Assembly: GCA_951406725.2 (NCBI GenBank)
Contig: OX597827.1
Location: forward strand, 69,378,001 to 69,442,000
Direction of reading: 5' to 3'
Length of the DNA: 64,000 bases
Source: Octopus vulgaris
Taxonomy: Eukaryota
How positions within the stretch are numbered: the stretch's first letter is position 1; each line of letters begins with the position of its first letter. Below the pieces are notes generated by a model that was not told the origin of the DNA, did not search any database, and saw nothing but the letters and a program-made list of their open reading frames with translations. Shown here piece by piece: positions 1 to 64,000 of the stretch. The translations under genes were made by a program, and so were the position numbers.

Positions 1-112
1 TCCACAAGACTCTCTGTACAAGTGTACTGAACACATTTTGTTTCTTTATTAAGAAAAATAATATTGTCTAGACATCTAAACATACACACACTTGTGTATA
101 TGTTCTTATGTA

Positions 113-342
113 CAAGGTAGGCCAAAAGTCACCTGACAATAAATCAACCTGCCATAAATACTATCTTTAATTCTGTATTGACTCAAATGGGGAAAATGTG
201 TCACTCGAGAAGGACTTCAGTTTGAACAATTTTCACAATGTTTCATAGATGCTTTTATTAAATTCAATAATTTGTAAATCATAAATAAATCTTGGAATTA
301 AATGGTTTTGATTTGCTGTCAGCTGTCTTTTGGCCAACCTTG
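113..342. mobile_element. Tc1/mariner-type MITE
   Basis: TIRs caaggtaggccaaaag / cttttggccaaccttg, flanked by TA on both sides. Confidence 0.7.
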
Positions 343-787
343 TATGTATACACACACACACACACACACATACATTCATACATAAATATCGAACAATGAT
401 AATGAGTGCTCAACACCACGTTGGTGGATAAAATTTCTTTATTTGTGTATTAAGGCTACTATTGGTTTCATGTTAAGACAATATCTTAATATCTTAACAA
501 ATTTTCAAGCCAATCACATGGCTTAGGCATTGTGATACTAATATAATAACCTGGTGTAAAACTCAATAAATGTATTCCTCTGAACAAAGCTTTAGTCGAG
601 TACAGAGCAATAATAAGAAAAGAGATGACAAAGGAATTAACAATTAGCTAATTAAGTTCATAAGGTAACCACTTATTCCTTTATTATCTCTTTTCTGATA
701 TATATATATATATCAAAATGTGACCGCGTGTGTACCGTTGGCAATTTTTTTTCCTCTGTCTTCCCTTCTCTGGATCTTTCCTTCTAT

Positions 788-822
788 GTTTCCGACGAAG
801 AGCTCCGCTCAAAATGTTAAAC
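788..822 (+). ncRNA. Degenerate minimal hammerhead motif in a Penelope-like repeat
   Basis: gttt-CCGACGA-a-gagc-tcc-gctc-AAAA-tg-tt-aaac. Stems I and II are intact; GAAACG appears decayed at its CpGs. The downstream flank recurs inverted at ~14340-14410. Confidence 0.55.
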
Positions 823-1108
823 CCTCCTTCTTTCCTTCTTTCCTAAGCATCCAATTATACTGTATTTGTTCCACGTCCTCGCGTTGTTGTGTTTTTTTTT
901 GTGCCTTCTTGTTTGGATTAACTATATATATATACACACACACACACACACATAAATACATACACACACTCATATATATGCAATTAAGATTCAGGTGAAT
1001 TAAGTACTTACATTGAGGCACCAAGCTCCAGTTTGGTATAATCTGTGCAGCTCTAAGTTAGGTGAACAAAATGTAAATAAGTAACAAGGATGTCCAGATA
1101 TCGATGCA

Positions 1109-1192
1109 TTACGGCCGTTTCGAGTGGCTGCATTTAATCGATCATTGAAAACATTACATCAATTTGAAAGAAACCACTCTCTTCAGACGTAA
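1109..1192 (-). ncRNA. Hammerhead-like motif, degenerate cleavage site
   Basis: Minus strand: ttacgt-CTGAAGA-gagtgg...ccactc-GAAA-cggc-cgtaa. Confidence 0.55.
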
Positions 1193-1336
1193 ATGACCAT
1201 ATAGATTTCCAACATAAAGGATAAAGCATTTTAAACAAATTTATATAAATTCTAGAAACCAAAATAATTACTTTCTTTCCTCTTGTTATATTTGTGGCAG
1301 GATGAATTTAGAGAATAACACATATCTTATTAAGCC

Positions 1337-1377
<41 letters not shown>

Positions 1378-1649
1378 GTATGTATATATAATAAAATAAA
1401 TGTGCCCTTTTAAAGCCTACCCAGGTTCATGGGCCCGGTTTCCTGGTTTCAATGGGGTATGTGTTCCCCAGCTGGACGGGACGCCAGTCCATCGCAGCGT
1501 TACTCATTTTTGCCAGCTGAGTGGACTGGAGCCACATCAAATGAAGTGTTTTGCACAAGAACACAACGCGTCGCCCAGTCCAGGAATCGAAACCACAATT
1601 TTACGATCATGATGCTGACACCCTAACCACTAAGCCATGCGCCTCCACA

Positions 1650-1827
1650 CTGTGTATATATAATGTATGTATATATAATGTATGTATGTATATATAATGT
1701 ATGTATGTATATATAATGCATGTGTATATATAATGCATGTATATATAATGCATGTATATATATAATGCATGTAAGTATATATAATACATGTAAGCATATA
1801 TAATGCATGTATACATAATGTACGTAC

Positions 1828-1889
<62 letters not shown>

Positions 1890-1903
1890 TATATATATAT
1901 GTG

Positions 1904-1971
<68 letters not shown>

Positions 1972-2000
1972 GTATGTATACACACACACACATATATATC
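1650..2000. repeat. Degenerate TATAATG(C/T)ATG minisatellite grading into (TA)n
   Basis: Directly visible; explains the YI-rich spurious ORFs. Confidence 0.9.
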
Positions 2001-2656
2001 AAAGTATACAGTATTACAGTATTATAGACCTACTTCAGCTGATCCTACCAATTAATGTCCCACTGGGATTAGATAACGGGATCTCTTTAGAGAAGGCAAG
2101 AGCCCAGAGTGTTTCTTAAGCCTGCTGTTATCTGATATCTGGTTATCCAGATATCAGTGCAAAACTGATTGATAAAATCAGCTGAAATGTATCTGTAATG
2201 ATGCATGCTTCGATTAATCTACCTGTTCTATTAAGAAATAAAATAAGTACGTATATTTTCTGACTTATGGATTCTTAGACAATAAGGGTGGAGTGTATCT
2301 TTCACCATGTTTGGTTGCAGGATGGGGGTAGTGCAGAAAAGTTGTGAATGGACATCAAAATTAACTAGTGTAAAATCTTAGAATTCTGTAATAATATCTT
2401 TTGTCTCCACAAATGCATTAAAAAATGGAAGGGGGAAATGCCTCTATTTATTTATTTAGCTATAAAATAGTTTTCATTGCCTCTTCTTTGGGGTAGTTTT
2501 TAAATGATTGTGATGAAATTTCTCTAAAATGTAACTTAAACATATATTTTTCTGTGAAATTTTTGCAGATATAGTTTCTCAATGGAGTAGGTAGTAATTA
2601 TGTTGATAAAATTATGAAAAATACTATCATCATTATTTAATAACATTTATTACAAA

Positions 2657-3030
2657 CTAGCAGTATCGCCCGGCGTTGCTCGGGTTTGTAAGGGAAATAA
2701 CTATAAAGCATTTTTAGAGAGTTATAGCCAAAAAATAGCAAAAAAAAATGGAAATAAAATGATGGTAAATTTTTTTTGAGAGTTAAAAAGGTCGAGTTGC
2801 GTCCCCTAGACAGTCTGTGGCTTGTGTTTCTGATTCTCGACCCCATGTCGAATTTATCGATTTTTTTCAGAACTGGGGGAACTTTTCAAAATTTTCGCTG
2901 CGTTAGTTTTGAATTATGACATTGGGCTATGTATGTGTCAAGTTTCATCAGAATCGGTTGAAAGCCGTGGTCAGGGTGAGGGTACAACCTAACAGACACA
3001 CAGACAAACTGCCGTTTATATAGAGAGAGA
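2657..3030 (-). mobile_element. Non-autonomous Helitron
   Basis: Minus strand starts A|TCTCTCTCTATATAAA and ends with hairpin cccgagcaacgccggg followed by CTAG|T. Confidence 0.8.
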
Positions 3031-4225
3031 TAAGAAATTTGTTTATTTTTGTTTTTATTTTATGGTCATATTTTTCATTTGATTATTAGTTTTCATTTTA
3101 TCATATTTTTTTTCTTTTTATAAGCACCAATAAATTTGATAAAAGTTAAATTATAATGATTGCATACCACATTTCCTGAAATATTTCCAAAAGTCACCCA
3201 TTGTATGACAGGTAATACACTAGTGTATACTCTGTTGGTGTACAAAAATGCACCACTATTTCACAAGTATATTTTCTCGGAAAAAAACAAATAAATTTCG
3301 TATGTTTCATCATACATTATTAAAAGAAGTTTTAAGGCAATGAGCTGGCAGAATCGTTAGCATGCCGGGTGAGATGCTTAGCGACATTTCATCTGCTGCT
3401 ATGTTCTGAGTTCAAATTTCACCGAGGTTGACTTTGCCTTTCATCCTTTCAGAGTCGATGAAATAAGTACCAGTTGAATACTGGGGTCAATATAATCGAC
3501 TAGCTTCCTCCTCCAAATTTCAGGCCTTGTGCCTATAGTAGAAAGGATCATCTTCTTCTTATTTTTCTTATTATTATTTTATTATTTTTCTTCTTCTTCT
3601 TCTCCTCCTTCTTCTTCTCCTTCTCATTCTCATTCTCATTCTTATTCTTATTCTTATTCTTATTCTTATTCTTCAGTGGCAAGCTGGCAGAATTGCTAAA
3701 ACACCATGCAAAATGCTTCGCAGCATTTTGTCTGTTTTTACGTTCTGAGTTCAGATTCTTCCGAGGTTGACTTTGCCTTTCATCCTTTTGGGGGTCGATG
3801 TAATCAACTAGTCCCTCACCCAAAATTTCAGGCTTTGTGTCATCAGTAGAAATGATTATTAAAAGAGTTTTTGGGGGGAGTGGAGTGGGGTATGATTCTA
3901 TCTATGTGAATTCAATGCTGTGATTATATTCTGAAATAAGCTATGAAATCCATTAATTTATCCTATATAAACTCTTATATAAGTAATGCATTTCAATTTA
4001 GTCAGGTCATCTGTATAGTTGTTTGTATGATGGTTAAGAGAATTGCTGTACAGGATGTAAAACTTGTACTTTTGCCTGTGATATTTTGTATTATTGCAAT
4101 CAGCCGCCACCAGGGTGGCACACCACTGCTATGTTTTTGTTGTCATCCACTTGTTGCAAATAGCTTGAAAGGCAGATGAAAGTTTAATATTCTGTGCACT
4201 TTTCTTGGAAAATTTTCATTTTGAT

Positions 4226-4530
4226 CAGTGGTTCTCAACCATTTAATTTTTTTTTATCTATGGACCCCTTTTATCACTTTTATTCTGGTGGACCCTCATC
4301 ACCAGTCAATGTTTATTGACTAGTTTTATAGATTCTTCTTTCAAAATTCCTATTTTGTTTTTCACACATTCACTTGTGTAAGTTGAACTAACATAAGATG
4401 TTTGAAAAAAAAAAAAAATGTAGATGCATTAAATATGTCTAAAGCAAAATTTTTTCATGGATCCTTAATATACTGCTGCAGATTCCCTATTTGCTATTTT
4501 ACTTGTGTGGACCCCATTTGAGAACCACTG
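4226..4530. mobile_element. hAT MITE
   Basis: TIRs cagtggttctcaa / ttgagaaccactg; 8-bp TSD attttgat / atttagat. Confidence 0.85.
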
Positions 4531-4569
4531 ATTTAGATTATTAAATGACTGCTTCTTAAAAGTAATACA

Positions 4570-4970
4570 GCAGGAGTGGCTGTGTGGTAAGTAGCTTGTT
4601 TACCAACCACATGGTTCCGGGTTCAGTCCCACTGCGTGGCACCTTGGGCAAGTGTCTTCTACTACAGCCTCAGGCCGACCAAAGCCTTGTGAGTGGATTT
4701 GGTAGACGGAAACTGAAAGAAACCCGTTGTATATATGTATATATATATATGCATGTGTGTTTGTGTGTCTGTGTTTGTCCCCCTAGCATTGCTTGACAAC
4801 TGATGCTGGTGTGTTTATGTCCCCGTTACTTAGCGGTTCGGCACAAGAGACTGATAGAATAAGTACAAGGCTTACAAAAGAATAAGTCTCAGGGTCGAGT
4901 TGCTCGCTTAAAGGCGGTGCTCCAGCATGGCCGCAGTCAAATGACTGAAACAAGTAAAAGAGTAAAGAGA
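4570..4970 (+). mobile_element. tRNA-derived SINE family B (CORE-like ccttgggcaagt plus Nin/Deu-like box)
   Basis: tRNA-like A/B boxes. Other copies at ~13703+, 14475-14800-, 32335-32715-, 45672-46033-, 47843-48265+, 52717-53120+, 53480-53870-, 58505-58918-. Domain names are from resemblance only. Confidence 0.85.
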
Positions 4971-5257
4971 GCCATTAGATAATGTAAACCACATATCCAG
5001 TTTTGATTATGTATGCTGAGGAAGGAGGTAGAATGAGCAGCTATGAGTTCTCCACATAACTGCCGATGCACTGTAAGCAATTTTCCATAAATGCGTTCTG
5101 ACTCTGATATTTTGGCTTGTTGTCAATACTTTATTGTTAGTAACAATTATTGTTCCTAGCGGACTTATATTCATCCAGCTCCTTGGTCTACAACACTTGG
5201 TCTTCCATACACAATATGGATGCATTAAATGCAGGGAAATGAAAACGAAAAAATATG

Positions 5258-5490
5258 GAGGCGAGCTGGCATAATTGTTAGCACGCCGGGCGAAATGCGT
5301 AGCCGTATTTCGTCTGCTGTTACGTTCTGAGTTCAAATTCCGCCGAGGTCGACTTTGCCTTTCATCCTTTCGGGGTCGATAAATTAAGTACCAGTTACGC
5401 ACTGGGGTCGATGTAATCGACTTAATCCATTTGTCTGTCCTTGTTTGTCTTCTCTGTGTTTAGCCCCTTGTGGGTAGTAAAGAAATAGGT
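5258..5490 (+). mobile_element. tRNA-derived SINE family A (Meta-domain-like core gtcgactttgcctttcatcctttcggggtcgataaa)
   Basis: The most abundant repeat in the window, with dozens of copies on both strands. Confidence 0.85.
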
Positions 5491-5810
5491 GGAGGCGCAA
5501 TGGCCCAGTGGTTAGGGCAGCGGACTCGTGGTCGGAGGATCATGGTTTCGATTCCCAGACCGGATGTGGTGTGTGTTTATTGAGCAAAAACACTTAAAGC
5601 TCCACGAGGCTCCGGCAGGGGGTAGTTGCGACCCCAGTTGTACTCTTTCGCCACAACTTTCTTTCACTCTCTCTTCCTGTTTCTTGAGTAACGCTGCAAT
5701 GGACTGGCATCCCGTCCAGCTGGGGAGGAACACATACGCCATAGAAACCGGGAAACTGGGCCCATGATCCTGGCTAGGCTTGAAAAGGGCGCATAAATAA
5801 AATAAATTTC
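5491..5810 (+). mobile_element. tRNA-derived SINE family C (resembles octopus OR-type SINEs)
   Basis: Head ggaggcgcaatggcccagtggttagggcagcggactcg...ttcgattccc. Copies at ~28128, 41851, 44667, 46453 (+) and ~6147, 7390, 32027 (-). Confidence 0.8.
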
Positions 5811-6167
5811 ACAGTAGGCAGGCTGAGTTGTCAGTTATGTGAATTGTTATTGCTTGTTCCTTCTTGAGTCATGCCTGGCTCATAAGGGCCGGTTTCCTTG
5901 GTGTATAGGTCCCACACCTGGATGGGACGCCAGTCTGTCGCAGGTGAGCTGCAAGATGCAGGAGGAAAAAGTGAGAGAAAGTTGTGGCGAAAGAGTCTGC
6001 AGAAGTTTCGCCAATACCTTCTGCCGGAACCACATGGAGCTTAAGTGTTTCCCTCATAAACACACACATCGCCCGGTATGAGATTCGAACCTGCGATCCC
6101 TCGACCGCGAGTCCGCTGCTCTAACCACTAGGCCATGTGCCTCTACAGCTATGTGAATACAATACAA

Positions 6168-6394
6168 GAGTTAAGGAATGGAGCACAGAAGATCTGTTTC
6201 ATAGCAAGTGGGACCACGGAAGTGGTAAATGTGCAAGCGAGGTGTATACTGCAGACTAATCTTCAGGCCAAGTGTATCTTGACCTGAAGAGTGGCCTGCG
6301 GTATACACCTCACTTGGATATTTACCACTTCCAAGAGGCCCGCTCGCTATGAAACATATGTAGCCAGGATATTATCTACTCCATTCCTTAACTC
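6168..6394. repeat. Foldback with ~105-bp imperfect arms carrying a hammerhead-like motif (Penelope-like inverted pLTR)
   Basis: gagttaaggaatggag...ctccattccttaactc. Right arm: cttgac-CTGAAGA-gtggc...gctat-GAAA-catatg-TA-gccagg (6278-6368). Confidence 0.7.
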
Positions 6395-6424
6395 ATGGAT
6401 ATATGTATATCTTCTCTTTCTCGT

Positions 6425-6605
6425 CTTGAGACAGCATTCACCCGGGGTGGGTTGAGCTGGCTTCATTCATCCTCAATGCTGCATCTCTCACAAACACCAA
6501 CCAGGCCTGGCGATTTGAGGCTAATGACCGCGTGATCTCCAACCACTCCTTATTCTTGCATCGAACGCCGTAGATATGGGGGCCTAGGTTGGGTTCCAGA
6601 TCAGG
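6425..6605 (-). mobile_element. RTE-type LINE 3' fragment
   Basis: EWLEITRSLASNRQAWLVFVRDAA C-terminus; same family as 7811-7964. Confidence 0.7.
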
Positions 6606-7034
6606 TGATGTATATGCAGATGTGGCTGTGTAATAAGAAGTTTGCTTCCCAACCACATGGTTTCGTGTTCAGTCCCACCGTGTGTCACTGGGCAATTGTT
6701 TTTCTGGCCAACCAAAGCCTTGTGAGTGGACTTGGTAATGGAAACTAAAAGAAGACTGGTGTGTGTCTGTGTGCATACATGTGTACTAGTTGCGTGCCTG
6801 TGTCACGTAAAAAGCACCATCCGTTCGTGGCCATCTGCCAGCGCCGTCTGGCACCTGTGCGGGTGGCTCGTAAAAAGCACCCACTACACTCATGGAGTGG
6901 TTGGCGTTAAGAAGGGCATCCAGCCATAGAAACACTGCCAGATCAGACTGGGCCTGAAGCAGCCTTCTGGCTTCACAGACCCCAGTTGAACCGTCCAACC
7001 CATGCTAGCATGGAAAGCGGACGTTAAATGATGA

Positions 7035-7074
<40 letters not shown>

Positions 7075-7810
7075 TACTATGAGCTCTCAATATAATTCTT
7101 AATAAGTTTTAAATTATATTACTTTTAGAATACCAATGTAGATGCATTGAAAAATATGTTTTGTTTTGTTTTTGTTTTTCCAGTTTCAGCTCTTGAGCTG
7201 TGGCCATGCTGGGGCACCGCCATTGTGGTGAAAGAGTACAGCAGGGATCACCACCCCCCTGCTGGAGCCTCGTAGAGCTTTTAGGTGTTTTCGCTCAATA
7301 AACACACACAACGCCCGGTCTGAGAATCGAAACCGCGATCCTGCGACCGCGAGTCCGCTGCCCTAACCACTAGGCCATTGCGCCTCTACAAGGCTATATG
7401 TTAATGTCTTTATTTAATGTTGCATCTTGAAGCAAATTCTTCTTCTTTTTCTTTATAATCCATTGAGATCTTTGGATGGGGAAAAAATTTAGAAAGTTGG
7501 GGTTGGGGGAGAAGCTACCTGCAGGATTCAAACAAGGTCCCTTCAATAACCCATTTATTTCTTATGACTGTATTCACATCGTGACACATCGTTAGCATAT
7601 ACTTATTTAAATCGTATCTGTTTTGCAATTCTAATAACCTTGTTGTCAATCTTCTTTGTTACTGTCACAAGTTTCAAAATGCTCTCCCTTTCTGATTGAA
7701 CATATGTTGTGAGACAGTTGTCATCATTTAATGTCTGTATTTTTTTTTTTTACCATGCTGGAATGGGTTGGACAGTTTGACTGGATCCAATGAGGCCCAA
7801 GGACTGCAAC

Positions 7811-7964
7811 GCCAATATACGCCGCTGGAATAAGGAGTGGTTGGAGATCACGCGGTCGTTAGCCTCAAATCACCAGGCCTGGTCGGCGTTTGGGAGAGAT
7901 GCAGCATTGAGGATGAATGAAGCCAGCTCAACCCACCCCGGGTGAATGCTGTCTCAAGTCAAGT
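7811..7964 (+). mobile_element. 5'-truncated RTE-type LINE
   Basis: (CAAGT)n tail; TSD caaggactgcaac at 7798-7810 and 7965-7977. Confidence 0.8.
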
Positions 7965-8175
7965 CAAGGACTGCAACCTGTTCCAGTGCCTGTATTGGCA
8001 TGGTTTCCCACACTTTACTGTGCAGACTTGGCGCCTTTTACGTGCCGCTTACACGAGTGAGGCCACCATGCAGCTCGCTGAACTTTAGCCGGTGGGTATG
8101 GGTGGGGGCTTCGTGATAGGTGACGTAGAGATTGAACTATGAGAAGGGTTGGGGTGAGGGTAGTATAGCTTCTTT

Positions 8176-8505
8176 CTTGTGAGACCTTGTTGCATGCAAT
8201 CATGGAAGCGCCATCCAACCAAAGTACAAATATATGAGAAACTACCACCTGTATCATCTCTTGTGAAAGGTAGAAGAGTCCAGTTTGCTGGACATTGTTG
8301 TAGAGCTGAAAACGAGGTAATTTCTGCTCTTCTCCTCTGGAAGCCATTTGCTCGCAATACCTGAGGGCACACGCTCTCCTACCCTGATGTAATCTCCAGG
8401 GATACAGGCATCCAGCAACAGGACCTCCGTAATGCTATGATGGACCGTGAAGTATGGCGTAACAGTAAATTGCATTGTCTCGACCACGGTCGAACAATGA
8501 TGATG
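8176..8505 (+). mobile_element. 5'-truncated RTE-type LINE
   Basis: RRVQFAGHCCRAENEVISALLLWKP motif; (TGA)n tail; TSD agtatagcttcttt at 8162-8175 and 8506-8519. Confidence 0.85.
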
Positions 8506-8779
8506 AGTATAGCTTCTTTTGATGTAGTGGTACTTGACCACTTTTTGCCTGTGTGTAAACAATGTTAAAACATTTTGTGTATAGTAGAAACATAAGCAAT
8601 TTATTGCACATAAACTTTAACAACAAAATCTTATGTGGGCCCCTAAGGGCCATATGAACTCTCGTTGAGACCCCTGTTGTCAAGGATCTACAAGGCCACT
8701 CACAACTTGTAGGGGAAAGAGTGAGAAAGAGAAAATGAACAGTGGGAGCTGCAAGAGATTGATGATTATGATAATGATG

Positions 8780-9835
8780 ATCCTTTCTGCTAATAGGCAC
8801 AAGGCCTGAAATTTGGGGGAGGGGGATAGTCGATTACAAGGACCCCAGTACTCAACTGGTACTTAATTTAGCGACCCCGAAAGGATGAAAGGCAAAGTTG
8901 ACCTTGGCGAAATTTGAACTCAGAATGTAGCAGCAGACAAAATACCGCTAAGCATTTTGCCCAGCATGCTAACGATTCTGCCAGGTCACCTTTTTTTTTT
9001 GGTTATTGCCCACAAGGGGCTAAACATAGAGGGGACAAACAAGGACAGACAAAGGGATTAAGACGATTACATCGACCCCAGTGCGTAACTGGTACTTAAT
9101 TTATCGACCCCGAAAGGATGAAAGCGGAATTTGAACTCAGAATGTAGCAGCAGACAAAATACCGTTAAGCATTTTGCCCGGCATGCTAACGATTCTGCCA
9201 GCTCACCACCTTTGATAATGATGGTGGTAATTAGCCTTTCTACTAAAGGCACAAGGCCTGAAATTTGTGGAAAGGGGACGAGTTAATTACGTCAACCCCA
9301 GTGTTTCACTGGTACTTAATTTATCAATATTGAGAGGGTAAGTCAACCTCAGCGAGATTTGAACTCAGATCATGCAGGCAGACGAAATGCTGTTAAGCAT
9401 GTTGCCCTGTGTGCTAACGACTCTGCCAGCCTGCTGCCATAATAACAATAATAATAATAGTAATAATAATAGTAATAATAATAATAACAGTAATAATAAT
9501 AGTAGTAATAATAACAGTAATAATAATAGTAGTAATAATAGTAATAATAATAATAGTAGTAATAATAGTAGTAGTAATAATAATAATAATATTAATAATA
9601 GTAATAATAATAATGGTTTCAAGTTTTGCCACTAGAGCAGCAATTTTGGGTAAGGGTTAAGTTGATTACATCAACCCCAGTGCATAACTGGTACTTATTT
9701 TATTGACCCCCCAAAAGGATGAAAGGCAAAGTCAACCTCGGTGGAATTTGAACTCAGAACGTTGGCGGCAGACGAAGAAATATCTCTAAGCATTTTCCAC
9801 TGCATGCTAATGATTCTGCTAGCTCACTGCCTTAA
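8780..9835 (-). repeat. Cluster of family-A SINEs with an (AAT/AGT)n microsatellite at 9440-9612
   Basis: About four co-oriented copies on the minus strand. Confidence 0.85.
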
Positions 9836-11172
9836 TAATAATAATAATGACAATAATAATAATAATGTGTTTTGGTAGCTCCACAAGGCACAAGATGGGT
9901 TGAAGAAATTGGTTTGCAAGATCGTAATGCGAAGAAGAATGAGGTGATGGAGGTGCGGGGGATGGGGGTGGACAGACTCTCGAAATGGGTAGGGTTTGAA
10001 GGGTGGATGAGCGAGTTGGCAGGGGTGCAGAGGGGAGTAATAAAGATGAGACAGTTGTCAAGGGGTGGGGCGTGGGGGGAGGAACTCAAATCTCTGTATC
10101 GCATCAACTAAAGTGATTAATAAAGCATTTTAATCACCCAGATATAATCTGGTCGTCAATAAGTTTGTGTGAAGTTTTACGTCGCCACCATGCTGGAGTT
10201 TGTAATAATATTATTGTTTTATTATCTGTTTGTCTGTCTGTGTGTCCATCTGTCTTACAATTCAGTCCACCACCACCACTACCACTATTAAACAAAAAAA
10301 ACAAAAAAACAATCATTTTATTCTCTTCCTAAAGCCATCATGTGACCTTTCATTACAATAATATTGTCTTCAATTGGGTAACTCAGCCCTTAAATAGCTG
10401 GAAAGGGTTGCATGAGTGTGTGTGCTAAGGATAATTTTTATAGGTGTAGGAGTGGCTGTGTGGTAAGTAGCTTGCTTACCAAGCACATGGTTCCAGGTTC
10501 AGTCCCACTGCATGACACCTTGATGATAATTATCCTTCTACTTCTTTTCTCTTTGATATTTTTAACCCTTTAGCATTTAAACCTACAATATCTGGCCCGA
10601 ATATTCTCTGTGTTTTATATTCAAACAGGCTAGATCCAGCCTCTTGCGCCTATCCTAAAATGTCTTTCTAAAAAAAAATTAACAATCACACCATCAGAAT
10701 CTCAAAGATATGAGATAGATTTCTTTATTGGCCATGCAGGGCTAAACACAGAAGGGACAAAATACAAAGAACTTTTCTTTTTGAGAAGAAGAAAAGGAAA
10801 AATAAAGGGTCAAATTCCAATCAAAAGGGATCGTGAAAAAAAAAGGAAAAAAAGTGGGGACGATCAATAGGGATCGTTTATAATACATGATTAATTCAAA
10901 ACAGTGTAACTAAATAAACATTATATTTGACAGGGTAATCTGAATACTGAAGTTTAATTTTATGTAAAATAAAATTTTAATAATTGAGAATGCTTTTCTG
11001 ATTTTTTTCTTTTTTTTTATTTGACAGGAGATGTTTCCAGATACTGCTAAACAAGTCACTGGATATTCTTTGAAACAGAAATAAAAAAAATATATAAAAG
11101 AAACCAAAATTTTAAAATATAAAACAGGTACAAAAAAAATTTGTGAAGAGACTGAGAATATTTGAGCCAGCG

Positions 11173-11598
11173 ATGGCAGATTGTTCTTCAGAAGACGGCA
11201 TGTCAGAGGAACCATCCTCAAAATGGCAGCAAAAGCGAACCCACACCCCAAAGCTAGGAGAGCAGGAAGCTGATGATGCCACAGTCAAAGAACAGCCGGC
11301 GAAATCCTCTTCTTCAGTGTCTTGTGAGAAGTCTGACATTTGCTGCGTTCTGTGCCACCAGACATTCCCGTCGACAGCCATGAGCAAGTTCAGGATACAC
11401 ATGCGGCACTGCCACAGCCTGCAGGTTTTGATCCAGTGCCAGGTCTGTCTGCAGACCTTCAGCGAAACCACTCGGCTGAATCACCATTTGTGCAGTAATA
11501 ATGCGACATCTTCCCAAGAGGATGAGGAAGAAGAAGACGAGGAAGAGGATGACAATAGTGTACAAAGCAGTAACAACAGACATGTTGATGTAACTAAG
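11173..11598 (+). CDS. First coding exon of large zinc-finger protein
   Basis: Polypyrimidine acceptor ttgacag at 11027; gcgATGg at 11173; CVLC..H..H and CQVC..HHLC fingers; donor AAG|GTATGA (phase 0). Confidence 0.8.
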
Positions 11599-12058
11599 GT
11601 ATGACAGAGGCACAACTTATCTTGTCCTATTCTCTTATCTTGTCCTATTCTCCACCATGTCTTCATTACCACCACTACTACCACCACCAAAACCCACATT
11701 TTTCTTGTTATTGAATTATGCATTTTGTCATTGTGTAGCCCCAGGTCAAAACATGCCATCCAGGGTCACTTAACCCTTTCATTACTGTATTTATTTAATC
11801 CTGAGTCATAGAGATTCATAGGGCTTGTTTCGGTAGTGTATATACCCTGCCCCCACTGGATGGGACGCCGGTCTGTTACATTATTCATTTTTGCCAGCTG
11901 AGTGGTCAGGAGCAACATGAAATGAAGTGTTTGCTCAAGAGCACAACATGTCACCGATCCAGGAATCGAAACCACAATCTTATGATCACGAGTCCGCTAC
12001 TCTAATCACTAATGCCATGCACCACCACTTGAATAGCATACTGTATCATCATCATTGT

Positions 12059-12405
12059 TTAACCCTTTCATTACGGTATTTATTTTGAGATGCTCTGTGT
12101 GTCTTTCAATTAATTTTAAATATAACAAAGAATTTAGTAAAATAACTTAGTTATCATTAAGCTAGTGTCAGGAACATAAATTGTGACTAAGGTTTTGTGG
12201 AAGATTTTAATTCAAAACTTATGAAAACAAGACATTTATACTCACAGCCAGAGCTGGTTTCATCTGGGTTGGTATCAAAAGGGTTAAGAATTGTTTCTCT
12301 ATTATATATTTTAACCCTTTCATTACTGTATTTATTTTGAGATGCTCTGTGTTTCTTTCAATTACTTTGAATTTAACAAGGAATTTAGTAAAATAACTTA
12401 GCAAT

Positions 12406-12436
<31 letters not shown>

Positions 12437-13235
12437 TGTGTACAGTGCTCAGGTGCACTACAACTCATCTAAAGTGTATATATAATCAGGTGTAGTTTCA
12501 ACGGATTTCGGGAAGCATGAGGGCCTTAAAGGATGCAGTGTCATGGCAGTCAACAACTGATGCAGGCAGTTTATTCCACGCTTCAACAACCCTGAGCGTG
12601 AAAAAATGTTTCCGAAAGTCATGGGAGCTGTGCTGTTTTCTGACTTTGTAGGCATGTCCACGTGTGTTAGACACATGGAGATCAAAAAGGTGTTCAGTGT
12701 TGTTGTTGGTGAGGTGGTTGATAACCTTGTGGGTGTTTACCAAGTCCGTCGCCAGACGCCGGAGCTTCAGAGAATCCATGCCCAGGGAAACAAGGCGCTC
12801 AGAATATGGTAGGTGTCTGATGGAGGGTATGCGTTTGGTTGCACGTCTCTGGACAGATTCCAGGAGGTCAATGTTCTGAGCAAGATAGGGATTCCAAACT
12901 GATGATGCGAATTCCAAGTGTTAGGAACATAAATTGAGACTAAGGTTTGGTGGAAGATTTTAATTCAAAGCTTATGAAAACAAGACATTTGTACTCAGAG
13001 CCAGAACTGGTTTCAGCCAGGTTGGTATCAAAAGGGTTAAGAATTGTTTCTCTGTTATATATTTTAACCCTTTCGTTACCGTATTTCTTTTGAGATGCTC
13101 TGTGTTTCTTTCAATTACTTTAAATATAACAAAGAATTTATAAAATAACTTAGTTATCATTCAGCATAAATTGTGACTAAACTTATGAAAACAAGACATT
13201 TGTACTCAGAGCCAGAGCTGGTTTCAGCTTAAGAA
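12059..13235. mobile_element. Three tandem piggyBac-type MITE copies, the second interrupted by a LINE
   Basis: TTAA-ccctttc...aaaaggg-TTAA termini; reverse copy at ~55514-55735. Confidence 0.75.
12410..12918 (-). mobile_element. CR1-clade LINE 3' fragment
   Basis: LEFASSVWNPY..LESVQRRATK..TRGH..FFTLRVVEAWNKLP; (ATT)n tail. Confidence 0.9.
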
Positions 13236-13880
13236 AAGAAGTCACTTTGCATTCCCATAGTTTTAGATTCAGTCCTGCTGCGCAGTACCTAGGACAAGTG
13301 GTTTCAATTATAGCATCTGGTTGGCCAATGCCTTGTGGTTGGAAGCACCTGTGCTGGTGCCTCATAAAAACGCCCGGTACATTCTGTAAAGTGGTTAGTA
13401 TTAGGAAGGGCATCCAGCTGTAGAAACCATGCCGTATCAGAAAATTAGAGCCTTCTGCAGCTCCTTTGAAGCTGTCCAACCCATGCCAGCATGGAAAGCA
13501 AACGCTAAATAAGGATGATTTATGATGATGATGAAACTGGGAACCTGTCGCACATATATGTATTTGTGCCTCCAACTGCTTGACAACTGATATTGATTTG
13601 TCAATGTCCCCTTAACTTAGTAGTCTACTTAAGAGACCAACAAAATAAGTACCTAACTTAACCCTTTCACCGCAAAAATAAGATATGTTCACTCAAGATT
13701 TCAGGCGCAGGGGTGGCTGTGTGGTAAGTAGCTTGCTTACCAACCACATGGTTCCGGGTTCATTCCCACTGCGTGGTACTTTGGGCAAGTGCCTTCTACT
13801 ATAGTCCCGGGGCAACCAAAGCCTTGTGAGTGGATTTGGTAGATAGAAACTGAAAGAAGCCTGTCGTATATATGTATGTA

Positions 13881-14295
13881 CTAGCAGCATAGCCCAGCGT
13901 TGCCCGGGTATGTAAGAGCCCCTAGTAGGCAACGACTAATCCCAATCTAGTCCTTTCCCTCTAGGGAACGAAGGCGCATGTGTAGGTTGCAATGTCTTCT
14001 CTTCACTCGAATACTTCTGTGTATACGATGTTCCTAGCTGTCCTTTTGGGCAATAAAAAGGTTGAGTTGTGCCCCCTAGACAGAAAATGTGTTGCATATA
14101 AAAAGCTTAGATTCTCGACCCCATGTCGAATTTATCGATTTTTTTCAGAACTGGGGGAACTTTTCAAATTTATCGCTGCATTAGTTTTGAATTATGACAT
14201 TGGGCTATGTGTGTGTCAAGTTTCATCAGAATCGGTTGAAAGCTGTGGTCAGGGTGAGGGTACAACCTGACAGACACACAGACAGACAAACTGCC

Positions 14296-14300
<5 letters not shown>
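13881..14300 (-). mobile_element. Non-autonomous Helitron nested in a SINE
   Basis: Hairpin plus CTAG end at 13881; 5' half homologous to 2657-3030. Confidence 0.75.
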
Positions 14301-14344
<44 letters not shown>

Positions 14345-15406
14345 ATCCAAACAAGAAAGCTCAAAAAAACACAACAACGCAAGGACGTGGAACAAATATA
14401 GTATTATTTAGTATTATATATATATATGTGTGTGTGTGTGTGTATATGTTTGTGTGTCTGTGTTTGTTCCACCTTTAGTCGAGCAAATCAACACCAGGAC
14501 TTATTCTTTGTAAGCCTAGTACTTATTCTATCAGTATCTTTTGCTGAACTGCTAAGTTACGGGGACATAAACACACCAGCATCGGTTGTCAAGCGATGTT
14601 GGGGGGACAGACACACATACATATATATACATATACATGATGGGCTTCTTTCAGTTTCCATCTACCAGATCCACTCACAATGGTTTGGTCGGCCCGAGGC
14701 TATAGTAGAAGACACTTGCCCAAGGTGCCATGCAGTGGGACTGAACCCGGATCCATGTGATTCGTAAGCAAGCTACTTACCACACAGCCACTCCTGCGCC
14801 TCACGTTGCTCCAGTCCACTCAGCTGGCAAAATGGAGTAATCCTGCAACAGGCCGGCATCACATCCAGGGGTGGGGAATTTATACACCATAGAAACCAAG
14901 AAACCGGCCCTTGTGAATCAGCATGGCTTGAGAAGGTAACTGGCAGAAACGTTAGCACGCCAGGTGAAATGCTTAGCGGTATTTCGTCTGCCTCTACGTT
15001 CTGAGTTCAAGTTACGCCGAGGACGACTTTGCCTTTCATCCTTTCGGGGGTCGATTAAGTTAGTACCAGTTACGCACTGGGGTCGATATAATCGACTTAA
15101 TCCGTTTGTCCCCTCTGTGTGTAGCCCCTTGTGGGCAGTAAAAAAAAAAAGGAAATAACTAACTTTACACTATAGTCAAGGACATTTGCCCCAAGGTGCC
15201 ACATGTGGTTCTGGATTAAGTAGGATTGAACCTAGAAGCATGTGGTTCGGAAGCAATCTTCTTACCATGCCACCACATCTGCACTTCAACACAACCACAA
15301 ATAAGTTACCTTTTTTGTTTTTATTTTACTTTACATCTTGTTATTTAATCTGATAGACCCTTAAATCTAATCCCTTTTTTTTTCTTTCTTTTTCTTTTTT
15401 TCACAG

Positions 15407-18400
15407 TTAAACGAAAGCTGTCACCTCTGCTCTGAAACGTTTTCCACGTTGTATGAAATCAACATCCATCGGTGGTCGACGCCCGGAGGCAAGGTCTATC
15501 GTTGCTTGACCTGTTCCAAGATGATCGGTGGTTTGGCGAATCTGTCCGAACACATCGACTCTCATTCACGCCGACGCAGCCTTCGACACAAACGACAGCC
15601 AAAAACAGAAAAGAAGAGAAAAACCAAGAAGGTCTTCCGTTGTGACTTCTGTACAAACACTTTCTCAAATTTGTCCCTAACCATGGAACACCGCCTGAAT
15701 GTGCACACAAACGGCATCTCCAGTTTAACTTGCAACTGTTGTGGGCATGTCTTTCCCGATAGCACTTACCTTGGCAGTCATCTCGCACAGCCACAATGCA
15801 CTTCTGATTCGGAGCAAACTGATACAGCCTCAACATGTATGGAAGAAGACGAGTGTAATAAATCCAACAAAGATAATCCTAATCCCACGCCAAAGCCGTT
15901 TGATGCTGCGTCGCCGTTAAACACAATGAGTAGTACTGATGTATCATCTGAACTGAAAAATCATGTCACAGCAGAAAAAGAGAAGGGTGTCTCTTTCTCT
16001 GCCGATAGTCAGCGGTCAGAAGGCATGTATCAATGTGAGGCGTGTCGCTTTACTTTCAACCTAGGCCAGTGCCATGTGACAGAGTCAGATCAAGTGATCT
16101 GTCCAAGTTGTGACTGTATTTTGGAGACTGTTGCTTCTGAACTGAGAGCTAATAGACTGGACTCTGGAATGGATAAAGCTGGCACAAAGGACTCGTTTAG
16201 ACCAATGTTGGACGGTTTGGTGCTGTCCCATCAAATGCCCGATGTTGCTGTTCAAGCGGAAGGTTACGATGTCGTAAAACAGCACCAGGAATGCCTCAGT
16301 CAAAGTGTTGAGATTAGTGATGTGGATTCGGAAAACGAGGACGTTACCGTTCTTCGGTGCGAAGGGCTTAATACCAACAACGGGATGTGTGTTGCTAGTT
16401 ATAAGCATAAGGATGTTGACGAGGAGGAGGGAGATGATGAGGATGACGGCGATGATGAGGATGGTGGTGGTAGGGATGATGGTGGTAGTGGTGATGATGA
16501 TGATGACGACGACGATGATGATGATTGTGCTGTTGTTGAGGTAACGATTCCAGACGTGAAGAAATGCAATGATAACAAACCCACCATGAGTGCTGCGGTA
16601 ATTAACATCGATGTGGTGTCTGACGAGGAAAACACAAACGTGACCATTGTCGATGCCAAACAGACTGAAGGTGCATCCAAGAAAACCGGACGGGTTGGTT
16701 TTAAGACGAAAACAAAGACCAGCGGGATAACAAAGTCGACTCTGAAAAAGACAATTGGTGCCAAACTGGCTAAAAAATTAAAAATTTCAAGTAAAATGGA
16801 TCCAACTATCAAGGAAGATGGTCAGTCGACAGAGAAGAAGATTTTCCAGTGTGACGTGTGCCACTTGACTTTTGGGTCTGTAACTTGGATTATGCGCCAT
16901 CGTAAAAATCATGCCGAAGTGTCTTTCACATGCCAGAACTGCAAACATGTTTTCTCTCGGTCTTGCGAACTTGGTCATCATTTATCTAAGTGCCATTCCG
17001 GTAAACCTGCTGTGGTAGTAGTAGCAGATAAAGTACCAAAGAAAGTACCGAAACCCGAGGGAAGCAGTAAAGGTCAAGGGAAAATCTACACTTGTGATTT
17101 CTGCTTTCTCTCTTTTGCTTCGGTGTCGTGGGTTATGCGTCATCGCCGAGAACACTCAAGAAATATTTCAAGTTACGAGTGTCAAGTTTGCAGTAAAGTA
17201 TATGAAAAATCTTCAGAATTTGGCCGACATTTATCCGTCTGTACCATTTTGAAGTCCAAACAGCTGAAATCTGCTGAAACAAAGCCAGATGTAAGTCTAC
17301 CTAAGAAAGAAAGTCCAAAGAAAAGGCTTTCAACTGAAGAAACTCCATGCACACAAGATTCCTCTGTGAGTGACACCACCGCAAAGAAAAGCTCCAGTGA
17401 GCAGGAAAGAAAGTTCAAATGTGATTATTGCTGGCAGTTGTTTGCGTCAGCACGTTGGGTGATTCGTCATCGCAAAATTCATTCTTCCGATCCCGTCTGC
17501 CAGTTTTGTTTCAAACCCTTCGAAAAATCTGTTGAGCTTGGTAAACATCTAGGGACTGATTGTACGAACAAGAGAAAACTCGACAATGTTCCAGATACTA
17601 CAACTAGCGCGTGCGAAAGTGATAACGCCCCAGATGATGTCACCATATGTGAAAACGATAACACTCCGGATACAACCCTGTGTGATAGCGATAACGGTGC
17701 CGATGATGTGACTTTATACGAGAAGGATAACACATCGGAAATTGCAATTGTGTGTGAGAGTGATAATGTTACAGACGATGTGATTTTATGTGAAAATGAT
17801 GATGATAATAATAATAATAATAATAGTAACAAGGACAATGCTCCAGATGTGGCAACATTATGTAATTCGATAGAATCCATAGCCGACTCTGATGAAAGCA
17901 GTGCGACTATTAAAACAGATATGACAAATGTGACCACCACCCCTACCAACACCAATACCAATCTCACAGCAACAACAACAATAGCGATTAACGATAATCA
18001 AACAGTAACGACAGGTGAAAACAAGCAGGTGTGGGAAAGCAATTTCCACTGTGACTACTGCCCCCAAAGCTTCGCAAATGCTCGTTGGGTCATACGCCAT
18101 CGCAAACAGCATTTCACCGAAGAGAACCTCACTTGTCAGCGCTGTCGTGGGCAGTTTTCTCGGTCTGCTGACCTTGGTAAGCATCTAGCTGTTTGTCCCC
18201 AGATCAGCTCTACGCAGATGTTCGCAGAATCGGCCGCGGCAGCAGCAGCAGCGTCTTACAGCCACAAGCCAAACTCGCCCGAGGCATTCATCCGAGACGA
18301 TGAAAACACATCGGTTTTCTCTTGCGACCTTTGTGGTCAGACTTACGCCAGTGCCCGATGGGTTATGCGGCACCGACGGAGCCACTCCAACGGCGATTCT

Positions 18401-21400
18401 TACATTTGCCAAAACTGTCACCAAGTCTTCGCAAGATCGGTCGAGATCAGTAAACACCTTGGCTCATGCCACCTTCCGACGGAACCCCACTCTTTGATGA
18501 TGAATGCGTCATCATCGATGGCAATGAAAAATTTTGAACAGAACAGTACTTTAAACCAAATTCCAAATGTGACCTCAACCGTAACAACTTCAGCTCCAAT
18601 TGTTTCTGATACCGATCCCACGTTATGGCAAAAATCGGTCATAGTTTTAGGGAACCCCATTCACGCAAACACTGAAGTGCCTCAGAGTGAAGTTATTTAC
18701 GAAAATCAACAGAAAGGAAAGAAGTCTTTCATTGGTGCAAAAACAGAAAATTCTTTGAATCTGGTCAAACGCAGTGAAAGCCACCTGCAGGACGATGTCA
18801 AAATCTTCCACAATCAAAATACAGACAGCAGCAGTCACATTGGGGGTACATCTGAAACAGCAGCAGTGGTATACACAACCACTCCTAGTACAAGTGCCCT
18901 CACTGTCTCTTCCCCTGCTGGCTTCAACAATGAAGTAGCAAGGACCATCAACAAGGATACCAGAACTGTTCACAATATGTCAAATGACAAACCCCGCCGT
19001 CAAGCTTGTTCTCCACTTCCTTCTCTTTCTCTTTCTCCTCCCACCTTTCCTCCACTTCCTTCTCTTCCTTCTTCAGTTCCTCCTCCACCTCCATGTATAC
19101 CTCCTCCTTCCCTTCCATCATCTTCTTTACCTTCTCCTCCTCCTCCTACTACTACATTTGCCCCTCCCCTTGTATCGCAGCAACTAACTGCTCGTGTACT
19201 GCAGTGTGACTTCTGTCCCGAAACATTTCTGCTCCCGTCGATCTTGCTGCAGCATCGGAAGTCTCATCCGGACGGGTCTCTGCCTTATCAGTGTCCTGAC
19301 TGCGCAAGCATTTTAGAAAACCAATACGAATTGGCCGGTCATTTGCAGGACTGTCCCCAGAAAAGTTCTCAACCTTATGACTATTCACTTTCAGGAAATG
19401 CTCTCGAAGACCCCTGTTTGCTGAAGAAAGAGAAAGGAACGGCTAAATTTTCAGAGTGTCTGAAAGAAACTAGTCCAAAGGAAAGGAAAGAGTCTTGGAA
19501 TGCAAAACCATCACTAACCATTAACAACAGTACTTTGATTAAACCTTCATCATCACCCACTAAAATGCCTCTTAATACTATAGCTTCCAAGGATAGTTAC
19601 AAGTGTGACTATTGCTCTGAAGGTTTCCCAAATGCCAGTTCGTTGCTTAGACATCGGTGTCGGCACACAATGTCGATGAACTGCCGTAGATGTGGAAAGT
19701 TGTTCATTAATTTAAACGATTTGGCGGTGCATTTCTCACATCCTTGTAGCCCAACGAAAAAACATAGTCTTCCCGCCTCGTTTGAAACGAAACAATATCG
19801 TTGCGATTTCTGCCAGAAGGAATATGGTGGGAGTAATTGGATAATGCGTCACCGTAGGTTCCATACTTCGGAGAAGAAATACTTGTGCAGGATATGTGGA
19901 TACGTGGCAAGCACCCCTGGAAACATGGCCAAACATCTCAGCCACTGTCCATGGGTTAATTGCAAGACTAGCAACAATACCAAACATTTGTACCCTTTGC
20001 CCGGTCACAGAGAACTGCTACCGAAGCCACAGCAATTCAAACAGGAACCCAACATATTTAAAAATCCTTTAGATCTGTTTCGCTGCACATTTTGCAACGA
20101 AGCGTTTGCAACGGAATCTCAAATGATACAACACCAGTACGTGCATATGGAGATTAATTCTTCGAGCTCCATGCAATTTAATGTATCAATGAAACCACTG
20201 AACTTGTCTGTTAAGAAGCCAAGTAGCAGCATCTCCAGTAGTGCAAATGCCGAAATGATAGCAAAGGAAGATGCTGAAGAAGAACCACTGAGCAAACCTT
20301 CTGCTGACACTCCGAAAGACACATCTGCAGATGATGGCAGCTCTGTTAACAATGTTAACGAACCTAGCAAACCTGTGGCTTCTTCTGTAATGAAACAGTG
20401 GAACCAACCAGTAAATTCTAAAATATTTCACTGTGATTTCTGCGGACAAGCATTCGCTAGTAACAACTGGGTTATGCGACATCGGCGGTTGCACACCAAA
20501 GAGTCACGTTACACTTGTCGCAACTGCGGAGACTGTTTTGATATATCGCACGAAATGGCCGTTCATTTGATTGTGTGTAAACATACCTCGACGAAAGGAA
20601 ACTCAGAGTTGCCAAACCGTTCTAATTCGAACCAGGAAAATTCCAATCAAAGCCCCAATCAACAACACCAGAGCAAAGAAATTGGATTTCTTATGAATAA
20701 CAAAATGACAGACTCATCAACAATAGAAAACCACCAGGAGAATAAAATTATTTACACTTGTGATTTCTGCGGCAAAGACTTTGGCAGCAATAACTGGATT
20801 ATACGTCACAGAAAGCTGCACACACAAGAGACGATATTTGAATGCCGTGTCTGTGGGGAGGGCTTCGTGCACTCTCACCAAATTGCATCACACTTAACAA
20901 GTTGCAGACGCCCAACAAAGAAAGATTACAAATTAGCGAAGAGGGCGCTGATGAATTCTGAAGCTTTGGCCTCTTCTAAGCTGCGTTCCACTGGACGGTC
21001 GGCCGATTGTAAGCGTTTTCTAAATACATTTCCACTTTGTGATTTTTGTGGTTTACATTTTCCCAGCAGGCAACTGACTGTTGTGGAGGAGGGGAAGAAA
21101 AAGTGTCGGTTATGCATTCAACAAATACATCGTCCTTGGAAGATAAACCAACGGAAAGACAGCATTCCTAACAGCTGTAATAAAGACACTGGACACTCTC
21201 AGAGTGAAGAATCAAAACAACATTTAAAATTACATACGTATGATAATGTGGCTGCTAAAAGCCAACTTCACCTTTTGCCTTCTTTAAATCAACTAAATAA
21301 CACATCAGAGACTGAAAGTACCAGTCTTCCGTCCAGTAGAGTGCCAAGCAGCAGTGGCAAGCCATCTGATTTCAGTTCCTTCTCTTCCACTGTCTCGTCA

Positions 21401-23533
21401 ATGCAACTAGCCAACGAAAAGCGGAAGAGTTCATTGGACTATCAAAGTTATTTTAACCAATCAAATGAAGAGGTGTTGCTTACACAGCCTAACAAAAAAT
21501 GTAAGTTGATGGTAGGGGAAAGTTCCGGAAATTTATTGGCTTCCTCAGATTCTGGAAATCAGCAGAATATCTACAATGAAAATAAGCATCAATTAAAAGC
21601 CAATTTGTCATCTACTGAAGAATATAGTGCACCATTATTACCAAAGACTCCTCTTCAGGCAGAAACTTCTCTCTCTGATTGTCCCTCAATAAAGAATAAT
21701 ACAGATTATCTTGAAAAATGTCAGAACGACTCACCTCTCCAAACAAACTTTGGACATTCAGAACGGGAAGAAAATCGTGGGAGAGAAAACGTGTTACCTT
21801 TTAAAGAAGAAATTACGTTTTGTAATTTAGGCCCTTCTCAAAGTGTAGAAAATGCTTTAAAAAGTGACGAGAAAGGCACCGATGCTCACAGCTCTGATGA
21901 CAGTGAATATGGTAGTTCACTGGAGAAGTTTGCAGAAAGCCTCAATTTGATCTGCAAGAAGTCGAAATTCCGGTGTGACTTTTGCGAAGAAGCATTTGCC
22001 GTTGCAGCTCATCTCATAAAACACCGAGTAAAACACATCAGTGACACGAGTCTTTGGTGCCGTAACTGCAGGCGAATTTTGCCAACCTCACAGGATCTAG
22101 CCCAACATCTCAGCTGGTGCCGTTTGCAATCAAAAGACAGCAGTTCTGAAGGATCTCTGAGACAGCATAATTCTGATAAGATGTATAAATGTGACTTCTG
22201 CAGCCAAAGGTTCGGCCATAGCTTACGAGTCATGAAACATCGCAAAGATCACGTACAAGAGGAAGGAATATTTAGGTGCCGCCGATGCGATACAGTTTTT
22301 TACCGGTCTGGTGTGTTTGCTGACCATTTGGCTTCTTGCTGCCTGAGTCGGCGTACGGGTTATGATTCTCCAAGAGCCAATGGTAAAACGGTGACATCAC
22401 CTCCGATGATAATCAGAAACGGCACAGCACATTCCTGGCGTCGGTTTGTCTTTGCAGACCGACAGAAACTTCAAAGGCTTTTTCACTGTGATTTCTGCCG
22501 AAAGACATTTGCAGGTAGCAATTGGATTATGCGTCACCGAAGAGGCCATACTAATGAGATGCCCTATAAATGCCGCTTGTGTTCAGCTGTTTTCATCCAA
22601 CCGGGTTGTATGGCCGAACACTTGCTCACATGTGTCGCAAGTGGTAGTGCCTCAGTGTCTGGACTGAGTAGTGGAGAAAACTACACCAGTGGAAAGAGTT
22701 TAAGTGATTCTAGTCCAAAATTTGTTCCTCCAAACAAGAACCAAACAAAGGGTTTATTCAGATGTGATTTTTGTGGCAGGAAATTCCCTTCTATCAAGGA
22801 AGGGCTGCTACACCGTCAGTGCCACAATGAGTCTTTTACGGCAACCTTACACTGCAGATGTTGTAGAAAAGTCTGCGAATCTCTGAATGACTTAGGAATC
22901 CATTTAACTCACTGTTCTCTATGTAAAGATAAACCGAATATGCTCCTCCACGACTCCCTTCCTGCTAACAAAACCCCAAAGTTAAAAATACCGAATGTCT
23001 TGCAGAGGCAACAACAGAGGGTTGGAGATCCTGTCAACAAACGTTGTGCCGTGTTTGCCTGTGACATTTGTGGCAAGCCATTTCTTGGTGTACCTTTGTT
23101 GTTGGAGCACCGCCAAAGCCATGCGAAAGAAATTGACATCCACAAATGTTACAACTGCAGAGAAAAACTCGAATGCCCAATGTCCGAACACCTGCTTGTA
23201 TGCAATTCTTCACGGACTTACCGAAACAGAGACACCAACAACAACAACAACAAACATTCCAAGAAGAAATCACCAGCGAAACACAACCATTTGAAAAAGT
23301 ACGCGGAACAGCACTCAGCTGTTCGACCGAGTAGTAGTAGCAGTAGTAGTAATAGCAAAGTGGATATGGTCTCGGAGACCCAAGACCAGCTGTCTGGAGC
23401 CGAGGACAATTCTTCAGAGACAGATGATGGCTCCAACACCAAGTTCACGTTTGAATGCTGTGGCCTTACATTTCAGACAGTAGATGACTTCACCAATCAC
23501 ATTAAATGCCATCAAAGATGGCCTCGTTTCTAA
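15407..23533 (+). CDS. 8.1-kb terminal coding exon of ~2850-aa multi-zinc-finger protein (C2H2 + C2HC pairs)
   Basis: Acceptor tttttcacag|TTA is in frame with the 2694-aa ORF. Repeated CD[FY]C-x12-HRxxH followed by CxxC-x12-HLxxC; acidic, Pro-rich and Ser/Thr-rich linkers. Confidence 0.95.
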   Translation, partial: LNESCHLCSETFSTLYEINIHRWSTPGGKVYRCLTCSKMIGGLANLSEHIDSHSRRRSLRHKRQPKTEKKRKTKKVFRCDFCTNTFSNLSLTMEHRLNVHTNGISSLTCNCCGHVFPDSTYLGSHLAQPQCTSDSEQTDTASTCMEEDECNKSNKDNPNPTPKPFDAASPLNTMSSTDVSSELKNHVTAEKEKGVSFSADSQRSEGMYQCEACRFTFNLGQCHVTESDQVICPSCDCILETVASELRANRLDSGMDKAGTKDSFRPMLDGLVLSHQMPDVAVQAEGYDVVKQHQECLSQSVEISDVDSENEDVTVLRCEGLNTNNGMCVASYKHKDVDEEEGDDEDDGDDEDGGGRDDGGSGDDDDDDDDDDDCAVVEVTIPDVKKCNDNKPTMSAAVINIDVVSDEENTNVTIVDAKQTEGASKKTGRVGFKTKTKTSGITKSTLKKTIGAKLAKKLKISSKMDPTIKEDGQSTEKKIFQCDVCHLTFGSVTWIMRHRKNHAEVSFTCQNCKHVFSRSCELGHHLSKCHSGKPAVVVVADKVPKKVPKPEGSSKGQGKIYTCDFCFLSFASVSWVMRHRREHSRNISSYECQVCSKVYEKSSEFGRHLSVCTILKSKQLKSAETKPDVSLPKKESPKKRLSTEETPCTQDSSVSDTTAKKSSSEQERKFKCDYCWQLFASARWVIRHRKIHSSDPVCQFCFKPFEKSVELGKHLGTDCTNKRKLDNVPDTTTSACESDNAPDDVTICENDNTPDTTLCDSDNGADDVTLYEKDNTSEIAIVCESDNVTDDVILCENDDDNNNNNNSNKDNAPDVATLCNSIESIADSDESSATIKTDMTNVTTTPTNTNTNLTATTTIAINDNQTVTTGENKQVWESNFHCDYCPQSFANARWVIRHRKQHFTEENLTCQRCRGQFSRSADLGKHLAVCPQISSTQMFAESAAAAAAASYSHKPNSPEAFIRDDENTSVFSCDLCGQTYASARWVMRHRRSHSNGDSYICQNCHQVFARSVEISKHLGSCHLPTEPHSLMMNASSSMAMKNFEQNSTLNQIPNVTSTVTTSAPIVSDTDPTLWQKSVIVLGNPIHANTEVPQSEVIYENQQKGKKSFIGAKTENSLNLVKRSESHLQDDVKIFHNQNTDSSSHIGGTSETAAVVYTTTPSTSALTVSSPAGFNNEVARTINKDTRTVHNMSNDKPRRQACSPLPSLSLSPPTFPPLPSLPSSVPPPPPCIPPPSLPSSSLPSPPPPTTTFAPPLVSQQLTARVLQCDFCPETFLLPSILLQHRKSHPDGSLPYQCPDCASILENQYELAGHLQDCPQKSSQPYDYSLSGNALEDPCLLKKEKGTAKFSECLKETSPKERKESWNAKPSLTINNSTLIKPSSSPTKMPLNTIASKDSYKCDYCSEGFPNASSLLRHRCRHTMSMNCRRCGKLFINLNDLAVHFSHPCSPTKKHSLPASFETKQYRCDFCQKEYGGSNWIMRHRRFHTSEKKYLCRICGYVASTPGNMAKHLSHCPWVNCKTSNNTKHLYPLPGHRELLPKPQQFKQEPNIFKNPLDLFRCTFCNEAFATESQMIQHQYVHMEINSSSSMQFNVSMKPLNLSVKKPSSSISSSANAEMIAKEDAEEEPLSKPSADTPKDTSADDGSSVNNVNEPSKPVASSVMKQWNQPVNSKIFHCDFCGQAFASNNWVMRHRRLHTKESRYTCRNCGDCFDISHEMAVHLIVCKHTSTKGNSELPNRSNSNQENSNQSPNQQHQSKEIGFLMNNKMTDSSTIENHQENKIIYTCDFCGKDFGSNNWIIRHRKLHTQETIFECRVCGEGFVHSHQIASHLTSCRRPTKKDYKLAKRALMNSEALASSKLRSTGRSADCKRFLNTFPLCDFCGLHFPSRQLTVVEEGKKKCRLCIQQIHRPWKINQRKDSIPNSCNKDTGHSQSEESKQHLKLHTYDNVAAKSQLHLLPSLNQLNNTSETESTSLPSSRVPSSSGKPSDFSSFSSTVSSMQLANEKRKSSLDYQSYFNQSNEEVLLTQPNKKCKLMVGESSGNLLASSDSGNQQNIYNENKHQLKANLSSTEEYSAPLLPKTPLQAETSLSDCPSIKNNTDYLEKCQNDSPLQTNFGHSEREENRGRENVLPFKEEITFCNLGPSQSVENALKSDEKGTDAHSSDDSEYGSSLEKFAESLNLICKKSKFRCDFCEEAFAVAAHLIKHRVKHISDTSLWCRNCRRILPTSQDLAQHLSWCRLQSKDSSSEGSLRQHNSDKMYKCDFCSQRFGHSLRVMKHRKDHVQEEGIFRCRRCDTVFYRSGVFADHLASCCLSRRTGYDSPRANGKTVTSPPMIIRNGTAHSWRRFVFADRQKLQRLFHCDFCRKTFAGSNWIMRHRRGHTNEMPYKCRLCSAVFIQPGCMAEHLLTCVASGSASVSGLSSGENYTSGKSLSDSSPKFVPPNKNQTKGLFRCDFCGRKFPSIKEGLLHRQCHNESFTATLHCRCCRKVCESLNDLGIHLTHCSLCKDKPNMLLHDSLPANKTPKLKIPNVLQRQQQRVGDPVNKRCAVFACDICGKPFLGVPLLLEHRQSHAKEIDIHKCYNCREKLECPMSEHLLVCNSSRTYRNRDTNNNNNKHSKKKSPAKHNHLKKYAEQHSAVRPSSSSSSSNSKVDMVSETQDQLSGAEDNSSETDDGSNTKFTFECCGLTFQTVDDFTNHIKCHQRWPRF

Positions 23534-23680
23534 TTTCCATTGCATCGCATATGTGTGAGCATGTATGTATGTATGTGTGTGTGTGTGTATATATCTATAT
23601 ATAAAAGATGGAAACTAAAACAAAAATAATGTTGTAATTGGGATGCAGAACTAGAAATACCTCAAATGCTTGATATCATG

Positions 23681-23713
<33 letters not shown>

Positions 23714-23714
23714 G

Positions 23715-23936
23715 CGGTGAGCTAGCAGAATCATTAGCATGCTGGGTGAAATGCTTAGCAGTATTTCATCTGCTGCTACGTTCTGAGTTCAAATTCCACC
23801 AAGGTTGACTTTACCTGTCATCCTTTCGAGGTTGATAAAATAAGTACCAGTTGAGCACTGGGGTTGATGTGATCAACTCATCTCCTCCCCAAAATTGCTG
23901 CCCTTGTGGCAAAATTTGAAACCATTATTATTATCC

Positions 23937-23967
<31 letters not shown>

Positions 23968-26750
23968 GGCGGCAAGTTAGCAAACTCGTTAGCATACCAG
24001 GTGAAATGCTTAGGGGCATTTCGTCTGTCTTTACATTCTGAGTCCAAATTCCGCTGAGGTCAACTTTGCCTTTTATCTTTTCAGGGTCTATAAATTAAGT
24101 ACCAGTCAAATACTGAGGTCAGTGTGATTGACTTACCCAACTCCTACCAAATTTCAGCCCTTTTGCCTATAGTAGAAAGGACTAGCAGCGAGCTGGCAGA
24201 ATGGTTAGCACGTCGGGCAAAATGCTTAGCGGTATTTCGTCTGCTGCTATGTTCTGAGTTCAAATTCCGCCGAGGTCAACTTTGCCTTTCATCCTTTTGG
24301 GGGTCGATGAAATAAGTACCAGTTATGCACTGGGGTCGATGTAATCGACTTGCCCCCTTCCCCCAACAAAAGATTTTCAAGGCCTTGTGCCTAGAGTAGA
24401 AATAATAATTATTACTATTATTGACTGACCACCCCTCCTCAAAATGGTTGGCCTTACACCTAAATCAGAAATCATTTCTATTATTAAAGGTGGTGAGCTG
24501 ACAGAATTGTTTGTGTGCTGGACAAAATACTCAACAGCATTTCTTTATATTTATTACGTTCTGAGTTCAAACTCCACTGAGGTCGACTTTGCCTTTCATC
24601 CTTTCAGGGTCGATGAAACAAATACCTGTTGTGTACTGGGGGGTCAATATAATCAACTAGACTCCCCCCCCCCCCCCACCTGCTCTCTTCCAAAATTTCA
24701 GACCTTGTGCCTATAGTAGAAAGCATTACTTTTATTATTAATAGGGCAGTGAAGGCAGCAAGCTGGCACGGTTGTTAGCACACCAGGCAAAATGCTTAGC
24801 GGCGTTTCATCCGTGTGCATTATCTGAGTTCAAATTCCGCTGAGGTCGACTTTGCCTTTCATCTTTCCAGGATTGATAAATTAAGGACCAGTGAAACACA
24901 GGACGATATAATCAACTTGTCCCCTCCTCAAAAATTTCAGGCTCTGTGCCTTTGGTAGAAAGGGTCAATATTAGTCAGGCAGTGGTTCGGCAGAATTCTT
25001 AGTGTGTTTGATCAATGCTTTGTGGTATTTCTTCTGATTTTTTTTTTTTTTTTTTGCTTTCTGGGTTCAAATCCTACCGGGGTCGACTTTGCCTTTCATC
25101 TCTCCTTGGTCGATAAAAAAAAAAAATAAGAGTACCAGTCATATACTGGGACCGATGTAATCAACTAACCACCTCCCTTGGCCTTGTATCTAAATTAGCA
25201 GGTTGAACCTTTAGTACACCAGACAACATTGCTTAGCAGCATTTCATCTACCGAAGTCAACTTCACCTTTCATACTTTTGGGGATCACTATGATAAACTA
25301 GCCCCGCTCCCCACCCCAAAAATTTCAAGCCTTGTACCTATAGTAGAAAAGATTATTATTATTATAAAGGTGGCAAACTGGCGGAATCATTAGCATGCTG
25401 GACAAAATGCTTCGCGGTATTTCACTCATTCGTTACATTCTGAGTTCAAATTCTGCTGAGGTTGACTTTGCCTTTCAGGGTCGATAAAATAAGTACCAGT
25501 TGAAACTGGGGTCGATGTAATTGACTGTTCCCCCTCCTCACAAAATCCAGGCCTTGTGCCTATAGTACAAAGGATTATTATTTATTATTATTATTCCTGC
25601 CAAGGTCAGCATTGCCTTTCATGTTTTTTTTTTCTTTTTGGAGGGATGTTGCCAAAGTAATGGACCAGTCAACAACCAGGCTGTTGGTATCTGCTTTACC
25701 ACTCATCCCTTTAAATTTGCTATCCTTGTGCCGGAACCAGAAACCATTATTAATATTTTCATTCTATAGTTGTTGACTTTGCCTTTCATCCTTTCTGGGG
25801 CAGCAGGCGGGGGTGAAGAAAGTAGAAAGTACCAGCAATATACTGAGGTCGATATTTATTGATTGTTCCGAGCCTCCAAATTTAAGGCAATGTCTCATGT
25901 TGAGAAATCCTTATTTAAAGATTATTGTTGTTGTTGTTATCATTATTATTAAGGTGGTGAGCTGGCAGAATCATTAGCACACCGACCCAAATGCCTAGCG
26001 GTATTTCACCCGTCACTACGTTCTGAGTTCAAATTACACCAAGGTCAACTTTGCCTTTTATCCTTTCGGGGTCAATAAATTGAGAACTTGTCAAACACTA
26101 GGGTTGATGTAATCAACTAGTCCCCTCCCACAAAATTTCATGGCCTTGTGCTTTCGGTAGAAAGGATTATTATTATTATTATTATTAAGGCAGTGAGCTG
26201 GCAGAATCGTTAGCACGCCAGGCAAGTTGCTTAGTGGTATTTCATCTGTCTTTACATTCTGAGTTCAAATCCTGCTGCGGTCGACTTTGCCTTTCACCCT
26301 TCCGGGGAATGATAAAATAAGTACCAGTTGAGTACTGGGGTTAACCTAATCAACCTATTCCTTCCCCGAAATTGCTGGCCTTGTGCCAAGAAGCATTATT
26401 ATTAAAAGGGCGAGCTGGCAGAATCATTAGCACACCAGGCAGTATGCTTAGCAGCATTTCATCAATCCTCACGTTCTGAGTTCAAATCCCACCATGGTTG
26501 ACTTTGCTTTTCATCCCCTTGAGGTCAATAAGTACCTGTCAAGCACTGGGGTTGATATAATCAATTAGTCCCCCTCCTCCAAAAATTCCAGGCCTTGTGC
26601 TTTTATTAGAAAGGATTATTATTATTATTAACGATGGTGAGATGGTAGAATAATTACAGCATCAGACAAAAATCCTTTCGTCCTTCCAAAGTCAAAAAAA
26701 AGTCCCAGTTTGAGAAATGGTCCTACTAAAATTACTGGCCTTGTACTCCC
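23715..26750 (+). repeat. Head-to-tail array of about 14 complete or partial family-A SINEs
   Basis: Co-oriented copies separated by (ATT)n, starting ~180 bp after the stop codon. Confidence 0.9.
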
Positions 26751-26941
26751 TTTTTTTTTTTTTTTTTCATGGGTGTGTAGTAAGAAGCTTGCTTCCCAAC
26801 CACGTGGTTCTGGGTTCAGTCCTCCTATGTGGCACCTTGAACAAGTGTCTTCAACTATAGCCCTGGGCCGACTAAAGCCTTGTGACTAGACTTGGTAGAC
26901 AGAAACTGAAAGAAGCCCATCATATATATATGTATATATAC

Positions 26942-27042
26942 AAAAAGTGAAAGGGGTACAGTGAACTTGCCGTGAGGAGTGGAATATCCAACGTTTCGGA
27001 TTCAATCCTTTGTCAGGGCGCAGAGTACCTCTTTCACTTTTT
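26942..27042 (-). ncRNA. Minimal hammerhead motif enclosed by 18-bp inverted repeats
   Basis: Minus strand: cc-CTGACAA-a-ggat-tga-atcc-GAAA-cg-TT-gg (26988-27018). IRs aaaaagtgaaaggggtac / gtacctctttcacttttt. Confidence 0.6.
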
Positions 27043-27462
27043 TCTATATTTTTTCAAGTTTTACCAACGCAGAGCTACTAGATTATATATATGTGTGTAT
27101 GTCTGTTTCCTCCCTTCCCCAAAACCAATGTTGGTGTGTTTACATCCCTGTTATTTAGCAGTTCTGCAAAATAGTCAGATAGAATAAGTACTTGACTTAC
27201 AAAGAATAAGTCCTAGGGTTGATTTCTTTGACTAAAAAAGTCGAAGATTAGCTGTAGATCAGTCCTGATCAAGCAGACCCATGGTCAAAAGAACCATCCC
27301 AGCTCACAACCATCATGTCTGTTTTAAAAGGTGGTAGGATGTGATCTGTGAGGGACTTGGCTACTGCTTCTAACAAGGTGGGTGACCATGCAGAGGCTGC
27401 TTCATCAACAACAATGGCCCTTTTTCTTACACTTGAATCTGAGGCATCGTGCCTTCCAAATA

Positions 27463-27551
27463 CAGTAATACTTTGCTTTACGAGGCCCTCGGTTTATGAG
27501 TTTTCATTTTATGAGCATTCTCCAGGAACAAATTAACTCATTATATTACTG
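27463..27551. mobile_element. Tiny Tigger/pogo-like MITE
   Basis: TA-cagtaata...tattactg-TA. Confidence 0.5.
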
Positions 27552-27573
27552 TATATCAGAAATTATATATATA

Positions 27574-27758
27574 TACGAGATACTGCCATGCTGAAAATAG
27601 CAGCCATGATCTGACTCTAAAACCACCTGGTAATTACTGGTAATTTTTTACTAGTTTTATCTTGTCTTTTTGTCTTCTCTCCGTGTTGCTATATGAACAC
27701 TTAAGGTGGTTTTAGAGTCAGATCATGGCTGCTATTTTCAGCATGGCGGTATCTCGTA
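27574..27758. repeat. Foldback, ~55-bp near-perfect arms
   Basis: tacgagatactgccatgctgaaaatagcagccatgatctgactctaaaaccacct and its reverse complement. Confidence 0.85.
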
Positions 27759-27985
27759 GATACCCTAAGTTGTAATTTTAATAATTATCACCTTTGAAGG
27801 TTATTTTTTTCCATGCTGGCCACTCATGATAAGAATCGTTGTTTTATTTTTAATTAACGATCTTATCCTTATTTATATATATATATATAAAGTAAAAATT
27901 TAGATTCGAATGAATATGGTACTTAATTTAGATGCACCAGAATTTTGTATGGTGTTATCCATAAAAATTTGTGGGGTGATTATAA

Positions 27986-28114
27986 TCAAAATAAGCAACA
28001 AGAATGACTCCGGTAATTTGGTACAATTGTACAAAACATTTAACATTTAATAAAATAATGTAGTGCGAAACAATTGTACCAAATTACCGGAGTCATTCTT
28101 GTTGCTTATTTTGA
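27986..28114. repeat. Foldback, ~45-bp perfect arms
   Basis: tcaaaataagcaacaagaatgactccggtaatttggtacaattgt and its reverse complement. Confidence 0.85.
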
Positions 28115-29189
28115 GTATATGTATGTGTGGAGGCGCAATGGCCTAGTGGTTAGGGTAGCGGACTCGCGGTCGCAGGATCGCGGTTTCGATTCCCAGACCG
28201 GGCGTTGTGAGTGTTTATTGAGCGAAAACACCTAAAAGCTCCACGAGGCTCTGGCAGGGGGTGGTGGTGATCCCTGCTGTACTCTTTCACCACTCTTTCT
28301 CTCACTCTTTCTTCTTCTGTTGGCCTGCTCACTTAGCCAGCGGGGTGGCGTCATTCGAAGGCTAAAAAACAATGCGAAGCGCATTGTGACCAGCGATGTG
28401 TAACAACATCTGATGGTCTGGTCGGTGGTCACGTGATATATGTATGTATATGTCATGGGATTTGAACTCAGAACAAATCAGTTGGAAGAAAACACAAACC
28501 AGAACCTGTAAAAGTAAAAATAGCAAGAGCTGTTTTCATGCTGTTAACCCCTTTGACGATGATGATAATGATAATGATGATGATGATGATGATGGTTAAG
28601 GAGGAAAAGGAAACGGACGAACATCATCATCATCATCATCACTATTATCATCTTCCCTAATTTTCTCTTTTTTTTTTTTTTTTTTTTTTTCCTGACACAA
28701 ACATAAGAGCTGGTGGAGGCGGGACGGGGGTGGGCGGGGCTGTTAAGCTTCCAGGAAGACAGCTCGGGCAGTCTACTTTCACTTTCCTGCTGCATCTGAC
28801 CAATTCGCTTGTCTTCTTTTTGCATTTGTTAAAATGCATTTAGGAACAAGAGACAATATAAATGCCTGCAACAAAATTTCTCCCTGCCCCCCCCCCTCCA
28901 CACACCTGCCCTCTATATTTATTTATTTTTATTCTTTCCATAAAATAATAGGGCCTTTTTTTTGTGCCTAGTCAAAAAAAAAAAAAAAGAAATTGTGTGT
29001 GTGTGTGTGTGTATGTGTTAGAGGAGTGAAGCATGTGTTAAAATATTACATGTATTATAATTAAGAAGGTATGTTTCAAGGTCAATCAGATCTATGAAAA
29101 AGACAAAAAAAAAAAAAAACTTTTGTAAAAAGTTTTCTCATTTAATTAAAAAAAAAAAAACAGTCATCATTATTGCTCTTGTTGTTATT

Positions 29190-29888
29190 TTTATTACCTC
29201 CACCTTAACGAAGGCGGGGGTATTATTTTCAGTTGTATTTGTTTGTCCATGGACATGATATCTCAAGAACTGCTGGATGGAGTCGGATGAAACTTTCAGG
29301 GATGTTTGGCCTCACGACTGGCACGAACTCATTAGGTTTTGGGATCGTTCCGGTACCGGACAAGGCTTCTGGATTATTTTTCCTGTTTCTTTTTTTACTT
29401 ATTTTTTTTAAAGTAGTTGGGTTCATTTTTAGTATTCTCATTTGTGAGAGCAGTCGAGTTTATTTCAGATATTCTCAGTTTAAAAATAATCGCTGAGAGG
29501 ACATTAGTATTACCTTGACAGAGGTTTGCTCTCTCTGAGTGCTCTTGTTACCTCCGCCTTAGCGAAGGCAGAAGTATTGTTTTCAGTCGTATTTGTTTGT
29601 CCGTGGACAAGAAATCTCAAGAACCGCTGGATGGATTCGGATGAAACTTTCAGGGACATTTGGCCTTGTGACTGGCACGAGGATTGATTTGGTACCGGAC
29701 AAGGATTCTGGATTATTTTCCCATTTTTTTTTTTTTCACTTAATTTTTGAGAGCGATTGGATTCATTTTCAGTATTCTTGTTTGTGAGAGCAGTCGAGTT
29801 TATTTCTGATATTCTCAGTTTAAAAATCATTGAAGGGACGTTGGAGTTGCCTTGGCGGAGGTTTGTGCTTTCTGAGTGCTCTTGTTTA
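29190..29888 (+). mobile_element. Two tandem DINE/HINE-like (Helentron-associated) elements
   Basis: Subterminal IRs acctccgcc / ggcggaggt, internal gtttgttt repeat, short 3' hairpin ending ctgagtgc. Confidence 0.65.
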
Positions 29889-30104
29889 TTATTAGGAAGG
29901 AGAGCTGGCAGAATTTTTAGCAAGTTGGGCAAAATGCTTAGTGGCATTTCATCTGTCTTTGTTCCAAGTTCAAGTTTCTCCGAGGTCAACTTTGCCTTTC
30001 ATCCTTTCGGACTCAATAAAATAAGTACCAGTTGAGCGCTGGGGTTGATGCAATCGACTTATCCCTGCAAAGAAATTGCTGGCCTTGTGCCAAATTTGAA
30101 CCCA

Positions 30105-30523
30105 TTATTGTTATTATTATTTTCATTATCTTCTTTTAATTGTTGCCATTTCTTGCTGAGTGTCTTCCTGACACCTAGGGCAGAGAAATGCCCTGTATAC
30201 ATTGGTAGGCCATTAAAATAAACACACCAGATTGTTCATTTACAAAGCCATGTGATAGAGAAAAAGAGGAAGAAAGACAGAAAAAGGGGAAAAAAATAAA
30301 AAAGAAAGAAAATTTACAGTGACACTGCTCTTCTCAGTACATTTGACGTACCAGTTAAGACAATCTTTTGCACTTCCTGCATGGATTGTAAGCCTGGGAT
30401 CATTCTTAGATAATTTTCAGTTCCTTTTTTGATCACTCCAAGTGCCCCTACAATTACTGGTATTGTAACTGTCTTGAGATGCCACACTTTTTGATTTTGA
30501 TTAGCAGATCTCTATATTTTCTG
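30105..30523 (-). mobile_element. R4/Dong-like (restriction-like endonuclease) LINE 3' fragment
   Basis: Manual translation KYRDLLIKIK/VWHLKTVTIPVIVGALGVIKKG...QKIVLTGTSNVLRRAVSL* (one frameshift); (TAA)n tail. Confidence 0.75.
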
Positions 30524-30629
30524 CTACAGGGGCATTAAGCATGCTTATGGCGATGAGGCAATGGGTTGTATGTCAATGTTTTGAGGGGCACTGGTGCCTC
30601 AAATGTGGAAGACTTGCCACGAGCGTCAC

Positions 30630-31700
30630 CTGGAAATGTGGTACCGTGCATCAAGAATTCTTCCCCCAGAGCCAGATCATCAATTGAGAGTTCTACTGTG
30701 ATGTTTTGACGTGAATGAGGAAGGACATTTGGCAAAAGCGACTAGATCGGTGGAGCGCGAAGAATTGGATTCTTCATGACAACAGTGCACCCTTACTTAC
30801 ATTTGATGGATATTTGTCCTCATCGTGTTTGTTGTTAACACAACGTTTTGGTTGATATACCCTCCAGCCTTCATCAGGTGTCTTGGAGAAATTTTGAACT
30901 TGGGTTCTTATTCCTAAGGTATTTTTCCATATTATTATTATTATTATTATCGTTCAGATCACTACTTGGAATCTTGGGGTTAGTAGCCTGCGCTCTTGAC
31001 CACTATGCCATATGCCCATGGGCGTATGGCGTAGTGGTTAACATGGTATTGCTTTTGCACACATCCCCTCCATTCACCAGACTTGGCACCTGCAGACTTC
31101 CATCTCTTCCCCAAGATGAAAATGCAGCTCAAAGGTCATCGTTTTAATACCGTTGTGTTCACTCACAGAAATGACTTAACCACTATGCCATATGCCCACA
31201 GGCTACTAACCCCAAGATTCCAAGTTCGTTTCCAAGTAGTGACCTGAACAATAATAATAATAATAATAATAATATCGAAAAATACCTTAGGAATGAGAAC
31301 CCAGGTTTGAAATTTCCCCAAGACGTTTGATGAAGGCTGGAGGGTATATCAGCCGAAACATGTTAGCAACAAACAAGATGAGGACAAATATCCGTCAAAT
31401 ATAAATAATGTAAAAAAAACATGGTATTACTTCTGCACACATCCCCCTCATTCACCAGAATTAGCACCTGTAGACTTCCATCTCTTCCCCCAAGATGAAA
31501 ATGCAGCTGAAAGGTCATCATTTTAATACCGTTGTGTTCACTTACAGAAATGACTTCCAGGCCAGATTCCAAAAGTGGCAGGAATATTAGGATTGGTGCA
31601 TTGTTGCACAAGGTAACTATTTTGAAGGAGATGATGTTAAAACAAGTAAATAAGTTCTATTTTATTAAACATAGTCTGGATACTCTTTGATACCATGGTA
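30630..31700 (+). pseudogene. Decayed mariner transposase interrupted by a Penelope-like insertion
   Basis: HQEFFPQSQIIN..WILHDNSAP; SPDLAPADFHLFPKMK; FQKWQE..CIVAQGNYFEGD. Confidence 0.8.
30795..31412. mobile_element. Inverted pair of Penelope-like pLTR fragments, each with a hammerhead motif
   Basis: 30795-31040 (-) and 31177-31412 (+). Consensus gacac-CTGATGA-a-ggctg..cagcc-GAAA-cg-TT-gtgtt. Confidence 0.8.
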
Positions 31701-33659
31701 TTCTATCAGTTATTTATTTATTTATGTGCCCTTTTCAAGCCTAACCAGGCTCATGGGCCCAGTTTCTCAATTTCTATGGTGTGTGTTCCCTCCAGCTGGA
31801 CGAGACACAAGTCCATCGCAGCATTACTCAAGAAACAGGAAGAGAGAGTGATAGAAAGTTGTGGCAAAAGAGTACAACAGGGATCGCCACCACCCCCTGC
31901 CAGAGCTTCATGGAGCTTTAGATGTTTCCACTGAACAAACGCTCATAACGCCTGGTCTGGGAATCGAAACCACAATTCTACAACCACGAGTCCGCTACCC
32001 TAACCACTGGGCCATTGTGCCTCCACATTCTATCAGTTATGACAACAATTATTCCTGTTCATTCACTCAGTGGTACAGTCTGTTCATGAAATTAATGTGC
32101 AAGTGGCTGAGCACTCCACAGACATGTGTACCCCTAATAGAGTTCTCGTGGAGATTCAGTGATCCAAATACCTTAATCGTTAAGCATGCACATTAACAGC
32201 AACAACAAGCTCAACATGAACAGAATTGAATCCTGAATGTAAAAGTTTGGAACAGATACTACTGGCATTCCTTCAGTTAGGACGACAAAGGTTCTGGCTG
32301 ATCTCAGCATTCCATCAACACACGTACCCTTACTCTCTTTTACTTGTTTCAGCCATTTGACATCAGCCATGCTGGAGCACCGCCTTTAGTCGAGCAAATC
32401 GACCCAGGACTTATTCTTTGTAAGCCTAGTAATTATTCTATTGGTCTCTTTTGCCGAACCTCTAAGTTATGGGGAGGTAAACACAACAGCATCGGTTGTC
32501 AAGCGATGTTGGTGGGGGACAAACACAGACACACACATATACATACATATATACGATGGGCTTCTTTCAGTTTCCATTTACCAAATCCACTCGAGGCTTT
32601 GGTCGGCCCGAGGCTATTGTAGAAGACACTTACCCAAGGTGCCACGCAGTGGGACTGAACCCGGAACCATGTAGTTGGTAAGCAAGCTCCTTACCACACA
32701 GCTACTCCTGCGCCTATAGCTACTTACCACACAGCCACTCCTAATGTAACTTTCAGATATTCAGTGTGATACAGAATTTGACCAAGCTGGCCCTTTGGAA
32801 TACGAGTACAACTTATTTTTATCAGCTGAGTGCACTAGAGGAACATGAAATAAAGAACACAACTCTCCGGCAGGTATTGAACTTATGACCTTACAGTCTT
32901 GGGCTGAATACCCTAACTGCTTCGCCACACGTCTTCATCAACTTAATAATATCTAAGACAAAGGTGGCGAGCTGGCAGAAACGCTAGCACGCCAGGCAAA
33001 ATGCTTAATGGTATTTCGTCTGTCTTTACATTCGAGTTCAAATTCCACCAAGGTTAACTTTCCCTTTCATCCTTTCAGGGTTGATAGAATAAGTACCAGT
33101 TGAGTACTGGGGTCATTGTAATCAAGTATCCCCAGCCCCCAATTTCCAGGCCTTGTGCTTATAGCAGCTTGCAGAAGGTTCAGAATTACACATCTAATGT
33201 AAAATTACCTTCGCTTTGTGTTCTAGTTGCTTGGCCAACCAGATGATTAGCCATGCCTCATGCAACCCATTTCTTAGTAAAGGTTGCCTGTGTCCAGTCT
33301 AAGAAATGACAATCAATAAGAGAACATGATCAAAAGAAATGGGACCCTTACACTGGTCCAGTTGGCAAATTTTATGGACCTAAAGGGCAAACAGGGTATC
33401 TCTGCCCTTAGGCTGGTTACAGTCTGCAAATAATTTTTGGCCCTAATCAATGAATGGGGGAATCCCATGCCTGCAGCAGGTAGCATTTGAAATGGGGCAG
33501 GGACTACAGATCTTGTGTCTTGAGTTTAAGAGAGCTTTCAGATCCAGCGAATCTTTATGGATCCTTGTTCGTTCTGCTATGCAAGCCTTGCATTATCTGC
33601 TCCCGTTTATATAGGACCCTGACTGATCTATGATCCTTCATTTAATTTTGTATGGAGTT

Positions 33660-34623
33660 CCTTCATCCTTAAGATGTCACACATGTAAACAACCTGACCT
33701 TCAACATTTGTCCATTTACGAATTACTTCAAGATTCTGGTGCATAAAGATAGTAAAACATTTGTCAATGCTATCACAAGACCTTTTAGCAAAACAGGATG
33801 GTGCACAGTATTGCAAGATAAAGTTCTTACTGTTGCTTGAGTAAGAGGATTAGAATGCCAAACTTCTTGTCTGTCTCTAGAAACATATTGCTCATTCATA
33901 ATTGGGTGGCTTGCAGATAATTGGTTTTCAGTATCTTCCTCATCTGATGACACAGAACCTAAACTGTCCAGCACACAATCACTTTCACCATCGTCTTCAT
34001 AGCAATAGAAGGAATTACTACCATCTTCTTCCCATTCTTCATCTAATTCCAATAACCTTTGCGATATTTGGTCTTTTCTCAAGTTTTCATGTCTAGGCAT
34101 ATTGGAAAACTCAATTGAAACTTGATAGCAGACTAAAGAGAGATATTGCTCTCTCACAAATTAATACTCTCCTGAAAGACTACAATATATTGTAAGAATT
34201 GTGTCATCATATATATATATTGCATCACCCTACAACCTAGCTGATTGAAGGCGATGCAATACCACACAAATTTACAGGAATGTTTTCATAATTTTTCCTA
34301 TCTTATCCAAAATTCAGCAAATGAATTGAATACAATTTTAGCCATTTTATCTGATAAATATCTAGGAAAATAATATTTGACACTGCTTTTATTCTGTTTC
34401 GAATGACAAGAGTATTATCAGAATTTAAGTCAAGGGTCTAATGGACCCATACAGTAATTGATGTATAAAGTGAAATTTTCTAGCTCTTATAAATATACGG
34501 AAAATTTCCCATTTGACAAATATGAGTCATGAGAAATAAGCTGAATCAAATAATATAAACAGTAGAAATGAGCAGTTGAAAAAAACTGAAATGGGTCCAC
34601 TGGACACATTGGTAGACAGAAGG
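33660..34623 (-). mobile_element. piggyBac 5' remnant with frameshifted transposase N-terminus
   Basis: TTAA at 34624-34627 next to a CC.. terminus; acidic N-terminus then W..NP..APSCFAKR..CFTIFM..VIRKWTNVEG. Confidence 0.75.
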
Positions 34624-34716
34624 TTAAAGGCAGTTCCAGCTGACCTGATGTATCTCTGAACTTGAGTGCTGGTTGTGTTCTGTTGGTTTGGGGCCTAGAG
34701 TTGTAGCTGTTACCGC

Positions 34717-34780
34717 TGGAGTCTGACGAGTCATCTATAAGTCTAACCGCTTTATGGATGCGAAACCACTGGTCACTCTA
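34717..34780 (+). ncRNA. Type I hammerhead ribozyme, complete canonical core
   Basis: tggagt-CTGACGA-gtcatctataag..ctttatggatgc-GAAA-cc act gg-TC-actcta; GUC site at 34772-34774. Confidence 0.85.
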
Positions 34781-36074
34781 TCACCGGACATATATTTAAC
34801 TACATGTAAATACATTACTGCTCTAACCGTTAGAGCGTGCTTCTTTTTCGTATATATATGATCCACCAACAAAGTGTGTGTGTGTGAGTGTTTGTCCCCA
34901 TATCACCGGTGTTGGCGTGTTTACGTCTACGTAGACTAGCAGTGCGACAAAACGGTCCGATAGAATAAGTACCAGGTTAAAAAAAAGTACTGGAGCCAAT
35001 TCATTCAACTAAAGGTTCTTCAAGGCGGTGCCCCAGCATGGCCGCAGTCTAATGAATGAAACAATCAAAAGACATATATGTATTCGTCTGGGAAAGATAT
35101 ATGTATATTCGTGCGAATTCTTTTTAGAATATACGTTACTAAAGGGGGAAAACTCTTAACAATAGCGACAATATGTAAGTTCGACCGGTCTATCAATTAG
35201 TCTTAACAATAAGATTACTAGCGACCATATGATTGATTATAACAGGATTACTTGTGGCCAGATAATTGGCTAAAGCCAGTTGCATGTCTGCAGTCCAGTA
35301 CAGGTGCAGAAAGCCAACACGATAAATATTTACGCACACACACCTACCTGATAGGTAATTTTCCCGAGAGGGGCGCCCTGTGGTGACAAGTTTACCTCCC
35401 AGCCACAGGGTTCCGGGCTCAGTTTTCTACAAGATCTCCTGGCTGACCAAAGCCTGTTGAGTAAATTTCGTAAACAGAAGCTCTCTCTCTCTCACTCACT
35501 CACGTATATGCATATATCTATGTGTGTTTTTGTATTTGTCTCCCCGCCCGCTACTGATTGGTAACCGGTGTTAGTTTGTTTATTTTCCAATATTCTATCA
35601 GTTCGGCAAAATGAGACCCATAGAATAAGTACCAGGATTATACACGCACGCACAAGAAATAAGTATTGGGGTCTATTTGTTGGATTAAACCCTTGAAAGC
35701 GGACTTTAATCATAGCTGTAGTCTAATGACTGAAACAAGTAAATATGAAGAAGTGTACATACGTATAATATATATATACATATATAAGTATTTCGAAACC
35801 CGTTAAAATACGTGTTCTCTAGTCGACAGTTTAACGAAGCATCTGTCTTCACTAGCATAAGCTGTAATATCATGCGTGCCTACGAATAATTTACATAGAT
35901 TCATACACACACAGACACATATTATTTGTCTATCGGCTCAGCTCGATGAATAGAAAGAGGAAATAAGCGAAACTGTGACACCAAAGTTCGAGGTCATGTA
36001 AATATTGTTTCGTTTCGGCGATGAAAACCCGGTGAAGGTTTTTCATTGTAGCAAATCCAAAACAGTGCGGCAAA

Positions 36075-36193
36075 ATGGCTGCAGTAGCCTCACGTGTATC
36101 TCGAAGTCTGTTGTATACATTGGATCGATGGTATCTACTTGGTGCTTTCCTCTTGTTCTTTGTCGTGTGCAGCGAGGTTTCCCCTTCAGACAA
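36075..36193 (+). CDS. First coding exon (signal peptide) of three-finger/LU-domain glycoprotein
   Basis: aaaATGg; MAAVASRVSRSLLYTLDRWYLLGAFLLFFVVCSEVSPSD; donor AA|GTAAGT (phase 2); CpG-retaining context. Confidence 0.7.
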
Positions 36194-36656
36194 GTAAGTT
36201 TGTTGTTATATTTATCTCAGAGACACACACATTAATGGGAAACCCTCTGTCTCTCTCTCTCTGTGCATGTCTCGTATCCGCACTTCTTGCCAATGTCCCT
36301 TCAACATGTTTTCATACACCTTTCCCATTCTATATATTATTATTATTATTATTTTATTCTGTCATTTAGTTTAATTTTATATTCGTGGAAGCTTTCGTGA
36401 ATATGTCGTGATGTTGTAAATGTATTTTTTTCTCTTTACTTATGTTTACAATATGCGCTGGCTTATGGTTTTAAAAATTATTCTAATCCTATTTGACACA
36501 AAAACATGGAAGATTATTACTTCAATGCTAATTTCTTCTTACTTTCACTTTTGAAAGTTCCCATTTTAAACTCACTTGTAGGTCCCTGCCACTGAATTAT
36601 GTCGTTACTTTATTTTATTTTTTCTATATCATTATTTACAAACACACACCTTTTTG

Positions 36657-36706
<50 letters not shown>

Positions 36707-36810
36707 GTTAAAGACTTTTTCAATTCCCGAGCATTATATTAATACATTTGTTTGTTTTCTACACCACCTGTCTTCGTCTTTTGTTCTTTTTCTTTGTGAA
36801 TTCTCCCTAT

Positions 36811-36868
<58 letters not shown>

Positions 36869-37190
36869 GAAATGAAGAAAATGCTGACAAAATAATTTAA
36901 GTAAGGGAGAGTGTATTTAATTAGGTGAAGTTCTTTTTACCGGTTGCGCATTTGTTATGCTTATCAAAAGATATATTTTAAAGAGAGATAGAGTGCCTTT
37001 CTGATAGATTTTTTTCTCCTATATATATATATATATATACATACACATACACGCGCACACACACATTCTAAAAATCCTGGCGTTTAAATAACATTTACGT
37101 TTGTATTGTATTACTGATAGTGTTTACATTATGAGACTGATTCTGTTGCTTATTTTGAATATATGTATGTAATTTTCATCAAGTCAGCCT

Positions 37191-37240
37191 CTTGCTACTC
37201 CGAGTTTCGCTTGTGAGTGCTCACAGCTTCTTCAGGCAAG
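37191..37240 (-). ncRNA. Type I hammerhead ribozyme, complete core
   Basis: Minus strand: cttgc-CTGAAGA-a-gctgtgag ca ctcacaagc-GAAA-ctcggag-TA-gcaag. Confidence 0.8.
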
Positions 37241-39705
37241 TTATGACCAAAATAAAATCTCTTATTAATCGTGTTAATCTCTATACTATAGTATCGAGTA
37301 ATCTTTTTAACGACAGTCAACGTGTGTAATTAAATTTAACCTCTCTCTATATATGTCTACATATATATATATATAAACTTAGCCTTTTTCTAGTAAAAAT
37401 TAATTTGGTACGGAGAGATTCTTTAATTCCAATGTTCAACTGTTTTATATAAAACTGCATAACATATATAAAACTTATTTTTGAGATGACACTAGCACAT
37501 TACTAAAATTATGCCTGTGTATATAACATGTATATCTATATATAGACGGATAAGCGATTTCATCAAGTATTCGTTTGTAAACAAGTCGTGACCAACACAC
37601 ACACATAGGATAAAAAATGTTAAGACTTGTTTTGTTCTTTTAATCATTATCTTCACCCTTCAGAACGAATACATATTGTATCTAAAGTGCACAGTTATTC
37701 TTACATAATACATGAGACGTGCACACGAACAGACTGGTCATTGTTTGGTATGGCTTGACCACACCTCCATGAGATGTTTGGCTGTAAAAGAGCAGGCGGG
37801 AAATTCCTGCCATATCCTCCTTATGTATTTTACTAATATATAAATATATATAAACGTGAATCTCGATGCAAACACAGCTATAAATAATAGCGTGTAAATG
37901 TGGGTTTCAGAACCCTTTGGATAGGAAAAAAATATCGAAGGCTACCCGTGGGACACGAACCCACACCTTCTGTAAACATGACAGGCTTTCTACCAACATA
38001 TATATTTTATTTATTTTTTCAAAGGGTTGTTTACCCCAGTAAATTGCTCCTTGTATTTTCTATTATATATATATATATATATATATAATGTTTATGGCAA
38101 TTGGTGTTACGGTGTACTTACCTGCCGTGTTTGAAACCAAGACTGTGGTATTAAATATTATAAATATACAAACTTTAATCTATTTCTGTATGTAATTACA
38201 ACTTAAAGCTAACTTAATCTATGCTTTTGGTTTGTGAAAGGAAATTACGACCAGGTTATTGTTATGGTACTGCTAGGACACGATTATTTTGGCATTCTGC
38301 GGGTTTAATCGAAAGAATGCCATTATTTTTATATAAAAATTTACAACCTTTATAATGCTTTATTCATCTTGGAATCTCTATATGGTCGTTTGGCTGGCTA
38401 AAGAAAAGAAAGGTGGCTAAATATCCTTCAAAAGACATCTTACCATCTTAAATACTGAAAGGACACTGCGAGAAAACGGACGGAGTGGTCACGGTTAGAA
38501 TGCTTTCGATAAGAGAGAACTGCTGAGTCAGGCCTTGGGCTAAACAGTAGCTTTGTTACATAGCGATAAGATTAGCTTTTATGTGACCGCTTCTGTGTTA
38601 GAAATAGCAGCAATATATCCCTCAGATTACATACAGCTATCTTTTGAAAAGAAGCGATTCATTTGATAGTAGGTAACCTTTTTTGGAAAAGCGGGCCGCA
38701 TGAGACATGGCTCATCGTCAGGTGGGCCGCACTGCTTAAAGGATTCAAATATTTTGTTAGATGTATCATTTACAAAGTCCCACGAGCCGCAGTTTGCCTG
38801 TAGTTGTCCTAGATACTCATAACAAAAAATAAATAAATAAATAAATAAAAAGGTGGGATGGTCATAGTTGGAACGTTTTTCGTCATAGCTCTTCTCAAGC
38901 GAGGCTGGCTTGCGGTGAAATAAACAACTTCAGGTGCTGTGGAGAGTTAATGAGGGAAAGACAGAAACCTCTGTGCAGTCAGTCACTCGGTTTTGCTTTA
39001 AAAAAAAACCCAAGAAAATAGAATAAAGAAACCCCAGCCAAATCTTATTCAAATCCGACGTTACTTTAAAAAGAGAACAACACATTGGATAATGTAATCC
39101 TAGGTAGCTTATACCCGAAAAAGGAAAAACAAATGTGATTGCCATGTTTGGAACACCTGTGGTTATTAGCTCTGTCTGGTAAGCCAGGACTTACTTGGGG
39201 GTTATACAGCTCTGTATATGATCCATTCTAATTTCCTCTCTGAATAGAACAATAAGTCGAAAACTCACGTTACAGATAATTAGTTCGCTCAATTTAAATC
39301 TAATTTAAATCCAAATTCTCATTTTCTACACAGTCACACACAATCCTTTATTTTATACACCCCCACACGTTCCATATTGTTCGTGTCCTTTGCATTGAAT
39401 TGAGATTTCTTTTTGTTTTTTTAAAACAACAGCATACGGCCTCGTATTTTGTGTTAAATATGGTATATTTGGATGTCGTTGATATTGGGTTAGTCCTAGT
39501 AGATACCTGGTATTTATTTAATCCATTTTCTCCCCCTCTCATCTCATCCCCGCTCCCTCCCTTGGAACATTAAAAAGTATATCGATCTGTCAACCCTGGC
39601 CGGATTTGAGTTTAGAAATTGAACGACGGAAACTGCTAAATAGTGAAAGAACTGTTTAAGACATTACGTAAGACATTGCACGACAGGTAGTCCAGTGTTT
39701 TTATA

Positions 39706-39758
<53 letters not shown>

Positions 39759-39773
39759 GTGTGTGTATACATG

Positions 39774-40091
39774 CAGGCATACTTCAACTTGCTTTTGTAA
39801 TGGTGCCAAGACATGCGACTTAACTCGAAAAAACGACGTAACACGAAAAGACAGTTTTAAAAATTTCATTAGCTCATATCTGTTCTAATTTGTTTGTACA
39901 TATTTTCACATTTATTGTGATTTCCGCTTCAGTATTATTTGTTTTGTTTTTTTCTTTCACCTGTGTTTGAATATGTCGGCTGAAACCGACGTAAAGTTGA
40001 CTAAATCAAATGAAGGTGAGGTTTTTCTTTAAAAAAAAAATGTAAAGTCGAAAAAATACAACTCGAAATGACGTAAGTTGAGGTATGCGTG
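39774..40091. mobile_element. Tigger/pogo-like MITE
   Basis: TIRs caggcatacttcaactt / aagttgaggtatgcgtg. Confidence 0.65.
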
Positions 40092-43000
40092 TGTATACAA
40101 ATACACACAAAATGACAGTATGTGTAATTATATACACTATCGAAACCAACAAGGCAATCCTTTACGCGTTAACTTGATTTAGCTTTTTAGATAAAGACAG
40201 TGTTATATCCTACCTGAGTTTTTGTACAACCCACCTGACTGGGACAAACAAATTTCACTTTTAAAATGTAAAGTAGAACCGAAATCTTGTAATGAGATTT
40301 TAAAAAAATACACTTAGTAATTAAAAATTTTAAATAGGAGAAAATAAAGATTTATGTGATTATTAGATATTCAATTTTTTTTAGTAGAATGAAAAAGTGC
40401 TGAAGTACCATTTATTGAATGCATTTACCACTTTCATTATTTTACCCGAAAAAATTGGGGTTTTTTCTTGTTGAAAAACTTTAAACAAAGAAGTTTTATT
40501 ATATACATTTTTTTTTCTCTTTGCATTTTAATTGAGGTTTCTTTTTTGCCCCCATGAGGGATTTTGTTCGGATGTTAAAACTTGGTGAATAAGGCATCAC
40601 CATGACTTTTTGCTCAATTAAGGCTGACTTGAGTGAGGCCTCTGGACCAAAACGGGGAAGCTTTTTCAGTGAGAGGGTGCGAGTGTTAAGCGCAAATGCA
40701 TCGAGAAAATTACAAATCTTTTTTTATTTAATAACAGAGGCACACAACTTAAATTGCTGTTTTGGTTGTAAAAACATCAAATAGTTTTGTTTTTCTTTCA
40801 TGAGATTTTGCCAGTGGGTAACGTTACCCGCTGCTTGCTTACCGCGGTCGTTAACCTACTAGAAATAACAGCCAAATCTTTCTATTTTTTAATAACATTT
40901 TAGTGCAAGTATGAAATCGAAAAGCGGGTCACAACTACTAAACAAAAAATCAAAATATTTTATTTAGTGTGCCGTTCAGAAAATCCTGCTGGCCGCATTT
41001 TACCCCTCACTGCCTTAGGTTTTGGAACTAAACAAACAAAAGCAACTCATATTAAACAAAGAAATATATATATGTGTATATATTCAGTGCGTTTAATAGA
41101 GGAGTGTGCGTAATATAGCTAATATAAACATCCTAGAAAGGATATAATAGCTTGAGTAAATTGGATTAATTTTATGATTAATAATTCGTGGAAAGTACCA
41201 GCTGTTGATTGATTTCTCGGACAGCAAACCGTGTATCATCGAATTGTACTATTAAAGTATTTAGTTTCGTTTTTCTTGGTCCCTGGTTCACTATCTCGTC
41301 CCCGTCGTCTTGTGTTTATTATCTCACAACCCACCTGTGACATTGGAAATAAACACCGGAAATGTAAACTGGATCAATTCATTTGACTGGCCGTCTTAAT
41401 TGAAAGAAATCATTTGTATAGTGGGTGAAGGCGGACTCTAGGAGCCGAGGCCTATAGTCTTTATTTATTGACAGCAAACCACGGCATACATAGATAAGCT
41501 CTGGGTCTGTAGAACGGTGGGGGATCCCCTAGAAAATTACCCAGTGTATACACGATTTAAGATGGTATTTGTAGTGAAGCAGGATGCATCGCGCGAAAGT
41601 TGAGCTGTTTATGTCCCGACGTCAGCTGAAAATATTTAAATCCGACATGAGTAGCCCTTCCCGAGAAGCGGCCTGCATGCGACATGGCTTATCAGGCAGG
41701 AGTCACTACTAAAAACAACCAAAAATCATGCCATTTCATAAAATCCCGCGGGTCGCAGGATTCAATAGTATTTATTGAAATCTGCGCTACGACATGCGAA
41801 ACTTCGCCATTGTTGATATACACGATTCAGTTACTGCTATTTATATTACAGTGGAAGCGCAATGGCCCAGTGGTTAGGGCAACGGACTCGCGGTCGTAGG
41901 ATCGCAGTTTCGATTCCTAGTGAGTATTTATTGAACGAAAACACCTACAAAGTTCCACGAAGCTCCGGCAGGAGGTGGGTGTCGAACCCTGCTATACTCT
42001 TTCACCACAACCTGTTCTCACTCTTTCTTCATGTTTCTGTTGTACCTGTATTTCAAAGGGGCCAGCCTTGTCACACTTTGTGTCACGCTGAATCTTCCCC
42101 GAGAACTACGTTAAGGACACACGTGTCTGTGGAGTACTCAGCCACTTGCGCGTTAATTTCACGAGCGGGCTGTTCCGTTGATCGGATCAACAGGAACCCT
42201 CGCCGTCGTAACCGACCGAGTGCCACAATTTATATTACAGAATTACATAACGTCCTAAATGTCACGTTTACCGTTGCGCTGAGGAAAGTCCTAAGATGTG
42301 ATGCAAATCAAATAGCTATTGAGAACTACCGACCAGTATACGTTAAAGTCCGCAAGGATGGAGTTAGGAAGGTGGGACAAGATACTAATATAAGCCGTCT
42401 CACCTCCGTGAACTAAAAGCTAGAAGAGCGCCGTGACCCTGAATATCATCCCCCTCCTCTCCCTATTTCCATCTTAGCTCCTTCCTTGGTTTGAAGATTT
42501 GTACAAACATCTTGTTTATTCCACACGGGTCAAGGCTTACTCACTGTCATTTTCTTTTGATTCTAATTACAGTTTTGCTGTCCAAATTTTGAATTAATTA
42601 CACCTCGTGTTGGTTGTATTTTTTATTTGTCACTAATTCTGCTAAATGTTTTGTTTTGCAACATTCTTTCGTCCAAGTTCCAATGACGTTAATCATATTG
42701 GAGAACCGCCTCTCCCTCCACCACCAGCACCACCATTCCAAATATCTGCTGCTAGTAAACATTTTAAAAATCAAAATATGTTCGTGTGTTTGAGAAGATG
42801 GCGAGTTCGAATTTTGGAGTAACTACCACAACAAATTTTTTTTTTTTTTAAGAATAGGAGTAAGGAATTGGTGGTGGTGAGGGGGGCTTCTTTTTCATTT
42901 AAAAAAATGTTTTTTTTTTTGGGGGGGGGGGGTTTCTGTTTCCTGCTACGGAATTACAAGTCAAAGATATTTTTCTCCCAGAAAATTTCTCTGTCTTTCT

Positions 43001-43165
43001 TTCTTTCTCTCTCTCTCTCTTTCTCCCTACACTCCAATTCCATACCTTTTTCCTTCTCCCGTGGGGTAATGATATCTCTTCCAGAATGCTACCAAATTTT
43101 ATTGCATGTGTTTGTTATGTGTGTGTGTTTCTGATGTTTGAAAATTTTCCTTTTTTTTATTGTGT

Positions 43166-43465
43166 AAGGTGTTTATAAGCCATTTAAGAAACACACAAAA
43201 ACCGTTAGATTCACTTCAATATTTAAATTTAATTTGTCAAAATATTTTCGTCGCTTTGGGACCGCGACCTGTTCCCTGACAAAACTGTGATGCAGCATGG
43301 AGATGCACTGACGAAAATATTTTGACAAATTAAATTTAAATGTTGAAGTGAATCTAACGGTTTTTGTGTTTCTTAAATAGCTTATAAACACCTTCCACGC
43401 TGCAACTGTATTCGTTCCAACACATGATCTCAGATCAGGTCACTTGCTATGCAAGTACATCTCCG
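43166..43465. mobile_element. Penelope-like inverted pLTR foldback (same family as 60297-60615)
   Basis: ~85-bp inverted arms; variant hammerhead at 43233-43283 (-). Confidence 0.75.
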
Positions 43466-43960
43466 TACTTTATTTTATTATTCGTGCACTTCCTTTTTAC
43501 TTCACATTTGAAAATGAAACTAAATTAATAACAAAATTCCCATAAAAAGATATTTTTAAATACGCACCCACCCACATATCACCCCTACTTTCTGATCAAT
43601 CCTTCTCACCTTACCCCCCTCTCTCTCTCTCCTCACTGATATTTCTCAAGCAACACTTCCGCCTATGTTATACCCATTCTTAACCCCCTCCACCAAACCC
43701 CCACCAGAATTTCTGACCATCTGCTGCTCTCCCCCCTTACGTCACATATCTTAAAATGCTCTGGCATCTAGTCAACTTGATATACATTCATATATGTATA
43801 TATATGACTAGCTTCTTTTGGTTTCTGTCTACCAAATCCACTCACTAGGCTTTGGTTGGCCCGAGGCTATAGTAAAAGACACTTGCCCAAGGTGCCATGC
43901 AGTGGGACTGAACCCTGAACCATGTGGTTGGTAAGCAAGTTACTTACCGCACAGCCACTC

Positions 43961-43997
<37 letters not shown>

Positions 43998-45859
43998 TGT
44001 TATTTGACATTGTTGAAAAGCTGGTCACTTTGTACCCAGGACAGTGGCCTTTGACCTTCTAAGGCCATAAAAACTGGAGACAATAATTCTTTCTGTGCCA
44101 AAAACAAGGTATGCACATGTAAACGCACACACACATAAGTTTGTGTGTATGTATGTATGTGTATCGAAGTACAGAGGGGTAGAAAAAGATATACCGTTAG
44201 TTTTTTATGTGTTGTATTTTAGAATCATCAGAGCAGACTCTGCTGTGGGGATTCTAAAATAGAACAAGCTGTAAGGGACTATGTTTGGTTTTTGCAGTTA
44301 ATAAAGGTGTGTAGATCATGAATTTTTATTGAAGAGATGGGGTCTCGAAACAGAAAGTTGCAAGGGGTCTCTAAAATTCATGCGATGGCTCTGCTTTGGC
44401 CACTCTGTCTGGGATACGGCAAAGTCATAGGACTGCGACATGGTGGATTGTAAAGAAGCAGTAGAAGAGCTCAGCTGAACCAACGGTGCTTCTTACATTG
44501 AAGTTGAGCAGAGGAATCCAAGAAGATGACCGTTCAGGATCACCAAGCTCTATGAAGAGAGTAAACCTCATAGGAGTGGTGTCCATGGTTGTGACTCACC
44601 TAATGTAAGAGTCACTATGACTCAAGATCCCAATTCAAATCCATAATAATGGAATTGTACAGTGATGTAGAGGCACATAGCCTAGTGTTTAGAGCAGCGG
44701 ACTCGCGGTCAAGGGATCATGGGTTCGAATCTCAGACTGGGCGATGTGTGTGTTTATGAGCGAAACACCTAAGCTTCATGCGGCTCCGGCAGAAGGTAAT
44801 GGCCAACTTCTGCTGACTCTTTCGTCACAAATTTCTCTCACTCTTTCCTCGTGCATCTTGCAGCTCACCTGCGACGGATTGGCATCCCGTCCAGGTGTGG
44901 AACCTATACGCCAAGCAAATTACATCGACCCCAGTGCGTAACTGGTACTTAATTTATCGACCCTGAAAGGATGAAAGGCAAAGTCGACCTCGGCGGAATT
45001 TGAACTCAGAACGTAATGGTAGACGAAATACGGCTACGCATTTCGCCCGCCGTGCTAACGGTTCTGCCAGCTCGCTGAAACGAGATGAATGAAATGCCAC
45101 TAAGCATAGTGCCTGCTTACTGCCTTTAATAATAGTTTGAATTTTAGGGAAAGAGGTTAGTCAGTATTATTGCTCCAAGTGCACGACTGGTACTTATTCT
45201 ATTGACCCAGAAGGAAGAAAGGCAAAGTTGACCTCAGTGGAATTTGAACTCTGAATGCAAAGTCAGATGAAATGCTGCTAAGCTTTGTCTGGCATGCTAG
45301 CAATCCCGCCAGCTCACCCCCTTAATCATCATCATCATCATTTAGCATCCGCTTTCCATGCTAGCATGCGTTGGACGGTTCAACTGGGGTCTGTGAAGCC
45401 AGAAGGCTGCATCATGCCCAGTCTGATCTGGCAGTGTTTCTACGGCTGGATAATAATAATAATAATAATAATAATAATCCTTTTCTGCTATCTGCACATG
45501 GCCTTAAATGTGAAGTTGTTGAGGCCCTAGTCGAAAGCATTAACCCCAGTGTTCAACTAGTAGTTATTTTATCAACCCCAAAATTTTGAAAGACTGAGTG
45601 GACTTTGGTTGAATTTGAACTCAGAATGTGAAGACAGCGGAAATGTTGCAAATCATTTTGTCTGGAATACTCTCTTTTACTTGTTTCAGTCATTTGACTG
45701 TGGCCATGCTGGAGCACCGCCTTTAGTCGAGTAAGTCAACCCCAGGACTTATTCTACTACTGGTCTCTTTTGCCAAACTGCTAAGTTACGGGGACGTAAA
45801 TACACCAGCATCGATGTTGGGGGGACAAACACAGACATATACATACATACATATATGTG

Positions 45860-45894
<35 letters not shown>

Positions 45895-46741
45895 GACGGG
45901 CTTCTTTCAGTTTCCGTCTACCAAACCACTCACAAAGCTTTGGTCAGCCCCAGGCTATAGTAGAAGACACTTGCCCTAGGTGCCATGCAGTGGGACTGAA
46001 CCTGGAACCATGTGGTTGGTAAGCAAGCTACTTACCATGCAGCCACTCCTGCGCATGCTAATGATTCTACCAGCTTACAACCTTAATAATAATAAATAGT
46101 GATTATTGACAGTTTATCACTTGAGAAACTTGTATTGATCACTATTAACAGTGTGCCAATAAGGGTGCTGGCTTGCAGCAAAGGAATATATTGCTTTTGC
46201 CAAGAAAGAAGGAAAAAAAAAGAAGCATTCTGAGTTTCCAAAATCTGATTCATACCATAGTTACTGCCTTGCTTTGCGTCAAGCTCTCAGCTGTTGATGG
46301 AGTTGTAGAGGTACTATTCTGACATACAGAGTGTCTTGGTTGTAGTTTAGATTGAGTCCATCTCTCTCCAGGTCTGGCCACAGTCGATTCCTTCCAGAAA
46401 AGGAGAGAAGCAGGCAGACTGGAAGAAAGACAGATATATATCTATATATATATGGAGACGCAATGGCCCAGTGGTTAGGGTAATGGACTTGCGGTCGTAG
46501 GATCGCAGTTTTGATTCCCAGACTGGGCGTTGTGTGTGTTTATTGAGCGAAAACACCTAAAAGCTCCATGAGGCTCCGGCAGGGGGTGGTGTTCCCTGCT
46601 GTACTCTTTAGCCACTCTTTCTTCTGTTGGCCTGCTCGCTTAGCCAGCAGGGTGGCGTCATTCGAAGGCTAAAACAATGCAAATGCATTGTGACCAGCGA
46701 TGTGTAGCAACATCTGATGGTCTGGTCGGTCACGTGATCAT

Positions 46742-46781
<40 letters not shown>

Positions 46782-46788
<7 letters not shown>

Positions 46789-47010
46789 TAGAAAAAAAAA
46801 TCCTTTTATCAATTCAAAATGAAAAACTAAATTACACCATCTAGAAAATTACATATAATAGAAATATTAAATATAAGATAAAAAATTATATACCGATGAT
46901 TAAGTAATTTTTATCTTATATTTAATATTTCTGTTATATGTAATTTTCTAGATGGTGTAATCTAATTTTTCATTTTGAATTGATAAAAGGTGGTTTTTTT
47001 CTAATTTATA
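46782..47010. repeat. AT-rich foldback, ~105-bp arms
   Basis: ccttttatcaattcaaaatgaaaaa...tttttcattttgaattgataaaagg; ~16-nt loop. Confidence 0.85.
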
Positions 47011-47222
47011 TATGTATTATATTTTGTGAAATTTGATTTAGTATTTCTAAATTGAATTTTTCGGTGTAAGTTAGGAATAATATTCTCCCAAATTATTATT
47101 TTATATATATGTATATATATATATAACGGGAAGGTTTATGAAAATAAACAAAAGACGAAGGCAGGTGGAGTACAAACAAACAAATGTATTAGTATGGTGC
47201 TCAGGAATAGAAATAGAACAAG

Positions 47223-47260
47223 TCTTTTACGTTTCGAGCCTATGCACTTCGACAGAAAGA
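47223..47260 (-). ncRNA. Minimal hammerhead variant (CUGUCGA) in a Penelope-like repeat
   Basis: Minus strand: tcttt-CTGTCGA-a-gtgc-atag-gctc-GAAA-cg-TA-aaaga; truncated family member at ~36703-36810 (+). Confidence 0.65.
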
Positions 47261-47285
47261 TACACAGAAAAGAAACAAGGAGAGA

Positions 47286-47350
<65 letters not shown>

Positions 47351-47539
47351 CAACTCCAGGACCAGTGCTTTGTGTATCGACCTCAAAAGAATAAAAGGCA
47401 AAGTTGACCTTGGTGGCATTTGAACTTGGAGTACAGAAAGGCAGAATGAATGCCAAGAGGTAATCTGTTACTTTAACAACTTGTCTAGCTCACCATCTTG
47501 CCAGAATATTATTCACCAATAAATACGGTGCAGAATGTT

Positions 47540-47690
47540 GGCAAAAATTCAACAAGTGATTGATCTTGTATTAAAAATTGTGAATTCAATTAGGGCCAAA
47601 CTATTTAGGTATTTCCTAGAAAGCACCAACACCAGCCGTAGTGATTTACCACTGCATACAAAAGTCCGCTACTTAAATAAAGAATAGGTA
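47540..47690 (+). pseudogene. hAT (Charlie-like) transposase fragment
   Basis: VLKIVNSIRAK...DLPLHTKVRYLNK resembles the hAT motif LLHTEVRWLS. Confidence 0.6.
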
Positions 47691-50324
47691 GAATGATTTT
47701 TTTTTTTTTGCCTTTTTTTAACCTTTTGCTCCCAATCGGTCTTTATTGAATAATGAAAACTGGGTTTTAAATTTAACATATTAGCATTCATTCCGGCCAT
47801 AACCATTCAGCTTCTCACACCTACCCGACAATGTCATTTTAAAAGTGGCTGTGTGGTAAATAGCTTGCTAACCAACCACATGGTTCCGGGTTCAGTCCCA
47901 CTGCGTGGCATCTTGGGCAAGTGTCTTCTGCTGTAGCCTCGGGCCGACCAAAGCCTTGTGAGTGGATTTGGTAGACGGAAACTGAAAGAAGCCTGTCGTA
48001 TATATGTGTGTATATATATATATATATATTTGTATGTATGTATGTATGTGTGTGTATATGTTTGTGTGTCTGTGTTTGTCCCTATAGCATTGCTTGACAA
48101 CCGGTGCTGGTGTGTTTACGTCCCCGTCACTTAGCGGTTCGGCAAAAGAGACCGATAGAATAAGTACTGGGCTTACAAAGAATAAGTCTTGGGGTCGATT
48201 TGCTCGACCAAAGGCGGTGCTCCAGCATGGCCGCAGTCAAATAACTGAAACAAGTAAGAGAGTAAAGTGTAAAGAGAATGCATATATACACAAGCGAGGT
48301 AATAAGTCCCCATGGCCAGACATGTCTTGGAAGATTGGAAACATAGTACAACATTTGCATGACAGTGAAACTCGTTTACATAATGCAATGCAGGCATGTG
48401 CATGCACCAATATATTCACACGATGAGCTTCTTTCAGTTTCCATCTACCAAATCCACTCACAAGGGATTGGTCAGCCTGGGGCTATGGTAGATGACACTC
48501 GCTCAGCAGCACTGAATCTGAAACCATGTGGTTGGGAAGCAACCGTCTTTCCACTCAGCCATGCTTGTGAAATCATCATTGTTTAATGTCTGTTTTCCAT
48601 GCTGGCATGGGTTGGATGGTTTGACATGGTTTGACATTAAGGCGGCGAGCTGGCAGAAACGTTAGCATGCCAGGCGAAATGCTCAGCGGTATTTCGTCTG
48701 CCGCTACGTTCTGAGTTCAAATTCCGCTGAGGTCGACTTTGCCTTTCATCCTTTCGGGGTTGATAAATTAAGTACCAGTTACGCACTGGGGTCGATGTAA
48801 TCGACTTAATACCTATGTCTGTCCTTGTTTGTCCCTTCTATGTTTAGCCCCTTGTGGGTAATAAAGAAATGGGTTTGACATGGAAGTGGCTAGCAAGGAG
48901 CTGTCCAGACCCCCCAACTGTCTCTTATGGCATGGTTCCTACAGCTGGATGCCCTTCCTAATGCCAACCACTTAAGTGTATGTTGGGTGCTTTTAACCTC
49001 CCACAGGCATGGGTACGTCCCATACAGCACCAGCATGGGTGCATCCATTTAGCACTCTGATACCCGTGCTGGTGGGATGTAAAAAGTACCATCCGAACAT
49101 GGCTGATGCCAGTGCCGCCTGACTGGTGTCCGTGTCTGTGACACATAAAATGCTCCAACCAAATGTGGCCGTTTGCCAGCCTCCTCTGGGCCCTGTGTCG
49201 GTGGCACGTACAAAGCACCCGCTACACTCACGGAGTGGTTGGCATTAGGAAGGACATCCAGCTGTAGAAAGGATCAGACTGGAGCCTGGCGCAGCCTCCT
49301 GGCTATTTCTTTACTACCCCCAAGGGGCTAAACATAGAAAGGACAAACAAACGAATTAAGTCGATTACATCGACCCCCAGTGCATAACTGGTACTTAATT
49401 TATCAACCCTGAAAGGATCAGACTGGAGCCTGGCGCAGCCTCCTGGCTTCCCAGACCCCCGGTTGAACCGTCCAACCCATGCTAGCATGGAAAACGGACG
49501 TTAAACGATGATGATGATGATGGGTGCGTCAACACAACACCAAGGTGTGTCCATGCACCTCTGGCACAGTTTTTTTTTTAATTAGCACCAACAGGTAAAA
49601 GGACAAGCCAGTATATGTGGAAGACTTTTACTTAGCTTGACGCACCTTATCAACATATTGACTAAATTGTTGTTATGCATCATTTGCTTGGCTACCCGGG
49701 TATGTACGAGTGCAATTCTTTTTTTTTTTTATCACCTACTTTTGAATACATTCCTGTTTCCATCAGCAGATAGCTTTATTTACTGCAGTCATTTTTTTTC
49801 CCCACTGATTTAATCAGAGGTCACTCGTTACACAGAAGGTCAATATATGGGTGTAAAAAAAAAAAAAAAAAAAAAAAAATAATAAGTGCTCTTCAAATGA
49901 AAATAATGCATTTCAGATATATATACACACATATATAAAACACAATCTGCTGATTATATTTGTGTTGTAATATGCAGATATGCTTATTTGTGCTGCCCAA
50001 TAATGTGTTATTCTTGGCAGTCTGTCTATTCCGAGGAAGATAATACTTTTGCTAATGGATACTTACATTTACATGTTGCCCTTTAGCATTTAAGCCAGCT
50101 GTATCCGGCTTAAATATTCTACGTGCTTTTTTTTTGTTGTTAAAACTGACCAGATTCTGACCTCTAACACTTAACCCTAAAACGGCATTCTGGAAACAAA
50201 CAATCACATCATTGAAATCTTGAAGCTTTGAAATAGTGAGTCATTCAAAGCAATGTGAATAAATAAGCATTACATTTGAGAAGGCTCCTGGCCTAGTGGT
50301 TAGTGTGTCATATTTATAAGCTGT

Positions 50325-51245
50325 TTTTTTATTGCCTACAATGGGCTAAACATAGAAAGGACAAACAAGGACAGACACATGAATTAAGTCGATTATATTG
50401 ACTCCAATGCATAACTGGTACTTAATTTATCGACCCCCGGCGGAATTTGAACTTAGAACGTAAAGACGGGCGAGATACCTATTTCTTTACTACCCACAAT
50501 GGGCTAAAGATAGAAAGGACAAACAAGGACAGACACACGAATTAAGTCGATTACATTGACCCCAGTGCATAACTGGTACTTAATTTATCGACCCCGAAAG
50601 GATGAAAGGCAAAGTTGACCTCGGCGGAATTTGAGCTCAGAACGTAAACACAGACGAAATACCTATTTCTTTACTACCCACAAGGGGCTAAACACAGAGA
50701 GGACAGACAAGCAGATTAAGTCGATTATATCGACTCCAGTGCATAACTGGTACTTAATTTATCGACCCCGAAAGGGTGAAAGGCAAATTTGACCTCGGCG
50801 GAATTTGAACTCAGAATGTAAACACAGACGAAATGCCTATTTCTTTACTACCCCCAAGGGGCTAAACATAGAAAGGACAAACAAACGAATTAAGTCGATT
50901 ACATCGACCCCCAGTGCATAACTGGTACTTAATTTATCGATCCTGAAAGGATGAAAGGCAAAGTTGACCTCGACGGAATTTGAACTCAGAACGTAACGGC
51001 AGACAAAATACCTATTTCTTTACTACCCACAAGGGGCTAAACATAGAAAGGACAAACAAGGACAGTCAAATGGATTAAGTCGATTACATCGACCCCCAGT
51101 GCATAACTGGTACTTAATTTATCAACCCCGAAAGGATGAAAGGCAAAGTCGACCTCGGCGGAATTTGAACTCGGAACGTAGCGGCAGTTGAAATACGGCT
51201 ACGCATTTCACCCGGCGTGCTAACGGTTCTGCCAGCTCGCCGCCT
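50325..51245 (-). repeat. Tandem amplification (~170-bp unit, 5-6 copies) of the family-A SINE 3' part
   Basis: Repeats of tacctatttctttactacccacaaggggctaaac...gaactcagaacgta with one SINE head at 51245. Confidence 0.9.
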
Positions 51246-54200
51246 TAATCATATTTATAATCTGGTGTGTGTGCGTGCTTTTGTTTCGGCATCATATGAT
51301 TGCTGTAAATGTGTATAATCTTCGTACATGTAAGGTTGCTTGGTTCCAGTGTTCCATGAGTAGCATGTCTAGCTGTGGCGAAAATATTACTTTGCTTGGA
51401 AACGGGTGAGGATTGGTGACAGGAAGGGCATCCCAGCTGTAGAAGACACCTGCCTCAACAAATTCTGTCTCTGGCCCATGGAAAACTAGACATAAAATGA
51501 TGCGGCTGTGTGGTAAGAAGCTTGCTTCCCAACCTCCTTTTTCCATGCCAATATAGAAAGCAGACGTTAAACAACGATTATTATTATTATTGCAGGTGTG
51601 GCTGTGTGGTAAGAAGTTTGCTTCCCAACCACATGGTTCTGAGTTCAGTCCCATTGCATGGCACTTTCCGCAAGTGTTTTTTTTTATTAATGTCCTGGGC
51701 TGATCAAAATCTTGTGAGGGGATTTGGTTGACAGAAACTGAAAGAAGCCCTTCACATATATCTATGTCTTCCCCCCCACACACACACATACACACTCCAA
51801 AACAGCTTGACAACAGCTGTTGGTTTGTTTGTATCCCTGGAACTTAGCAGTTTGACAAAATAGCCCGATATAAGTACCTATTTCTTTACTACCCACAAGG
51901 GGCTAAACACAGAGGGGACAAACAAGGATAGACAAACGGATTAAGTCGATTATATTGACCCCAGTGCGTAACTGGTACTTAATTTATCGACCCCGAAAGG
52001 ATGAAAGGCAAAGTCGACCTCGGCAGAATTTGAACTCAGAACGTAACGGGAGATGAAATACCGCTAAGCATTTCACCCGGCATGCTAACGTTTCTGCCAG
52101 TTCGCCACCTTCTATAAGCCCGATATAAGTACCAGGCTTTAAAAAAATACTGGGATCAATTCTACAAAAATCCTTCAAGGTGATGCCCCAGCATGGCCAC
52201 GGTTCAACAACTGAAACAAGAAAAAGACTATTTTATTTATTTATTTATTTTTTTCTTAGGCAATCCAGTAGATCTGTTTTACTAATATTAGCGAAAATGT
52301 TGTAGATTCTGTAGACTAATTCTTCAACCTTTTCTTAAACCACTGTCTACGGCTTCCGCTTCTCTTCATCCTCACCTTTCTGTTTCGGTTTCCATATTCT
52401 GCCGGATCAATATCAAATTCTTCGTTGTGAGTGTTCTGAGGTATTTTTCTTCTTCTTCTATCAAAATATTGCATTCTGTTAAAGTCTTCATCAAAAAGTT
52501 TATATATAATTTGGCATTGATGGCTGTTGCTGGAATGGAATGGGTGTGTGGAGGGGGAAGGGTTTTTTTGTTTTTTTTTTCTTCATATTAATGTAGGATA
52601 AGTTCCATGGTTGGGAGATAACTACCAGAATAGGCAGGGGTGTGAAGATAAGATATTATTAGACGAGGGATAATATTTACTGTTATAGAGAAAAAGTGGC
52701 TGTACATGTATATATCCGGTGTGGCTGTGTGGTTAGAGGTTAGCTTCCCGGCCACATGGTTCCGGGTTCAGTCCCACTGCATGGCACCTTGGGCAAGTGT
52801 CTTCTACTATAGTTTTGGCCCCGACCAAAGCCTTGTGAGTGGATTTGGTAGACGGAAACTGAAAGAAGCCCACTGCGTGCGCTCGTGTGTGTGTATATAT
52901 ATGTGTCTTTGTGTCTGTTTGTCTCCCAGCACTGCTTGATAACCGGTGTTGGTGCATTTACATCAACATAACTTAGCGGTTCAGTAAAAGAGACTGATAA
53001 AATAAGTACCTGGCTTTAAAAAAATAAGTAGTGGGATTGACTTTTTTCTACTAAAATTCTTTTAGGCAGTGCCCCAGCATGGCCACAGTCAAATGACTGA
53101 ATCAAGTAAAAGATAAGATATATGAAGGTGCATGGCTTAGTGGTTTGGGCATTCGGCTCACAACTGTAAGGTCGTGAGTTCAATTCCTAGTGACATGTTG
53201 TGTCCTTGAGCAAGACTCTTTATTTCATGTTACTCCAGTCCAGTCAACTGGCAAAACTGTACCAGTTGTACCAGTAATTCAAAGGGACCAGTCTTGTTGC
53301 ATTCTGTGTGATGCTGAATCTCCCTGGGAACTACATTAAGGGTACGTGTGTCTGTGGAGCGCTCAGCCACTTGCACGTTAATCTCATGAGCAGGCTGTTC
53401 CTTCCGTTGATCAGATCGACTGCAACCTTTGCTCTTGTGACCGACAGAGTGCTAGTATGTATGCATGTATTCTTTTATTCGTTTCCACTCATTTGACTGC
53501 GGCCATGCTGGATCACTGTCTTAAAGGATTTTTTTCGGTCAAAGAAAGCAATCCCAGGAATTATTCTTTGTAAGCCTAGTACTTAGTCCATTGGTCTCTC
53601 TTGCCGAACTGCTAAGTTATATGGATGTAAACACACCAACGTCGGTTGTCAAGCAGTGTGAGGATAAACAGACACAGAAACACATACACACATAAATATA
53701 TACATACGACAGGCTTCTTTCAGTTTCCATCTACCAAATTCACTCACAAGGCTTTTGTCAGTCCGAGGCTATAGTAGAAGACACTTGCCCAAAATTCCAC
53801 ACAGTGGGACTGAACCCGGATCCATGCGGTTGCAAAGCACGCTTCTTTACTACACAGCCATGCCTGTGTATGTGTGTATGTATATATTGTGATGGCAGCC
53901 CAAGGTTTTTGGACCTGTTGTGGTTTCCGTTGTAGACTGGGGTAGATTGGTATCTGTTTCCTGTACCTGTAAAGGTAGGAAGAAAGCTCGCATAATTGTT
54001 TGGTGGTAATTAATGTTCTTAAACGTGGTTAGATAAAATGAAGCTATGATGTTAAGGGACCACTGCCTGTAAACATTAGGCATTCAGATTACTCTGGCAA
54101 AGGTAAGGCTTCTCTCTTTCCATGGCTTTGAGATTTCAGTGTTGTTACTGTTTATTTTTAGAATGACATTGTAGGGTAGGTGTAAGAAGCTGGATCTAGT

Positions 54201-54413
54201 TGGTTTAAACATAAAACAAGTAGAATATTTGGGTTGGATATGGCCAGTCTAAATGTTAATGGGTTAATTTATACAGTTCTATATTTAAGAGATGAGGAAT
54301 TATGTACATTGTTTACATTTCATGGATATTTGTCTTCATCTTGACGTATATTTGCCATTTCAATATGGCTACCCCTAAGGGTGGATGCTACTGTTTTCAT
54401 CTTGTTTGCTGTT

Positions 54414-54448
54414 AACACAATGTTTCGGCTGAGGCTTCTTCAGATGTC
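54414..54448 (-). ncRNA. Hammerhead remnant (family of 30837/31322) with stem II deleted
   Basis: Minus strand: gacat-CTGAAGA-agcctcagcc-GAAA-ca-TT-gtgtt. Confidence 0.5.
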
Positions 54449-54547
54449 CTGGGGTCGATTTGCTCAACTAAAAGCGGTGCTCCAGCATGGCCGCAGTCAA
54501 ATGACTGAAACAAGTAAAAGAGTAAAGAGTATGTGTGTGTGTGTGTG

Positions 54548-54591
<44 letters not shown>

Positions 54592-54723
54592 GTTAGGAAG
54601 GGCATCCAACTGTAGAAACACTGCCAGATCAGACTGGGCCTGGTGCAGCCTTCTGGCTTCCCAGACCCCAGTTGAACCGTCCAACCCATGCCAGCATGGA
54701 GAACGGATGTTAAATGATGATGA

Positions 54724-54759
<36 letters not shown>

Positions 54760-56894
54760 CTGTTAGGAGTAGATATTAGACCTTGATCTTAGCCATAAGA
54801 TTGAGAGAGAGTTCAAATTTACAAAAGATGAAGACAGGTGTATGAACAACAAGCGAATATATTGTGTGCGTGTGTGTTTTAATGGCTACTGTGACTGTAC
54901 CACAATGTAATTGTTTTAGTTTAAACATACATAGTTTAAACAAATGTTGAAGTAATCATTTTTGTATTTGTTATGCAACTTTTTTTTTAATGTGAAATCT
55001 TGTTGAAACAGACGTACTTTGGGAGGGTCATTTTGCTTGATTACCTTTGTTTCTTTATCATTACTAAAGTGGTGAGCTGGCAGAATTGTTTTCACTCCGG
55101 GCAGAATGCTAAGTGTCATTTCATCAGTCTTAACATTCTGAGTTCAATTTCTGCTGAGGTCAACTTTGCCTTTCCTCCTTTCAGGGTTGAGAACTGGTGT
55201 TAATGTAATCGACTGGTGCCTTCCCCCACAATTTCAGGCCTTGTTGTTGTTATTCACTGAGTTAACTAATTAACCCTTTAATTTAATGATTGGTTAATGC
55301 TTCCTTTTGAAGGTTTGAAATATTGGCAGAGTTGATTAGTTATTACATCGACCCCCGTATGCAACAGGTACTTAATTTTATCACTCCTGAAGGGATGAAA
55401 GGTAAATTTGGCCTCTGCCAAATTTATACTTAGGGATGTAAAGGCAGACAAAATGCTGCTAATAATTCTGCAAGCTCAATGCCTTAACCCTTTACCATTC
55501 AGATTACCATATTTTAACCCTTTCGTTACCAACTTGGCTGAAACTGGCTCTGGCTCCAAATGTCTTGTTTCCATAGGTTTTGAATTAAAATCTTCCACCA
55601 AACCTTAGTCACAATTTATGTTCCTAACACTAGCTTAATGATAACTAAGTTATTTTACTAAATTTTTTGTTATATTTAAAGTAATTGAAAGAAACACAGA
55701 GCATCTCAAAATAAATACAGTAACGAAAGGGTTAACATGTATAAGGAACCCTTTTTTTGTCAAAAATTATGTTAAAAAATATGGGAGTTTTTAATACACA
55801 GATAGTATTATAATCCTTTACAAAACCTTTTTTTCCACATTTTAAGCCCCCCAAATTAGGGGATTCCTTATATATGTGGGTTCCTTATACACGTTAAAAT
55901 ACAGTATATTCTGTCCAATGTAATGCTTAGTGACTCACATTGTTTTGAATTACTCATGCATCATGTAGCTTTAAGATGTCAATGATGTGATTGTATGCTC
56001 TTAGAATGACATTGTAGGGTTGGTGTGAGAGGCTGAATCTGGCTGGTTTGAGCATAAAGCAAGCAGAACATTTTGACCAGTTTAAATGCTAAAGGGTTAA
56101 TAATAATCCTTTCTACTATAGGCACAAGACCTGAAATTTTGGGGGATGGGGACTAGTTGATTATATTGACCCCAGTGTTTCACTGGTACTTAATTTGTCG
56201 ACCTCGGTGGAATTTGAACTCAAAATGCAGCGACGGGTGAAATACTGCTAAGCATTTCATCCTATGCACAAATGATTCTTATTTCTTTACTGCCCCCAAG
56301 GGGCTAAACACAGAAAGGACAAACAAAGACAGACAAAGGGATTAAGTCGATTACATCAACCCCAGTGCATAACTGGTACTTATTTAATCAACCCCGAAAG
56401 GATGAAAGGCAAAGTCGACCTCGGCGGAATTTGAACTCAGAACGTAGCAGAAGACGAAATATCTATTTCTTTACTACCCACAAGGGGCTAAACATAGAAG
56501 GGACAAACAAGGACAGACAAACGGATTAAGTTGATTATATTGACCCCAGTGCATAACTGGTACTTATTTATTCAACCCTGAAAGGATGGTAGGCAAAGTC
56601 AACCTCGGCGGAATTTGAACTCGGAATGTAGCGGCAGATGAAATACCGCTAAGCATTTCACCCGGTGTGCTAACGTTTCTGCCAGCTCATCGCTTTTAAG
56701 GGACTGAGGTTAATAATAATAATAATAATGGAAGGAACATAAAAAGTATTTTGCTTCTTAAGTGTGACTAGTACACGAAGTAGATCTTTTCATTTTGAGC
56801 ATAAGGGACCTCAGACTGAATCTCTTTCCCAAACAAACAAAAAAAAAAGGTTTAATAAATCCCAATCTTATTTCTTTCCATATTTCTTCTTCAG

Positions 56895-57132
56895 TGTCCT
56901 GACAAATAAAGACAACTCTACCCTGAGCTGTTTCGTCGGAAGCTGGGACAACTTCACAAATACCCGGATCGTAGCCTGTTCAGAGCCAAAGGTCTCACAC
57001 TGTATTGTCTTCAAATATGTAAACACCACCAGCCAGAATAATGGTATCAGTGGCAACAAGACACAAGGAATCTTGTTTGCCTGTGACCACCAGCTTCTTT
57101 GTAAGCAAGCATCAATCACCATTCAGAATAAT
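56895..57132 (+). CDS. Exon 2 of three-finger/LU-domain glycoprotein
   Basis: ttcttcag| acceptor in phase 2, matching exon 1; LSCFVG..AC..HC..ACD..LC; donor AAT|GTAAGT. Confidence 0.85.
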
Positions 57133-57206
57133 GTAAGTTGCTGCTTTTTTTTCTTTTCTTTTTATTTGCTTGATAGCCAGAAATTGAGAAAAGCTTATAT
57201 ATATAT

Positions 57207-57757
57207 GTTAGTTAGTTAGTTCATTTTTGGGCTCAAAAAGCAAAAAGCAAGGCCATGTAGGGGGACATGGAGTTATGTACAGGGTGGTGTTCATGTAATG
57301 TAAAGAGTTCAGGCCACTTGTGGTCAAGAGAGACTTTGAACCGAGCGGTCATCGGCAACTTCACTATCTTGTCTGGCAGCTTATTCCATGGGTCCGCAAC
57401 CCGAACGGAGAAAGCCCCTCTCCTTCGATTGAGATGATATCGTTGCTTTTCGGAGTGACCCCGCAGCCGACGCTCTGGAGCAGGAGTAAAGAACAGCTCT
57501 TTTGAGAGGTTAGACTTTCCGCTTATGATGTTGTGAGCAAGAATGAGATCACCACGTCATCGTCGCTTTTCTAGAGAATAAAGGTCGAGCGTCTTCAGCC
57601 TTTCTTCATAAGACAAATGCTTGAGACCAAGAACCATGCGGGTAGCCAGCTTCTGGACTTTTTCGAGATGCTGTATGTCTTTGAGGAGATAAGGAGAAGA
57701 GGCTTGAATCCCGTACTCCAATATGGGTCTCACCAGCGTGACATATAGATGAGTATA
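57207..57757 (-). mobile_element. CR1-clade LINE 3' fragment
   Basis: LYVTLVRPILEY..LEKVQKLATRMV..LSYEERLKTLDLYSLEKRR; (AACT)n tail. Confidence 0.9.
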
Positions 57758-57946
57758 TTTTTCCCTTGTTAACAATTAACACAGAAAAAATAGATAAATA
57801 GTTACCAGGGTAGCAAAAAATCACACAAGTAAAGAAGTTGTAACACCTTGTTTTTAAAGGTAGAAACTTCAGGTTTTTGTGGATTTTTTTGTATAATATA
57901 TAAATAAATAAATGGAGTTTAACGCAGGTATAAATCAAATACTTTT

Positions 57947-58033
57947 ACTTTCGACACATGTTTCGAAGATTTCACTGATATTATTCAAAAAAATAAATGG
58001 TATAAAACAATGCAATCTTCTCTGCAGGGAAGT
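57947..58033 (-). ncRNA. Hammerhead-like motif (A6C)
   Basis: Minus strand: acttcc-CTGCAGA-gaagatt...aatcttc-GAAA-c atgt g-TC-gaaagt. Confidence 0.6.
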
Positions 58034-59049
58034 GAAAAAATGAAACTTGTCAATAATTCTGAACTATTTTTCATTATTTTTTCTAAAAATCCCCTAGTAA
58101 ACACAGTTATAGAGCGTCCATACCGATGTAAACATTGGCAAAAACACACCCTTAGTTCATATAAGTAATCTCTATCATTATATATAATTTAAACATTAAT
58201 TTTCTTTTATATTTAACATTCACTAAAAGTATTCTTCCTCTTTCGATAGGCTACGTTATATATCATATAACATTTTTTTCAAACAATATTGTGGACTGGA
58301 GCAACATGAAATAAAGCACTCACTGCACCCTGTAAAGTAGTTGGCATTAGGTAGGACATCTTGCTGTAGAAACCCTACCAAAACAGACACTAGAGTATGA
58401 TGAAGTCCTTGGTCCTATCAGATCCTGTCAAATTCTTTGACCCATATCAGCATAGAAGATGGACATTAAAAGATGAGGGTGATAAAACCTCATTATTATA
58501 TGTTTTTACTTGTTTCAGTCATTTGACTGTGGCCATGCTGGAGCACCGCATTTAGTCAAGCAAATCGACCCTAGGACTTATTCTTTGTAAGCCTAGTACT
58601 TATTCTATCAGTCTCTTTTGCTGAACCGCTAAGTGATGGGGACGTAAATACACCAGCATTAGTTGTCAAGTGATGTTGGGGGGAACAAACATTGACACAC
58701 AAACATATATACACACACACACACACACATACATATATATATATACATATATATACAATGGGCTTCTGTCAGTTTCCGTCTACCAAATCCACTCACAAAG
58801 CTTTGGTCGGCCTGGGACTATAGTAGAAGACACTTGCCCAAGGTGCCATGCAGTGGGACTGAACCCGGAACCATGTGGTTCGTAAGCAAGCTACTTACCA
58901 CACAACCACTCCTACGTCTACTTTTTTTAAAATTTAAATTCAAACTTAATTTTTTTGTATCAGTTAAGTTTATTACGATAAAAAACAGGCTTGAAAAATC
59001 ACATTCACAATTTTGATGTTAACTGCTTATAATTCTATTTTCTTTGCAG

Positions 59050-59185
59050 ACATCTTATCAAGGTCTTACCGGTCAGCTAATCTGTTGTGAGGGAAACAAG
59101 TGCAATAACCATACCCTAGCCGGTCCAGAACCACCAATAACTGCCACATGTTACCAGGCCTCCAGGCTCAATGGTACTGTTGTAG
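59050..59185 (+). CDS. Exon 3 of three-finger/LU-domain glycoprotein
   Basis: tctttgcag| acceptor (phase 0); ICCEGNKCN signature, then a new domain start TCYQ; donor TAG|GTACGT. Confidence 0.85.
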
Positions 59186-59359
59186 GTACGTATAGCTGGG
59201 GTTTCCTCAGTATTGTTTCCTGTGATGTGTGCTGATTGTTGACTGATGTATATTTACAGAGGCAGTAGTTTGTATCATCCTCATCAGCCCCATCATCACT
59301 GCCCTGTTGATGATGTTGTTTACTTGTACAGGGTGATATATATATATATATATTATATA

Positions 59360-59780
59360 ATGGTACATCATTTGTACGATGTGGAGAATATACCGCCAAC
59401 TTTGCCCAAACGACCTGAACATTAGCTTCAAGGTTCATCCAAGACTGGGACCACGGGCCATACGTCCCCTGCCCAATTCAAGATCACAGCATACATGTAC
59501 ACTGCAACATAATTTCTTTTCATCAACAGGCCCTGCCCTATTTAACATTGTCCCGAGGGAGATCAAAGAGGAAAAGGATCCCAACGGAGTCTGGATAGAT
59601 TCTTTCAAAAAATACCAGATAAGCCACCCATAATTGGATACAACTCACCCAACAAAAGCTCACTACTTGAATGGACCATAAACAAAACTTGACTTAAACA
59701 GGATTTAGATAATCCTATCAGGTGGTGTTATTAAGTTAGACATGGCCTGGACCAATCTTTGGTCGAAACATATCTAAGTT
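59360..59780 (+). mobile_element. LINE ORF2 3' fragment (CR1/L2-group-like)
   Basis: MWRIY..CPN..HPRLG..NFFSSTGPALFNIVPREIK. Confidence 0.65.
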
Positions 59781-59790
59781 TTATATATTA

Positions 59791-60185
59791 CTAGCAGTAT
59801 CGCCCGGCGTTGCTCGGGTTTGTAAGGGAAATAATTATATAAGCATTTTTAGAGATGTAAAGTATAATAGCCATCTCAATATGGCTAACCACAAAGGGGG
59901 AGGGGTGTTACTGTAGCTTTTTACGTTCTGAGATTTAATAATAAATTTTAGAGAGTTACTTCCCTTATATATGTCAAAAATGGATTAAAAATGGGAAAAA
60001 TTGATGGTAATTTTTTTTTTAAATCGTAGACTCATCGTAGACGCGCGCTAATACCCAGACGGTCTCGATATGAATCACGACTATAAGATACCCGCTTTTG
60101 GTTAAACTGCACCGCAAAATGTGGGAGTAGTTAGGAATCTAAATCGTAGGAGACAGACACACAACCTCACTTTTATATATAAAGA
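59791..60185 (-). mobile_element. Non-autonomous Helitron (mirror copy begins at 63653 +)
   Basis: A|TCTTTATATATAAAA start; same hairpin plus CTAG end as the 2657 element. Confidence 0.8.
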
Positions 60186-60248
60186 TTTCCTCTATTTACA
60201 TAATATTGAGGTCTCTTTCTTTCTTTTGTTATCTTACTGTTTTTAACA

Positions 60249-60279
<31 letters not shown>

Positions 60280-60296
60280 AATGTATAAATAGTTAC

Positions 60297-60615
60297 AGAG
60301 ATGTACTTGCATAGCAAGTGACTTGATCTGAGATCGTGTGCTGGAACGAAAACAGTTGCAGCGTTGAAGGTGTTTATAAGCCATTTAAGAAACACACAAA
60401 AACCGTTAGATTCACTTCAACATTTAAATTTAATTTGTCAAAATATTTTCGTCGCTTTGAGACCGCGACCTGTTAGCACGATATTTTTGTCAGTGAACAG
60501 GTCGCGGTCTGAAAGCGACGAAAATATTTTGGCAAATGAAATTTAAATGTTGAAGTGAATGTAACGGTTTTTGTGTGTTTCTTAAATGGCTTACAAACAC
60601 CTTCCACGCTGCAAT
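60297..60615. mobile_element. Penelope-like inverted pLTR foldback with G3-C8 hammerhead variant
   Basis: ~120-bp arms; motif at 60486-60536 (+), mirrored at 63310-63360 (-). Confidence 0.75.
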
Positions 60616-60945
60616 ATATATATACACACATATATATATATGTATGTATGCATGTATGTGTGTGTGTGTGCGTGTCTGTGCTTGTGATTGTCCTCCACCA
60701 CTGCTTGACAACGAATGTTGGTTTGTTTACATCCCTGTCACCTAGTGGAAACAGATAGAATAAGTACAATGCTTACAAAAATAAAACTGGAGTTGATTCA
60801 TTAAACTACAATTCTTCAAGGCATTGCCCCAGCATGGCCACAGACCAATGGCTGGAAAAAGCAGAAGAATAAAAGAATACATTCTCTGCTTTGGTCTTAT
60901 GTTCAAGGCATAAGAAAGCTTGAGTTTACATGAGAAGGCCTAACA

Positions 60946-61535
60946 GACCTGGTAGAAACAGCAGCCAAATCTCCCTCAAATCACACCTTACTGTTTTATG
61001 TATGTATATATATATGAGCCAATGAGGGGCACCTCTACATGGTAGCTAGACCTGGTAGAAATAGCAGCCAAATTTCCCCCAAATCACACCTTACTGTCTT
61101 ATCTATGTATATATGTATGTATGAGCCTATGAGGGAGACCCCTACATGGCAGCTAGACCTGGTAGAAATAGCAGCCAAATTTCCCCCAAATCACACCTTA
61201 CTGTCTTATCTATGTATATATGTATGTATGAGCCTATGAGGGAGACCCCTACATGGCAGCTAGACCTGGTAGAAATAGCAGCCAAATTTCCCCCAAATCA
61301 CACCTTACTGTCTTATCTATGTATATATGTATGTATGAGCCTATGAGGGAGACCCCTACATGGCAGCTAGACCTGGTAGAAATAGCAGCCAAATTTCCCC
61401 CAAATCACACCTTACTGTCTTATCTATGTATATATGTATGTATGAGCCTATGAGGGAGACCCCTACATGGCAGCTAGACATGGTAGAAATAGCAGCCAAA
61501 TCTCCCTCAAATCACACCTTACTGTCTTATCTTTC
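60946..61535 (+). repeat. 107-bp tandem repeat (about 5 units; about 3 in the mirror arm 62600-62980)
   Basis: Near-identical ORFs recur every 107 bp (61039, 61146, 61253, 61360). Confidence 0.95.
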
Positions 61536-61546
61536 TGCTACTTATA

Positions 61547-61582
61547 TTCGTCGTAAAAAACTTTCCTGTCACACACTCACGC

Positions 61583-61618
<36 letters not shown>

Positions 61619-61631
61619 GCGCACCCTCACA

Positions 61632-61662
<31 letters not shown>

Positions 61663-62580
61663 GCGCGCACACACACGCACACACACACACACACACGCAC
61701 GTTAGCTTACAATTTTATTTATATATTTGCGTGTCTGTGTTGAAAGAGGAAGTGGGAGGCAGAGTGAAAGAATCACTCACTACAGTAAGTCAATTACTTT
61801 CATTTTATTCGCTGCCCACTGTGTGTGTGCGTTTGCGTGTGGTGTAAACCAGACTAAGAAAAGCATTTGACACACACACCAGAATGTGAGTTTTCTGTAA
61901 ATTTTGCTTAATTGGAGTTTAAATTTTAAAAACTGGACCTGGCATGACGCGATGCATTGTACTCTTAAAATTGCTAGGTAAATTGTAATTGAAGAAATCC
62001 TATATTGTAGATTTGTATAACTCCCAAAGGGAGGCAGATAAAATCTGCCTTTTATAATAAGAGATATCTCTTATTATAAAAGGCAGATTTTATCTGCCTC
62101 CCTTTGGGAGTTATACAAATCTACAATATAGGATTTCTTCAATTACAATTTACCTTGCATTTTTAAGAGTACAATGCATCGCGTCATGCCAGGTCCAGTT
62201 TTTAAAATTTAAACTCCAATTAAGCAAAATTTACAGAAAACTCACATTGTGGTGTGTGTGTCAAATGCTTTTCTTAGTCTGGTTTACAGCACACGCAAAC
62301 GCACACACACAGTGGGCAACGAATAAAATGAAAGTAATTGACTTACTGTAGTGAGTGATTCTTTCACTCTGCCTCCCACTTCCTCTTTCAACACATAGAC
62401 ACGCAAATATATAAATAAAATTGTAAGCTAACGTGCGTGTGTGTGAGTGGGTGTGTGTGGGTGTGCGCGTGTGTGTGTGTGTGTGTGTGAGGGTGTGTGT
62501 GTGTGTGTGTGAGGGTGAGTGTGTGTGTGTGTGTGCGTGTGGGTGGGTGTGTGACAGTAAAGTTTTTTACGACGAATATA
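61547..62580. mobile_element. Two back-to-back 5' portions of a Helitron-like element
   Basis: A|TCTCTTATTATAAAAGG start on each strand (62064 -, 62067 +); no CTAG 3' end seen. Confidence 0.55.
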
Positions 62581-64000
62581 ACACCTATATCCAAGTAGCA
62601 GAAAGATAAGACAGTAAGGTGTGATTTGAGGGAGATTTGGCTGCTATTTCTACCATGTCTAGCTGCCATGTAGGGGTCTCCCTCATAGGCTCATACATAC
62701 ATATATACATAGATAAGACAGTAAGGTGTGATTTGGGGGAAATTTGGCTGCTATTTCTACCAGGTCTAGCTGCCATGTAGGGGTCTCCCTCATAGGCTCA
62801 TACATACATATATACATAGATAAGACAGTAAGGTGTGATTTGGGGGAAATTTGGCTGCTATTTCTACCAGGTCTAGCTACCATGTAGAGGTCCCCCTCAT
62901 TGGCTCATATATATATACATACATAAGACAGTAAGGTGTGATTTGAGGGAGATTTGGCTGCTGTTTCTACCAGGTCTGTTAGGCCTTCTCATGTAAACTC
63001 AAGCTTTCTCGTGCCTTGAACTCGTTTTATTTTTGTAAGCATTGTACTTATTCTATCTGTTTCCTTTGTCAAACCACTAGGTGACAGGGATGTAAACAAA
63101 CCAACATTCGTTGTCAAGCAGTGGTGGAGGACAATCACAAGCACAGACACGCACACACACACACATACATGCATACACATATACACACATACATACATAC
63201 ATACATATATATATATGTGTGTATATATATATTGCAGCGTGGAAGGTGTTTGTAAGCCATTTAAGAAACACACAAAAACCGTTACATTCACTTCAACATT
63301 TAAATTTAATTTGCCAAAATATTTTCGTCGCTTTCAGACCGCGACCTGTTCACTGACAAAAATATCGTGCTAACAGGTCGCGGTCTCAAAGCGATGAAAA
63401 TATTTTGACAAATTAAATTTAAATGTTGAAGTGAATCTAACGGTTTTTGTGTGTTTCTTAAATGGCTTATAAACACCTTCAACGCTGCAACTGTTTTCGT
63501 TCCAGCACACGATCTCAGATCAAGTCACTTGCTATACAAGTACATCTCTGTAACTATATATATATTTATATATATATATATATGTATATTGTTAAAAACA
63601 GTAAGATAACAAAAGAAAGAAAGAGACCTCAATATCATGTAAATAGAGGAAATCTTTATATATAAAAGTGAGGTTGTGTGTCTGTCTCCTATGATTTAGA
63701 TTCCTAACTACTCCCACATTTTGCGGTGCAGTTTAACCAAAACCGGGTATCTTATAGTCGTGATTCATATCGAGACCGTCTGGGTATTAGCGCGCGTCTA
63801 CGATGAGTCTACGATTTAAAAAAAAATTTACCATCAATTTTTCCCATTTTTAATCCATTTTTGACATATATAAGGGAAGTAACTCTCTAAAATTTATTAT
63901 TAAATCTCAGAACGTAAAAAGCTACAGTAACACCCCTCCCCCTTTGTGGTTAGCCATATTGAGATGGCTATTATACTTTACATCTCTAAAAATGCTTATA

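Follow-up and report, generated by a model that had tools for sequence, protein, structure and literature searches.

How does a near-perfect palindrome of several kilobases come to lie inside a gene of Octopus vulgaris? The sequence in question is at the end of the window, a stretch of 64,000 nucleotides on contig C14 of the 2.8-Gb genome, and its junction and arms are known from the assembly sequence. With the next 44 kb of neighbouring DNA added to the window, the palindrome spans 59791-64047 (4.3 kb). The left limit originally given, 59838, was a mere mirror of the window edge, the real start being 59791, while the extent proposed past 64000 was found, the symmetry continuing to 64047 and then stopping. 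Both ends coincide with Helitron 3' ends (hairpin plus CTAG), and the DNA outside them is unrelated. The axis lies at 62065|62066, as originally stated, with 90 bp of perfect symmetry to each side, and consists of two Helitron 5' ends placed back-to-back. The left arm is a complete non-autonomous Helitron of 2274 bp on the minus strand (59791..62064), with its 5'-TC at 62064 and its CTAG end at 59791. The right arm is another complete non-autonomous Helitron, of a different sublineage, with 1981 bp on the plus strand (62067..64047), ending 47 bp past the window end. The symmetry axis is a host TA dinucleotide (62065..62066) between the two 5' ends. The description of the palindrome as spacerless is thus correct only since TA is itself palindromic, this TA being host DNA between two 5'-TC termini.

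Each arm has TC at the axis; its outer end bears a small hairpin, then CTAG, with a T next to it. The TC is the Helitron 5' terminus in both arms, and likeness among copies begins at it; the 3' terminus conforms to CTRR, with CTAG at 59791 and 64047. The hairpin (16 nt, 12 nt before the 3' end) is where a Helitron hairpin is expected, but its -4.5 kcal/mol is no better than shuffles (z -0.64). An A before and a T after the element were found in 41/41 unselected two-ended copies and in both arms, and these flanking bases indicate that the elements enter between A and T and produce no target-site duplication. Exact genome matches to the first 32 bases (5' end) reveal at least 2,786 copies of the family, and 40/40 scored matches to the 5' 351 bp of the left arm have 99-100% identity; the family is young and abundant. 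The 3' end of the left arm is an older Helitron of 395 bp (59791..60185, minus strand; sub-terminal hairpin and CTAG at 59791-59818), with a mirror copy at 63653-64047. The last 28 bases of this element have 17,420 exact matches in the genome, and the share of the family among exact 3' ends is about 16%. There are 802 exact 5' ends of the older element, most of which seem internal to composites. Two further Helitron-like starts had been pointed out in the window: the one at 60185 belongs to the older element, being its 5' end, within the 3' part of each arm, and the one at 3030 looks, by eye, like a similar TC-start of another element. The arms also contain an internal 259-bp self-complementary repeat (90%) at 60356..60614, with a mirror copy at 63232-63490 and a free relative at 43162-43467. 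To the left, the flank (59491..59787) is a dispersed repeat with a TA-rich tail, 88% similar to the flank of copy L001 on C29, which we read by eye as a LINE 3' end.

Candidate partners of these elements were searched among 12 RepHel loci, picked by score class and not randomly. In 6 of the 12, the 5' 239-270 bp are shared at 90-98% identity; these elements are 6.6-7.0 kb long and all six end in a related 3' hairpin-CTAG. The common portion corresponds to the ~270 bp at the 5' terminus of the left arm (61795..62064, minus strand) and, from the arm alignment, to 62067..62336 (plus strand) in the right arm. The RepHel proteins carry the Pfam domains Helitron_like_N and PIF1, and the partner RepHel matches Helraiser (PDB 7lcc, E 2e-199). 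None of the six sampled elements with the shared 5' end has an unbroken full-length ORF, all being broken or shortened, and the shared end is absent from four sampled intact-ORF RepHel elements of another family. From these sequence features, the arms can be assigned to canonical Helitrons (Helitron1), non-autonomous and with RepHel-coding elements as candidate partners.

The global alignment of the arms within the window has 1851 matches and 34 substitutions (1.8%), 15 of the 34 in a (CA)n tract. A gap of 214 bp corresponds to a tandem array of 107-bp units, with 5.5 units on the left (60945..61532) and 3.5 on the right (62604..62977); 58 other copies have anywhere between 0 and 8 units. The right arm lacks 111 bp corresponding to 60788-60900 and carries extra insertions of 11 and 13 bp, and microsatellite lengths also differ. 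All the kinds of difference first described are therefore present, with values refined in the unit counts, the missing segment and the insertions.

These differences allowed us to trace the arms to separate sources. At 24 sites that differ between them, copy L004 has the left state at 23, with 1 unscored, and copy L073 (C25) has the right state at 17 and the left state at 3, with 4 unscored. L073 also has the 111-bp deletion and the 11-bp insertion of the right arm. Both copies were chosen by likeness to the first 350 bases of the arms, and the 18 sites beyond, which are independent, agree. The nearest sampled relative of the left arm is L144 (8 mismatches in 1982) and that of the right arm is L073 (12 mismatches in 1869, 99.1%), while the arms differ from each other by 34. 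As most of the differences are shared with separate copies on other chromosomes, they were mostly inherited from different donors, and arms of different sublineages imply two insertions 2 bp apart. We conclude, with high confidence, that the palindrome is the product of two Helitron insertions.

The pair sits in an intron, as had been anticipated. The host gene encodes an uncharacterised membrane protein of 363 aa, rich in cysteine, whose name was taken from Octopus sinensis; a Pfam search of three single exons gave no match. Its five exons each map once and in order (36075, 56896, 59047, 65549, 70038). Exon 3 is at 59050..59185 on the plus strand (mapped start 59047), exon 4 is past the window end at 65549-65722, and the Helitrons are in intron 3 between them. 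The suggestion that the palindrome might reach and duplicate exon 3 does not hold, with the mirror ending at 64047, the exons single and no part of the gene duplicated. The intron 3 pre-mRNA is predicted to fold into ~1.9 kb of 98% paired RNA, and a transcript of the palindrome would be a plausible ADAR substrate. This octopus is an animal with heavy RNA editing.

Two other origins have been considered for the palindrome, both raised in the original prediction. One element could have been mirrored by foldback or by template switching where the rolling-circle nick is made, the arms diverging later; the axis at the 5' nick site and the membership of both arms in one subfamily would fit this, and in a sample of ~200 loci two of the 18 head-to-head pairs with spacers up to 12 bp, L051 (201 bp identical) and L062 (7 mismatches in 2217), look locally copied. 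However, a copy made in this way would begin identical, which is contradicted here unless extensive later gene conversion is invoked, and most of the arm differences are common to distinct copies on other chromosomes. Since the arms carry different inherited sublineage states and are not mutual nearest relatives, we rejected a foldback-generated inverted duplication at this locus as highly improbable, although a small part of the other sites, such as L051 and L062, may have arisen in this way. We also ruled out a foldback or long-TIR transposon that travels as a single unit, since the same two-armed unit is not repeated among the remaining 17 real junctions (0-12 bp), which have other partners and lengths. 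Alternatively, two haplotypes or a chimeric read could have been joined inverted during assembly, and the arm divergence of 1.8% is indeed on the scale of heterozygosity. Nevertheless, the mirror halts at the element ends and does not enter or duplicate unique flanking DNA, the flanks are unrelated, and the host exons (3 and 4 among them) follow one another in order without duplication. Besides, the arms match different sublineages, and 20 more head-to-head junctions exist on other contigs or places. An inverted haplotig mis-join is thus very unlikely. The reading as two insertions leaves the palindrome itself ordinary, a pair of transposon copies less exotic than first proposed, and it implies that a near-perfect palindrome of several kilobases in an assembly can be a genuine double insertion.

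If two insertions occurred 2 bp apart, the next question is why they met at their 5' ends. Other palindromes centred on the same terminus had been named as something to look for, and head-to-head junctions are in fact present elsewhere in the genome. With spacers of 0-12 bp, 19 were listed and 18 are real (L065 is a chance match); at 13-17 bp, 3 of the 6 listed are real, L213, L214 and L215 having been dropped, which gives 21 real junctions. Their spacers peak at 2-4 bp. Unlike subfamilies are joined in 13/18 head-to-head pairs, and only like-subfamily pairs produce long palindromes like that of the window. For tail-to-tail junctions, the counts were 3 with spacers of 0-12 bp and, among those listed, 10 with spacers of 13-17 bp, one of the latter (L207) a chance match. 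None of these 13 pairs two family members within 4 kb, one junction having a single member, and at 12-17 bp, where the full target motif fits, family pairs are 0 of the 12 listed. A single mixed head-to-head junction with the older 395-bp element was found, a weak control since the 5' ends of that element seem mostly inside composites.

Tail-to-head junctions are far more numerous, with 106 at 0-12 bp (spacers counted to 12 bp). Among the 100 listed of these 106, the spacer is 0 in 58, 12 bp in 25 and 2-8 bp in 9. In 20 fetched junctions with a spacer, a family member is the upstream partner in 11/11 with spacer 11-12 and in 4/9 with spacer 2-10. Exact junctions were fetched at 17 loci, and in 10 of these the two subfamilies are unlike and share little past their ends; the remainder include 1 near-identical array, 1 pair of the same subfamily, 1 partly shared, 3 without an upstream family 5' end and 1 unclear. 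Exact CTAG|TC tandems are often taken as rolling-circle concatemers, and here they are mostly one subfamily inserted before another. The 58 exact junctions bear only indirectly on a putative transposition by way of peeled-off strands and circles.

A three-class target model, crude because it was built from 40 target sites and a 108-kb background, expects, at 0-12 bp, only 0.09 junctions of the head-to-head kind, 0.05 of the exact tail-to-head kind and 0.05 of the tail-to-tail kind. The count of 19 versus 3 at 0-12 bp was set aside as proof of 5' targeting until the 13-17 bp spacers had been counted, since the target motif by itself excludes short tail-to-tail spacers. The 21:0 split between head-to-head and tail-to-tail has P ~5e-5 after allowing for loss of the 3' motif, estimated from 35/43 copies that kept it. 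Regional hot spots add to the junction excess, as copies cluster about tenfold at 0-5 kb (7 observed vs 0.67 expected, for the first 100 on C1); with a 20-fold hot spot assumed, P is still ~1e-12 for the 18 head-to-head pairs. Instability of inverted repeats would probably not explain the polarity, because it would delete head-to-head pairs too. The paired arms have 4.3 substitutions per 200 nt against 8.2 in random pairs (17 pairs; L068 left out), and the same-subfamily share is 5/18 in paired vs 9/120 in random copies.

For the choice of target, an unselected set of 40 loci was used; it leaves out the exact tandem pair located at C1:22.98 Mb, and one duplicate flank was removed (41 to 40). 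Half of these insertion sites (20/40) are (TA)n tracts. In the 20 non-microsatellite sites, the 3' DNA matches the 5' end of the element itself at 7.55/14 bases, compared with 5.47/14 in background AT sites and 6.48/14 in composition shuffles (2/2000 reach 7.55), and a TATAA-like word is found in 12/20 vs 5%. AT sites are equally common on both sides, with 3.8 in 13 bp of 3' flanks vs 3.7 in 5' flanks. As the target resembles the 5' end of the element, a resident end is the best target, which accounts for the exact CTAG|TC junctions, and the length of the motif accounts for the tail-to-head peak at 12 bp, the smallest gap that holds it. In head-to-head pairs the motif lies in host DNA, so target likeness fails there and a pull from the resident end is needed.

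We suggest that the two copies probably inserted in turn, the second drawn by the resident 5' end of its own family. RepHel would bind and open this end, its own nicking substrate, and the incoming element would be joined either at the A|TC nick site of the resident or upstream of it, at the closest AT that is acceptable. Same-strand joining would give tail-to-head junctions with spacer 0, or ~12 bp where room is required for a complete target motif ahead of the resident. For joining to the opposite strand, the motif would be read in host DNA, so that short spacers (mode 2-4 bp) would be allowed, and insertion of like subfamilies would create a kilobase palindrome. Helraiser cuts in vitro at the left-end TC and at the bottom-strand AT, which makes opening and joining at resident 5' ends plausible. 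More tentatively, a transposase docked on the resident 5' end could capture unrelated incoming copies on either strand, with the same specificity as for its own end, and every copy would be a one-sided landing pad. If true, arrays and kilobase palindromes would grow only at the 5' side and be a source of long intronic double-stranded RNA.

The same junctions could come from two independent insertions into one hot spot. During a burst, (TA)n tracts would be struck twice where germline chromatin is open, with the resident 5' end irrelevant and tail-to-tail pairs lacking because of target-sequence needs. The (TA)n tracts at half of the unselected sites and the tenfold clustering agree with this, as does the GC-rich 3' end, which rules out short-spacer tail-to-tail pairs, and other transposons often insert doubly at one site, at least as described in the available part of 10.1101/158386. 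On the other hand, tail-to-tail family pairs are missing even at 12-17 bp among those listed, yet tail-to-head junctions peak at 12 bp, and the two flanks offer AT sites in equal number. Moreover, the 20-fold hot spot leaves the head-to-head excess in place, and upstream partners are mostly of the family although it has only ~16% of the 3' ends; we regard this explanation as unlikely. Simultaneous co-insertion, in which two transposase-bound 5' ends pair and join opposite strands of one opened AT-rich site, agrees with the short head-to-head spacers and with the presence of a 5' end in every enriched junction type. Since partners, being contemporaries, lie nearer to each other in age than random pairs do, it fits that observation as well as sequential targeting does. 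Alone, however, it leaves the exact CTAG|TC junctions of unlike subfamilies unexplained (spacer 0 in the majority of those listed), which fit insertion at the nick site of a resident, and the three-copy clusters at L055, L056, L058 and L060 suggest repeated use. Co-insertion thus seems quite unlikely, and insertion in turn at a resident 5' end is the reading we favour.

Targeting of the resident 5' end would be a modest but testable addition, a one-sided self-targeting rule, on an open step of Helitron transposition, the choice and joining of the target. The spacer geometry (same strand, 0 or ~12 bp; opposite strand, 0-14 bp; none at 3' ends) provides predictions testable with Helraiser. Insertion of a Helitron next to another is already known. 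In the literature covered, we found neither a counted 5' polarity with strand-dependent spacers nor a target likeness to the left end; an overlap with Yang and Bennetzen (2009) is possible.

The in vitro cuts of Helraiser mentioned above, at TC in single-stranded left ends and at AT on the bottom strand, are described in PMC4778049, where 701 re-insertions showed no clustering round three donors. The octopus rate, ~100 junctions in 3.9 million copy pairs, predicts ~0.05 in the Helraiser set, which therefore neither supports nor refutes the rule. For Helraiser and Helibat1, target likeness to the left end and head-to-head insertion were not found in the available portions of PMC4778049 and PMC5876387. 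In Drosophila, P elements and other TEs form dimers, some head-to-head, by double insertion during bursts (McGurk and Barbash, 10.1101/158386). These differ from the octopus pairs in being cut-and-paste or retro elements with target duplications, and the part of that work available has no 5'-end polarity and does not treat Helitrons. The tendency of maize Helitrons to land close to others of their kind (Yang and Bennetzen 2009, as cited in the available sections of PMC12477314 and PMC3288121) is similar to the clustering in octopus and could overlap with the 5' rule.

Two more reported cases resemble the junctions described here. In Fusarium oxysporum, FoHeli4 is inserted 2 bp upstream of the 5' end of another element and self-insertion was proposed (PMC5148889); multiple 5' termini are a further likeness, although these are non-canonical Helitrons with inverted repeats, and the case is anecdotal, with orientation bias uncounted in the part of the article available. 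In the maize BAC AF466202, adjacent dissimilar Helitrons were attributed to consecutive insertion (Du et al. 2008, PMC2267711); the orientation is given as 'head-to-head' in the abstract and 'head-to-tail' in the results. This is one tail-to-head case, and the account, as far as available, contains no opposite-strand pair or genome-wide polarity. Even so, one reading offered there is insertion at an AT that the A of the host makes with the 5' T of the resident, as in the exact junctions of the octopus family.

Two further head-to-head pairs with very similar arms were found among the sampled loci. At C1:137517847 (L051 / L197), a 201-bp 5' stub faces a neighboring RepHel-coding copy across a 12-bp spacer. 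The two are 100% identical over the 201 bp; the stub differs from the nearest other sampled copies at 3-5 sites. This locus is the strongest candidate for a donor 5' end at which local templating took place. The pair at C13:22837895 (L062) has the spacer TA, as in the window's pair; its 2.2-kb arms are only 7 substitutions apart and mutually nearest among the sampled relatives, being possibly a true sister pair.

A copy on another contig (L001, C29:20.107 Mb) matches the left arm of the window's pair identically over the 5' 351 bp. Its insertion site is the tail of a dispersed repeat, and the same repeat flanks the window's pair. Inside the Helitron, there is a 259-bp self-complementary repeat (window 60356-60614 and 63232-63490), with a free relative at 43162-43467. 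The window self-comparison also revealed inverted structures of 256 bp (46769-47022, 89%) and 685 bp (5489-6146, 70%), and a further TC-starting element with a 5' end similar to that of the family lies on the minus strand at 2700-3030. The host gene (36075-70469 of the extended window) encodes an uncharacterized protein of 363 aa that contains cysteine-rich modules (PF01684 in the precomputed Pfam annotation) and, likely, a signal peptide and one membrane span.

Head-to-tail arrays were observed at C6:65.79 Mb (L119), with at least 4 near-identical (99.4%) units of 1.54 kb, and at C24:3.317-3.328 Mb, where near-identical units have three junctions spaced 5.5 kb; both are of the type expected from concatemers or unequal crossing-over. 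A second Helitron family (L195, L196, L199, and L200) contains many long intact RepHel ORFs of 1518-1645 aa, 96-99.5% alike among themselves; their identity with the partner RepHel is about 60-65%. This family was probably active recently.

At L026, L055, and three listed tail-to-head junctions, duplicated 5' stubs of 10-13 bases precede the full 5' end, and copies beginning at the second TC (position 3) are found in the same set. Both features resemble the multiple 5' termini that PMC5148889 describes in Fusarium Helitrons.
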